A stretch of DNA of 64,000 nucleotides from Octopus vulgaris (Eukaryota). Where the stretch lies: assembly GCA_951406725.2 (NCBI GenBank), contig OX597816.1, forward strand, positions 75,888,001-75,952,000, in the 5' to 3' direction. Both the position numbers and the translations under genes were made by a program. Each line of letters starts with the position of its first letter. Within the stretch, counting starts at the first letter, position 1. Under the pieces are notes generated by a model. It searched no databases, was not told the DNA's origin, and saw nothing but the letters and a program-made list of their open reading frames with translations. Positions 1-64,000 of this stretch are shown here, piece after piece.

Positions 1-330
1 TTCGTCTGCCGCTACGTTCTGAGTTCAAGTTCAGCCGAGGTCAACTTTGCCTTGCATCCTTTCGGGGTCGATAAATTAAGTACCAGTTACGCACTGGGGT
101 CGATGAAATCGACTTAATCCGTTTGTCTGTCCTTGTTTGTCCTCTCTGTGTTTAGCCCCTTGTGGGTAGTAAAGAAATAGGTATTTCGTCTGCCGTTACG
201 TTCTGAGTTCAAATTTCACCGAGGTCGACTTTGCCTTTCATCCTTTCGGGGTCGATGCAATCGACTTAATCCTTTTGTCTGTCCTTGTTTGTCCCCTCTG
301 TATTTAGCCCCCTGTGAGCAATAAAGAAAT
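1..330 (+). mobile_element. SINE family A, dimeric copy (5' end cut by the window edge)
   Basis: Two tandem units of the core GTTCAAATT..CCGAGGTCGACTTTGCCTTTCATCCTTTCGGGGTCGAT, each followed by the tail TTGTCC(C/T)CTCTGT..AGCCCC..GTG...A(A/G)TAAAGAAAT. Homologous to copies at 2512, 50131 and 61665. Confidence 0.9.
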
Positions 331-699
331 ATATATTAGTGCGGCGACTAAATCGTCTATCAATGTTCTAAAACTTGAGGTATTAACTTCTAGTGTGTAT
401 ACAGAGGCGTACTATCAAATAGAGGATATTCTCAGACACAAAATCTTGAATACCCAAATGAACCATGATATTCCATGCCTTTTTCTGATTACGGCAATGA
501 TTGATAGTAATGATACATTCATCTTTATATTTAAAGTAAAGAGTGTGTAAATTAATGTGACTGAAAGGAAAATTCGCATCGAGGTTTCAAATTTAAGTTG
601 AAATCTAGGTTAGTTCTTATAGAAAAAGAGATATACCTTCATTTTAAATTAATTTTTATTATAAAAAATATTTACCAAAAGGCAATCTTTATATTCAGC

Positions 700-1017
700 T
701 TCACGTTGATATCTTGTTAGAACTGTCGCTTATGATTATCTTTTAATAAGCTTGCAGGCTATTTGCGACATCAGTGACTGAAAAGACACTTGTATATATA
801 GTGGTAGCGAGATTTGGCTGGTGGTCACCGGAGGCTTTCCTCTAAAGAAGTGCAGTAGACTGAAATCACATGATCTGGCAGTTGCGGTGCCTATAACAGG
901 CGCTTCTTGTCTGTTATGATATATGTCTGTGCTTTTATGGACCATGCGTCAATATGAGAGGACCGCTCAAGGCGAATTCCACAGTATTCGGCGTTCTAAC
1001 AAGATATCCACATTAAG
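700..1017. mobile_element. Fold-back mini-element with a degenerate hammerhead (probable Penelope-like remnant)
   Basis: Perfect inverted repeat GATATCTTGTTAGAAC (708-723) / GTTCTAACAAGATATC (993-1008). Internal CTAAAGA-AGT..ACT-GAAA-TCACATGA-TC at 839-878. Confidence 0.5.
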
Positions 1018-2315
1018 TTGCATATAAAGATTGACTTTTATTATTCTTTCAATTATCTCTATATCTATTGTTTCAGTCATACAGAATACATTTCTTTTCT
1101 TCTAGTAAACATTCTCGTCTGGATTAAATTAGCTAATCAACGATCAGTATGTGATAGAAGATCTGATAATACTCTCTTGATGCTTAATACTTATCAGATC
1201 AATTCTGTATGGTAAGTAGATGCAGCTCTTAAAAGCCTTGATCCTTTAGCTGCAATCGCTACAATATCCCATGATGTATCTCACAGATCTTCATCGTCAA
1301 TTAACGTAGTCGGAATTTCATAAAAAACAACAAACAACGGCCGGTCGACCTACTAGCACTAGCAACAAAATCTCTCAATATTTAACCTCTCGTGGTGCCT
1401 ATTTGGTCAACAAACTGCAAATCCTTGGTCGATACGACAAAAACTGAGCTGTAGCTACAATATAACAATGAAAAAGGCAATATCAATGACTATTTTTAAT
1501 GGTTTGGTCAGAAGAGAACCACACGCTTATAAAGGTCTCTGTGCTAGGTTGGATAAGATTATCTTCAGAGCGGAAATAGGATCAAATACTGAAGAGAGCC
1601 AAAGGTCAGGTTGTGGTGTGAAGAAGGGCGGTGGATTTTTATCAGCTGGACCAGATCTATATACGCGTTTACATTTTCAGTAGTCATATAACATTTGTAT
1701 GTTGTGATTTAGTCCCAAAGCAACTTTCATCGAACAGACAAAGACATTTCAGCTATGATTGTTCTACCTTTTTTTTATCAAACACGTATCGTGTACAGTG
1801 TTACTTTTACCCAATTTATTATTACTTTATCTTTTATTAAGACGCTAGATTCTGGCTTCAGGCAGATTTGGCTGCTACTTAATGCAGGTTGAGCGACCAC
1901 TGAGAAGCTCTTTCTTTGGACTGTTTCTATTAATACAGTTCTTATTATTGATGCTGCTATTTTTTGCAGTTTCTGACATACATGAGATAATCGATGCCAT
2001 ATTGGTTTCTGTTTTATAGGAAAGGTGTCTGGTTTGTTTTTGTTTGTTTTCGTTTCCCTAACATCTTTTGACATCCTAATTGCTTGACTTAGCAGATAGA
2101 GCTCTACCTAAATATCCACCATCCATCTTAACGTCACACTTATTTAGAACACAGTTTATACGGAAACTGCTCTCTCTATTTCCTGTGTAAATATATAGAA
2201 CGAAAATACGTTTTTCGTGTAGAAATACAAAAAGGAATGTTTACTATTCTGTATGAAGTCACCTAACTGTTTTATAATCAAAGACAGTAGGAGTCCACTT
2301 AAGATTTTCACTCTC

Positions 2316-2510
<195 letters not shown>

Positions 2511-2511
2511 T

Positions 2512-2727
2512 AAGGCAGCGAGCTGGTGAGACAGCACGCCGGGCAAAATGCTTAGCGGTATTTAGTCCGCTTTTTACATTTTGCGTTCAAATTTCACCGA
2601 CGTCGACTTTGCCTTTCATCCTTTCGGGGGTCGACAAATTAAGTACCAGTTGAGTTCTGGGGTCGATGTAATCGATTTACCCCACCTCCCAAAAATTTCA
2701 GGACTTGTACCTATAGTAGAAAGGATT
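2512..2727 (+). mobile_element. SINE family A, monomer with alternative tail B
   Basis: Head AAGGCAGCGAGCTGG, GTTCAAATT B-box-like motif, same core, tail ...AAAATTTCAGGACTTGTACCTATAGTAGAAAGGATT. Confidence 0.85.
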
Positions 2728-3039
2728 ATCATTATTTGTTTTTTGGAACTGGAGTCTTGTATGCGTAGCGGGCTTGTTACCTGCAGCCTACTGTACCACG
2801 CTATTCGTTCTTTTCTGCTCTTTAATACTTTCAATTATCACATCGACAACGAACGGAGGTGGTCGGACTGAAGTTTTAACATTAGTGTTTAAAACTGAAT
2901 TTAAAGCGAAATCTTGGTCTTGGTTTTCCGGATTTGTTTTTATCGTTCTCACAGAATGTTTTTGTGAAGATGAAACTCTGCGTTCATTGTTCTTTGTGCG
3001 ACAAACTCTGGCAAGATGTCCTGTTGTATTTCATAAATG

Positions 3040-3318
3040 ACAAACGGTTTCCAAAGGTGAATTATCCAAACCCCAAAGAATTCCTCTCAACACATGGCTA
3101 TGATACACCACCACTACTTCTGCTTGTGATAAGAGGTGCATATATCGTCATCCACTAAGGGACATGCTCAAATGTTTAACGTCAAACAACTGGCAAGTAA
3201 ATTTGTGGTATTGTCGCCCATCTTTTATATGAAGAAGAAATCAATATACATGATAACACTTCCAATCAGTTAAGACTAGAAGCCATGAGAGCCATTGCCT
3301 GGTACTGTATCAAGACAA
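3040..3318. repeat. Partial copy of the ~556-bp (TAA)n-associated non-coding element
   Basis: Matches the second half of 27391-27946 (GGTGAATTAT.CAAACCCCAAAGAAT...GCCTGGTACTG). Confidence 0.85.
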
Positions 3319-3356
3319 TCATCCTCCTCCTCCTCCTCCTCCTCATCATCATCATT

Positions 3357-4187
3357 ATTTTGCTTGACTTTTGCTTTGCATTTGTACAAGTTGGCTCCAA
3401 GTATCATTGAGAGACCTCAAGAGACAAGTTAGAAGTTCATGTTGGTGTTATGCCTAAAGTGCCATATATTTGGTGGGCAGTTTCCATGAGCACTATCTTT
3501 TGAATTTCTGCCATTTTGAAATTTTCTGGTATCTGAGCTAGGTAGCAATCAGTCCCTTTTACTATCATTCCCAGGGTACCTATGACAACAGGTATTGTTT
3601 TAGTCATCAGGTTCCACATTTTGCTAATTTCTATTTCAAGATCTTTATATTTGCTCAGTTTTTGGTAGGTCTTGACAGATACATTTATATCGATTGGGAC
3701 AGTCATATCAATTAGTAGGTATGAGTTTTGTCTGAAGTCTTTTACTATGATGTCTGACCTATTCGCGTCTATCTTTCTGTCAGTTTGAATGATGAAGTTC
3801 CAGAGGAGTGAGTTGTGATAATTTTCAAGCACTGGAGGTGGTTTGTGTTCCCACCAGTTTTTATCATGGTGCAAGTCCAGGCTTTTGCAAATTACCCAGT
3901 AAATATGTTGTGAAGCTCTATCATGCCTGTTGAGATACTCTGTAGGCGAAAGAAGACTGCACATGGAGACAACATGATCAATGGTTTCATTTTGTTGTTG
4001 ACATACATGACATGTTGGGAAGCTGCCGTTCTTTAATATGTTGGCCTGGTAGTTCCTTGAAGGTAGGCATTGATCTTGGGCTACTCTGATAAACCCATCT
4101 GTTTCAGATTTTAAGCTAGAAGCCATTAGCCATTAGCCATTGATGGGTAAGGGCTTTGTCAACATCGGCATTATTCGCTCTCTTTGG

Positions 4188-4188
<1 letters not shown>
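3357..4188 (-). mobile_element. R4/Dong-clade non-LTR retrotransposon 3' fragment (CCHC finger + restriction-like endonuclease)
   Basis: ORF 3437-4126: AQDQ.L..RNY, CHVC..ETIDHVVSMC, RHD, RSDI..LIDMTVP, K..KYKDL..EI. Abuts (ATT)n. Confidence 0.9.

Positions 4189-4262
<74 letters not shown>
4189..4262. repeat. (ATT)n microsatellite
   Basis: Direct reading. Confidence 0.97.
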
Positions 4263-4799
4263 GAGTGAGAGAGAAGTGCATGCCATCAAAGTGATACTGG
4301 GGTAAAATATACGATGCCCAGTTTACCCGTCATGACTAACTGTCTGGTAAGGGTACACCAGGCACATGCATCACAACCATATGTGCGCGACATGGTGTTC
4401 TCATATCAAGATAAACAGCGCATGACCTTGCTCAGTTAGAATTTTCTTCAGGCCGAGTAACCCATCTCGCTCAAAAGGTCCCTGAATAAGGTTTGTTTAA
4501 AGATGTAGAACGAAACACCCATACTTCCAAGGGTGAATTATCCAGACCCCAAAGCATTCCTCTCAACACATGGCTATGATACTCCCCCACTACTTCTGCT
4601 CGTGATCGGAGATGTACATATCAGCCACTAAATGACATGCTCAACTGGTTAAGGTCAAGCAACTGACAAGCAAATCTGTGATATTGAGCAGAATATTTGA
4701 TGTAGCTCATCTTTTATACCAAGACCAAAACTATGTACATGACACTTCCAATCTGTTAAGATCAGAAGCCACGAGAGCCACTGCCTGGCACTGCATCAG
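4263..4799. repeat. Near full-length copy of the ~556-bp (TAA)n-associated element
   Basis: Starts GAGTGAGAGA directly after (ATT)n; colinear with 27391-27946. Confidence 0.9.
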
Positions 4800-4802
4800 A
4801 AA

Positions 4803-5075
4803 AGCAGAAATCTAATCTACTGAATCAAATGCCCGAATTGTGACGATATTTATGGGACAAACAGGAAACTCATTGCCGGACGGCATGCAAGTACACCGAC
4901 AACAAATTAGGGATCCTCATATTAGTGAGATCCCATTAAGTAATCACTTAGAACATGCGGCAAGAAAATGTTTTCAATATACTCATTTTAAAAACTTTAC
5001 AATTGAAGTTGAGTAGAATAGAACAGAAAATAATTTTATTGAGAAACTTAAACCCGTTATGAATGGACGTTCTAA
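4803..5075 (+). pseudogene. Penelope-like GIY-YIG endonuclease relic
   Basis: Frameshifted translation RNLIY*IKCPNCDDIY-GQTGNSL...VHRQQIRDP...IPLSNHL...FIEKLKPVMN. Confidence 0.7.
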
Positions 5076-5948
5076 ATATGAAGAAGAATGATAATATCAA
5101 TATTTATTTAAATTTAATTCTACTCAAAGACTGTAGTGATATTGACAACATTATTAATTTCAATTTGTATTTCATTTCATTTAAAAATATTTAAGGCGAG
5201 ACTACGATTTGTAGCATTAGATAATTCTCAACATTTGACTGTTATCGAACTCTCTAATGGTGTCTTTGTTTAATTATAACGTTTCTATGAAAAGTGCTGT
5301 CAATGTCAAAACTGTTTCTGCGCTCATCAAAATGTGACGCCTAAGCCGTATGCTGATTGGTTATAATGGTGTTCGTAAGCTTCAGCTTGTTGGAGTCTAT
5401 CGGCAGGTACCTAATGGAAAAATTCAGTCAAACCACTTTTGCTCTCAAATAAGCATAGCTTATTGTTAATGCTGCTAATACATAAACATTTACTTGAAGA
5501 TTGTTATAAAATATGAAAGTAATCGAAATATCGAAAGATGTAATATTATAAAAATGAAAAAATACAAACATATAATGCAAAAATGGGACTACTTGGAATT
5601 TGATTAACTTCAGTTGGCAGAAACTGAGGTCACCACCGATGTATTTCAATTTCGCGCCTAATTTGAATGTATATTGAGTGATTTCTTTCCATTTTCTTCC
5701 TAGTTTTCTTAATTACTATAATTCTTTTTAATGCTTTTTCAATTATCTACTCATGAATATATTTAATATGATAATTATTCATGTGATTAACAACGTGACA
5801 TTTAACCTATAACATTTAAATAATTTCAAACTTGGATACTATTCTCTATAATAGACTCAGCTTTTACCAATTAGAATATTCTAGACCTATAGTCTCTGTA
5901 CATACATACATACATACATACATACATACATACATACATACATGCATA

Positions 5949-5981
<33 letters not shown>

Positions 5982-6984
5982 TATATATACATAAATACAT
6001 ACATATGCACATACACGCATACAAGTGATGTGAGGGTGTCTGTTTAGATGACATAATGGAATAAAAAACGCGAATGAAGGAAATCATGTTTCTATTTCTT
6101 CATTAAGACGTTCCAAGAGAAGCAAAAAGAGTTTCTTAAGGAAATGAGATATTAGGAAAGAAAACTAATGTTCTTTAGCCATGTACAATTAGATACACAC
6201 ACACACTTACATGCGCTCACACATGTATGGGAATATATGTGTGTAAGTATGTATGAGTGATGTATGTATGTATATGTGCACGCGAGCGTATTTGTCCGTT
6301 CGTATGTAAATACAAAATCATAAGAAATAAACTCATGGTGACATCCATCTGAACTCTGACAAGTCAAAAACAACTTTAATTATTAACAGAAATAGCGTAA
6401 GATAATACTGCCGCGAGCAGATTATAGTTTGATTTTAATCCAGTTGAATTTTTACCAGTCTGAAGGGAAATTACTGAGATGAAATTCATTTCAATTTTAC
6501 CGAACGTGTCAGTTTTAGTGGCCTGAAGAATGAGTAACTAAATATCTTTTGACTCTTCATTCTTTAGCCTCAATAACCATATTTATGCCGTCGGCACACT
6601 AGTTTGATCTTAATATTACTTTAAAATACACAGATTTGATAGTTTTCATTCAGTGACTGTATAACTTTTTTGTTGATAAACTGAGGTATATTGCATTCTT
6701 TTAACTAATGACGGAGAAATATAATAATAAAATAGGCAACATTGAGTTTATTGAAAGTATATGACATTGAATTAGTAAGATTAACAAAAAATGTTTATGT
6801 AGATGCGTGTTTGAATTGTTCATAAGACTGAGCTAATGAAATATGAGTACGAAAATGTGACTGAAGATGACAGAAAGATACTTTTGCTTATGGTATATTC
6901 ATAATCTGGAAATTTAATGTTCATCCGAGGTTTATGTTGCAAATTATTGCTAACATCACGTAATAAAAGCAATATTTACTACGT

Positions 6985-7059
6985 ACATGCATACATATAT
7001 ACATACATAGATACATACACACATACATAGACATATACACACATACATACATGCATACA

Positions 7060-7102
<43 letters not shown>

Positions 7103-7156
7103 ACAAGCATACATACATATATGTATGTATATATATGTATATATATATACATAGAG

Positions 7157-7240
<84 letters not shown>

Positions 7241-7383
7241 ATATATGCATATGTTGTTTAAATAATAAGAATTTAGAAACTTCGAGACACGAAATATATA
7301 ATTTTTAACTGTTAGAGTTAGGAAAGTCTATGACAGCGTGTGATTCAGATTTATTTACTCTGAGTTTTATTAAACGATTTATT

Positions 7384-7443
<60 letters not shown>

Positions 7444-7506
7444 GCACACGTACACACAAACATGTATATGCATATATACACAAATATACATATATGTATA
7501 TGTGAG

Positions 7507-7540
<34 letters not shown>
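6985..7540. repeat. (AT)n/(AC)n/(TACA)n microsatellite block
   Basis: Direct reading. Confidence 0.95.
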
Positions 7541-7544
<4 letters not shown>

Positions 7545-7545
<1 letters not shown>

Positions 7546-8054
7546 CTATATATATAAAACTGTAGTTGTGTGAGTGTCTGTCTCCTACGATTTAGATTCC
7601 TAACTCCTCCCACATTTTGCGGTGCAGTTTAACCAAATTCGGGTATCTTATAGTCGTGATTAATATCGAGCCCGTCTGAGTATTAGCGCGCGTCTACGAT
7701 GAGTCAACGATTTTAAAAATAATTTAACATCATTTTTATTCCATTTTAATGCATAATTTTTCGTGTGTCGATGGCGGCGGAGTTGGCGTCCATGGTCACA
7801 CCTGCCTGTTTGCTTCTCCCCCTTCTTCCCTCCCTCGTGAAGCTGTGGGGAAGGGAGTTTAAGGAAATCAACGTCGTAATGCGTTGTCAAGTAGACCAGC
7901 GTTCTTTTAGAACAACGACTTCATGGCTTGAAGACACCAAAACAGAAATGGCTAAGAAAGCCCGAATTGGCATCTATAAAGGTAGTAACTCTCTAAAAAT
8001 GCTTATATAGTTATTTCCCTTACAAACCCGAGCAACACCGGGCGATACTGCTAG
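7545..8054 (+). mobile_element. Non-autonomous Helitron
   Basis: 5' A|TCTATATATATAAAA; 3' hairpin CCCGAGCAACACCGGG then CGATACTG-CTAG|T. Inserted between A and T with no TSD. Confidence 0.8.
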
Positions 8055-8700
8055 TATATATATATACAAAAAGTATGTTATAATTACACACATAATTATG
8101 ACAAGGGATCGGCTTTACGCCTCGTCACGCACTGTAGTAATAGATGCTAAAGCCCCCCGTCACCACCTAAACATCTCCGAGAATAACACTATATTGTAGG
8201 CGAGAAAAATAAAAATAATACTGCAATAAGATTCGGTTAACTATGTACAGGGTCGTGTTTCACGCTTAAAGTAAAAATATTTTACTTACTGCTCTCATAG
8301 GCGACAGATTTCCATACCATAGATTTACAGGTATCTCAAAATATGCATCCGATCAGCGGCATTGCATAACCAATATGCATCCACACTCGTGAAAATATAC
8401 TGCCAAGTAGAATCCACATCTTTCTTTTATAACCCTGGACTTATTCTTGGTAAGCTTGGTGCTTATTCTAAGGATATCTTCTGCCGAATCGCTAAGTTAC
8501 GGGGACGTAGACACACCAACAACGGTTTCTAAGCGATGGTGGTGGTGTTGGTGTTGGTGGGAGCGGACAAATAGACACACAATTGCACACACATAAAATT
8601 TACCTATGAGGCTTTTGTTTCCGCATTGACCGACCACCTGGTAAATTTATTATCGATTTTACCATTTTATTATAATGTGTGTGTATATATATATATATAT

Positions 8701-8968
8701 AAAAATATCTTCAAAAGAAAAATATAAGTCTTTGTGTAGCCTTAGTGGTGTTAGAAAATGGTTAACATAGCTGTATTAAAATACAGTGATAGAGTTTTGA
8801 CAATAAGAAAATGTTAAAAGGGCTTTGTGTTTAAACTGTTTAAACACAAAGCCCTCCTCTCTCTTTCTTTCTCTCTCTCTCTCTCTCTCTCTCTTTATAT
8901 ATATATATATATATATATATAGATATATATATATATATATATTTAAATGTATGTGTATATATATATGG

Positions 8969-9016
<48 letters not shown>

Positions 9017-9254
9017 GCATATATATATCTATATATCTCTTTTACTCTTTTACTTGTTTCAGTCATTTGACTGCGGCCATGCTGGAGCACCGCCTTTAAT
9101 CGAGCAACTCGACCCCGGGACTTATTCTTTTGTAAGTCCAGTACTTATTCTATCGGTCTCTTTTCCCGAACCGCTAAGTAACGGGGACATAAACACACCA
9201 GCATCGGTTGTCAAGCAATGCTAGGGGACAAACACAGACACACAAACACACACA

Positions 9255-9299
<45 letters not shown>

Positions 9300-9482
9300 G
9301 ACGGGCTTCTTTCAGTTTCCGTCTACCAAATCCACTCACAAGGCTTTGGTCGGCCCGAGGCTATAGTAGAAGACACTTGCCCAGGGTGCCACGCAGTGGG
9401 ACTGAACCCGGAACCATGTGGTTGGTAGACTTTTATATATATATATATATATATATATCCATATATTCATACATACATAAAT

Positions 9483-9568
<86 letters not shown>

Positions 9569-9817
9569 AGAGAGAGAAAGAGAGAAAGAAAGAGAAAGGG
9601 GGGCTTTGTGTTTAAACAGTTTAAACACAAAGCCCTTTTAACATTTTCTTATTGTCAAAACTCTATCACTATTTTAATACAGCTATGTTAACCATTTTCT
9701 AACACCACTAAGGCTACACAAAGACATATTTTCTTTTGAAGATATTTTTGTAAAAAAAGTGAAACATGTCAAGTCAATAAGCATCTTTAAAAGACCTCTG
9801 CATTTTCAAATACCCTT

Positions 9818-9820
<3 letters not shown>
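8701..9820. mobile_element. Large fold-back structure (~190-bp inverted arms) with a degenerate hammerhead; Penelope-like remnant carrying a nested SINE
   Basis: 8701-8895 is the near-exact reverse complement of 9565-9749. Each arm holds a 35-bp palindrome. HHR-like motif at 9733-9773. Confidence 0.7.
9040..9425 (-). mobile_element. SINE family B (tRNA-derived, CORE-like; resembles octopus OR-type SINEs)
   Basis: Minus strand GGTTCCGGGTTCAGTCCC..GGCACCCTGGGCAAGTGTCTTC, internal microsatellite, tail ...GACTGAAACAAGTAAAAGAGTAAAAGAG. Confidence 0.9.
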
Positions 9821-9895
<75 letters not shown>

Positions 9896-9984
9896 TTGTG
9901 TGTGTGTATGCGTGTGTGTGTATGTATGCGTGTGTGTGTATATGTGTGTGAGTGTGTGTGTATGTGTGTGTGTGTGTATATTAC

Positions 9985-10188
9985 TCTTAGTCTGTTATTA
10001 GTTTCAGTCATTTGAGTATGGCTATGCTTGTGTACTGCTTTTATTTGAAGAAATCGACCCTTGGACTTATTCTTTGTAAGCCTGGTGCTTCTTCTATCGA
10101 TATAGTCTGCCGAACCGCTGAGTTACGGGGATGTAGACACACCAACTTCGGTTTCTAAGTGATGGTGATGGGGACAGACAGACAGACA

Positions 10189-10227
<39 letters not shown>

Positions 10228-10400
10228 ACACATATATAGAACAGACTTCCTTCAGTTTCCGTCAACCAATTCCACTGAAATGCTTCTGGTCGGCCGAAGG
10301 CTATAGTAGAAGACGCTTGACCAAGCTATTACGATGTGGGACTGAACCCGGAACCATGTGGTTTGGAAACATGCTTCTTAGCACACATCCACGCCCGCGC
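9985..10400 (-). mobile_element. SINE family B, diverged copy
   Basis: Colinear with 9040-9425 and 47227-47632. Confidence 0.85.
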
Positions 10401-10401
10401 C

Positions 10402-10480
<79 letters not shown>

Positions 10481-10517
10481 GTATATACATTCATACACGC
10501 ACACACACTTATATATA

Positions 10518-11275
10518 TAGGAAAATGTGTTGTCGAAAATGCACCTAAATTTCAAAAACTCGTAATGAAATTTTACAAACACTAGTTGCTGACGTCACCT
10601 AATTCCAGACCAAGAAAAACCGAACTTCAGCAAATACAACGAAATGACCCTTTAAGAGAACCAACCAACCAAACGACTTATGACCATCTCCACAGCGAAA
10701 CCAACAAAGCAGAGCGACAAGCCTCTTGACCACCGCAAAAAAAAAAAACAAAAAAAAACGTCACGAGTATTTTAACGAATCAGAAATCAGATTCGCTCGG
10801 GGAAAAAATTATGAATACATCTGATCCAAAAACATACCACTACAAGCGAAAGCATCTCCCTTGTTTTTTTTTTCCAGTATGGGTTGTCGTCCTCCGCTAA
10901 TATTAATGAACGTTGTACATTCAAACAAATTGGTATACAGTTTTAGCATTATTGACTGCTATGAATATTCAAACTTACACCTGTCCTCTTAATTCATAAT
11001 GCTAAATTTACCTATTTTGAACACGTTCATTTATCAACATTGAAACATTTTAACTTGTCATCATTGAAACTTTTAAAGATGTTTTTTTAATTCATAACTT
11101 TAAACTTACACAATTGATAACGAAAGTTGTTTTTCTAATATTGTTGAAACTAGTTTGGTATATATGTAAATAAATGTATTTTAAACGTTTACGAGTTTTT
11201 AAATTTAGGTGAATTTTCAACAACACATTTTCCTAGATTTTTTCCTGAGTGGAAACCACCTTCTTTTGTTGTGTA
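10518..11275. mobile_element. Inverted-repeat-bounded element (47-bp arms) with a short 3' extension; probable Penelope-type remnant or MITE
   Basis: TAGGAAAATGTGTTGTCGAAAATGCACCTAAATTTCAAAAACTCGTAA (10518-10565) is inverted at 11189-11235. Confidence 0.6.
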
Positions 11276-11281
11276 TATAAT

Positions 11282-12415
11282 TTAGAAACTCTTTTTGGCA
11301 TTGAACTGATGAGCTTTGTGATTGTCTCTAGTGGAATTTCTACCCACTTTCACGCAACAATCAAAACAATTCATCTTTAGATTTAGGTTTCTGTCGATGT
11401 TTTTGTTCGGCTCTATCTAGCATGTTCCAAAGATTTTCAATTGGGTTTATGCCAGGAGATTGCCTCGGCCAAGCAATCTTTTTGATCCCATTTTCAGTCA
11501 GCTATTGTTGATTCCTTTCGGTGTGTGGCATGGAGCCCCATCTTCCGTAACTAAAAACTCATTTTTCGTTATGTTATCGTGTGAATACATCTGAAGCAGT
11601 CTTTGCTTAAGTATTTCGATGTATTTTTCAGAATTTATGGTTCCAACACATTCAATCAGCTCAGAACAACCATTGTTGGTGACAGCTCCCCATACCATTA
11701 CAGAGATACCGCCATGTTTCACAGTTGGTTGGTGTCATTTCAAATCAAATTCTTGATTGGGCAGTGTCCAGAACTCAAACACGTCCACTGTCTGAAAATA
11801 ATGCAAATCTGGATTCATCTGAGAAAATCACTCTATCCCAAAAGGAACTGGATTTTTCTGACATCTCCTTAGCCCATGTCTTTCTTTTCATGATATTAAT
11901 TGGTTGAAGGAGCGTTTTTCTTCTAGCTGCTCGCCCATAATACCCAAGCTTATCAGATATGTAGCAAACGTTCTTGGACTAACTTCTAGCTGTTTTGCAA
12001 TGTCAGAAGCCTTCGAACGTGGTTCGTTTTCCACAATTCTCTTCAAATAGCGAAGCTTCCTTTCCGAGGGCCCAGGTCGGCCGGAAGGAGAATCTGTTGA
12101 TTCTTTTCCTTGGCTTTTGAATTGCACTATAATTCTATTAACAGTAGCAAGAGGAATTTGAAGATTTTCGGCAATTTTTCGCTGGCTAAGACCAGCCTCA
12201 GATTGCCCAGTAATACGATCGCTTTGAAAATCTGACAGTTCTGCCAAATTTTTTTTGTGCGCGGCATGGTTATTCTTCGCAAATGTTTAATATAATGGCA
12301 CCTGGAATGAAAAAGAATAATTTCATTTTTAAATTCTACATCGCTGAAAACATATGACGCTTAGATAAGAAATTTTGAAAATTAAAGGTATCTATTTACT
12401 TCCTGTATGGCTGTG
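11282..12415 (-). mobile_element. Degenerate Tc1-like DNA transposon
   Basis: HTH region (11888-12247: MAELSDFQ...GLSQRKIA...SGRP), FSDESRF, KHGGISVMVWG, EDGAPCH, SPGINPIENLW. One TIR-like end followed by TA at 12416. Confidence 0.9.
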
Positions 12416-12483
12416 TATTTATTTCTAATCATATATATGTACGCGTGCACACATACACATACACATACTTAGACACCCACATA

Positions 12484-12534
<51 letters not shown>

Positions 12535-12919
12535 TTGTGTGTATACAGATATATATTCACTCACATAGAGATCATATGTAGTTCATTTGAAATTTATATT
12601 TCACTTCGTTGTTGTTGTTATTCCCCAAACTGCGGATTAGTCAAACGAAGCAAAAAGAATACTTACTTTGCTTCTTGAATGCATATTTATCGTTTTTGTT
12701 TCTTATGCACTCTGATGTTTTGTTTTAATTTTCCCTATAAGTTCGTATTAGCAATTATTGTCAGTATACAACTTCAAACATCTCTTCATTTTAATAACTA
12801 TTTTGATAGAAGTGCCTCTACAAGTTATATGGTTAATTTTTCATTTATTTTACTTTTCTTCACAATTACTTTAGTTCTAGAGCAAACATTTGTGTTTCAT
12901 ATATTAACACACACACACA

Positions 12920-12973
<54 letters not shown>

Positions 12974-13290
12974 CGTGCACGCATAATGCATTTTTTAAAT
13001 CTATAATTTTTTAACATCACATTGTGTATGTCTTTTTGAATTACAATATCTTCTCTATTGTACTTGTCACGTTAAATCATATAGAACATTAAATCCAACT
13101 TATTACTAACCCAGCTTAATCTATATAATATTTGTATATAGTCAGAGAGAAATATAGTGAATTTCGAAGAAATATAGAAAAAAAATATACTACTAGCAGA
13201 CCTAAAATAAGTATGTCACTGAGGAATATAATTCTATTATATGCAATTGCATTAACTCTCAAATCTATAAGATTATCTGTCTGTAAAAAA

Positions 13291-14150
<860 letters not shown>

Positions 14151-14183
14151 TTCTGATCTATACGATTACCTGTATGTAAAAAA

Positions 14184-14283
<100 letters not shown>

Positions 14284-14480
14284 GATCGATCGATCTATCT
14301 ATCTATCTACTAAAGAGCTAAAGGTATGCCTGCTTACATACGCACACATACGCACACACATAGACTAGTAGATTTGGCGATCTGAAAGTTGAGTTATTTC
14401 TTGTAGCAGATTATACTTTTTAATTATTGTTTACCGAAAGCCACCTTCGGACGCAGATTTCGAAAATCAAATGGGAATCG

Positions 14481-14698
14481 TATGTATGTATGTATGTATG
14501 TATGTATGTATGTATGTATGTATGTATGTATGTATGTATGTATGTATGTATGTATGTATGCATGCATGCATGCATGCATGTATGTATGTATGTATGTATG
14601 TATGTATGTATGTATGTATGTATGTATGTATGTATGTATGTATGTATGTATGTATGTATGTATGTATGTATGTATGTATGTATGTATGTATGTATGTA
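14481..14698. repeat. (TATG)n microsatellite with a (CATG)n interruption
   Basis: Direct reading. Confidence 0.97.
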
Positions 14699-15436
14699 TA
14701 ACATATAGTGATAGACACACTATACCGGAATGGTTAAGAAATTCACTTCGCAATCACGAGGGCCCTGTTCTGATTTCTTTAAATGAAGGGTCGTTCTTTA
14801 TGTTAATTGTCTTGTTTTCCATTTGTTTCTTTCGTTGTTTGCATACAAAAGTTTGTCTTCGTATTTCATGTTTTCGTATTTTCTATTTCATGTTGTTTAC
14901 GTTTTATGACGTCCTATACCCATATATGCATATATACATACATTTATATGTAAGTATGTACATATATGTATGTATATATGCATATATATACATATATTAT
15001 TTATATTATATGATTGAACACCACGCATCCATTCCCAAGTAAGTTTATCTTATATATATTGATATGTAATGATAAGATCCAAGGATTTAGGTGTAAGACG
15101 TTAATAAGTTTCGAGCAATCTGTGATAAGTTATAAAAACAATTTTCAGGAACAATAATTGGTTTAATGACGGAGAAGCCTTTTCCCATATTAAAGTTCAG
15201 TAAACTCAGAAAAGTTTTTTTTTCTTTTTATAGTTCACGGTATGCAGCTAGGGTTGCTATGAATGCGACTAAAATTCCAAATTCAGGGAATGGAGCAGGT
15301 AAAATCCAGGCTACGTATGTCTCTTAGCTAGCAGATACTCGGAAGTAATAATTACTGAACAAAGGCAACTTGGTTATATTAAGGTTACATTGTCGTTAGG
15401 GAATCCCAAATTAATTCACACATACACATATATCTC

Positions 15437-15695
15437 TTATCTTTTACTTGTTTTGCTTATTAGAATACAGCCATGCTGGGGCACCGCCTTGAAGAATTTT
15501 TAGTCGAATGAAACGACATCAGTATTTAATTTTTAAAGCCTGGTACTTATTCTATCGGCCTCTCTTACCGAATCGGAGACGTAAACCACCAACACTAGTT
15601 GTCAAGTGGTGGTGGGTGACAAACACAGACACAAATACACATACCAGCGCGCGTAAACACATACCCATAAGCTAAGCTTCATTCAGTTTCCATCT
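15437..15695 (-). mobile_element. SINE family B, diverged partial copy
   Basis: CTTTTACTTGTTT..GCCATGCTGGGGCACCGCC..GTACTTATTCTATCGG..GTTGTCAAG. Confidence 0.75.
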
Positions 15696-16029
15696 GTACA
15701 CTAATATATAGTTATACACATTTTAAGATGATAGTTGTGTAGAAATTCACACTCGACAACAGTCATTTTGAATCATAATTATTTATGTGCATAAACATAC
15801 GTCGAGGGATCGTCTAAGTAGACGCCAGATCTGGGAGAAATTGTAATCAAATCACTCTAACTTCATGCAACAGAATAGAGAACACGTTGGCTTATATGGT
15901 TCCGGATGCTCTTAAAAAACGAGTGGGTCACAGCCAGAATACGCTTTATTATAATTCTTTTGTACCAGGATTGGCTGAACCACAAAAGTAACAACATGTA
16001 GCTTAAAAATTGAAAGTCTATATAATTTG

Positions 16030-16410
16030 GTACTGAAAGCTATACTGATCACCGGACTGGACGGCACAGTATAGTACCAAGGATCCTGTCACCCCCATCC
16101 AAAGTAAGAACCCAATACTGTAACAGCTTAGTGTTCAAAGGCCCATAACTTTTGAATACGTTGCCAAAAGGCCTTAGAGATCTACGTGCTGCAGATACAG
16201 ATGTGTTCGAAGAACGATTAGACCAATTTTTATCCAATATACTAGATGAACCCAGATCACTAAAAGAAATGCAAAGAATGGTAGCTCTGTTCATCTCACT
16301 ATATTATCTGGTTCGATTCCGGAGATAATACTGGGTAGTGAGTCTAAAATAAACGAACATTAAAACTAATTCGGGTTCCCCAGCATGGTCACAACCTGTA
16401 GTTGGAACTG
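16030..16410 (+). pseudogene. CR1-group LINE 3' fragment
   Basis: HRTGRHSIVPRI...CNSLVFKGP*LLNTLPKGLRDL...VFEERLDQFLSNILDEP matches the typical CR1-like ORF2 C-terminus. Confidence 0.7.
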
Positions 16411-16991
16411 ATAATATAACGATAATATTTATTTGAGAGATGAGCTCATTGGAAATAGCTAGCTGAAGGCTATGTTATTTGTAGTCATTGTAAGGAAAGA
16501 AATAATACTCATACTGATAGAGAACAATATGCAAAATGTGTCTGTCACAAGCGGCTTGCTGCTTTGAACGTGTGCCATTGTTCAGATTCATTGTAAGTGA
16601 ATATTGAAAAACTATGGTGATGAACTAAATAGTTACGGTTTTCTAGCAGCTAATGGTTAGTAGAGGTCATGGGTTGGGTTCAGTAGCGTCAGATGATGTT
16701 ACAATCCAAGGAAAATGATTAATTCTGATCTGTCGTACGATTTTCTGACGGCCAAAATGTGATCAATCATATTGAAAAATAAATGCAAAGCTGATTGTGT
16801 CTGAAAATATTGCTCCGTGTATGTGATGATTTAAATAACTGTTTCTGAAATTCTAATTAATTCAGAAGAAAAAGAAAAAAAACGTGGTGTTATTTTCACC
16901 TGAAAAATTGTGGTAGGAATTTTATAATATTTTACACATGCGCAAGCATTAATACACATATGCGCGCGCACACACACACACGTGCGTAAAT

Positions 16992-17081
16992 GAAGTACCA
17001 GCAATGCTAGAAATAAGAGTCGATAAATACTCAAATACTTGAGTATTTTTCGACTCTTATTTCTAAAAACGCTGGTACTTC
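16992..17081. repeat. 90-bp imperfect palindrome (fold-back hairpin)
   Basis: GAAGTACCAGC..TAGAAATAAGAGTCGA.AAATACTCAA / TTGAGTATTT.TCGACTCTTATTTCTA..GCTGGTACTTC. Confidence 0.9.
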
Positions 17082-17180
17082 GTGTACCCTCAATTATAAT
17101 TAATAATCAATTATAAATTTATAAATTTGCATTTTTGGTTTTAATCCTTGCTGGTTGCTTATATTATTATTGTTATATTT

Positions 17181-17231
<51 letters not shown>

Positions 17232-17245
17232 TCTTTATATATCTA

Positions 17246-17324
<79 letters not shown>

Positions 17325-17434
17325 ATAGAAATTCGGGGTGAGTACTTGATAATTATAAGCACCTGTGTATACCGTTTGGTGGTGTAGGTGGTGGAGTAAA
17401 TTGATCAAAATAAAAACATGATGCCAAGGATTCA

Positions 17435-17512
17435 GCGGTACATATGTTTCGGGCCTTTATTAGACAGATTTATAACAATGCATAATGTATGTCTGTGGCC
17501 TTCTTCAGCCGC
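17435..17512 (-). ncRNA. Type I hammerhead ribozyme
   Basis: Minus strand GCGG-CUGAAGA-AGGCC...GGCCC-GAAA-CAUAUG-UA-CCGC: intact core, stem I GCGG/CCGC, stem II GGCC/GGCC, palindromic stem III. Confidence 0.85.
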
Positions 17513-19529
17513 GCACAACAGCTTCCACAAGGACATGTGTTACATCAAAAATTCTTGGTTGGGGATGCAAATCCTCTCATTCGCGTACGACATAATGCGG
17601 AAACAGCATAGAATTGAAGCGTCCATCTCTTTCTTCTCTCAATGTAGAATGAGGAAATTTGGATGTTGAAGAAATGTAAATAAATTAATAAATAAATACA
17701 TATATAGACGTGAAGGAACCTGGTAATAAGAGTAAATAGGGGTAAAAATGGAGGGGCGAGAATTCAGGACGAAGGATAAAAAATATATAAAAAGTGTAAG
17801 TATAGAAAAATATAAAAATGTAGAGTATAAAGATATAAAGAGATATAAGGAGATATAAAGGGGATATAAAGAATATAAAAAAATATAAATGAATATAAAG
17901 GCATAAGGTTATAAAGTAAAAATAGAAATAGAAATAAAAGTAAAAAAAAAAAAGAAATAAAAGTAAAAAAATAAAAATAGGAATAAAAATGATAAAAATG
18001 TAAAAAAATATAAAGATAAGGGATGTATAGAGGTTACGGACCAAACATGGTGGTCAGGAAAATGACAACATTTAGTTGTAGAAGCTTTGGGTGTCAATAA
18101 ATCAACAGGGGCGCCTGGGGACCTAGTGTATTGTAAATCAGAGCTGTTGAGTAGTTAATCTAGTTCCTTGAATTAAGTGGTCATCTTGTACATACATACC
18201 AGCATGGATACATACACCCATATACACGCGCACATATACGCGCGCATACACAGCTCCAAGCATATAAGCATACATACGTACTCACGTGTAAACATGTACA
18301 TAAACACACATACACCCACACACATGCGCATATATACATACAACAAAGCATGCGCATATATACACGGACATTATACGTGTACATATATATATATAAATAC
18401 ATATACACACACACACGCACATACACATATACATATACACATACACACATGCATACATATATGCACATGTATACCTATACATACATACGCATATACACAC
18501 ACCCATATATACATACGTACGTCCATCCTTACATACACATACCCAGATGCCTACACATCCAGGTTTAGATATAAGATATTAAAGGATGTATATAAGAACG
18601 CATGTAAAGAATCACGCACTCACGTCTACACGTGCACGCACACACGGCTGTGTGTCCATATGTGCGTGTACATATATACTTACATACACACACATAGACA
18701 TACGCGCGTATAGGTATAGCTATAAGATATTAAAAGATGTATACAAATATGTGTAAACATATGCATATAGGAAATCTGCGAAAACATGTAAAAAAATGTA
18801 AAGAAATACGTAAGAAATTAAAAAGAATTATTAAAGAAAATTATTAGAGATGAGTAACGGGGTATGCACATCCAGACGTAGATGTTTACTCGTACATATG
18901 TACACATATGTATACGTATACATACGTACACAGACGCACGTATAATCATAAAGCGGATCCATAGATAAGTAAATAAGGGATAAGCAAAAAAATAGACATA
19001 TATAGAGATATAAAGCGATAAGTTAGGGGTAAGAATAAGGGTAAGAATAAAAATTAGAAATAAAAGTAAGAAATCCAATATAAAATAAGAAATACAATAT
19101 AAAAGTTAGAAATAAAATATAAAAATTATAAGAACTATCAGAATTAAAAAAAGGAATGAAAATAAAAATAAGAATAAAGGTAAAGCGAAATAGAGTAGGA
19201 TAAAGTAAAATAAAAATATAATCTGGTAAAGCTTAACATGAGATGAAGGAAAAGATAAAAGGTGGTTGAAAGTGTAAAGTTAAAGGTGTGTGGTAAAGGT
19301 GCCCACGTAGGGGCGGGCGGGGGGAACTGAAAATTGGAAGGGTGGGAAGTGGAGTTTGGCGGTGTGCGTTCAACATCCGAGTTAGAAATGTGAAAAGGTA
19401 TAGATATAGGGAAATAAAGAGACTAGATAGGAAGAATATAGGTGTAGGAGAAGAAATATGTAGGGAAAAAAAACATATATGGGAGACAAAATGTGTATAT
19501 ATAGGAGGAAAATGCAGGGAAATATATAT

Positions 19530-19576
<47 letters not shown>

Positions 19577-19599
19577 CATATACATACACATATATGTAT

Positions 19600-19641
<42 letters not shown>

Positions 19642-19759
19642 GCACATATAGGAAAGCGGGATGCGCTGGAGCCGACAGGTTGCACCGGGTGGGAGGAAAT
19701 TGCATGGGGGAGTTGGTATAATAGCCTAAGCTTTGTAGTATTTGAAAGTATTAATAAGT

Positions 19760-21897
19760 TTGTGTATACAGGATGGATGGTTTGAACTCTGACCTTTTGT
19801 TAATAAGATTGTGTTTGTCTTTGAATTTCAAGATGTTCAGGAGTTCCACACAACATAGTTGGCATCCTGCTCTATTATTTAAATAGGGTGCAGCTGATCC
19901 GATGATGGACCACCTGAGTTTGAAGCCTATGCATTTGTCTTTTAATTCCCAATTTTTTTAGAAAGGGAGGTGCTGTTAGCTTTATGTCTGTGTTTCAGCG
20001 AGGACCGGTGGTTGTAGTATCTGGATTTCCAGGAGGTTGAGCAACCTATGTAGGTGAGTGTGTTAAACTGGGTACTCACCTCACATGAATATATTACGTT
20101 TTTCGCCCTACATGCGCCCTGTAGCGGACACTCGGATGCACATATGCAGTTGCAGTGCATTGCATTACTCGGTCGTGTGCTGTTAATCCCAGGCGGAGGT
20201 GTTGCATTACGTGTGGGGGCGTTGATATCCTCCTGGTTGTTGATGGGTGTGGTATTGCCTCTGTTGTGTTGGCGGGTGTTATTACTAACTGCTTGGGTAA
20301 TATGGCTGCCAGTCTGATTATATTGTCTACTATCTGGATGAGGGGGGTTCTGTTGGTCGCTGTAGCTTGCTCTTGATCTAGCTGTTCTAATATTAATATA
20401 GTTATGTTTAGCTATGAGGCAGCTCATGTTGGGCAGGGTAGAGTAGGAAATCCTAATGGTTTTGTTGGAGAAGATACTTCTATACTTATGGGTGGGTGGG
20501 AAGTTGTTGGAAATGATAGAGAATATTCTCTTACATAATTTACCCCTAACTGCTAAGTTGTATGGTATGTTGAACCATATATATTTGCGTAATCTACTAT
20601 TATCCCTTCTATTTCTCCTAATAGGATCTATATTGCTCTCGTCGGGAGGGTTACTATTGTGTGCTATTCTATTAGTTTGCCTTTTTCCTATACGTTGTTT
20701 AGAATTTAAATTAGAATTATCGTTAGCATGAGTTGAGTGCGGAGTTCGATTATAATTGGGAGTTTTACGGCCGACGGACGTTCCTGGGTGGTCTACATAT
20801 GATATTCTCTGGTTATACCCAGCACTATAGAGAGCCTGGTTGTAGTGTTGTGCGTGATTATTGAAAATTTCTCTATTAGAGGATAGTTTTGTAAGTCTGT
20901 CTGAGATGGCTTGGACCGTGGTGCTAATTATACAGGGTGGATGGTTGGAAGAGGTGTGGATGTATTTGGTAGTTTCTTCGGGTTTCCTATACGGGTGGTG
21001 AAGGTGCTTATTCAAGTCTAACGTAACATCTAAGAAGTTTACTATTTTAATATTGGTCATAAATTCTAGTTTAAGATTGAAGGATTTGAAAAAAAGCCTG
21101 ATCTTTTTCCTAATTCTTTCTAGTTTCCTATTGTTGGTGGGGTATATGAAGAGAGCGTCATCTCTGTATAGACGCCCCTGAAGATCCGGTACCTCGGAGA
21201 AAAGCTTCTTGAGCAGGTAGGCCCCGACCAAGTCAGTCACCTGAGCTGAATCGCTCGAGCCCATAGCCACATCAAAATTTTCGGGGGTATCGGATCTGGT
21301 CCAAAGTCTACCGTCGAATTCTATTATAGTTTTTCTGGCTAATAGTATTATGTCAATTTTTTCTCTGTCAATGAGCGAAAGGCTGCGGGCATATATAAGG
21401 GATTTGTTAAGTAAGATGGGGGATATACTGGCGTAGTAGTTAGCTATGTCGAACTGGATGAATGAGTAGTTGGGTCTGTTGGTGATTGTGTTAAACCATT
21501 CTAGCACATCGTCGGTGTTAATCCATAGTTGGAGTGGGATGTGGGGTTTGATGCGTGGGATCACCTTGTCCAGGGTAGTCTTACTAAGTCTGCCGATATC
21601 CGATTTAGTCGGACAGATTAATCGTACTCCTACGTTATCCGGGAAGTCTTTCTTATGGTCCTTAATAGTAATTTTGGGTACCTGTGGTTTGATCGGCTCC
21701 GTTCTGTCCAGGAGGTCTAATTTGCTCATAACTTCCTTGATTTTGTAGTTAATTTCCTTAAGGTTATCCGTAGAAGTAGTTTTATATTTTTTGCTAAGTT
21801 CCCTCATGATGAGCGATTTGTAGGTTTGGTAGTCCAACCTATACCAGTTCCCAGTCTTGTCGGCGGGTATGATAAGACTATCATCGTTAAGACGTCT
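19760..21897 (-). pseudogene. Penelope-like reverse transcriptase + GIY-YIG endonuclease ORF (5'-truncated, frameshifted near the C-terminus)
   Basis: PADKTGNWY, KDHK..F...RLICPTKSDIG, FDIANYY, MGSSDSA, LYRDD, FLDV, PYRKP, SNHPP, CNC..CPLQGAC, VIY..YIG. After a frameshift at ~19950 it continues WELKD..WSII..PY..CQLC..E..LINKRSE. Confidence 0.93.
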
Positions 21898-22042
21898 ATG
21901 TAAATAGAGGAATTTATCTGTAAATGTAATATGTGACAATTATTCGGTTACCATAATAATTGTCACATATTATATTCCAAATAAATTCCTCTATTTACAT
22001 AATATCAGGTCTCTTACATACTTTTGTTGTCTTACCATTACT
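21898..22042. repeat. 103-bp fold-back hairpin plus ~40-nt tail at the 5' truncation of the Penelope-like ORF
   Basis: ATGTAAATAGAGGAATTTAT / ATAAATTCCTCTATTTACAT and TAATATGTGACAATTATT / AATAATTGTCACATATTA. Confidence 0.85.
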
Positions 22043-22072
22043 ATATATATATATTTATACATACATACATAC

Positions 22073-22615
<543 letters not shown>

Positions 22616-22619
22616 TATA

Positions 22620-23365
22620 TAAGAAAATGAGGGGTTTAGCTCACTGGTGATCTGAGCGAATAATTTACGCTGAGTAAGTGCTATAATTGGTCATACGTTA
22701 GGTTTCCAGTTCAAAACTGAGGCTGGAGCTAGGGATCCGTATTAGGCCTCCGTGTTAACAAGTATATATTAGAAGAAAAGGACAACTAAAACCAAGGCAG
22801 AACGAGTATCTCAAGTCATTCATAATAAGTTGTGGTAAGGTGAATTTTAAGTCCTACAGCTGTTTCTGGGATGAATCAAATGATAGGCTATCGTGTTCAT
22901 ACATTGGGTATGAGACAGGTTGAGTATGTATGAAAGTTCCAGACAGGGCAATTCGAAGTATATAAGGAATAAAATACAAGTATAAAGAGTAAAAGTAAAA
23001 TAGAGACAGGAGAATAAATTTGACAGTTCATCTTTTTCCAGAGAGTATGGTGGTTGGGCTATATTTCTGTGAAGGTATAGGCCCTTAGGTAGAATCCCAG
23101 GTAAATCCAAGCAGTATTTTGGCAGTATTTTGTATGACGCTTTCATGTTGAAGTAATGTATTAAGTGTAAAATGGTCCACGTGGGCATATAGAGTGAGAA
23201 GGTCAGACATCAAGATAGACAGAAGTGGGTTGTGAGTAGACAGAAAGAGAGAGAAAAGACAGGAATAGGATAGGTGTGGGAAATAATGAAGGAGAGCGAA
23301 AGTAAAGTAAAAACAAATATAAAAAATAAAAGAAATAAAACATAAAAGAATAAAGATAGAAATAA
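22620..23365 (-). mobile_element. Possible Penelope-like 3' UTR/pLTR remnant
   Basis: Half-hammerhead GAAACAGCTGTA on the - strand (~22855-22867) and the same purine-skewed composition as 17680-19500. Confidence 0.3.
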
Positions 23366-23367
23366 CA

Positions 23368-24390
23368 ACTGTTTCAGTTCCTCCATCACCACTTTCAGAC
23401 CCAATATTATACTTCCTTTTCAGTGCCCTGTATTTTCGTTCGCTTTTAAGCTCCCTTTTCTCCTTTCGGTCTAACACAGATTTCCTTCGAGAGCTATCTA
23501 ACTCTGGCTGTATTCTTCTTTTCCACCATGGATATTTTCTTTTGTCACTCCCATTATGTGTCTTTTCCTTGACATCAACACCCACGTTTTCTGATACAAC
23601 AATACTTGCTGCCTTGAGCAAGTTATTTGTTTCTGTGATGTTGTTTGTTCTGATGTATTTCAGAATTTCGATGACATTTTTCGTTTCGTGGTTCAATTTC
23701 CATCGATCAACCTCTTTAAGGTTGCAAATAATGTCACTATAGTTCTCCTGTAGTCTTGCCTTTATTCTGTCGTAGATTGCCTTTTGTTCATCTGTCATGT
23801 CGCCATTAGTTTCATTCTCTTCTTTTAGATCATCTATATGTTTCTCATCAAGTAAATTACCACAGCTCATTTCCTGTAAGAACTGTATTTTCATTGATAT
23901 CTTTGCTGCTATATTCCATGACTCGTCTTTTGATAGCTTCGAGCTCTACGTCTGTGAACCAACGAATTTTTCCTATTGCTCTAGCTTGATCACATAGTCT
24001 CTGTTTCGTGAGTTGAAACAATCCCTTTTCTCTCCAATGATCATACATACGTTGTCGGTAACCCCTAATTTGAGCACTATTTTCATCTACCGGGTTGCTC
24101 AGGTAGTAACACTCCATGACCACAGCATTAATTAGCTTCATGTACGCCGTGTGTGGTGGTTCCTTTCTATATTTCATCAGGCTGTATCCGGCCCAGAATC
24201 TCTAAACCTGCCGGGTGGAACATTGTCACCATGATTGGCTTCAGTTTCATTACCACCGTTATTCATTGTTTATTCATTGTCACTCATATGAGATAGCGAT
24301 TATCAGGTTGTGTAATTACCAGTGTTTTTATTGTGACACCATCACTAATCATTAATCAGTCCGTGGGGAGGCTCCACCCTTTTCCTTCCA
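23368..24390 (-). mobile_element. R4/Dong-clade LINE 5' fragment (N-terminal DNA-binding region)
   Basis: VMECYY...RGYRQRMYDHW...QRLCDQAR.I....WFTDVELE.IK; ITETNNLL.AA; PWWKRRI. Starts at (TAA)n. Confidence 0.85.
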
Positions 24391-25814
24391 TTATTATTAT
24401 TATTATCATCACATATATCACTGATATTATTGTTTTCATGTGTAGTAGCAGCATTGGTTGCAGCAACAGTAGCAGTGATGGGGGTAGTGGTAAGTGTGGT
24501 AGTTGGGCCTCAGACTCCTGCGCTGTCATAATAGCAGTATTTGTAGTATTAGCAGCTGAAGCACATTATTATTTTTAATTCTATCATTATCACCATCACC
24601 ACCACTACCATTGTTATTACCATTATTACTATTTCCAATTATTATTAACAGATTTTACTGAATGTTCTTTATTTTCAACATTTATTTTGTATTTGAGATA
24701 ATCATAAATATGTGGTTGTTGAAAGAAATAGTTGGGTGAATATATCATATATTCAGGTCTATAAACAAATTCGGCAGATGGTGGGGAGGTCTGGCATAGA
24801 GACAAAATAATCTTCGCACCCTTTTGGTCAGCAGAGGTCAAGTGTGTTTACTACTACCAGTGACCACTGAGAGCGCTGCCCTGGAAAGAAGCAATTCAAC
24901 CGGTTCTATTTGTAATTACTGGTAGAGAAAACAATATATATATATATACATACACACACACACACAAATATATATATATACACTGCTATTCACGTCGTTT
25001 AATTTATTGAATTTCTGAATTCAATTGTGTTGTTGCAATAAAAGTTGCGTTTACGTATTTGGGTAATTAAAGTTTTAAAGTTTTCTTGGGATTTCGTTTG
25101 TCTGATCAGCTGGAGAACACAGTAGGTCTTTTGCAATGAAAATGATGTTTATATTTTCTAATACTCAGGGAGAGTCAAAAAGAAAAGAAAACGAGTTGTA
25201 GATAGTAAAGTTTTAAGATTTACTGAATATGGTCTTTTCTATGACCGCACAGAGAGAAATGGTAGTGTTCTTTTTTGTTGTTGATAGATTTATCTCCGGG
25301 CATAATTTTTCTGTGGTGTTTTTAAACTTATGACTTGTTCACTCTGCCTGTGTGAGTCTGAAAAATAAAAAAATATTTTGTTTTGTTTTTTGTTTTTGCT
25401 TCGTTTGTGACACGTGTTTTCATTTGCGTGTATGTGTTCTGTAAATTTCACGTAGTTGTGTAAGCATTGGGATATATGTTTGGTCCTATGGGTATTAAAA
25501 TGTATATATGATTGTGTAGGCATTCGAGTGTATGCGTAATTACTCAATTTATGTACTTACTGCTTTGTTCCATTTCTATTTTATAATTTGTAAACATTCC
25601 GGCGTTGTTTTCGCGTGTGTGTTTCGCACATGTTTCACTGAGACATCGTGCTTGGAGAAACTGTACTTTGTAAGGAAGTAAAACTTCGTTTTCATGATTA
25701 TTTTCGTTAAAAGAACGTTTCCTTCAAAACTTTCCCAGGTCCCTTATCCCATTCCACCGATGTTATTAGATTAGATTTGTTTTTGAATGGAGAACTCGGT
25801 GAAGCACATCCATG

Positions 25815-26660
<846 letters not shown>

Positions 26661-26662
26661 GC

Positions 26663-26830
26663 TGTGAACGTGCATGCAAATTTAATTAGCAGGTAGTTTA
26701 TCTTGAGTTTGGTGTCAATAAGTCTCTTCAAATCTCAAGAATTTTTCTTCAGCTTCTTACAGAATATAGGATGGTACTTTTCTGCAGGTTGACATTTCCA
26801 TTTTCTTTCTGACTCTCAGATGGCATTTTG
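26663..26830 (-). mobile_element. Short RLE-LINE 3'-end fragment
   Basis: NLQKSTIL....RKILEI* resembles the R4/Dong C-terminus; (TAA)n on both sides. Confidence 0.5.
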
Positions 26831-26831
26831 G

Positions 26832-26896
<65 letters not shown>

Positions 26897-26897
<1 letters not shown>

Positions 26898-27303
26898 TAC
26901 TTTTAATCTGCATGTATGTTACAGTCAATTGCCGAGGCACACCTACTGTTCTGGGTCTAGTGAAGAATAAGAGGTGTTACATTATGACTGAAAACGTTGG
27001 AAGGAGAAGTAGCGAAATATCTTCATGCAATGCAACACAGCCATTTGATTGGAAAGGGTTTTTCTAAGGATATGGGCAGTACTTATCAGTACAATGTTTT
27101 GGATTTCTCTGAGACATGGTTCTCCTGAGAACTTATCTAGATGTTTCTGACATCCATTTTTCATCATTCCTAGGGCACCGACATTAAAAGGAACAGTTCT
27201 CGTTTTAAGATGCCACATCTTTTGTATTTCAATTTCCAGGTCCTTATATCTACTTATTTTGTCAAATTCCCTGACAGATATATTCTTATCTGTAGGGACA
27301 CTT
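26897..27303 (-). mobile_element. R4/Dong-clade LINE 3' fragment
   Basis: SVPTDKNISVREFDKISRYKDLEIEIQKMW...VGALG...TAHILRKTL. Confidence 0.88.
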
Positions 27304-27319
27304 ATCATTATTATTATCA

Positions 27320-27390
<71 letters not shown>

Positions 27391-27946
27391 GAGTGAGAGA
27401 GCAGTGCATGCCATCAAAGTGACACTGGGGTAAAATATACGAAGCCCAATATACCCATCATGACTACCCGTCTGATAAAGGTACACCAGGCACATGCATC
27501 ACAACCATATGTGCGCGACATGGTGATCTCATATCAAGATAAACAGCACATGACCTTGCAGGTGGGGCTCAGTTGGAATTTTCTTCAGGTTGAGTAGCCC
27601 ATCCCGCTCAAAAGGTCCCTGAATAAGGGTTATTTAAGGATGTTGAAAGAACCACCCATGTTTCCAGAGGTGAATTATTCAAACCCCAAAGAATCCCTCT
27701 CAACACATGGCTATGATGCTCCCCCACTACTTCTGCTCGTGATCAGAGATGCACATATCGTCAGCCACTAAGGGACATGCTCAACTGGTTAAGGTCAAAC
27801 AACTGACAAGCAAATCTGTGGTATTGAGCAGAATATTTGCTGTAGCCCATCTTTTATACCAAGACAAAACAATGTACATGATAACACTTCCAATCAGTTA
27901 AGATCAGAAGCCATGAGAGTCACTGCCTGGTACTGCATCAGGGCAT
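27391..27946. repeat. Full-length ~556-bp non-coding interspersed element inside (TAA)n
   Basis: (ATT)n on both sides; five copies in the window. Confidence 0.9.
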
Positions 27947-28099
27947 TTATTATTATTATTATTTTTTTTTTTAGTAGTAGTAGTAGTAGTAGTGATATTA
28001 GTATTAATAGCAGTGATAATACTAGTTGTATTAGAGTTATTAGCATTAGTAGTAGTTTTGCTTTTCCTCTAATATGTATATATATATATAGTTAATTAA

Positions 28100-28676
28100 T
28101 AAAACATATATCAGAAAAGAAGCACACTCTAAAGAATAGAGCAATAATTGTTACAACAAAAAATTTTTATCTTGGACATAGATATATAAGCCAAAGCCTT
28201 GTGGGCAGTTCTTTAGACTCTATATGAAGACAAAAATTAAAAATTTCTCTGTCGCGAACGTGAAGAAACGTTGATAAAGCGAAAATACGTCTTAACAAAA
28301 CAAAAAACACATTAATGAGGGAGGGCTGTCTCTCCTGAACCAGAGGAGGAAACAACTCTTATAAACCTGAAATGGCCTAATTCGCAAACGGGGAGATCCA
28401 ATTTTCCAGTAGGTAGCGCTTGAAGTGGACACATTTAGAAAACACTTCTTAACGACTAATTAACACGCCAGGTTTCGTATAATCCTTAAGAATTCTGGCT
28501 CTCTCCGCGATGCAGATCTTGAAATGGCCACTTCCATGAATATATGGGCCCGGATGATCAATTATTTTCCACCTGTTATGACGCGGGGTCTCTTGATCTT
28601 TGAGGAGCCACACATGGCAGGCCAGGGACGTGGCAAACCGTTTTTCTGTGACTCTGAAGTATGACTGGTGGTTGCA
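28100..28676 (-). mobile_element. Naiad-like Penelope 3' fragment (GIY-YIG C-terminus + UTR)
   Basis: NHQSYFR..KRFATSLACHVWLLKD..WKII..PY..KICIAERARIL..EVFSKCVHFKRYLL; homologous to 32940-33535. Confidence 0.75.
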
Positions 28677-29304
28677 TATACGCATACACATATATAGAAA
28701 CACATACACACATATATGTGAATGTTTGTGTTGTAGTGTGTGTGTGAATTTATACATATTATACGTTATATATTTATACATAGCGCAAAATGAAAAATAG
28801 TATCGAGTCGTATTTATTGATGCTTATGCCACTTTGCATTTTGAAGTTTACGTGAACAATGAAATAAGTACCATACAATGCATTGAGACTGTGCATTTTC
28901 TAAGCTGACTAGCATGGTCATAGACAATACCTGAAACCAATGAAAGGTATGTAATAAAATCGTGATGAAACTACATACTTAGTTCACGGCTCTACTCTTT
29001 GCGAACTGTATTTACCTTGTAGCCTTTACTTCTATAAATGTAAGGTCATCGATACATCGACGTAGAGCATAGTTCAGGAAATTTCCTGAAACCGTTACAT
29101 GGCTGGCATTTATTATGTATCATGCTTCGATGAGATGAATGTATGAATAGTGAAATTGAACCCATTCAACAGGATTTCCTCATATAGAAAACAGCTTCAC
29201 ACTTTTTTCCGACTTTGCATTCTCACTGAGTATTTATGTCACATTTATAAATTTGTCACCACAGTTTCATATGGTTATATCCTTTATTATAGCAAAGTAA
29301 TTGA

Positions 29305-29305
29305 A

Positions 29306-29355
<50 letters not shown>

Positions 29356-29462
29356 TGAAGGAGAGAGTGAGAGAGATAGAGAAGGAAGGAGATTGAGAAA
29401 GAGGGAGAGGGAGAGGGAGACAGATAGATAGATAGAGAGAGACAGAGAAGGAGAGAGAGATA
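29305..29462. repeat. (GA)n-rich tract
   Basis: Direct reading. Confidence 0.9.
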
Positions 29463-29962
29463 GAAAAATGTGTGTAAATATAGCTATGACATATTTATAT
29501 TGCAATTCACACGAATGTTCCGTGATATCTTATTCCGAAATATTTTTATCGTGTCTTGTATTTCTCTCTCTCTCTCTCTCTCTCTGCCTCTCTCTCACAC
29601 ACACACATACGCACACATACACAAACACACACACACACTCAAACAAACACATACACACATTAACTCCAATGTGATATTTACTGTTGTTATTGTTCTACTT
29701 TTAACACTGTCATTTCGCTCTGCAATAATATATTTTTTCACAACACTGTGATCTTAAAGATAAAAAAAAACTATATCATATCACGCTGTTTTTGTCCATT
29801 TGGTTCTCAACTCCATTGTCGATTTCTACTAAGCTATGCTTATGGTCTCCATGTAATTTTACGACTTGGTTATTGTATCATTATGTTTTTACTTTGCCAT
29901 GATTTTTATATCATTAGTTTTAACCCACATAATTTTTTACTTCTACTTTTGTTTTCATCATA

Positions 29963-31147
29963 CAAAAGTTGGCTGAAACGTTTATAGGGTGACTATGAAA
30001 GGGTGATGCTAGAGCTGTGAAATCTTTCATGCATTAATTTCGACTTTTCTAATTAATAACTACATTTTTTCTTTCCAACTAAACTGACATATGACTCCAA
30101 ATGTAACAAGTAGCAACTTCTCTTAAAAATGCAGAAAATTTGCATCATGCAGAAAAAGGGTTTATTCCTCAGCGACATTCATATCAATGAGGACGCGGCA
30201 GCTTTATCATTGTGTAAAACGAGGCAGCTGAGTTTAGGGAGGGAAACGAGAGTCTTGAAGATGACCTAAAATATGGACTTCCAGCAACTGCTACTACCGA
30301 GTGTAACATTGAACTTGTTCACCGCATGGTCATGGATGGCAGACGATTGACTATAACTTAAATAATCTATGCTATTAGCATATCTCGTGAGAGAGTTGAG
30401 AATATTCTGCACTATGAAATTGGCATGACAAAAGTTCTTGCTTGGTGGGTACCACGACTTCTGACACCTGATCACATCACAGGAAAATCTAACATTGTTT
30501 GAAACAGATCCAGTTGGTTTCCTTCAGCGTTTCTTAAGCCAGTATAAGTGTAGAGACAATCTATGCTGTGGAAACATCTCTCTTCACCTGCTCCAAAGAA
30601 GGTAAGGTCGTCTCATATGCTGGGAAGGAGATGACCTCAGTTTTTAAGGATGCAAATGGCATTGTCTCTACCGACTATATTTAAAAGGGCCAACCATCAA
30701 TTGGGAGTACTATTCCAACTTGATGAGGCAGTTACAAAAAGGCTACGAAGACCAAATGCCCAAGAAAACCGACGAAAAGGAGTCTAGGTCTAGTTTCATA
30801 AAGACAGTGCTCCAGTACACAAGTCCTTGGTGTCAATGGCTCACGTGTATTTAAACTGGTTGATCACCCTCCCTCTTCTCCTGATTTGGCCTTATCTATC
30901 ATCTACTCCACAACAGGAAAAACTCTTGACTAGGAATATATGTCGCAGTGATGATGACGTCATATCTGCTGTTTGTGAATTTTTGCCGAACAGGATGAAA
31001 GCTTCTTCACCAATGGAATTTAAGCGGTTCAGCACCGATGGAAGAAGTGTGTGGAGCACGAAGGGAACTAAGTTGAAAATTAAACCTTGTTTGTCACATT
31101 CCATGAGAGAATCTTGGTCAGTCTATGAACTTTTCAGGCGATCCACG
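29963..31147 (+). mobile_element. Degenerate mariner-like transposon
   Basis: TA-flanked diverged TIRs; WVPRLL.PD, AGK.M.SVF.D..G, DHP..SPDLA motifs. Same family as 39387-40561. Confidence 0.85.
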
Positions 31148-32398
31148 TATCTAGTTTTTAATTCTCATTTGAGTTTTTTACACTATTGTGGATTTTACCT
31201 GTTTCTGCTGTCAACTCTAATGTAGACTGTTAATATTTATCTCTATTATCGATTAATCTGAACATATCAATTATCTACACCTGGGACCATAAACATTTTA
31301 ATCACGACTATCCAAACTTGTACACTAAGCATTTCTTTTGTTATTGTCCCCTTCCTATTTTGAGACAGAAGTGTATAAACTGAAAGAATTTGGCAGCTAT
31401 CTAAAACATTAAGAGTGTTTCCTTAGAGAAACCCTTGCTCACTCAAAACTCTTTTGGTCCATAGTAGGTTTTACTTATGTTGGAGTTTAACTCAGTGGGT
31501 TCGTTTTACGTGCTGTAAATTTTACCCTTCTAAGGTCTTCAATCCACTTTTCTTGTTAAAGCACACAGAAGGGTTTAAATTAAGAACTACACTTTAACAA
31601 GCCTACCATCAATAGTAGAATGCAACGTTTATATAACAAGATGGTGATGAGGAACACACCTTTTTTTTTATCAGAAATACTTTTAATTGATGTTACGTAT
31701 TCAGAGTAAGACAATTTAGCAGAGACAAATTCTTTAGTAAGTTACAGTATGTAATGAAAGTATGTGTTCATGTTTGTATAGTAATGTAATACGCTCACTA
31801 ATTATTCAGTGGTGCTGCTGAATAGTGATGTTTTTACATAAGTATAGTATTTGGACTGTACGACTTAATGATTAAACATATATCTTTGAGGCAGGGCCCA
31901 GAAAAAACCCCAGCAGACTACATGATATGAAACAGCATGCTTTGGCTTTGTGAATGGTGCTCTGATCATTCAATTCTCTGGATCGACTTATTATTCACTT
32001 CCAAATATGGAAATAAAGTCTTTGGTAATAAGAAAACTTGTCTGATCAGAACACTGTTTTTCATTTTAAAAAAATGCAACTTTCGGAAATTCTGCGATAT
32101 TGTATATAATTTTTCACTTTGTAAGTGAAGGAAGAATAAGTATTTTAAACGAAAAACATATTATACTTGACATTTCTCATACCCATAAACCAAATATCAG
32201 GCTTTTTTATTTCATTTTGTAGAGATGAGAAATCACCGATTACTAGATAAATGACTTTTTTCCTGTTTTAGGTTCGAAATATTTTTCTCGTAAACGGTTG
32301 ACGTAGGTTGAAAACCACACACAAATATACACACAGATGCACACATATATCTATCTATATATGTATATATACGAACACAACTATGTGATAAATTCTTA

Positions 32399-32430
<32 letters not shown>

Positions 32431-32606
32431 TACACATAAGCCACTTTACACACAAGAAATAAGAAATTAACATTAGTGACTTTCCTTTATATATTTGTGG
32501 ATAAGGTATTATTTCACTACACATAAAAACCTCTATCTAGCTAAATCTGATAACCTCTTTGTATCTCTTACTTTCATCCATTCATCCATCCAGTCTTTCT
32601 TTCTTG

Positions 32607-32668
<62 letters not shown>

Positions 32669-32709
32669 GTGTCACTACAAAGTTTTGTATGCGTGCTCGT
32701 GTGCGTGTG

Positions 32710-32790
32710 TAGGCGCGTGGCTTAATGGTTAGGATATTGCACTCATAATCGTAAGATAAGATTGTGGTTTCGATTCATGGATCGCGCGAT
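32710..32790 (+). mobile_element. Isolated degenerate tRNA-derived SINE head
   Basis: AGGCGCGTGGCTTAATGGTTAGG...GTTTCGATTC. Confidence 0.55.
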
Positions 32791-32833
32791 ACTCTGGGTT
32801 CTTTTGAAAAAGACTTATACATACACACACATA

Positions 32834-32891
<58 letters not shown>

Positions 32892-32895
32892 GTTT

Positions 32896-32938
<43 letters not shown>

Positions 32939-32939
32939 T

Positions 32940-33535
32940 CATTTAATAAAAAAACATATATCAGAACGAAGCTATAGAACAGTAATTATTATAACAAAAT
33001 TTTATATACAGTTACCCAAGGTTTCGCACATACAAAGCCTTGTGGACTGCTGGTCAGACTCTATATCAATACAAAGTTGATTTTCCGGGTCCGTATATTA
33101 ATGGAAGGAGCCGTTGTAAAATTTGTATCACTGATAGAGCCAAAATTATTAAGGATTTTAAGAAGCTTAGCGCATTAAACAGCCCTAAAGAAGTATTTTC
33201 TAAATGAATATATTTCAAACGTTACTTACTAGAAAATTGGATCTTCCCGTTTGATCATTAGGTCTCTCCTAGTATATAAGGGTCTGTTTTTTACCTTCTG
33301 TTTAAGGGGAAATAACCCGTAATCATTAACGTTTTCCCTATCCCTCGAGATCTGAGTATTTCCTCACGTCCACGACGTAGATATTTTAAAATGTTGCATT
33401 CATATAGAGTTACACGAGCTGTCCACAAGGCTTTAGCTTTGTGCGTGCGAAACCTTGGGTAACTCTATATAAAATTTTGTTGTAATAAACGCCACGCATC
33501 CATTTCCAAGTAAGTTTATCTTAATAATTTTGATG
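32940..33535 (+). mobile_element. Naiad-like Penelope 3' fragment with an inverted pseudo-LTR
   Basis: ~85-bp inverted arms (about 32985-33066 / 33401-33488) enclosing PGPYINGRSRCKICITDRAKII..LNS.KEVFSK*IYFKRYLLENW. Confidence 0.75.
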
Positions 33536-33929
33536 CGATTCTACCTTCTACTGTCTTTCTCCTCCTCTTTCCTTTTTCTCTCTCTTCCTTCTCTGATTCT
33601 TTTTCTCCCCTTCTCCCCCTTTCGTTTTTCTCTCTCATACTTTCTCTAATTATTTTTTCTCACTTTACCGTTTTCTATCTGTCACTCTCTCTCTCTTCCT
33701 CCTTACTCTCTCTCGTTGCTCACACGTGACCACCGTCCATCTTTCTCTTCCTCACGTGATCATCTTTCTTTTCCTTCTGTCTGTCACATAGACCTGACGC
33801 ATTTTTATCTGTCTCCTCTCCTATTTGTCGGTAATAATGTATTTTATAATTAATTAACGGCAATATAAAAGGAAAAGTGCTGTGTTTATAAATATGTAAG
33901 AGCCTATCTTTATGAAATTTTCCCATGCA

Positions 33930-34255
33930 GGTGAATTGGAAGAAGTAAAATGCCCTCTGCGTTCATCGCATCTCAAATCACTAGAATTTTTTTATGGAGA
34001 TACTTAAAAGATAAAGTTTATGGTACAAAACCAACAACGGTCGAATTGAGACAACCATTGTAAAACAATGTGCACACATACCGAATGAAATGTTTCTTGA
34101 TGCTTGCGATTCTATAGCTTCACGTTATTAGCATTGCCCGAACCAGAACTATCATAAGAAATTAATTAAAAAATTACATTTTTAAAAAGAAATCTGTTTT
34201 AATAAACACAAACTTTAGTATCATTCTATGTGCGTATGCAATTCTGAAAACCCTT
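33930..34255 (+). pseudogene. Tc1/mariner-superfamily (DD41D-like) transposase 3' relic
   Basis: Degenerate WP.RS..L..L.FF.W.YLKDKVY. Confidence 0.55.
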
Positions 34256-34347
34256 TATATAATTCGAATAATCCTATCAGGTATCAGGTGGTGCTATTAA
34301 GTTAGGCCTGGACCAATCTTTGGTCGAAACATATCTAAGTCTATCCA

Positions 34348-34385
<38 letters not shown>

Positions 34386-34411
34386 AGGGTTTATATATAT
34401 ATATATAAAGG

Positions 34412-34448
<37 letters not shown>

Positions 34449-34562
34449 CATCAACCCACCCCACACGCACACACACACGACTTTTACCCGTCAGGTAACT
34501 TTTTAAGTATGCTTTTGTCACCTTCGGTAATATCATAATTATAATACAATAAAACTGTATAG

Positions 34563-34700
34563 TTCTATATTTAAGAGATGAGGAATTATGTACATTATTT
34601 ACATTATTTATATTTGGAGGGTATATCAGCCGAAACATTGTGTTAACAACAAACAAGATGAGGACAAATATCCGTCAAATGTAAATAATGTAAATAATAC
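34563..34700. mobile_element. Mini fold-back Penelope pLTR remnant with a half hammerhead
   Basis: ATTATTTACATTATTTATATTTG / CAAATGTAAATAATGTAAATAAT inverted; internal ..TATATCAGCC-GAAAC. Confidence 0.6.
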
Positions 34701-34704
34701 TGTC

Positions 34705-34760
<56 letters not shown>

Positions 34761-34904
34761 TAATAATATTAAGCAGATACGGTAAGCATACAGAATCTGG
34801 GACATTGTATCTTTGTTTCTGCAAACGATGTTAGTGTTGTTTTATGACTTGCGCGAAGAAAAGTATCACTGTAAATTAATTAAGGGTAATTAATTGTGAT
34901 AAGT

Positions 34905-35660
34905 ACCTTGTCAGTAATTTCATCAGCTGGTATTTTTTTCGCCTAGGAATTACATCGCGAGCCAACACATCATTGGTAAAAATTATCGCCGCGTTTGTGC
35001 ATAACATTATTTAAAGATATTATTCACAGAGTAAATACATAAAATTTCATTGATAATGAAAAGAATTTTAAAGAGAAAAAATATGTTATCAATATAAAAT
35101 TTCTTCAATGTATTTATGAGCAAAAAGAAAATCGAAGTTACTTTTAAAAATAAATTTAAAAATAAAATCTATAGTTTAAAAAATGGCAATTTTAAATTGC
35201 AGGAAGGAAGAATCATTTTAAAGAAGACACACCGTGAATAACGTTTCTTAAATAATCCAGTATTTCGCAGTTTTGATATTCATTAATGATATATCGAATC
35301 CTCGAGGCAATTTCTGTGTGCAATGTAATATCCCTGAAGCAACGATATGCCATTCGATTATTACTTCCTTATTTTTTTTCAAGATTTCTCATGATTTCTA
35401 GCACGCTAGCGAAATTTGACATTTATTTTGTGAAAAACAAAAAATAAAGAAAAACAAGATTAAATAATGTTTAGAGATATATTAACTTTGCAGATAAAAA
35501 GTGTAACGATAAATTTACCGGCTATGTAACTGACCTGGCATTATATCGACGATATATTGGCTTACGAAGTAACTACCTGCGATGAAATTACAGGAGATAC
35601 AACAGGTAATGAAATTACAGGTGTATTATTTACCGCAATATAATAACCTGCGATAATTCT
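34905..35660. mobile_element. Old inverted-repeat element (MITE/foldback-like)
   Basis: Three motifs in mirror order: GTAATTTCATC/GATGAAATTAC, GCCAACACATC/GATATATTGGC, GGTAAAAATTATCG/CGATAAATTTACC. Confidence 0.45.
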
Positions 35661-37144
35661 ACGACACTGAATTTATAGCTAATACGTAAAAACACTACTC
35701 TGGGTTAACTGTGAAGCAGCTGCTAGTTACTTTTAGTCTTTGCGAAAACGATCAATAGAAATTCGAAAACGAATCAGTTGAGATTGGTTTCGAATCCAGC
35801 TCACTATTTTTTCGTACACTTGCGGCGTCTAAAATGCTCGGCTGGCTTAGTTATGCACTTATAATTACATGTCTTGATAAATCTACAGAAAATCTAAGGC
35901 AGGCAATATACTTAAAAACACACACATATTAATAGTTATTTACTAATTATTCAAATTTAGAAACTCTTTTTTACCACACCCGTTTCTGCTGCTTAAAAGT
36001 AAATGAGTCAGAAATCTAAACTTTAAGCATCGGTTGCATCATATGGAGGTTTTCGTATCTTGAGCTTGGCCTGTTTCGTAACCCCTGCTTCACTAGATCC
36101 TTTGCTAGTATGGCACATGAATTGCCATTCTTTGCAGGTATGGGTGACAGCTAGAGATCAGAATGAGCTTTCTGCCACCTATCAGCAAATGTGCAGTAAT
36201 TCCAGATGAAGACACAACTAATAATCTACTTGAGAGAGGAAACTTTTTACCAAAATTAGGTTGGTCAAATATGTTTCTCCCGTTCCATAAACGTCAACGA
36301 AAGCTCAAGATACCACCAATTGACTGATCACCGTAAAAGCTTAATTTCTATCTAGAATCAAGAGTAATTCATTTTGTTAAACACGGTGTTCAGCTGTTGA
36401 ATACTCTAGCTGGTTACCTACAGAATTTATCGACTGGGAGTTTGCAGTTTTCGTTCCAACTGTACAGAGTTGCTGCAGTTCCAACTGGAACTGACAGTCC
36501 ACACTCTTCAAGATCGAGTCACTCATAGATTTTTGACGCAAATCAGTTATTTGTTGTATATGAGAGAAATATAGCGATTTTATACATGTTATCCATGCTA
36601 TAGCATGTCATCTGTCTTGTCTGATTATGCCAGACTAACTAAGGAAAGTATTATAAGGCCTGGAGATCAGTACTTTCAGGCTGTACAGCAATCTCCCGAT
36701 TCTCATATTAGTGGATATGAGTGTAAGAAACGAGAGAGTGTAAGATTTTATGCAGCTCTCTCTTTCTCAATGTTTTTGTTCCTTTTCCTCAATAAAAACA
36801 GAAATAGAAAAGGCGACAGAAGGAAAATAAACAGTAGTGAGAGGTCACAAACCAAGAAGTGAGACTAATGAGACTGATGGTGAACTACTTGTGTTTACAA
36901 CTTGTGTCAAGATGGAAAAATCCACATTCAAACCCACGCTGTCATTGAGAGTAAGACTGTGAGGCAAACGATTAAAAGATTGACAGATCTACAATAAAGG
37001 GTCAAGTAGTCTCTCATGCGAGAAACTTCAAGGAAAACTATTTTTTCCGAATGACATGTCATCCATTGTTGGATCAATGCATTAGCTTTTTTCCCTCTCT
37101 GGAACCATGATTCATTTTGATAGACATCTAGTTTTACATGGTAG

Positions 37145-37195
<51 letters not shown>

Positions 37196-37321
37196 GTGTG
37201 TATGTTATGTGTGTAGGCGCAATGCACATATACACACACACATATGGAAATTTCTTTTTATATCATCAATTTGTAGTATTTTTCTGTTTGCATTTCTTAC
37301 CGGTTCTCTCAACTTATACAT

Positions 37322-37368
<47 letters not shown>

Positions 37369-37371
<3 letters not shown>

Positions 37372-38629
37372 GGGTTGGAAAAAGTAATGGAAACACCTTA
37401 AAATTTCAAACAAATTTATTTTAATATGGGGTAGGACCGCCTTTGGCATTAATTACAGCTTCGATTCTACGAGGTATGTACTCGTACAAAGTTTAAATTG
37501 TTTCCAAAGGAATCTTTGTCCATTTATACAGCTAAAACAGTCTCCAGTTCTTGTAGTGATGATGGTGGAGGATATCGACTCCTTACTCGTTTTTCTAAAA
37601 TGCGCCATAAATGTTCAATAATTTTGAGATCTGGGCACTGTGGTGGCCAGATAAGATATTCACTTTTACTAGAATGTTCCTCGAGCCATTCAGTAATAAA
37701 TTTAGCTGTGTGAATTTGTGCATTATCATCCTGAAGGATTGCAGTTCCGCTGCCATAGGATGAATTTGATCAAATAAAATGCTTAAACAGTCTTCACTAT
37801 TAATTCTGCCATGAAGAAAACCATTGGGCCGGCGGATTTCTAAGGTATATCCCCCCAGATCATTGCAGATCCTCCTCCATGTTTAACAGTTGGAAGCAGG
37901 CAGCCTGGGTCAAATGCTTCTTTTGGCTGTCTCCACACGTATACTCGGCCGGTAGTCGGAAATAAGGCAAGGATGACTCGTCCGAGAAAATAACATCCTT
38001 CCAATGCTCTACGGACCAATTCTGTAGGTTTTACTCCACTCTAAACGCTTTGCAACATTCGTTTTTGAAAGTAGTGGTTTTCTGATTGCAGCCCTCCCGT
38101 GAAATCCGACTCTGTGCAGCTCCCGGCGAACAGTTTTTGTGGAAACTGGGTTCTCGAGGTGGTCATTAAGCTCTGCAGTAATTTTGGGGGGGGCTGTACT
38201 TTTGTGATCTTTTCTAACAATTCGTGTAAGAGTCCAACGGTCCCTATCTAAAAGTTTTGGTTTTCTTCCGGAGTTTTGTTTCGACGAGGAGGTTTTTCTT
38301 TTTTTCTCAAAGGCTGTCATTACTTTCGAGACAGAACTTCTTGATTCACCACACATTTCGGCTGATTTTGTTACGCTAGCGCCTGCCATACGAACACCAG
38401 CAATTTGATCTCTTTGCAAGTCAGATAGATCTGTCATTTTAATGAATTTTAATTTACCTTTTTCTGATGATATCTGAAAAGAAACAGTAATTTTAGCAAA
38501 ACATATTAAGCAACCCTAATAATAAATAAAAAAAAAAACAAAAATAAACAAGCTTGTGACGGTTTTATAGATATTTCAAAATTATGATACTATGATGCTA
38601 GCTGTTTACATTATTTTGTCCAACCCCTG
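37369..38629 (-). mobile_element. Tc1-like transposon with both TIRs, TA target; transposase broken
   Basis: TA|CAGGGGTTGGA...TCCAACCCCTG|TA; ORF 38009-38437 HTH/GRKPKL; FSDESS, TVKHGGGSAMIWG, QDDNAQIH, WPPQCPDLKIIEHLW. Confidence 0.93.
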
Positions 38630-38633
38630 TATC

Positions 38634-38708
<75 letters not shown>

Positions 38709-38719
38709 GTCTATCTTCT

Positions 38720-39245
38720 CAATGTTTGCAGAGTCCAGAATGAAGTTTCAATGGTCATGCATTTTAAGTTACCAACAAATGTGAAAGTTCTGGGAGTCGT
38801 CAGCAACGACGGAGATGTTACACTGCCTACACAGAAAGTTGTGAGGCCCTGGGTAGTTAGAATATGTAAGGAAGCCCGTTTTCCAACAAGTCTCTGCGCT
38901 GTTCTATAACACTAGGACAACCCAAGCGTGGATTTATGCCAATCTTCATGATCATGTTCTCTCAAACTCATATCCTCATAGTTCGCCAGATCTCAGTCCA
39001 CTGGACTGTTAGGCATAGGGCGCAGCCAAGAGAGAGTGAGACAGAGAGAAATAGAGAAAGAGAGAAAGAGAGAGAGAGATGTTAATCACCCCCACCTGTA
39101 ACACGATGCAATCTCTCAGGTTCATCTTAACCAGTATTATGTCTAAAATTGACAAAGATCCTCTGAGTCGTGTATGTCAATGCTTTCGACTCCGTATTGA
39201 AGCAACTATTAATGCTAACGGTGGATCCATTAAATAGGTGTGATA
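38720..39245 (+). pseudogene. Tc1/mariner-superfamily (DD37D-like) transposase relic
   Basis: K.P..V.VLGVVSNDGDV..P; SPDLSPLDC; CFRLRIEA.I.ANGGSI. Confidence 0.65.
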
Positions 39246-39386
39246 CCAACTTTCTCAAGATTATTTGTACCAATTTGTTTTCAACTACAACTTCTCGTTG
39301 GTGAGATATGCGCCATTTTTATAATTCATACAAAGACCTAAAATGCTGATGTACCTTGTATATATACACAAATACATACTTACATA

Positions 39387-40561
39387 CAAGGGTCGGCAGA
39401 AAAATTCATAGACTAACCAAGATACTCTCATAGAATGTGACCAAATGAGGCCAATCTCCCTCTTGGGCTTCACGTACTTCTTCCATTGGATCCCATTGGT
39501 GAAGAAGCTTTCATCCTGTTATAAACAGCACATATGACATCATCATCAATGCAATACTGGTTCTCAGCCAAGTGTGTTTTCATGTGGTGCAGCAGATGAT
39601 AGATAGAGCCAAATCAGAAGCATACTAGTTGAAAGCCACAGTCACACACAACAACCATTGAAACCAAGACTTTGTGTATTGAAGCATCATCCCGATGAAA
39701 CAGGACCCCCTTTAGTCAGTTTTTCTGGGCATTTCGTCTTCATAGCCTGTTGGTAATTGCCTGAACAAGTTGGTATAGCACTCCCCATTAATGATGTGGC
39801 CCTTTTCAAGATAGTCAATAATCACATTGCTTTTTGCATCCCCAAAAACTGAGGCCATCACCTTCCCAGTAAATGAAACGACCTTGGCTTTTTTGGAGTA
39901 GGTAAAGAGAAGTGTTTCCACTGCATAGATTGTCTCTTTGTCTCTGTCTCAAAGTGGTTAACCCAACACTCGTCTTGGGTTAAGAAACGTTGAAGGAAAC
40001 CAGCTGGATCTACATCAACAATGTTAGATTTTCCTGTGATGTGACCAACTTGGTGTGCTTTTGATCAGGTGTCAGAAGACATGGCACCAAGTTCATTGCG
40101 AAGAGTATTTTCAACATTCTCACAGGATATGCAGTGGCTACTTGTTTTATAATCAATCACATGTCATCCATTACCATGTGGTGAACACGATCAATGTTTT
40201 CCTCTGTGATGGCATTTCCTGTAGGTCCAGGCTTTGTGTCACATTCTAGATCCTCCTTTACTTTCCTAAATTCAGCTGCATACTTTTGCGCTGTTGATAA
40301 AGCTGGATTGTCATTTCCTAATGTATTAACCATATCAGCATGAATGTCCTTGGCTGCCAAAACGTTTTTTTTGCAGGCACTTGACAGCACCTTGATGCTA
40401 AATTTTTTCCATTTCCAAGAGCAGTAACTACTTGTTACTTCTGAAGTCTTCTTTGAACAGTCAGATGTCAGTTTAGCTAGAAAGAAACAATGCAGCTATG
40501 AACAAATGTTGAAATTAATGTTCTTTGATAATCGGCCTATGAAGCTTGCAGCCTACCCACG
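39387..40561 (-). mobile_element. Degenerate mariner-like transposon with both TIRs
   Basis: TA-flanked TIRs; KDIHADMVNTLG, TQDECW, KKAKVV...GKVMASVF.D...IDYLEKG..INGE.Y. Confidence 0.9.
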
Positions 40562-40790
40562 TACATGTATATATGTATATATATGTTTATGTGTGTATGC
40601 ACGCCTGTATTACATACGTGGGTGTGCATGTGTGTAAATATCATGTGTATGTATGTGTGTATGAGAGAGAGAGAGAGACGGAGCGAGCGAATCAGAGAGA
40701 GAGGAGGAGAGAGGGGAGAGAAGGAGCGAGCGAGCGGTAGAGGAAGAGAGAAATAGATATATATAGTGAGATAGAGATAGATAGATAGAG

Positions 40791-40847
<57 letters not shown>

Positions 40848-41879
40848 GTGTGTGTTTTATGTGTTTAAGTCTAAATTTAACAGTGTAATGCTTCGTTATT
40901 ACGAATGCCTCTTGCCCTGTCATTATCGAAATAAGTTGGCAACTGTTCAGAACACCAGCCAATTTATAGTTGCATATACAGGTTTTGGACATAACTTGTA
41001 GATGTCGATTGCTTATTTCACTGCTACAGATCTCCGTTCAAATAGGTGTAACTAGGTGTTAATCATCATTATCAACAAGAGCAACAACAACAATAACAAT
41101 AGAAAACAACCACGGAATTCGAAACTTGATAAACCTGCGACATTTGTTTTTGTATGTTGCGTGCATATTTACAGTATGACAGATTACTTAGTGCACACAA
41201 ATGTTTAGTTCGCTTGAATTTCGATGAAAGTAAAATAAAATTATCTTCTATCTTTCCGAAGACTTTCAACTTCCTTTCCTTGATGTTTTTCCCCTTCTTC
41301 TGTGGAACGATCTTTATGATAATGAGATGTGTGAAGATACATACAGATATGTTATAATAAAATGTTCGACATTTTCAATGCATAATAGTTTTTCGGAACT
41401 AAAATCAACTATTTTCTCTATATGAAATTGATATTTTTTAGAATATTTTTCACATCTTTTCTCACAGATGTTTTGATGTTATCATCTAGTTAAGAATATT
41501 TGTTGATAGAAAGCGGGCCAGTCTGCTGGTCAAAAGTCAATAGTTCCCATCTCGTTATAAATGGTAGTATGTATCAAATCGATAAGAATAATTATTCAAG
41601 TTTGCGTATAGGTCCCATGGTTAGGTATAGGGAACCATTGTAACCATGGAATTAATTTTGTTTTCCGCCGGGTACTTTAATGCAGGAAACATAAAAATCT
41701 CGGATATAAATGACTGTGCAATAAGGAAAACATACAATAACTCAATGACGATTTTATTTCGATTTTATTTTAAATTTCCTGGGAAGTACAAATGAAAGTT
41801 TTCGTCAATTTTACCGAAGCATGAACTTTACGGTACTTGTCAAAATAGTAACGTATGAGTCCTGGAGTAAATATAAAAT

Positions 41880-42900
41880 AATATATATTTTTTAGCGTAA
41901 GACTACAAATATTCATTCAGAGACACCACAATGTTATTGCATAAAATAATTGCAAAAATTTTTATTTCTGGAAAACATAACAGTTTGACTACACGAATAG
42001 GCACCAACACCTTAGCTAATTTTCAAACATTATTTGAAGCCTTATTCAAAAACACTTCAAAAACTTCCAACAACAAACTTTATCTTGAAGTAATATTATA
42101 AAATATGCTGTAAAATGTGTTTGTATATTCATTGGAGAACAGCAACAAGAAACATGGAATGTATTTTGAAATTGTATCAGATATAGACAGCGATATAACT
42201 GGACCACAATTTCCCAAAACTGTGAGACAAAACAGAAATAATGGAAGTTATACCTTCTACTTGAGCATTGTGAGGCCAGACTGCTATATAAGTTAGCTTA
42301 CCTATAATGATGTTTCTCTCTTTCCTTCTCTCTCTCTCTCTCTCTCTCTTCTATATATATATATATACACACACATTATAAAACCAAAGAGTACTCGATA
42401 CTTGGAAATGGGATAAACATTCTTTTTACAAGAATTTATGTTGACTTTCATCTAAACAATATTTCGTGCCGGTGGAAATCAGTAATTATGCAACAAGAAT
42501 TCAAATCATAAAAGATACACTGCCATTACAGTTCGTGAGGGATTATTTGTGATTTAGTTTGTGTTTGAATAATAAATGATTTTGGCATATACATAGATGT
42601 ATAAGGGGTGAACAGTTCTGGATACTATGTTGGATACGATGGGTGTTCGTCTGGTATGTTGATTTTGTTCATTCATTTTAAATCTTGAATTATGCTTGCA
42701 CTGACGAGTAAAGAGTGCTTACCACTGCACTGATTACGAAATCACAGGTGATATACAGCTGAATTCTGTTTTTAAATGACTTGCTTCGAGAGTTGCATTC
42801 GTTACGATATGTTTATTCTAGTAGTTTTGACTTTAAGAGTCCCTCCTAGCGTGTGGCATTTATGTGTAATAATACCCTCTATATAATATAAATAAATATA
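41880..42900 (+). mobile_element. Highly degenerate Penelope-like remnant
   Basis: YKICCKMC..IGE GIY-YIG-like trace at ~42097-42140, followed by a hammerhead on the same strand. Confidence 0.45.
42696..42758 (+). ncRNA. Type I hammerhead ribozyme (one stem I mismatch)
   Basis: UUGCA-CUGACGA-GUAA...UUAC-GAAA-UCAC-AG-GUGA-UA-UACAG; stem II contains an extra AGUGC/GCACU hairpin. Confidence 0.75.
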
Positions 42901-42990
42901 TTTAAGTGAAAAAATTGGTGGACTTTTTCTCTTATGAGAAACTACTTGATAAATTCTTATGAAGATTTTATCCTACTTTTAAATAGTGTT

Positions 42991-42994
<4 letters not shown>

Positions 42995-43024
<30 letters not shown>

Positions 43025-43395
43025 TGTATGTATGTATGTATGTATGTATGTATGTATGTATGTATGTATGTATATATATCGCTAGTAAACCTTTTTTATA
43101 GTCTCTCTCTGTGTTCTTTTCTGTTGAAGAGCGTAAATCGAAACGTAAAAGACTTCCTCACTTCCTGAACGTTAAACTAATACATCTGTTTGTTCCTTAC
43201 ACACCCGTCTTCGTTTTTTGTTTGTTTGTTTATTTTGTAAATTACAACTATATATATGTATATATGCGTGCAGACACACACATATATGCCGACATCTATC
43301 TATTTATGTATGTATGTATGTATGTATGTATGTATGTATGTATGTATGTATGTATGTATGTATGCATGTATGTATGTATGTATGTATGTATGTAT
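42995..43395. repeat. (TATG)n microsatellites (42995-43072 and 43285-43395)
   Basis: Direct reading. Confidence 0.9.
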
Positions 43396-46300
43396 GAAAC
43401 ACACTTGAAAAAGACGTGCCCAACCAATGCACACCAAGAGCAACAACAACAACCACTACCACAACCAAAACACTCCGGAAAAAAGCTCTACTACCCACAC
43501 CACCATCAACACAGAAGACGACAAGAGAAGCACACCAAGCTAACCCGTCAACAACCAAAAATTACTCAACACCTGAGAAAATACCAACACCACAAACAAC
43601 AGCAAGAACCAAAGGGACAGAAAAACAAAGAAAATACACAAAAACTGATTCCCCATCCCTCATACCGCACTCATCACACACAAACACTCAACAACCAACA
43701 GCAACGAAAACAACAGCACAACCACTTACACAGACATACATAGAAGCCTACAACATACTGATTCCCCAGAAATTTCGTCGGAAGACGAAACCAGTGAGAA
43801 ATGGCAAATAGCTACATAAAGAAGGAAAATAAAGAGCAGAAACACAACCAAACCAAATGCAAACACAAACAAAGCAGGGGGAAATACATCTCCCGAAGAC
43901 ATTTCAAAACCCAACACAAACAACAGCCACACCAACATCACAAAAATATATACAGCAAACATGCTCACAGCTATAGACACCAAAAACACAAATTTGATGG
44001 AATACATCAAATCAAAAACAAACATAACAGAAGATGACATAGAAACAAACAATCACCCATACACAACACCACCAGACCACATCAAAATATTACACATCTC
44101 CAAAAGTCTGCACCACACACTCAAAGGCATTTTCCCCAGTGCGGTTGGTAAATGCCAAAAATATCTCACAAAGAAACTGTACTGGGATCTCCTCGAGGAC
44201 AAACCAAACGAGGAGAAAGCAAAAACTTTCGAGCAGTAAGTAACCCTCTGTTCCTTTCACTTGTATTCTAATTCATTAGGATTATGATCAAGATTGGTTG
44301 TGTAAATGCGCGTGGTTTGGGGTCCCCTTGGAAACAAGGGTACCTCTTAAATTACATAAAGTCACATAAGTTAGAAATCATAGCCATAAGTGAGACCAGA
44401 CTCCACAATCCGCGGGCCCTAAAGACCATGTTTGGCGGACAGTTCAACATTTATTTTCCCCCCTGTCTTCCAAGAATGGGCGGTAGTGGCACCGCGGTAC
44501 TTTTTCGCAAGAGTCTGGATCTCAAAGTAAAGACAATATTCGTAGACACGGAGGGTAGACTGGTTGTCCTGGATGCCGATGGCAGCAATGGGTGCGCTTT
44601 TCGACTCCTATCAGTCTACGCACCGCCCTTAACAGGTCGGGCGGATTTCTTTCAACGTCTAGAAGTATTCTTGGGAACGTCTCGTCCTTTACTCTTAGTG
44701 GGGGATTGGAATGCTACCTTGGACACGCATGTAGACTACGTGGGTAGAGATAGGAATAGACGGGGATGCAAATGCCTCAGAGACCTGCTCAGACGCTTTC
44801 AACTGTCTGACAGGGTCCGAATAGACCACCCAAATGCGCCAACGTGGACATGGAGCAACCGCATCGGGTCGTCGAGATCGTATCTAGATAGGATACTGTG
44901 TAGGATAGTAGATAGTGAGAGCGTAGGATGTCCACAATTCCACATAGTCAGCTACATGGATCACAAACTTGTAACATGTACGCTAGACTTAGGTAAGACA
45001 CTTAGGCAGGGTGCCGGATACTGGAAACTAAACGCGTCTTTCCCATCGAGACAGGTTTTCAGAGACCGGATTAGCACACTAGTAAAGAAGACTTTAACGG
45101 GAGCCATCATCAACAACAAATGGTGGTTTGCCCTCAAGAGAAAGTAAAAGCAGAAACGATTAGGTACAGCAAAGCACTAGCCATAGATAGAAATAGAGTA
45201 GAGGGTGAACTAGTTAAGAAGCTAGAAGAGGCAATTAAAAGCGGCATCGCATCCAACGTTTTGGCGGCTTTGTTGGCCCTCGACCAACACTTCAACGCCA
45301 AACACGAAGGGTGTGCTGTCAGAGCTAGGATGCGTGCTCTAAGGAACGAAGGTGTTGGAGCTGCGAGAGAGTCCCGGGTGGCAGAGGCGCAACAGGGCAA
45401 CAAAGCCGCCATTCGGTCTCTGGTAGATGAACAGGGGCGCGAATTGCTCGAGCCAAGTAAAATGTGTGAGGCCTTTCAACAGCATTTTGCCCAACTGTTC
45501 GGGACGAGTGGCGGGCAAGAACGTAGGGTGGACTTCAGTGCCTACCTACACAGCCTACCACGATTCTCGACAAGAGAGGCAGGGTGCTGCGAAGGTGCCA
45601 TCACGGCGGCGGAAGTACAGGACTCGATGGCAGAATGCTCGAGGGACAAATCACCGGGTTTGGATGGTCTACCCTACGAGCTTTACAATTGTATGCCAGA
45701 CTTGTTTGGAGATGTCTTGGCGGCGGTGTACTGCAACTGGCAGCAAAACGGGAGCATTCCTGGTTTTGTGAGCCGAGGAGCCGTAACACAGCTGAAGAAA
45801 GATCTAAACAAGGGAAATGTAATAAATAACTTTAGGTCCATCACTCTGCTTAATGCAGACTTGATAATTTTGGCCAAGGTGCTAGCCAAGAGGTTGGCAC
45901 TTGTCATCGAGAAACTGGTCGACAAGGCGCAAGCATGCGCCGTGCCGGGCCGGACCATCCATGACAACCTCCACCTGATGCGCTACATCATAGACAGGGT
46001 AGTTAACGAACCTGGCATGGGTGGGGCGCTGATCAATTTGGATCAATCGAAAGCTTTCGATAGGGTGGACCATCGATACTTGGAGGCAGTCCTCAGAGCA
46101 GCTGGCTTCGGTCCTGTCTAGCCTGGCAGTGCTACCGAGAAGCGCTACCCGTTCGGGATAAGCTCTACAGACACGGCTCGAGAAACACGGGGCCGACCTG
46201 CCCGAGATGCGGTCAGAGCGACGAAACCGTTCTGCACGCACTCGTGCAGTGTCCAACAATCTCCGACCTGTGGGCTTATGTCGAACGACTGCTGTCACGT

Positions 46301-47060
46301 GTGGGACGAGTCGGTTTATCAGCTGAGTCTATCGTCAATATTGTCACGCCTCCTTCCTTCAAACGGGAAGGAAGAGTTATTTTCATCATCCTTGTGGCTA
46401 TGGCGAAAGAATGTATCTGGTGGACACGTCCGAAAGGATTGGAGACAAACACTTTCCTCTCTGGTCAATCTCTCATCAACTTCTTCAAGTACCACTTGAA
46501 AAGGAAAGTGAGAGTAGAGAGAAAGGTTTTGTCTAGCGAATGTTTAAAAAAAAGATGGGTGAATGTAGCAAGGATGGCACGTATGAATGACGAAGCCACC
46601 TTGAGCATAATCCTATGAACCCAGAAACTGAAAACAGAGGGTTACCCACTTGCAAACAAATGTGGTAACATATAACAATATTGACCAAGGTCACCGTGGT
46701 CTTTTTCGTAGGCTTTCCTTCCTACGGATAAACCTTACTTGCTTTCCCCTTTACACCATACATCATAACACTGTGATACACGATCCCTATTGATCATTTT
46801 TTTCCTCTTCTCCTTTTCCCCCCCTTTTTTCTTCTTTTTTTCATTTCTCTTTTCTTTTGTTCCTTTTCCTTTTTTTCTTTCTTTTCTTTTTTTGTATTTT
46901 TTGTTCTTTTTTTCCCTTTTACGATCCCTTTTGATCGAAAACCTACGCCACCTTTTTTTTTGTCTCTTTTGTTTTTTGTTTTTTTTAATCCCCCAAAAGA
47001 AAAGCTCTACCTTGTAACTTGTCCCATCTGTGTGCAGCCCTGTGTGGCCAATAAAGAAAC
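43396..47060 (+). mobile_element. Tx1/L1-like LINE, 5'-truncated and internally deleted
   Basis: Thr-rich ORF1 tail, APE endonuclease, partial RT, C-terminal CCHC finger, U-rich 3' UTR ending AATAAAGAAA. Lies between (TATG)n and (TATC)n. Confidence 0.9.
44284..46618 (+). pseudogene. LINE ORF2 pseudogene (APE endonuclease - RT - zinc finger)
   Basis: NARGL, SET, VYAP, GDWNA, SYLDR, DH, GYWKLN; frameshift ~45140; KSPGLDGLPYE, RSITLLNAD, LDQSKAFDRVDH; jumps at ~46119 to LAWQ..REALPV..CPRC..ETVLHALVQC. RT catalytic YxDD is deleted. Confidence 0.92.

Positions 47061-47061
<1 letters not shown>

Positions 47062-47153
<92 letters not shown>
47062..47153. repeat. (TATC)n microsatellite
   Basis: Direct reading. 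Confidence 0.97.
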
Positions 47154-47226
47154 CTTCTCTCTCTATCAATACGTGTGTGTGTGTGGGTTTGTTTATTTGC
47201 TCACATTAGTACATTCATGTATTTAT

Positions 47227-47632
47227 ACTCTTTTACTCTTTTACTCTTTTACTTGTTTCAGTCATTTGACTGCGGCCATGCTGGAGCATCGCCTTTAGTC
47301 GAGCAAATCGACCCCGGGACTTATTCTTTGTAAGCCCAGTACTTATTCTATCGGTCTTTTTTGCCGAACCGCTAAGTGACGGGGACGTAAACACACCAGC
47401 ATCGGTTGTCAAGCAATGCTAGGGGGACAAACAAAGACACACAAATATATATACACACACACACTTATATATATATATATATACATATATACGACAGGCT
47501 TCTTTCAGTTTCCGTCTACCAAATCCACTCACAAGGCATTGGTCGGCCCGAGGCTATAGCAGAAGACACTTGCCCAAGATGCCACGCAGTGGGACTGAAC
47601 CCGGAACCATGTGGTTGGTTAGCAAGCTACTT
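47227..47632 (-). mobile_element. SINE family B, 3' part (split by an insertion)
   Basis: Stops at GTTAGCAAGCTACTT; the rest of the tRNA head resumes at 49834. Confidence 0.92.
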
Positions 47633-49833
47633 TATTTCAAAACATTTGCCATAAAGGCAGTACACAGATTAAGTTAGCTTTGCGGGCTGGACGAGGACAT
47701 TAATGAAGTGAATGATAATGAAAGAAAGATGATAAGGATGGGAGAAGACAAAAAGCGCCCGCCGACTTTCGCTTCTCTAAAACATTGTTCTTTTTAAGGA
47801 TAAACACAAAACGAGGTATTAAACCTCTTACAATTTTTCCAATTTTTGGATTTAGCAGTCCATTATTAATAAAAATAAACACAAAACGAGGTATTAAACC
47901 TCTTACAATTTTTCAATTTTTGAACTTAGCAGTCCATTACTAATAATAACAGTTCAATAATTACATATCGTCCTCGAAGTCACTTGTGCCCGCGCCCTCC
48001 ACCATCAATCACGCCTCCCTCAGAACGTAATCAAGTTCCGAGTCAGCGTCGCTCGGGACCAAGTTATAGTCTTCCTTGAGCTCCTTTAGCCCAAGCGTCA
48101 CGTCGAACGTCACGGCCTCCACAGCTACCTGCGGAGGCCATTCGGGGTCCTGTGTGAAGGCTAAAGGTGCTCCCTTGTGATGCTCTTCCATCACTTTTTC
48201 AATTTCTCCTCCTCTATAGAAGAGGACCAATACGTTCAGTTCTTTCGGTGGCGGCACAGTTCCCGCCAACGGTATTCCTTCTCTTGTCGGTGGCACAACC
48301 CCAACCGACGTAGTTCCGGGACATTCCGGTGCTACACTGACAGTCGGTAATGTCCCGTTTTTCTTCCTCTTTTTCTTTTTTTTCCCTTTTCAACTAGGGA
48401 GGGTGCGTCTACTCCGTGGCTGGAAGATTCGCCTTCCTCTCTTCATCCCTATTATCCTTTGGTGAGCACCCATTGTTGCTCACCTTCCTCTTTCGGCCTC
48501 TGTTTGAGGAGTCCTCTGCTTTCTCGGCCGTTATCATTCCCTCTTCTAGAGGGGTTTTACTTAACTGTTCCGGGATCCTATTTTGTTCCCGGGGCCAGTT
48601 CTTCTTTATGTGGCCGGACTCCAAGCACCGATAACACTTAGGGGAGCGACCCTCAAGCATCACCGGGTACCTGCACCCGGCCATTTTCAAAAAATCTGGA
48701 AGAACCAGATTGGCTGATTGGGTCCACAGGGTCAAAATTGCTTTTGACCCAACCCAAGCAGCCGCAGGAAGAACTTTTACATTAAGGAGCTTAGTTTCGC
48801 TGCCACCCAGACCCCGGCGGATAGTCTCCTCTATCCACTCGGGTTCTATGTCGGGTGGCAGGCCGCAAATCCAAGCTTTCATCAATTTCTTTTTTTTGTA
48901 CGTGGGCAGGAATAAGATTTCCTTACCCTCCAGGGGTTTGCTAGCAAATTTGCAAGCCTCTTCAGGGGTGTCAAATAGCAACCACACCGTTGCATATTTG
49001 ACACCCCTGGAAATGAATTTAATTGTTGGCAAATACTCTTCCAACTCCTTTTCAATTGCCGTCTTTTCGAATAGGGCGATGGTGTCGAGTGCCTTGGAGT
49101 AGGTTCTCAACACCACCGTCCTATCTTCACGGTCTTTTAACCACTTTTTAGGCGGTATGATCTCCCATTCCAAAAGTTTGTTATTTTTCGTTGTCATGTT
49201 TTGTTTTTTTTTGTTTCTTTTTTGTTTTTTTTTTAAATGTATTCAGAATAAAACTAAAAAACGAGAAGAAAAGGAAATCCGAAGAAAGTCACAGTGAAAA
49301 AAGGAGAGAGTCAAATAAAGTTAAAAAGAAAGTCAAATAAAGTTAAAAAGAAAGTCAATAACACAGCAAAAACCTTCTGGCCATTTGGTACTCCCGGCCT
49401 AAATTGAACCAGGAACGCACAACTTCCACAAAAATTGGTGTAAAATTGGTAAAACTTGTTCAAACTTCGGAGGCAAAATACTCCCCTATATAGCAGTTTT
49501 CACAAAAAGTTCTTTACAGCACAATACAATTCTCACAATTACGTGAAAAAAATATTCACTCAATTTATCGAAGACGGATACGCCCCTCCACTGTTTTTTT
49601 TTCAATGAACACAAAAACGGCAGCCGCCGAGAGCAGGCGAAATTGTCTCAGAGTTGGACACAACTTACTGAAATAATAATTGGCACGCAATAAATTATGC
49701 CCAACTCACAATAAACAAAATCCCTTACCTCGACAACTTTCCGTTTTTGGTCTTTTTTCTTTAATTGGACGGAGCTGGTTGACTCGCGTCCACTCTGGCT
49801 GAACAGGAAGCAACTGACTAACTGCGCATGTGT
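47633..49833 (-). mobile_element. ORF1-only (gag-like) non-autonomous retroelement with a 15-bp TSD
   Basis: TSD GTTAGCAAGCT(A/G)CTT at 47618-47632 and 49834-49848; ends ...GAAATAAA; no RT or endonuclease. Confidence 0.82.
48009..49197 (-). pseudogene. Tx1/L1-type ORF1 protein (RRM-like region + zinc knuckle), one frameshift
   Basis: ORF 48409-49197 has GLPPDI..EWI and LEGRSPKCYRCLESGHIKKNW (CCHC with the last C>W). One indel near 48412-48445 joins it to ORF 48009-48296 (~395 aa in total). Confidence 0.78.
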
Positions 49834-49871
49834 GTTAGCAAGCTGCTTACCACACAGCCACTCCTGCGCCT
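49834..49871 (-). mobile_element. SINE family B, 5' head remnant
   Basis: Minus strand AGGCGCAGGAGTGGCTGTGTGGTAAGCAGCTTGCTAAC. Confidence 0.9.
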
Positions 49872-49874
49872 ATA

Positions 49875-51244
49875 TATATTTATATATATTTGGCGGGGAA
49901 TTTGTATTTTATTTGTATTTTATAAATTTAAATTCTTATAATCTTATGTTTTTGTATTACATTTCAGTCTTATTTCTCGACTGTATTCCATTACATAAGC
50001 TTTGCCTCCACATATATTTCAATGTACTTTATAATACATTTTCTTTTCTTCAAGCATCACTCATCATTCTGTATCAATCTGTATCGTCAAGTTTCATTCG
50101 TCATTTTGTATCGTAAAAACTGTTGCCTATAAGGCGGAGAGCTGGCAGAATCGTTAGCACGCCAGGCGAAATGCTCAGCAGTATTTCGTCTGTCGCTACA
50201 TTCTGAGTTCAAATTCCGCCGAGGTTGACTTTGTCTTTCATCCTTTCGGAGTCGATTAAATAAGTACCAGTTACACACTGGGGTCGATATAATCGACTTA
50301 ATCCGTTTGTCTGTCCTTGTTTGTCCCTTTTGTGTTTAGCCCCTTGTGGGTAGTAAAGAAATAGGTATTTCATCCGTCTTCATGTTCTGAATTCAAATTC
50401 CATACAGGTCGACTTTGCCTTTCATCGTTTTGGTGTCGATAAAATATGTACCAATTGAGTACTGGGGTTAATGTAATCGACTTATCTCTCTGTTAAAATT
50501 GCTTGTCTAGTGCCAAAATTTGAAATCAATAGTTGCCTATTTATATTATTATACTAGTATAACGGTCTTCGAATTATTGCTCTATTGCATATTAACTCAT
50601 CTATACTTCACACATAAATTTCATCCAGATCACACTTCTATTCTTATGGAACTTCACCTCTTTCATGAAAGCCTACTTACACTCAGAACATAGTCTTTAA
50701 TATGCAGAACCAAATAATTGCTTCTAAAAATAAATATGTGAATAATAGATGTTATTACAATTTAATAATCTCACTAGCAATTATATTTCTGAACATTATA
50801 ATCGAAAATATCAATCCTGATATATAACATATTTTGCTCCTTGCTTTCTAGATTCTCCTAATGTATACAAATCAATACTATTGTTCTTTACACCAAAAGT
50901 AATACTAACATATAACTTCACTGTAATGTAAAACATAGTACTTTATCACTACTACAGTTAACTATTTTTATCTTTACATAATATATTTCAATGTACTTGA
51001 TTTTGCATTAATACCCTACAGCTTTTTATTATCTTTCGTATTCTATTCTTTGCATTTATTTCCAAATATATAAATGTCGCCTTAGGTTGTTTACGGAGAT
51101 ATCTGGATGTAAACTGTATTTTTCTTATCGAAAGTGAAATTCTACAATACCAGTTACTGTACATATAAGTTTTAAAATATTTTTCCTCAGCCGTATATCT
51201 TGATAGCTTTTTTATGTATATTCCCCGCCAAATATATATAAATA
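49875..51244. mobile_element. AT-rich element bounded by inverted repeats, hosting a SINE
   Basis: TATTTATATATATTTGGCGGGGAAT (to 49901) / ATTCCCCGCCAAATATATATAAATA (from 51220). Confidence 0.5.
50131..50531 (+). mobile_element. SINE family A, full dimeric copy with a 9-bp TSD
   Basis: TSD GTTGCCTAT at 50122-50130 and 50532-50540. Confidence 0.92.
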
Positions 51245-51269
51245 CATATACATATATTCTTTAATTGTT

Positions 51270-51450
51270 TTATTCTTTTACTGGTTTCAGTCATTTGCCT
51301 GCAGCATCGCTTTTAGTCGAATGAATCGACCCCGGGAATTCTTTGTAAGCATAAAACTTGTTATATCGGTCCTTTTTGCCGAATCGCTAGATTACGGAGA
51401 CGTAGCCACAGTTGTCAAGCGGTGGTGGGGGAACAATCAGACACACAAAC

Positions 51451-51486
<36 letters not shown>

Positions 51487-51640
51487 CAGGCTTCTTTCAG
51501 TTTCCGTTTACCAAATCCACTCACAAGGCTTCAGTCGGCTCGAGGCTGTAGTAGAAGACACTTGCTCAAAGTGCCACGCAGTGAGATTGAACCCGGAACC
51601 ATGTGGTTGGGAAGCAAGCTTCTTACCACAAGCCACGCCT
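51270..51640 (-). mobile_element. SINE family B copy
   Basis: Colinear with the other family B copies. Confidence 0.88.
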
Positions 51641-51642
51641 AC

Positions 51643-51693
<51 letters not shown>

Positions 51694-51725
51694 TATACAT
51701 ATATACATGCATACATTATATATAC

Positions 51726-51758
<33 letters not shown>

Positions 51759-52509
51759 AATATATATTCGTACATACATACATACATACATATATATATG
51801 TGTGCGTGTGTGTGTGTGTATGCATATATATATATGCATACACACACACAAACACACACATATACACACACATATATGTATATAAACACGCCATTTACAT
51901 ATATGTGAGCTATTGATATAAAAGAATTTAGTAATCATAATTATTGGACCTATATAATTTTAGACTCGAAACAATAACGATACCTTTGCTTGTTACAAAG
52001 TTTTAACATGAAAATCAATATTCACCGCATTTTTGACGATGAAATTCCTTAAAGATATTTGTAATTCCGAGCAGAACAAATAGCTCGAAGGTTTTCGTTC
52101 GAAATAAACTTTTTTCATGATTTTCTGATGGATGTTTGCATCATTTGCCGTTATAATCCGCAAGAGTTACGCATACATGAACACGATTAGACACAGATAC
52201 ACTCACAGTTATACACTGAGATATACATGCATAATCGCTCGCTCACACACACACACATGCAAACACACTTTTACACAGTTTCCACTCAAAACGGGCCTAT
52301 GGCAGAAGACACTGGCCCACCGCAGAACGAAACCGAAACGTAACGTTGCGAAGCGATCTTCTTCATTACGAATTGTTGTTGTTGTTGGTCTTCTTCTCAA
52401 CGCGTCTCTCCGCATTAGCAGCCAGGCCATACCGGTCAGAGCTGGTCATCCTGCTCGTAACCTTGTACTATTTTCTATCCAAACTGAGGTCCAGAGGAAA
52501 CTAAAACCT

Positions 52510-52549
<40 letters not shown>

Positions 52550-52555
<6 letters not shown>

Positions 52556-53706
52556 TGTCTGTGTGTTTCCCTAAAACTTGAGAACTACACAACCAATTTC
52601 ATTCAAATTTTACACATGTCTTACTTAGGGTCCGGGGAGTGTCATCAGCAAAAAGTTTTGAACTTTTTGCCTAGGGCGAGCCCACAGCAATATCATATCT
52701 TCTCCTCTACGATTCCCTAAAACTTGAGAACTACACAACCAATTCCATTCAAAATTTACACATGCCTTACTTAGGGTCCATGTAGTTTCATGGGCAAAAA
52801 TAAATGTTCAACTTCTTGCCTAGAGTGAGCCCATAGTAATATCATATCTTCTCCACTATTTCAGTATTACGTGTTAAAAGTGAAACAAAAACGTTTCTCT
52901 ATTTTATGTCAGATACTTTCACTTTAACAATAAAAATAATAACAATTGAATTATATGTAGTAAGTAATAATTAAAATCAAACTAAAGTATAATATAATCG
53001 TAACATAACAAAAGTAAAAATAGCAATTGGTATAAAATTGCATCAATGACTTGAACTTGAATAAGTGGTTTCACATGAATGGGAATAAATTAAAAATAAA
53101 ATTAGCGTGCAGAAAAGGAATAGTTCAGATGGATAATAAAAAATTAAATTAAAGAAAAGACTATTGTCTATAAAGTATACAATGTAGAGAAAAAAGATTT
53201 GAACACATGGAGGAAAGCACCTTCGAAAAGTGTCCTGGTGCGACTATGAAAGGTATCTAATCAGAGGCGGTAAATTCGCCACAATAGAAGCAAGGTTCGA
53301 GTCAACGGAGCGTGCAAGGGAGTACTCGACTCGAACTTGCAAAGTGGAAATATTTTATTTTTACCTTTATATCTGGGACGTAGGACGTCCCGGAAAAAAA
53401 AAAATTAAAAATGCCCCCCCCCACCCCAGAAGTAGAGGTAGGCTGGATTGTAGCCACACTTCTATACAAGAGGGAGGACAAGATACGATTGATCGAAATT
53501 ACGAGAGACGGGCTAACAATTCCAGTCTGTTATATATTTTGAGTATTGTTATCACTAGCGATATCAAGATATAACTTTGTATTTTGTATTTTATGTGTAG
53601 ATGTATATATATATATAGATGTACATGTAATATGTTCACATATATATATACACATATACACATGCACTAGCACTATGACTCGGCAACGACGGGTCTATAA
53701 TGCTAG
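52550..53706 (+). mobile_element. Helitron-like non-autonomous element with a ~147-bp internal tandem duplication
   Basis: Repeat TTCCCTAAAACTTGAGAACTACACAACCAATT at ~52567 and ~52713; 3' hairpin followed by CTAG|T at 53703-53707. Confidence 0.55.
53130..53500 (+). pseudogene. Degenerate paralogue of the ORF1 at 48009-49197
   Basis: KEKTIVYKVY...RGGKFATIEARFESTERAREYSTR aligns with EDRTVVLRTY...RGVKYATVWLLFDTPEEACKFASKP. Confidence 0.6.
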
Positions 53707-53760
53707 TATAATATAAATAAAATATATATACATATATACATACGTATATGTACGTACATC

Positions 53761-53826
<66 letters not shown>

Positions 53827-53888
53827 GATGTATGTACATATACGTATGTATATATGCATATATATTTTATTATATTATATTATATATA

Positions 53889-53942
<54 letters not shown>

Positions 53943-54000
53943 CATACATATATATATATACATACACACAGATACACAGACACATGTATATATATATACA
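53580..54000. repeat. (AT)n-rich microsatellite block
   Basis: Direct reading. Confidence 0.9.
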
Positions 54001-54984
54001 CATCTTTCTTCTGCTTCTCCCCTTTTTCATAGGTGGGTAGGGTCGTAATGAATGCTGGTACATAAGCATCGCCTACTGACGACAAAGTGATTTCCATTTC
54101 CGAAGCTCTTAATGTTTGTGCTGTTGAAACAGACTCCTCGAGATCTCCTGTTACAGTTGGTCGTATTTCTGTCCAAACAGAATTGCTCTCCGAATCACAA
54201 CCTACGAATTACTAACGCTGTGAATGGCCCCGATTTTTCCCCCTTGAATTGCATTTGCGTAAGTAATCCTGTGTAGTCCGATAGGTGGATATAGATCACA
54301 CTATTTTATACTTGATGTGCTACCTGATCCTCTATCTTAAAGGACATGGAGACTCTACTTGCCTTGATCGATGGAAACTACGTCATTTCACACACCAGTC
54401 AATGTTTCCTTCATTTCATCTTTCGAGGGTATTCAAAAAAACTATACCTATCTTGACGAGGTAGAGTTATATCATACACCCCTGTTTGCTTTCTCTTTGT
54501 AACACACCGTTGTTAGTTTTCTTTTCCTGACCCAACCTTATTCATATCCAAAATGTCATTATCGGAAACGATATCTATAAAGCTCTGTGTGCGCAACTGT
54601 CTTGTTATTGTTAAAACCATTGTTATTATCGAAAGCAAAATCATCTTTTCCATTTAAATTGTATGGTTTGGTGCATATTCCTGTTCATATCCCCACATTT
54701 TAGTTCGTGTTTTTTGTAGGTGCTAAAGTTATTTTTCTGAAGAGCTGTCATCTATACCTGTTGTTGATATTTTGCGTCGAAAGTTGCACTAAAAGTGTTT
54801 TACAAATGCTCTTTTCCCAAACTTGGAGAAATAATTAGAATATACTTCTCGACTCGCATACATATGATAGAAAAAAATAGCAGCACGTGTTTGAAAGAAA
54901 TCAAGATATAATCCAAGCACGGAATCGATATGAAAACGAGTCTAGCTATGACACTGCTGCTGATGATGATGAGGATAAACTTCT

Positions 54985-55543
54985 ACATAAACAGTACACA
55001 AAAATAAGCTAAGTGTAAAACTGCAGAATATTAAGAGTTTGGGAAGAAACAATTAACCATATTATCCTCGATTGCTCAGTTTTATCCAAAACTGAATACT
55101 TCTACAGGCATGATGGGTTGGGGAAGTTATTCCAGCATTGTGAAATACCATAAACAATAAGTCATCTTCCCCCACATTTTCTTGGTACATACAGTCTGCC
55201 TGCGTCACTTTTTGGGTGGAGTGACCCATATCTAGCAACTTTCTTGTCTAAGCTGTTTAGTTCGTCTACTGTCCATGCGATTACTCCTGCTTCATATATA
55301 AGGAGTGAAACGCCCAGGTGTTGATAGCTTCGATCTTATTCCGTTCGTTTAATTTCGTCTTAAGTATCAGTCTCAGTCTGAGTAAGAACTCCACCTTAAA
55401 TTTTTCTGTCATTTCTTTCTCCATCAATTTATCCATTTCCAAAATGTCTTCTATCTGCTTCATAACCTCCCTCGACGGTATTGTTAGTCCGTCCATACGT
55501 TTGATTTTTGCCTCTCTTCAATACTAACATACCACACTTTCTC
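54985..55543. mobile_element. R4/Dong LINE fragments (+ strand CCHC/RHD 54985-55140; - strand RT thumb 55165-55543)
   Basis: CRI....ETINH...C..LSKTEY..RHD; RLRLILKTKLN.RNKI.AINTWA. Confidence 0.75.
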
Positions 55544-55547
55544 ACTT

Positions 55548-55550
55548 ATT

Positions 55551-55632
<82 letters not shown>

Positions 55633-55638
55633 CCACCA

Positions 55639-55673
<35 letters not shown>
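55548..55673. repeat. (TCA)n-(ATT)n microsatellite
   Basis: Direct reading; (ATT)n/(GTT)n also at 55900-56035. Confidence 0.97.
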
Positions 55674-55897
55674 GAGTGAGCGAGCAGAGCATGCCATCAA
55701 AGTGACACTGGGGTAAAATATACGAAGCCCAGTATACCCATCATGACTACCCGTCTGATAAGGGTACACCAGGCACATGCATCACAACCATATGTGCGCG
55801 ACATGGTGATCTCATATCAAGATAAACAGCACATGACCTTGCAGGTGGAGCCCAGTTAGAATTTTCTTCAGATCGAGTAACCCATCCCGCTCAAAAG

Positions 55898-55899
<2 letters not shown>
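55674..55899. repeat. Partial copy of the ~556-bp (TAA)n-associated element
   Basis: Near-identical to 27391-27617; (ATT)n on both sides. Confidence 0.9.
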
Positions 55900-55950
<51 letters not shown>

Positions 55951-55975
55951 GTTATTGTTGTTGTTGTTGTTGTTG

Positions 55976-56036
<61 letters not shown>

Positions 56037-57229
56037 GCAGTATATTTTTTTCGCGTGCTTTCACTTCACTACCGGGCGCAGCTCTGTGTGCCTTGGGTAT
56101 GTGCTGAGATTTGTTGTGATGCTCTGATGGTTACTGTATGGAAAGTGTTCTGCGTAGGATGTGTGCAGTGCCTAGTAGTGCAATTTTCTGTATGTTATAT
56201 GTGTTTGTAAATCCTGGTGTTTTTGTTATGTATTTGTCTGAATATTTTTTTATCATGCCTAATGCACCTATTATGATAGGAATTGTTTCTGTTTTTAGAT
56301 TCCACGTTCTGGTTACCTCTATTTCCAGGTCTTTGTATTTTGAAACTTTCTCCATTTCTTTTAGAGACACGTTGTCATCTGCTGGTATTGATACATCAAT
56401 TAGAAAGCATTTTTCTTCATGATCTCTGACAACTATATCTGATCTGTTGGCCTTAATTTCTGTGTGTATTGGCATATCCCAGAGTATGGTTGCTTTCTCG
56501 TTTTCTGTGACCTTTTCAGGTGTGTGCCTATACCATCTTTTTTCTGTTGTTATTTCATAATGTTGGCATAGCTTCCAGTGTATATAGGTCCCAACTCTGT
56601 CGTGTCTGTGAATATATTCCTTCTTAGCCAGAACTGGGCAGCCAGAGATAATATGATTTATTGTTTCTTGTCCATCTCCACATATTCTGCAGTTGCTTGT
56701 TATATTTCTTTTCATTACATGTTTTTGGTAATTTCTGGTGGGAAGGCTTTGGTCTTGTGCTGCAATTAAAAATCCTTCTGACTCTGCTTTGAGTCCTGAG
56801 CTTCTCAACCATTGCTGGGATTTTTCTTTGTCTATTTCTGTTGCGTTTAGTTTAGTCCAGTATTTACCATGAAGGGGCTTTTCTTGCCATCGTTTTATCA
56901 TGGTTCGTTGCTGTTCTATTTTTAGTTTGGATTTCATTTGTTTTATAGCTTTTGTTGTTTATTCATCTTCTTCTTCTTCTTCTTCTTCTTCTTCTTCTTC
57001 TTCTTCTTCTTCTTCTTCTTCTTCTTCTTCTTCTTCTTCTTCTTCTTCTTCTTCTTCTTCTTCTTCTTCATATTTGTTAGATGGTATGATTTCTTGTTTG
57101 TATTTGTCAGCTTCCTTAAATACTGAGAACAGTCTTTTGTTTTGTTCGTGTTTTGCCGCTATTTGTATCAGTTTTCCTTCCTTCTGAAGTAGATATTTTT
57201 GCAGTCCTATGGTGGTTATTTTATAATAG

Positions 57230-57232
<3 letters not shown>
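56037..57232 (-). mobile_element. R4/Dong-clade LINE 3' fragment with an in-frame (GAA)34 tract
   Basis: ORF 56131-56937: KPLHG, ESEGFLIAAQDQ, CRIC..ETINHIISGC, RHDRV, LIDVSIP, KYKDL, GTAHILRRTL. Confidence 0.93.
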
Positions 57233-57267
<35 letters not shown>

Positions 57268-57427
57268 CAGTCGGGTTGATTATGCTTTCTACTAGGTCAC
57301 AAGCCGTACTTTATCGTGTAACGAATTCTTATAGTTTTTCTTTTTAAAGTCCTGTTATGTGATTTGGCATTTGTTCTTACAGTGTATTGAGGGCGAGAAA
57401 CCTCTGTTATAGCATATATTCTGCAAA

Positions 57428-57595
57428 TATTCGACCCGAAGGAAATTCTAACTGGGCCTCACCTGCAAGGTCATGCGGTGTTTATCTTGATATGAGATCA
57501 CCATGTCGCGCACATATGATTGTGATGCATGTTACTTGTGTATCCTTATCAGGCAGGTAGTCATGATGGGTATAGTGGGCTTCGTGTATTTTATT
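57428..57595. repeat. Inverted partial copy of the ~556-bp element
   Basis: Reverse complement of ~27430-27595. Confidence 0.8.
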
Positions 57596-57597
57596 CT

Positions 57598-58300
57598 GTA
57601 ACGATGAAATTGAAATTATAGACCACCTAATCTCAGGGTGTAGAGTCTTAGCACCTGTAGAGTTTTAGCACATGACAGAGTCGGCCAGTATTTACACTGG
57701 ACAATATGTCGGCATTATAAAATCAAAACCGCTGACAAATGGTATAAACACCATCCTGAAGCTGTGACTGAGGGAGAAAACGTGTTGATTCTCTGGGACT
57801 TCCCCGTACATGCTGACAAAACTATAAAAGCTAATAAACCGGATATTATAAAAGATCAGACGAAAAAGGTGTGTTTATTAATTGACATGAGTATTCCTTT
57901 CGCTCAAAATAAAGCGGCAAAAGAATTTGACAAGATCAGTAAATATAAAGACTTGCTAATAGACATTGGAAAATGTGGCATCCAAAGGCGACTACAGTAA
58001 CAGTAATTGTATGATCTCTAGGGATGATAAAAAAAAAAGGTACTGAAACCTATTTGAAAATGATACCAGGCTCCCCTCCCTACAGGAAGTGCGAAAAATC
58101 GTGTTAACTGGAACGGCTCATGTACTGAGAAGAGCATTATCGCTGTGAAAACAACATCCATTCATGAATTTATTTGTTTATTAATTTTTTAAATACATAT
58201 TTTACCTGTGAATTTGCGTGTGTAATCTGGGAATCTTTGCCCTAGGTGTACGGAAAACACTCAGCGAGAAATGGAAGAAAATTTGAAGAAAGAAGGAAAA
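57598..58300 (+). mobile_element. R4/Dong-clade LINE 3' fragment (same family as 25875-26527)
   Basis: LWDFPVHADKTIKANKPDII, LIDMSIP; shared 3' UTR CTTTGCCCTAGG...AGAAATGGAAG.AAATTTGAA. Confidence 0.88.
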
Positions 58301-58462
58301 AAATTAATAATATGTTGAAGGAAAAGAAAGCGAGAGAAGTCGGAGAAGCCAAAGAACAACAACAAAAGGAAGAAGAACAAGAAGTGAAAAAGAATTTCGG
58401 CTGGCACCGTTAGCTCATTGCATCGAAAAATACCTATTCACTTCACTGCAATAACAAAGAAG

Positions 58463-58611
<149 letters not shown>

Positions 58612-60431
58612 AATAGAAGTAAGGAAATGTTGAAGGATACTTGTGAAAGCAATGCACAAACATGCTGAAATTGCTTTTTGAGTCATATAAGTAACGCATT
58701 GCAAAACTTTCGCACTAATCACCGATTAGCAAACACATAGAAGCACGATAATGGAGCACAAGTCAACTCAACGTCAATAATTTATTCAACCCCGAGCAAA
58801 CAACGCAGATGAAAACCGTAATATTTACCTCAAAGTGAAAAGAAGAATGCATACATTGAACTTCGTGCATAAAAATTGCGAAAAATAGAGTGTGAAGATT
58901 TCGACTAAACCAAATCAGCTAATATCCGATGCAAATGACGAAGTCTAAGTAAAGGGACGGACGTTACTTTACAATTCACGCAAATGCAACAGGAAAGTTA
59001 TAAACCACTTGGACGACAATACATTTTTCTATGCTACATGCATATTTCATAGGTGAACACTACACTCAAATCTAGATTTTAAAAAAAGTACGCATTATAA
59101 TGTCTGGAGGGAAAATAAATCTATCCTAAATTTAACACTGTAATTTAAGAAAATGCATTCTAAACGAAATACTGTACAAAAGTAACAGAACACTCAATAG
59201 AGAGAAAGCATTACAAGCAATGAAAAAAATGCAGCAAAAAATGCAGCAAAAAATGCAAGAAATGAGAATGAAACACATTAGTTGAGAACGCAAATCACAA
59301 AGATAGACATAACACGTAAAACAAAAAAAACAAAAAATAAAGCAAAATATGAATCAAACCATAGAATTCCTAGATAAAAGCGAATAATTAACTAACGTCA
59401 AAGCAGAAACACATAATCGGAAATAGGATCCAAAGGGGTTAATGTTAGAAATTTCAGAATAGAACACTGAAGATGAAAATTTTGATGATAATCTAAAGGT
59501 TGAAATTGCTAAAGAATGAAAATTGATAAAATATCTCATGTACCAACGAAAGAGACACCCCCACAAAGATAAAATTTAAAGATTAAATAGCAACAACAAT
59601 GAAACAAACCTTGTTATACGTATATTAAGCGAAAAGAGATATAAATACTTAATATCTCATCGATAAAGCAAGCAAAAAATGCAGAAATCACAAATGAAAC
59701 TAGAAAATTTATCAAAAGTACTCATACAGCGACATCTAAGCAATCAATATTGAAAACTTAACATGAGGGGAAAAGGCAGAAAACGAAAGAAACATACATG
59801 AGACCAAAAACGAAGAAACATGTAAAGAGAAAGAAGGAGAGGGAGAGAGAGATAGAGAGTGATAGAGAAATTGAAAAAATACAAAGTAACAGAAGGACCA
59901 GAAAACAAAAGGTATCTGAAGGGCTCCTCCTTAAAACGCAATGAATCCAGTGCTTCAATTCTTCGAGTGTAATTTTTATACAAGTCACACGATAGACGCT
60001 CAACGTATTGTCACAAATTCTTATAATATAACACAAACAGCATATATACAATCATCACTCAATACAATAACAGTTCACACAACAAATATTCTATATAATC
60101 ATTACTTTACATTTCAATGCATCCTACACTTGCCAAACAGCTTAGACACCTCACATTGTACACATTTGCTACTTGATACTATAACATAATTTACACAACT
60201 CGCACAATACAATTATCATTCAACATAACTCACATAGAACATAATTTACATTATAAACATACGAAACAAAAAAAAAAACCACCAGGAAGGAACAACGAAA
60301 CGAACGCAACAGCAAAGAATCACAGGCAACATGCAAACACTATTTCACCGCTGATATGTTGTACATATCTCAGGAACATGAAGATGCATCTGGTGTGCTG
60401 TAGATGCTAGCACAAACCTGTTGAAAGCAGG

Positions 60432-60496
60432 ATGATGATGGTGGCCGTGATGTTGGCAAATAATATGAACAATCTTTCATATAATAATTATCTTCC
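60432..60496 (+). CDS. Candidate first coding exon of a host gene (MMMVAVMLANNMNNLSYNNYLP...)
   Basis: ATG triplet, 21 full codons, then a consensus donor CC|GTAAGT (phase 2). Preceded by ~1.8 kb of TE-free A-rich sequence. Confidence 0.45.
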
Positions 60497-61094
60497 GTAA
60501 GTATGTACGTCGGAGGGAGCGCTTTTGATTTTAACCAAAGAAATAAATAGCAGGTGAAAGCACATATATACAGTCTATCTTGTTTATCGTATATTAATGT
60601 TTAAATATTGTGGCACAAATTGCACAATCTTTTTACTTTTCTCAATGTATTATAATTTACTATTATTAACTTTATTACGTATCTATTTTCTGTACGTCAT
60701 TTGAGATTTTTCATTTTTTATTTATCATATTAGTAACATTTTATGCAAACTTAAATATCAGTATACGGTTACAAAACCAAATTATATATCTGTGTTTTCA
60801 TCTTATTTCCTGGAGAATAATTTTAACTGTTATGAATCAAATATAGTTTCAACGCATGAATCGCAAAGAAATGTTTTAAAATGATTTTACTGCACGTAGA
60901 GGTGAAGAATAATCTAGTTTCTGAAGTGCTGTTGGAATAGCGAAAGCAGTGACCTTTTGCTAAAACAATAAACGTGTAAATTACATATATTTATACACAC
61001 GCCCGATTATATTTCTTTAACTGTAAGTCTATGGTCTACTTTTGCGTAATGGATTCTATTGTTTCTGTTTCTGCCACTAAACTGATACACACAC

Positions 61095-61230
61095 ATACAC
61101 ACACACACACACACACATATATATACGACGGGCTTCTTTCAGCTTCCGTCTACCAAATCCACTCACAAGGCTTTGATCGGCGCGATGCTACAGTAGAATA
61201 CTCTTGCCCAAGGTGCAACGCTGTGGGACT
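61095..61230 (-). mobile_element. SINE family B partial copy
   Basis: ATACGACGGGCTTCTTTCAG..CCAAATCCACTCACAAGGC..CTTGCCCAAGG..GGGACTGAAC. Confidence 0.8.
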
Positions 61231-61231
61231 G

Positions 61232-61660
61232 AACTCAGTACCAAGTGGTTAAAGGTGGAAAGCGAAGGCTTCATATTAGCTGCTCAAGATTAAAGCTCAT
61301 TGATCCGGAACTACCAGGACACTGTAATGAAAAATCGTGTCCATCCAGTTTACCGAATCTGTAATGAGATTGTAACATTGGATCACTTGATCTCCTGATG
61401 TAAAGTTTTAGCATCATTGGAGAATAAATCAAGGCATGACAGAGTTGGCCAATATCTACATTGGTTAATATGTCGGTATTATAAGATCAAGACTTTTGAA
61501 AAGTGATATAGCACTTGAGAAGTGTTGAAAAGTGGTAAGCGTTACATTTTCTCCTGTACATACAGCATAACCATCAAGAATGATAAACCGAGTGCTGTAA
61601 AAGTTTAAAAGGATAAAATCCTTTTATTGATTGACATGAGTATCCCTTGTGATCATAATA
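61232..61660 (+). pseudogene. Degenerate R4/Dong RLE fragment
   Basis: ESEGFILAAQD, RHDRVGQYLHW.IC, LLIDMSIPCDHNI. Confidence 0.8.
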
Positions 61661-61664
61661 TTTT

Positions 61665-62030
61665 TTTCTACTCCAGGCACAAGGCCCGAAATTTTTGGGG
61701 AGGGGACCAGTCAATTAGATCATCCCCAGTACGCAACTGGTACTTAATATATCGACCCTGAAAGGATGAAAGGTATAGTCAGCCACGGCGGAATTTGAAC
61801 TCAGAACGTAAAGACAGACGAAATACCTATTTCTTTACTACCCACAAGGGGCTAAACAAAGAGAAGACAAACAAGGACAGACAAACGGATTAAGTCGATT
61901 ATATCGAACCCAGTGCATAACAGGTACTTATTTAATCGTCCCCGAAAGGATGAAAGGCAAAGTCGACCTCGGCGGAATTTGAACCCAGAATGTAGCGGCA
62001 GACGAAATGCCACTAAGAATTTCGCCGGGC
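61665..62030 (-). mobile_element. SINE family A dimeric copy
   Basis: Reverse complement of the head-core-tailA-core-tailB structure. Confidence 0.88.
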
Positions 62031-62359
62031 GGTTACAATATCATTGGTTGTAAGAGCACTAGGAAGAATGAATAAATAAAAGACTCGAAAATTATTTGAG
62101 ACTGTTTCTTTGCTTACCATCCTCTTAATAAGTGTAAAATGTTATTTTTACTGGTACGTAACACGTATTGAGAACAGCATTGTCGCTGTGAGAAGGATAA
62201 CCTTCCATGTAAATAATTTATTTTTCTACACAACTTTATTTGATATTGTAAATAAACAATCTTGTGTACTTACTTTTCTCGACCCAAAGTATCGGGAAGA
62301 CACTCAACGAGAAATGGAAACAAAATTCAAGGAGGAAAAAATAACTCATAATAATAGTA

Positions 62360-62586
62360 ATCCTTTCTACTATGGGTGCAAGACCTACAATCTTGTGTGG
62401 TCCAGTCGACTACATCGGTTCCAGTGCTTGACTGGTACTTACTTTATCGACCCGGAAAGGATGAAAAGCAAAATGGACCTCGGCGGAATTTGAATTCAAA
62501 ACGTGAAGATGAACGAAATGCCGCTAAGCATTTTGCCTAGCGTGTTAATGATTCCGCCAGCTCACCTCCTTATAACAACAACAACA

Positions 62587-62617
<31 letters not shown>

Positions 62618-62830
62618 GTATTTTCAAGTTTTGCCACAAGTTTAGCAATTTCGGAGGAGTTGGTAAGTCGATTAAATCGAGTCTATTGCTCAACTGGTAC
62701 TCATTGACCTTGGAAGGATGAAAAGCAAAGTCAACCTCGACAGAATTTGAACTCAGAACATAAAGAGCCAGAAGAAAGAACAGCTGAGCATTTTTGTCCA
62801 ATGTGTTAACAGTTTTGTCAGCTCGTCGCC
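62360..62830 (-). mobile_element. Two diverged SINE family A monomers (62360-62570 and 62620-62830)
   Basis: GGTACT..CGACCC.GAAAGGATGAAAAGCAAA..GACCTCG.C.GAATTTGAA. Confidence 0.8.
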
Positions 62831-63723
62831 ATACGATAATAACAATACTTTTGGCAAAAAACTACGTAGGTCGAATAACTACGAAGTTAAACCTAGCTCT
62901 GTCTGCCTCTCCGTTTGTCTCTCTGTCTGTCTCTCTCTCTCTCTTCATCTCTCCTTCATTCTCTCGCTCCCTCTCTGACTGACTTTCTCTCTCACTCACG
63001 CGAAAACAATAACAATTGAACGCTAGCGGGAACATTTATAAACTGTACAACATTCTCATTTATCTTTGAAGTAATAACTGTCATCTTTATTCACCAATCA
63101 ATCTCACACAATGTGGAAACCACAATTGCTTATTACCGTGATTACTTATCCGTCTCTTCTTTTTGTACTCACCAATCACATTGTTGCTTATCTCCCCAAT
63201 TCAGAAATTTATAGTCTCCCCTCTCCTTTTTCTCTCATTCCGTCTTTCTCCCTCTCTTTATCTCTTTCTTTTTATGTAATTCTATTACATACACTGTCTC
63301 CTCCTCAGCATTTCTTATAAACATTGTTTTTTTTTTCTCTCTCTCTCTCCAACAAATGTTTCCTTTCTTTCTATCTCTCTCTCACATTTTCTTCATGTCA
63401 CGAACGTTATCTTTCTCTCCTTCTCACACTGTTTCTCCTCTCCCTCTTTCTATCTGACACACAATCACTCCCTTTCACTCATACACTACCGCTGTCACTT
63501 CTCCATCTTTCTCTTTTTCTCCCCTCTTTTTCTCTCTTTCTCTCTGAGCCTTCCTCTTTGATAATGTTTGCTAAAATTTAAAAAAAGCGAAAAGAGAAAT
63601 ACGACTCTGATATTCCACTGCCAGTCAAATCATTTTCATTATGTCCTGAAAATACTAGAAGATAATGAAGATAATTCCTCTATGTCCTCATTTTCCATTC
63701 GACCGGGTTGTCGTCAATAAAGT

Positions 63724-63763
<40 letters not shown>

Positions 63764-63776
63764 GTCATCGTCATCG

Positions 63777-63827
<51 letters not shown>

Positions 63828-63911
63828 ACAACAACAACAATACAATCACCTCTATCATCGATATATTAATCGTCGTCATTGTCATCATATCATCGTCATC
63901 ATAATCATCAC

Positions 63912-63943
<32 letters not shown>

Positions 63944-63945
63944 CC
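63724..63945. repeat. (TCA)n microsatellite
   Basis: Direct reading. Confidence 0.95.
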
Positions 63946-64000
63946 GTCACTGTGGTCCGCAATTAGAGTTTTACGACGGGCAAAAAAATGCCCATGTCTT

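Follow-up and report, generated by a model that had tools for sequence, protein, structure and literature searches.

ORF1-only retrotransposons at a fixed site of an octopus SINE and their likely helper, a full-length L1/Tx1-group element

LINEs that keep ORF1 and lack ORF2 occur in the L1, Jockey and CR1 clades, namely HAL1 from mammalian L1 (with a Transposase_22-type ORF1), HeT-A from Jockey and Ag-Sponge from CR1 (PMC5786205, PMC5753468, PMC13534243). Likewise, several Tx1 elements target other transposons: Xenopus Tx1 inserts in Tx1D, Tx1-9_AMi in Harbinger, Tx1-8_Crp in LTR elements, and crocodilian Tx1-Mar in Mariner-N4_AMi, with SINEU-3 as its passenger; specificity set by the endonuclease (APE) is the accepted determinant (PMC4494074). 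In Octopus vulgaris, a repeat annotation reports 13 recently active L1-Tx1 families at ~5.4 kb per insertion; its library may well contain the sequences described below, and the accessible part of the article uses neither the word ‘target’ nor ‘ORF1’ (PMC13282606). While ORF1-only LINEs and transposon-targeting Tx1 elements are thus already known, their combination on a SINE target, together with a 3′ UTR motif complementary to that target, appears new to the literature that we found. Judged mostly by titles and the beginnings of abstracts, and with Repbase and Dfam outside the comparison, this literature held no description of a SINE-targeting L1/Tx1 element, of the ORF1-only/SINE-target combination or of the complement motif, nor is the octopus family described in the accessible parts of PMC5035012, PMC4758252, PMC8869645 or PMC6895275.

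The window, a 64,000-nt stretch of O. vulgaris contig OX597816.1, contains at 47633–49833 (minus strand) an insert that interrupts a SINE, parting its A-like from its B-like box (Table 1), and would therefore likely silence that SINE copy. As originally predicted, the SINE is split at exactly 47633/49833, a 15-bp direct repeat with one mismatch flanks the insert (49834–49848 and 47618–47632), and ORF2 is absent. On the minus strand, a 636-nt leader (~640 nt had been claimed) precedes an ATG at 49197, a single reading frame and a 3′ UTR of 328 nt, not ~375 nt as first proposed. The frame, initially read as ~395 aa with one frameshift, comprises 412 codons (49197–47961) with two premature stops and one frameshift relative to the intact copy L025 (412 aa); its two pieces show 95% and 91% identity to that copy. 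Of the presumed CYRC..GH zinc knuckle, the CCHC knuckle holds up, with the last Cys reading Trp in this copy; Pfam zf-CCHC gave E-values of 0.058 for the window copy and 0.0066 for L025 (both under the curated cut-off), and 2e-5 for the partner ORF1 introduced below. The letters AATAAA are found at the 3′ end but straddle the junction, as the element ends in GAAATA and the next A’s belong to the target; no copy whose 3′ junction was displayed had a poly(A) tail. The Inr-like TCAGTT is likewise present (49812–49817), but an unlikely start site, because the copied 5′ end extends ~16 nt beyond it and other subfamilies lack it at their 5′ ends.

Table 1. Coordinates of the window insert, its target SINE and the third-type loci (window positions unless a contig is given).
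Feature	Position	Strand	Basis
Target SINE 5′ head (A-box-like part), upstream of insertion point GGT^AAG	49849..49870	-	Sequence; head shared by 79,500 exact empty sites
5′ direct repeat: ~9–11 bp true duplication plus element-borne target-like end CTAAC	49834..49848	-	Junction comparison
5′ UTR, 636 nt, varies among subfamilies; TCAGTT at 49812–49817	49198..49833	-	Copy comparison
ORF1, 412 codons in intact copies; here two premature stops and one frameshift	47961..49197	-	Comparison with L025
Predicted RRM 1, aa 14–102	48892..49158	-	AlphaFold model, mean pLDDT 81; best match La RRM, Z 9.9, rmsd 2.6, 81 aligned
Predicted RRM 2, aa 103–183	48649..48891	-	AlphaFold model; fold match Z 7.7, rmsd 2.5, 73 aligned
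CCHC zinc knuckle, aa 187–202; last Cys lost in window copy	48592..48639	-	Pfam zf-CCHC
3′ UTR, 328 nt, ends GAAATA, without poly(A)	47633..47960	-	Copy comparison
75-bp tandem duplication in 3′ UTR	47800–47949	-	Sequence
3′ UTR motif complementary to target; one bulged A in window subfamily	47671..47683	-	Sequence and folds
Short terminal hairpin, alike in the 3′ ends of partner and ORF1-only elements	47647..47659	-	Sequence; covariation test weak
3′ direct repeat, recipient SINE target sequence	47618..47632	-	Junction comparison
Remainder of target SINE: B-box-like motif, body, microsatellite, tail	47228..47617	-	Sequence
Third-type locus L248	C2:91184090-91190310		
Third-type locus L253	C2:100596121-100602341		
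Third-type locus L186	C1:37806203-37812423		

A DNA search of the 2.8-Gb genome with the insert alone as query yielded 3,262 candidates, of which 40 were scored; the top ones were 97–98% identical over the full length. In each of the 30 best copies fetched, GAAATA is followed by the same target; 29 of them run on into the SINE tail, and the 3′ end of one (L013) runs into another element. The exact 27-nt 3′ end occurs 216 times in the genome and continues with AAAGTAG in 211 cases, and at least one of the five misses (L030) is on target with a point change; with three edits allowed, all of 30 sampled 3′ ends were on target. Exact junction counts gave 703 filled and 79,500 empty sites for the main SINE variant, and 158 filled and 5,693 empty sites for a second, older-looking one (AAGAAG...GCTTCC), with reversed-pattern controls at zero. 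The ORF1-only element is site-specific: it sits at GGT^AAG, one fixed point within the head of a SINE that is abundant in octopus. The expectation of copies sharing both ends yet having different target site duplications (TSDs) was borne out for copy number and ends, but all copies sit at the same SINE position. The original prediction overlooked this specificity, as well as an ORF1+ORF2 partner at the same site and the partly element-borne nature of the repeat. Readings of the insert as single-copy sequence or a host gene were rejected, and an LTR or proviral reading was rejected because of the lack of LTRs, the 5′-truncated copies and the APE-RT partner.

The target SINE is a candidate member of the tRNA-derived/CORE class (OR2-like), with A- and B-box-like motifs recognised by eye and a segment, CCTTGGGCAAG, that resembles the CORE/Ceph motif quoted in PMC5786205. 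As to its tRNA of origin, Rfam gave no hit at the one locus submitted and ARAGORN none at 24 loci. The window harbors a further, decayed empty copy of the AAGAAG variant at 10330–10402 (minus strand).

Many copies at one position might conceivably stem from a single entry into one SINE, after which SINE and insert were amplified as a unit by the SINE’s own LINE. Such a composite SINE would explain the identical junctions in every copy and why filled tails (mean p-distance 0.060–0.074) are more alike than those of empty SINEs (0.11; 23/30), and some 4.2-kb dimers with a common upstream subfamily could indeed have moved as a unit. However, among ORF1-only copies with usable tails (26/30), mean p-distance was 0.025 for the insert (over its last 900 nt) vs 0.074 for the SINE tail, and the two did not track each other (Mantel rho −0.29, p 0.98); the corresponding values for the partner (19/25 copies) were 0.012 and 0.060 (Mantel p 0.30). 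Flanking tails that are 3× more diverged than the inserts (3–5× with the partner included) argue that the copies inserted independently. Moreover, one and the same insert subfamily is found in GCTAAC, GCTTAC and GTTTAC SINE variants, the partner—with different UTRs—occupies the same site, and short 5′-truncated copies (51–490 nt) have their own junctions there, whose duplications range from none (L183) to 15 bp and which often show microhomology (L206, L215, L220, L237, L254). Given the tail divergence and the separate junctions of the truncated copies, a composite SINE is already largely refuted, and we give it almost no credence.

The partner came to light as an ORF2 C-terminus at four of the first 30 filled sites, whose extension gave a 5.44-kb element encoding, in copy L156, an ORF1 of 466 aa and an ORF2 of 1,133 aa. 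Pfam detects Exo_endo_phos, RVT_1 and zf-RVT in the sister copy L092, and the best solved-structure match of the partner ORF2 is L1 ORF2p (E 1e-66, vs 1e-19 for R2). With an N-terminal APE, an RT closest to L1 and a C-terminal zinc motif, the partner has the features of the L1 group and is, as judged from its sequence, an L1/Tx1-group APE-RT element; no named Tx1 reference was present among 120 listed homologs, in the cluster look-up or among the atlas names. Full-length copies, 98–100% identical, made up 23 of the 25 scored candidates, the 3′ ends were on target in 25/25 distinct loci, and ORF2 was unbroken in three of the 22 loci with listed frames. Another 20, more divergent relatives (best ORF1 piece 48–59%) include 18 with ORF2 and 15 with a SINE junction at one or both ends; three begin with the GCTTCC variant.

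The partner shares the site with the ORF1-only family, the two elements resemble each other in their last ~35 nucleotides, and they occur in mixed tandems, which would fit mobilisation in trans with the partner as the likely helper. As the two ORF1 proteins are only 30% identical (over ~195 aa) and BLASTN finds no DNA match between the elements—their likeness being confined to those last ~35 nucleotides—the argument rests on the common site and the short 3′ end. We consider it very probable that the window insert is a copy of an ORF1-only non-LTR retrotransposon at a fixed SINE site, likely placed there via target-primed reverse transcription (TPRT) through the partner’s ORF2 protein.

We took a census of the first 80 of the 703 filled sites, each with 5.8 kb of upstream sequence, and found 56 ORF1-only-type ends, 16 partner-type ends, three of a third ORF1-only type and five unassigned. 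ORF2 was present in 14/16 partner-type copies, whereas among the 56 ORF1-only-type copies, 42 had ORF1 within 2 kb and none had ORF2 near the 3′ end. An ORF1 tree of 62 rows (pieces aligned over <125 aa left out; midpoint-rooted, bootstrap unconverged) separates 35 rows without ORF2 from 26 rows, 24 of them with ORF2, at a support of 100/100, and L248 stands apart; the 35-row side includes an O. sinensis protein and the hand-labelled L251, whose ORF2 is that of its tandem neighbour. The ORF1-only copies form an old clade of many subfamilies, ~30% identical to the helper ORF1.

The ORF1 of this family is under purifying selection. Pairwise dN/dS against L025 over the N-terminal 205 codons ranged from 0.07 to 0.44 in 26 between-subfamily pairs with finite dS—values biased downwards by the window filter—and was 0.12, 0.17 and 0.29 in the three pairs that cover the full 205. 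Among 56 young copies, with CpG sites left out, dN/dS was 0.71 for private changes vs 0.12 for changes common to three or more copies (P 8e-6), and the C-terminal half gave 0.71 vs 0.27 (P 0.025); 11 of the 56 retain an unbroken frame. The earlier proposal, that of an L1/Tx1-group family which is mobile, non-autonomous and limited to ORF1, is supported by copy number, shared ends, lack of ORF2 (0/56) and selection. One might still suppose that the copies are recent internal deletions of an unsampled autonomous element and that ORF1 conservation merely reflects autonomous ancestry. Since searches score the best 150 candidates, a rare autonomous clade member could escape, and two third-type loci, L248 and L253, do look like a separate ORF2 loss. 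Against this supposition, which we hold to be quite improbable, stand the missing ORF2 in the census, the sole ORF2 fragment among 30 protein-hit loci (L075), which lies upstream on the opposite strand, an ORF1–3′ UTR layout common to subfamilies that are saturated at synonymous sites, and selection that shows in changes common to copies of the young, ORF2-less family.

The third element type occupies the same SINE site (L248, L253, L186, L289, L290, L297 and L298). It has its own 3′ UTR, lacks ORF2, and carries an ORF1 closer to the partner (33–41%) than to the window family, which likely represents a second, independent loss of ORF2. At the L186 locus, a 3-kb insert (L093:3090-5500) contains two serial ORF1-like frames—window type, then third type—ahead of one 3′ end, and may be a fusion or a tandem with a lost junction. 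Besides, L187, L233, L241, L027, L209 and L234 are apparent recombinants that combine one subfamily’s 5′ UTR with the young family’s 3′ part (94% over at least the last 640 nt), three of them also carrying that subfamily’s ORF1 N-terminus; 5′ UTR swapping was frequent among the 30 best copies.

We compared 85 paired junctions, 59 of them within five young subfamilies. The 5′ side read CTAAC in 39/39 young-subfamily junctions with a GCTAAC target, and also in 13 of the 15 with a GCTTAC or GTTTAC target, the two exceptions being members of an older subfamily. The join falls at about base 9–11 according to junctions like TTTGCTAAC and TGTCTAAC, and L017 and L179 have private variants, at positions 11 and 8, that both sides share. 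Hence, of the supposed 15-bp TSD, ~9–11 bp are a true duplication, whereas the 5′ copy ends in an element-borne, target-like CTAAC. Other subfamilies begin with CTTAC or CTTCC. The retention of CTAAC against other targets and the subfamily-specific starts argue that the RNA likely has its start within the upstream repeat and brings target-like bases along. The ten head-to-tail tandems, including partner/ORF1-only mixtures in L161, L251 and L280, fit a target rebuilt by this 5′ mimic. In L008/L094, L090, L210 and L255, 4.2-kb dimers or tandems join an upstream element with the same 3′ end type to a member of the young family; they could stem from tandem insertion that recurred or from a dimer that moved as a single RNA. 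At L029, two target copies precede the element, first a complete one of 16 bp and then one of the element type, either because the RNA began at the repeat’s first base or because the site had previously been duplicated. At the SINE site of L031/L181, an unrelated fragment with an RT lies ~30 nt upstream of an element’s 3′ end.

Near the other end, ~45 nt (ORF1-only) or ~75 nt (partner) before the terminus, the 3′ UTR carries a reverse complement of the target core in the form AGCTAC or AGCTTC. From 109 ends, seven were dropped because the stretch under consideration reached the SINE head; of the remaining 102, 49 had a perfect complement of at least 7 nt, vs 3.0 expected from shuffles. ORF1-only copies in the T variant of the SINE had TAC in 43 cases, TTC in none and neither in 11, as compared to one, six and three in the A variant; the partner counts were 19/0/5 and 0/2/1. 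In helper and ORF1-only lineages alike, the motif thus differs in step with the SINE variant, with a Fisher P of 1e-8 (obtained over a shorter stretch and inflated by copy relatedness) behind which may lie as few as two evolutionary switches, as the copies are related. The third type has the motif in one of seven copies, arguing that it is not essential. In most examples displayed, folds of single sequences pair the motif across the junction, while RNAalifold yielded no consensus structure from 27 3′ ends in a MAFFT alignment that scatters gaps through the motif, and two-sided changes in the inner hairpin did not exceed shuffles (84/500) in a weak test with a wrong fourth pair. The motif is likely a sign of RNA pairing during insertion. 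The 3′ UTR of L156 also holds TTTGTCTGTCCTTGTTTGTCCC, which recurs in the window’s other abundant SINE (50300–50345); common ancestry of that SINE segment and the partner’s tail is possible.

Two partners for such pairing come into question, given real site specificity. The motif might pair with the displaced top DNA strand and assist target opening, since it has the sequence of the primer strand, differs with the target (43:0 vs 1:6 in ORF1-only copies, 19:0 vs 0:2 in partner copies) and varies in its distance from the end (~45 and ~75 nt). An intramolecular stem with read-through SINE bases, however, accounts for this pattern too and forms in single-sequence predictions, the motif is absent from most third-type copies, and APE specificity alone is accepted in Tx1 (PMC4494074). 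Pairing with DNA hence seems unlikely to us, if well within reason; we prefer pairing with read-through RNA, a preference between readings that genomes cannot separate.

Insertion could then proceed as follows. The element’s own ORF1p would coat its RNA in cis, which would explain selection on ORF1, and the partner ORF2p would bind the shared last ~35 nucleotides, its endonuclease nicking the target bottom strand at TT/A. The RNA likely extends into downstream SINE bases, which would anneal to the nicked primer and thereby yield a tail-less, base-exact 3′ junction, with the complement motif keeping these read-through bases in a stem until exchange. At the other end, the cDNA would anneal to the target overhang via the copied CTAAC in full-length copies or via chance microhomology in truncated ones, and the 5′ mimic would rebuild the target for further head-to-tail insertion. 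Target-like RNA bases that anneal to the target have been proposed for SART1Bm and R1Bm, where RNA–target pairing likewise explains exact 3′ junctions; their motifs correspond in sense to the target’s top strand, in contrast to the internal 3′ UTR motif in octopus, which is the reverse complement and varies with the target (PMC7265360). A bolder and rather doubtful extension is that the LINE RNA helps to read the target, a guide-like 3′ UTR complement pairing with the displaced strand and read-through bases with the primer strand, and that helper and parasite each retuned motif and 5′ mimic as the SINE changed (GCTTCC, GCTTAC, GCTAAC). If true, SINE, SINE-targeting LINE and half-LINE would make up a three-tier system with partly RNA-programmable targeting, and if the motif contributes to target choice, the system would be a candidate for retargetable RNA-templated insertion.

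Similarly to the transposon-targeting Tx1 elements, the octopus system comprises an APE-RT element, a fixed target inside a transposon and a non-autonomous passenger with the same target. It differs in that the target is a SINE head—the targets named in PMC4494074 being DNA transposons, LTR elements, snRNA/5S genes and microsatellites—and in that the passenger is a protein-coding ORF1-only lineage instead of the non-coding SINE of the crocodilian system. The SINE head thereby appears to join the list of exact L1/Tx1-group targets. Several hundred same-site insertions with varied elements and targets provide a natural data set on APE-type TPRT that addresses two open steps, 3′ end registration without poly(A) and 5′ end joining. 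Dictyostelium TRE5-A.2 is, like the octopus family, an ORF1-retaining, ORF2-deleted passenger of a site-selective APE element; it differs in being a close deletion derivative of its helper and in inserting position-specifically upstream of tRNA genes via protein tethering.

With HAL1, HeT-A and Ag-Sponge, the family has in common that it consists of ORF1 only and that ORF1 is kept; those elements are mobilised in trans, as the octopus family probably is; ORF1-only lineages that spawn new ORF1-only families recall the Drosophila telomeric elements, and head-to-tail arrays recall HeT-A. The octopus element departs from these three in the two RRMs and CCHC knuckle of its ORF1, in its sequence specificity for a dispersed SINE and in the lack of poly(A). 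It is HAL1-like in being multi-copy, with shared ends, an ORF1 under purifying selection and no ORF2, but not HAL1 proper, which derives from mammalian L1 and has a coiled-coil/RRM/CTD ORF1. The link to HAL1 drawn at the outset accordingly holds for the ORF1-only kind and is an analogy, because the ORF1 is of the RRM+CCHC type and not of the mammalian L1/HAL1 type. As a long-lived lineage under selection, the family extends ORF1-only LINEs to the L1/Tx1 group in a mollusc.

An ORF1 model built from a 32-row alignment (pLDDT 81) predicts two RRMs ahead of the CCHC knuckle; a single-sequence fold of the 412-aa protein (pLDDT 36) was discarded. A profile search against solved structures returned nothing under E 0.45, no L1 ORF1p chain was among the fold matches listed for the model, and Transposase_22 was not listed in the Pfam scans. 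The protein thus appears, on the strength of the model, to be a type I ORF1 (RRM plus CCHC knuckle), a type linked to Tx1 in non-mammalian animals (PMC5203782), and type I ORF1 and target sequence preference, both seen here, are features of the Tx1 clade. An Octopus sinensis protein (63%) is the sole full-domain homolog of the ORF, and in the wider ORF1 family, the relatives with names are from Octopus and Argonauta. Contigs of four sequencing runs from four organisms cover 26–30 of 30 bins; RNA ends and strand are not visible there. ORF1 pieces are also annotated as octopus genes (P0180, P0121, P0182, P0185 and P0201, one of them named EPM2A-interacting 1-like) or fused to WD40 or C2H2 domains in the predicted proteins P0292 and P0324—probable gene-model artefacts.

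Follow-up and report, generated by a model that had tools for sequence, protein, structure and literature searches.

Each component of the octopus system described in this report is known separately: half-LINEs, target-specific Tx1 elements with partners, stringent 3' hairpins, and HeT-A. The HAL1 elements of mammals have a poly(A) tail, and HeT-A belongs to a LINE clade different from that of the elements considered here. According to the accessible parts of the reports cited in this paragraph, mammalian HAL1 is a non-autonomous element that comes from an L1-type element and carries only ORF1 (PMC5753468). Drosophila HeT-A lacks a reverse transcriptase (RT), has its own Gag/ORF1, and shares its target with the RT-coding partners TART and TAHRE (PMC5537684). 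Sequence-specific insertion into repeats is described for Tx1L in Tx1D, for Kibi and Koshi in microsatellites, and for crocodilian Tx1-Mar, with SINEU-3, in Mariner-N4_AMi; as in the octopus system, a Tx1 partner was inferred there from a common target, and tandem insertions occur (PMC4494074). In the stringent pairs of eel UnaL2 and of monocot L1 elements with maize and sorghum SINEs, LINE and passenger have a covarying 3' hairpin in common (PMC3747384). Octopus genomes are rich in tRNA-Core and tRNA-Deu SINEs, and L1-Tx1 is among the families shared by coleoids; the accessible text of that report does not mention the targets of octopus L1-Tx1 elements (PMC8967140). OR1 and OR2 of octopus have been named as CORE SINEs (PMC4824008, PMC4758252).

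We analyzed a window of 64,000 nucleotides from Octopus vulgaris (assembly GCA_951406725.2, contig OX597816.1, positions 75,888,001 to 75,952,000), and followed its retroelements through the genome. We have good confidence in the following reading: a covarying 3' hairpin is conserved throughout a clade of LINEs, and an ORF1-only element ending in this hairpin, here called the half-LINE, inserts at one base of a SINE and is likely copied by the ORF2 protein of a second element, LINE-T. The half-LINE has the features of a HAL1-type element, in that it encodes ORF1 only, is multicopy with 5' truncations and target duplications, and has an ORF1 homologous to LINE ORF1s. It is not mammalian HAL1 proper, as its host is an octopus and poly(A) is absent from all 30 ends inspected; it also differs from HAL1 in its structured tail, its single SINE insertion base, and an ORF1 only 29% identical to that of its likely mobilizer. 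Whereas SINEU ends in poly(A), the octopus passenger is protein-coding and ends in a hairpin, and the octopus target is the head of a tRNA-type SINE (PMC4494074). Unlike in the UnaL2 and monocot pairs, the octopus hairpin occurs in an animal L1/Tx1-like clade, in at least seven ORF2 families, and marks the clade rather than a pair. HeT-A is found at telomere ends, whereas the half-LINE occupies an internal SINE site. The octopus combination was not found in the literature searched; Repbase entries and older subscription papers were beyond the scope of the search and may bear on novelty.

The half-LINE in the window is a full-length copy of ~2.2 kb on the minus strand (47631..49846), including a target-like first 13 nt. 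Its 3' signal (47647..47668) comprises TCTGTGT (47668-47662), the stem strand TGCC (47659-47656), a 5-nt loop, TTTAT, and the strand GGCA (47650-47647). The poly(A)-less terminus (47631..47646) ends in GAAATAAA at 47631 and directly abuts the target. ORF1 (47961..49197, minus strand), which measures ~410 aa across copies, has an RNA-binding-like N-terminal part, a CCHC knuckle, and an acidic C-terminus; in this copy, the frame is interrupted by two stops (48411-48409 and 48011-48009) and by a frameshift near an A-run at ~48390-48360. The interrupted SINE, SINE B, has its 5' head with an A-box-like part at 49847..49871 and the rest at 47230..47630, both on the minus strand. The 3' target copy (47618..47630, minus strand) is the point where SINE B resumes, and the 13-nt 5' copy (49834..49846, minus strand) differs from it by one mismatch; in full-length half-LINE copies, the 5' copy is partly carried by the element. 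The A box is presumptive, assigned from the general A-box consensus, and SINE B may correspond to the CORE-SINE OR1/OR2. A tandem duplication of ~75 nt is visible in the half-LINE 3' UTR (47810-47950, minus strand), and close subfamilies have the same duplication. The first-pass annotation had quoted similar 3' ends for this element, for a LINE (LINE-M), and for a second SINE (SINE A), all of which we located in the window sequence. It had also noted AAAGC..TAACTT upstream of the hairpin in the LINE and half-LINE; an AGCT(A)C-like word does recur in most half-LINE subfamilies and in LINE-T, but TAACTT is peculiar to the subfamily of the window copy.

The ORF1-only element, as first proposed from this single copy, proved to belong to a genuine non-autonomous family, whose own ORF1 has been maintained by selection. 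By using the last 469 nt as query against the 2.8-Gb assembly, we obtained 2,200 candidates, of which the best 40 were scored and 30 fetched; because only best candidates are scored in the genome searches, young copies are over-sampled. The copies were chosen through their own 3' sequence, not through SINE B, and in 30/30 the 3' endpoint is the same base of the tRNA-type SINE B head (one end finishes in T). A SINE B head lies ~2.1-2.3 kb upstream in 18 of the 20 loci that were extended. Coding content was restricted to pieces of ORF1 (21 copies), and ORF2 was not found in 20 diverged loci, half of which have a SINE head 1.95-2.45 kb upstream. The exact half-LINE/SINE B junction occurs 476 times in the genome (control, 0) and its gapped version 94 times, and empty SINE B sites number 57,456 exact matches. 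Among copies, similarity is 98.8% over the final 120 nt of the element, compared with 90.3% over the first 120 nt of flanking SINE and ~56% over distal flanks; in a second comparison, the element ends were 99.4% similar and the flanking SINE B 92.9%, with unrelated distal flanks. Copies are 5'-truncated at differing points, and target duplications reach 13-14 nt. The half-LINE insertions are therefore independent events, because the element varies far less than its SINE flank and truncated copies carry duplications.

The target-like 5' end of full-length copies is partly constant within each subfamily and can mismatch the local SINE. This mismatch suggests that the target-like end travels on the half-LINE RNA. 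The same half-LINE 3' end is found behind 5' UTRs of at least three unrelated kinds and behind ORF1s of two types (~69% nucleotide identity). One subfamily (L022, L023, L026, L028, and L030; also L075, L076, L078, and L080) has the same 3' 640 nt (94%) behind another 5' UTR, and the N-terminal part of its ORF1 is 69% identical, a pattern of modular swapping behind a constant tail. At another locus (L077), three tandem SINE B heads precede a half-LINE copy.

Comparison between subfamilies shows purifying selection on half-LINE ORF1. When one natural copy was used as reference and compared with 17 copies from diverged subfamilies, dN/dS was 0.10-0.30 in 15 comparisons, at dS of 0.8-1.9; the other two values, 0.39 and 0.53, probably result from frameshifted codons. 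The CCHC knuckle gives a weak Pfam match, and language-model features, which we treat as a lead, place the protein near CCHC/RNA-binding clusters. The ORF1 is 41% identical to that of the L431 family, 29% to that of LINE-T (E 1e-23), and 28% to that of LINE-M. The first two values argue against an origin of the half-LINE by deletion from present-day LINE-T; on these identities, the element is either old or chimeric. For LINE-T ORF1, protein relatives were not found at E<=0.001. Contigs that cover parts of the half-LINE occur in four runs whose RNA status is a guess, and are evidence on expression neither way.

The SINE B site also revealed LINE-T. Among the first 30 of the 476 exact junctions, 20 are half-LINE-like, 7 have ORF2 C-termini, 2 have a LINE-T-type tail lacking an ORF2 match, and 1 has a hairpin tail or end only. 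Three full-length LINE-T copies of 5.45 kb contain ORF1 and an ORF2 with endonuclease, RT, and zinc-finger regions (Pfam). LINE-T copies, which are 99-100% alike, end at the SINE B base of the half-LINE in 30/30 cases, and 14 among the 150 matches listed have intact ORF2 frames of at least 1133 aa. The LINE-T tail, TGCC-TAAAT-GGCA followed by AAT...GAAATAAA, is of the same type as that of the half-LINE. Given its intact ORF2, its tail type, and its insertion site, LINE-T is likely the mobilizer of the half-LINE. The use of a shared target as evidence of partnership has a precedent in Tx1-Mar and SINEU (PMC4494074, accessible part).

LINE-T and LINE-M are LINEs of the L1 superfamily by architecture, with ORF1 plus an ORF2 containing an APE endonuclease, an RT, and a C-terminal zinc region, and the best solved relatives of the endonuclease are human L1 ORF2 structures. 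In a quick tree, which comprised octopus families, one Argonauta protein, and outgroups lacking a named Tx1 reference, the two ORF2 proteins fall on separate branches (SH-aLRT 99). Protein matches agree with an octopus host: those of ORF2 come from Argonauta and Octopus, and a further match, at 64%, is to a protein of Octopus sinensis. A target preference in more than 20% of flanks has been used as a mark of Tx1 elements (PMC4494074, accessible part), and such preferences are present in LINE-T (30/30), in LINE-M (20/30), and in a family associated with (ATT)n. Our label "Tx1-like" is thus based on targeting and architecture, not on RT phylogeny with named Tx1 elements.

In the motif common to these 3' ends, TCT-TGT precedes a hairpin of 4 bp that encloses a loop of 5 nt, and the AATAAA end, which lacks poly(A), follows after 10-20 nt; the LINE-M variant has 3 bp and a 6-nt loop. 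An RNAalifold prediction from 33 distinct ends gave this same 4-bp stem. Paired nucleotides occupy 92.4% of 132 cells, and two-sided changes occur at all four pairs (for example, CGCC/GGCG, TGTC/GACA, and GGCT/AGCC). The paired fraction was matched by 0/500 shuffles and four two-sided pairs arose in 2/500, whereas slid controls gave 14-49%; the stem is short, the rows (one per apparent subfamily) were cut around and anchored on the hairpin, which favors it, and related sequences can beat shuffles without structure. The loop varies, except that its final nucleotide is T in 32/33. A common 3' tail with a covarying stem-loop, the mark of stringent pairs, is accordingly present. Within families, the motif was conserved in 30/30 half-LINE ends and in 27/30 LINE-M loci, namely those with a located 3' end. 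A covariance model built from the 33 ends gave six strong matches in the window (E<=0.0013), all at element 3' ends, of which three are training sequences and three are further SINE A units. Neither outcome that the first-pass annotation had named as refuting, a motif variable within families or one lacking enrichment at 3' termini, was observed. The pattern TCTGTGTNNNGCC matches the window three times compared with 0.04 expected, although it was read off the same sequences and is post hoc. An Rfam search returned only two chance microRNA matches, on a microsatellite.

Versions of the hairpin end at least seven ORF2 families: LINE-T, LINE-M, the (ATT)n family, a family in tandem arrays, L242, L268/L431, and L352/L432. 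The first-pass annotation had regarded the hairpin as a cis signal recognized by one ORF2 lineage. In a broad sense this is supported, as a conserved, covarying 3' signal was found, but it belongs to an L1/Tx1-like clade of octopus rather than to LINE-M specifically. Because families with different targets have the hairpin in common, it cannot name a partner, but targets can; a common tail alone therefore does not identify the partner of a SINE or half-LINE.

Some of these families have distinctive arrangements. The (ATT)n family (L212-L241 and L429; for example, G000:C47, C50, and C4:93.80-93.83 Mb) is young and L1/Tx1-like, with open ORF2 frames of 1145 aa; (ATT)n follows its copies, which form head-to-tail arrays of ~5.87 kb, with long runs of units on the small contigs C47 and C50. 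The tandem family (L254-L271 and L430; for example, G000:C22:14.18-14.25 Mb and C30:10.44-10.45 Mb) is also young, has 1132-aa ORF2 frames, and forms arrays of ~5.27 kb whose junctions vary; the hairpin of SINE A is matched most closely by the tail of this family, GCCC-CTTGT-GGGT. In an older family (L242-L250), one non-SINE sequence recurs behind most of the 3' ends and may be a further specific target.

The original proposal was a trio in which the ORF2 of LINE-M would move both the half-LINE and SINE A. The LINE-M copy in the window (43396..47061, plus strand) is 5'-truncated in ORF1, has an internal deletion at ~46119, and contains an ORF2 with endonuclease, RT, and zf-RVT; its 3' signal (47027..47048, plus strand) consists of TCTGTGT (47027-47033) and GCC-CTGTGT-GGC (47037-47048). 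Over the last 40 nt, its tail is very like that of SINE A (z 7.0) and less like that of the half-LINE (z 3.6), to which the LINE-T tail is closer (z 5.9). SINE A-type ends also precede (TATC)4 in 157 cases compared with 94 for the opposite orientation, (GATA)4. However, (TATG)4 is about equally frequent behind SINE A ends (145, some of them counted twice), and all of these amount to ~0.1% of ~100,000 ends, so the counts indicate no special role of LINE-M for SINE A. At LINE-M ends, at least four TATC units follow directly in 20/30 loci, flanks are shorter or different in 7/30, and 3/30 have no located end; the SINE B site follows in 0/30. (TATC)n is also found 5' of truncated LINE-M copies (L211; 5/6 loci), and the LINE-M end was not found among the 94 gapped SINE B junctions. 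LINE-M was therefore rejected as mobilizer of the half-LINE, since it targets (TATC)n and never SINE B. With the half-LINE tail closer to that of LINE-T, which lies on a separate ORF2 branch, and SINE A showing no clear preference for LINE-M targets, the trio in its strict form is very improbable. It is also scarcely credible that half-LINE and SINE B form one composite that is copied as a unit, such that the half-LINE hitchhikes without site-specific insertion. The fixed 5' end that sometimes mismatches the local SINE variant could be read in that sense, but the flank varies much more than the element, target duplications are found at copies with many different truncation points, and the same SINE B base is used by unrelated 5' UTRs, by LINE-T, and by some SINE A copies.

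A different question is what the hairpin does. It might be retained for 3'-end formation or stability of RNAs that lack poly(A), rather than for recognition by ORF2, in which case half-LINE and LINE-T would still use the same site. The position of the hairpin fits such a role, because in elements at the SINE B site it lies just before AATAAA and its distance from the end hardly varies (19-22 nt). Families with ORF2 proteins that differ by ~40% also have the same hairpin. On the other hand, SINE A, which is tRNA-type and probably transcribed by Pol III, retains the hairpin even where AATAAA became AGTAAA, and the accessible part of PMC3747384 describes such 3' stem-loops as a mark of stringent recognition. 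We consider a processing or stability role unlikely.

Recognition of the tail by the LINE-T ORF2 protein thus remains the preferred reading, and it can be cast as a sequence of steps. The half-LINE RNA would be packaged by its own ORF1 protein. The LINE-T ORF2 protein would bind the TCT-TGT and hairpin tail instead of poly(A), and its endonuclease would nick SINE B just behind the A-box region. Target-primed reverse transcription may then begin at the AATAAA end, and joining of the other side may be aided by the target-like 5' end of the RNA. For the clade as a whole, the hairpin would be the signal to copy an RNA, and the endonuclease of each family would set the place of insertion; in the accessible part of PMC4494074, the endonuclease is what sets the target in such elements. 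More tentatively, and a little short of what we would call probable, the clade could be a modular system in which one poly(A)-independent hairpin licenses any RNA, and swappable endonucleases direct it to a SINE head, (TATC)n, (ATT)n, or other repeats. An old lineage of ORF1-coding parasites without ORF2 would ride on this system, its ORF1 under selection, swapping 5' UTRs and ORF1s behind a constant tail. Its seats would be tens of thousands of SINE landing pads behind the A box, where it would disable the SINE promoter.

SINE A has the tail of the hairpin clade, as originally proposed. In the window, it is represented by two tandem units (1..331, plus strand; hairpin regions 143-173 and 295-325), by a unit followed by a SINE A-like head remnant (50131..50362, plus strand; hairpin region 50327-50357), and by a unit on the minus strand (61826..62031; hairpin region 61864-61834). 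SINE A may correspond to the published element OK. Its direct match to the half-LINE over the last 40 nt is weak (z 1.8; 51/1000 shuffles). A SINE A 3' pattern, limited by a final non-C base, has 97,751 matches; by hand count, 50 of the first 100 ends listed run into the head of SINE A itself, joined at one position and frequently forming 184-bp tandem units, whereas SINE B follows at none of the 100. Among the 94 gapped SINE B junctions, however, nine have a SINE A end, compared with 0.5-1.3 expected at one base by chance, although short shared junction sequence could inflate this count. Five of the nine were checked and are SINE A, two of them forming an inverted pair. This excess indicates that LINE-T probably moves SINE A on occasion. 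One further copy at the SINE B site (L084) is chimeric, with the body of SINE A joined to a tail of half-LINE/LINE-T type, and has a 12-nt duplication.

Searches for a LINE of SINE A's own found no ORF2 upstream at any of 26 loci with a hybrid tail pattern, nor at any of 30 examined among 196 matches to a SINE A-head junction pattern. Several ORF2 families have tails similar to that of SINE A; protein queries P0007, P0008, and P0005 all retrieved the same (ATT)n family, and P0015 retrieved several others. SINE A likely uses the hairpin clade, mainly through a member absent from the families found here and rarely through LINE-T. At another locus (L411/L428; G000:C2:5426000-5435999), an unrelated ORF1-bearing element, 37% identical to LINE-T ORF1, begins at the SINE B site. 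A SINE A multimer has inserted into it, with a duplication of ~16 nt; whole SINE A arrays can therefore be moved together to other sites.

In this animal L1/Tx1-type system, RNA thus appears to be selected through a structured tail of very small size, not through poly(A). Because several young, intact ORF2 families with different targets coexist in one genome, the question of stringent versus relaxed recognition in L1-clade elements becomes directly testable, as does the separation of RNA choice from target choice within the octopus clade. The half-LINE also indicates that, given a site-specific helper, an element with ORF1 alone can survive while purifying selection maintains its protein.

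The window contains further elements. Several fragments of another LINE type, with similar C-terminal protein sequence, lie at 3437-4132, 26137-26526, 26982-27413, and 56131-56958 (minus strand), and fragments that by eye resemble Tc1/mariner transposases at 11888-12286 and 38009-38515 (minus strand). An open frame of 665 aa (19942-21939, minus strand) has no Pfam match at E<=0.1; by eye, it resembles a Penelope-type RT with a GIY-YIG-like C-terminal part.
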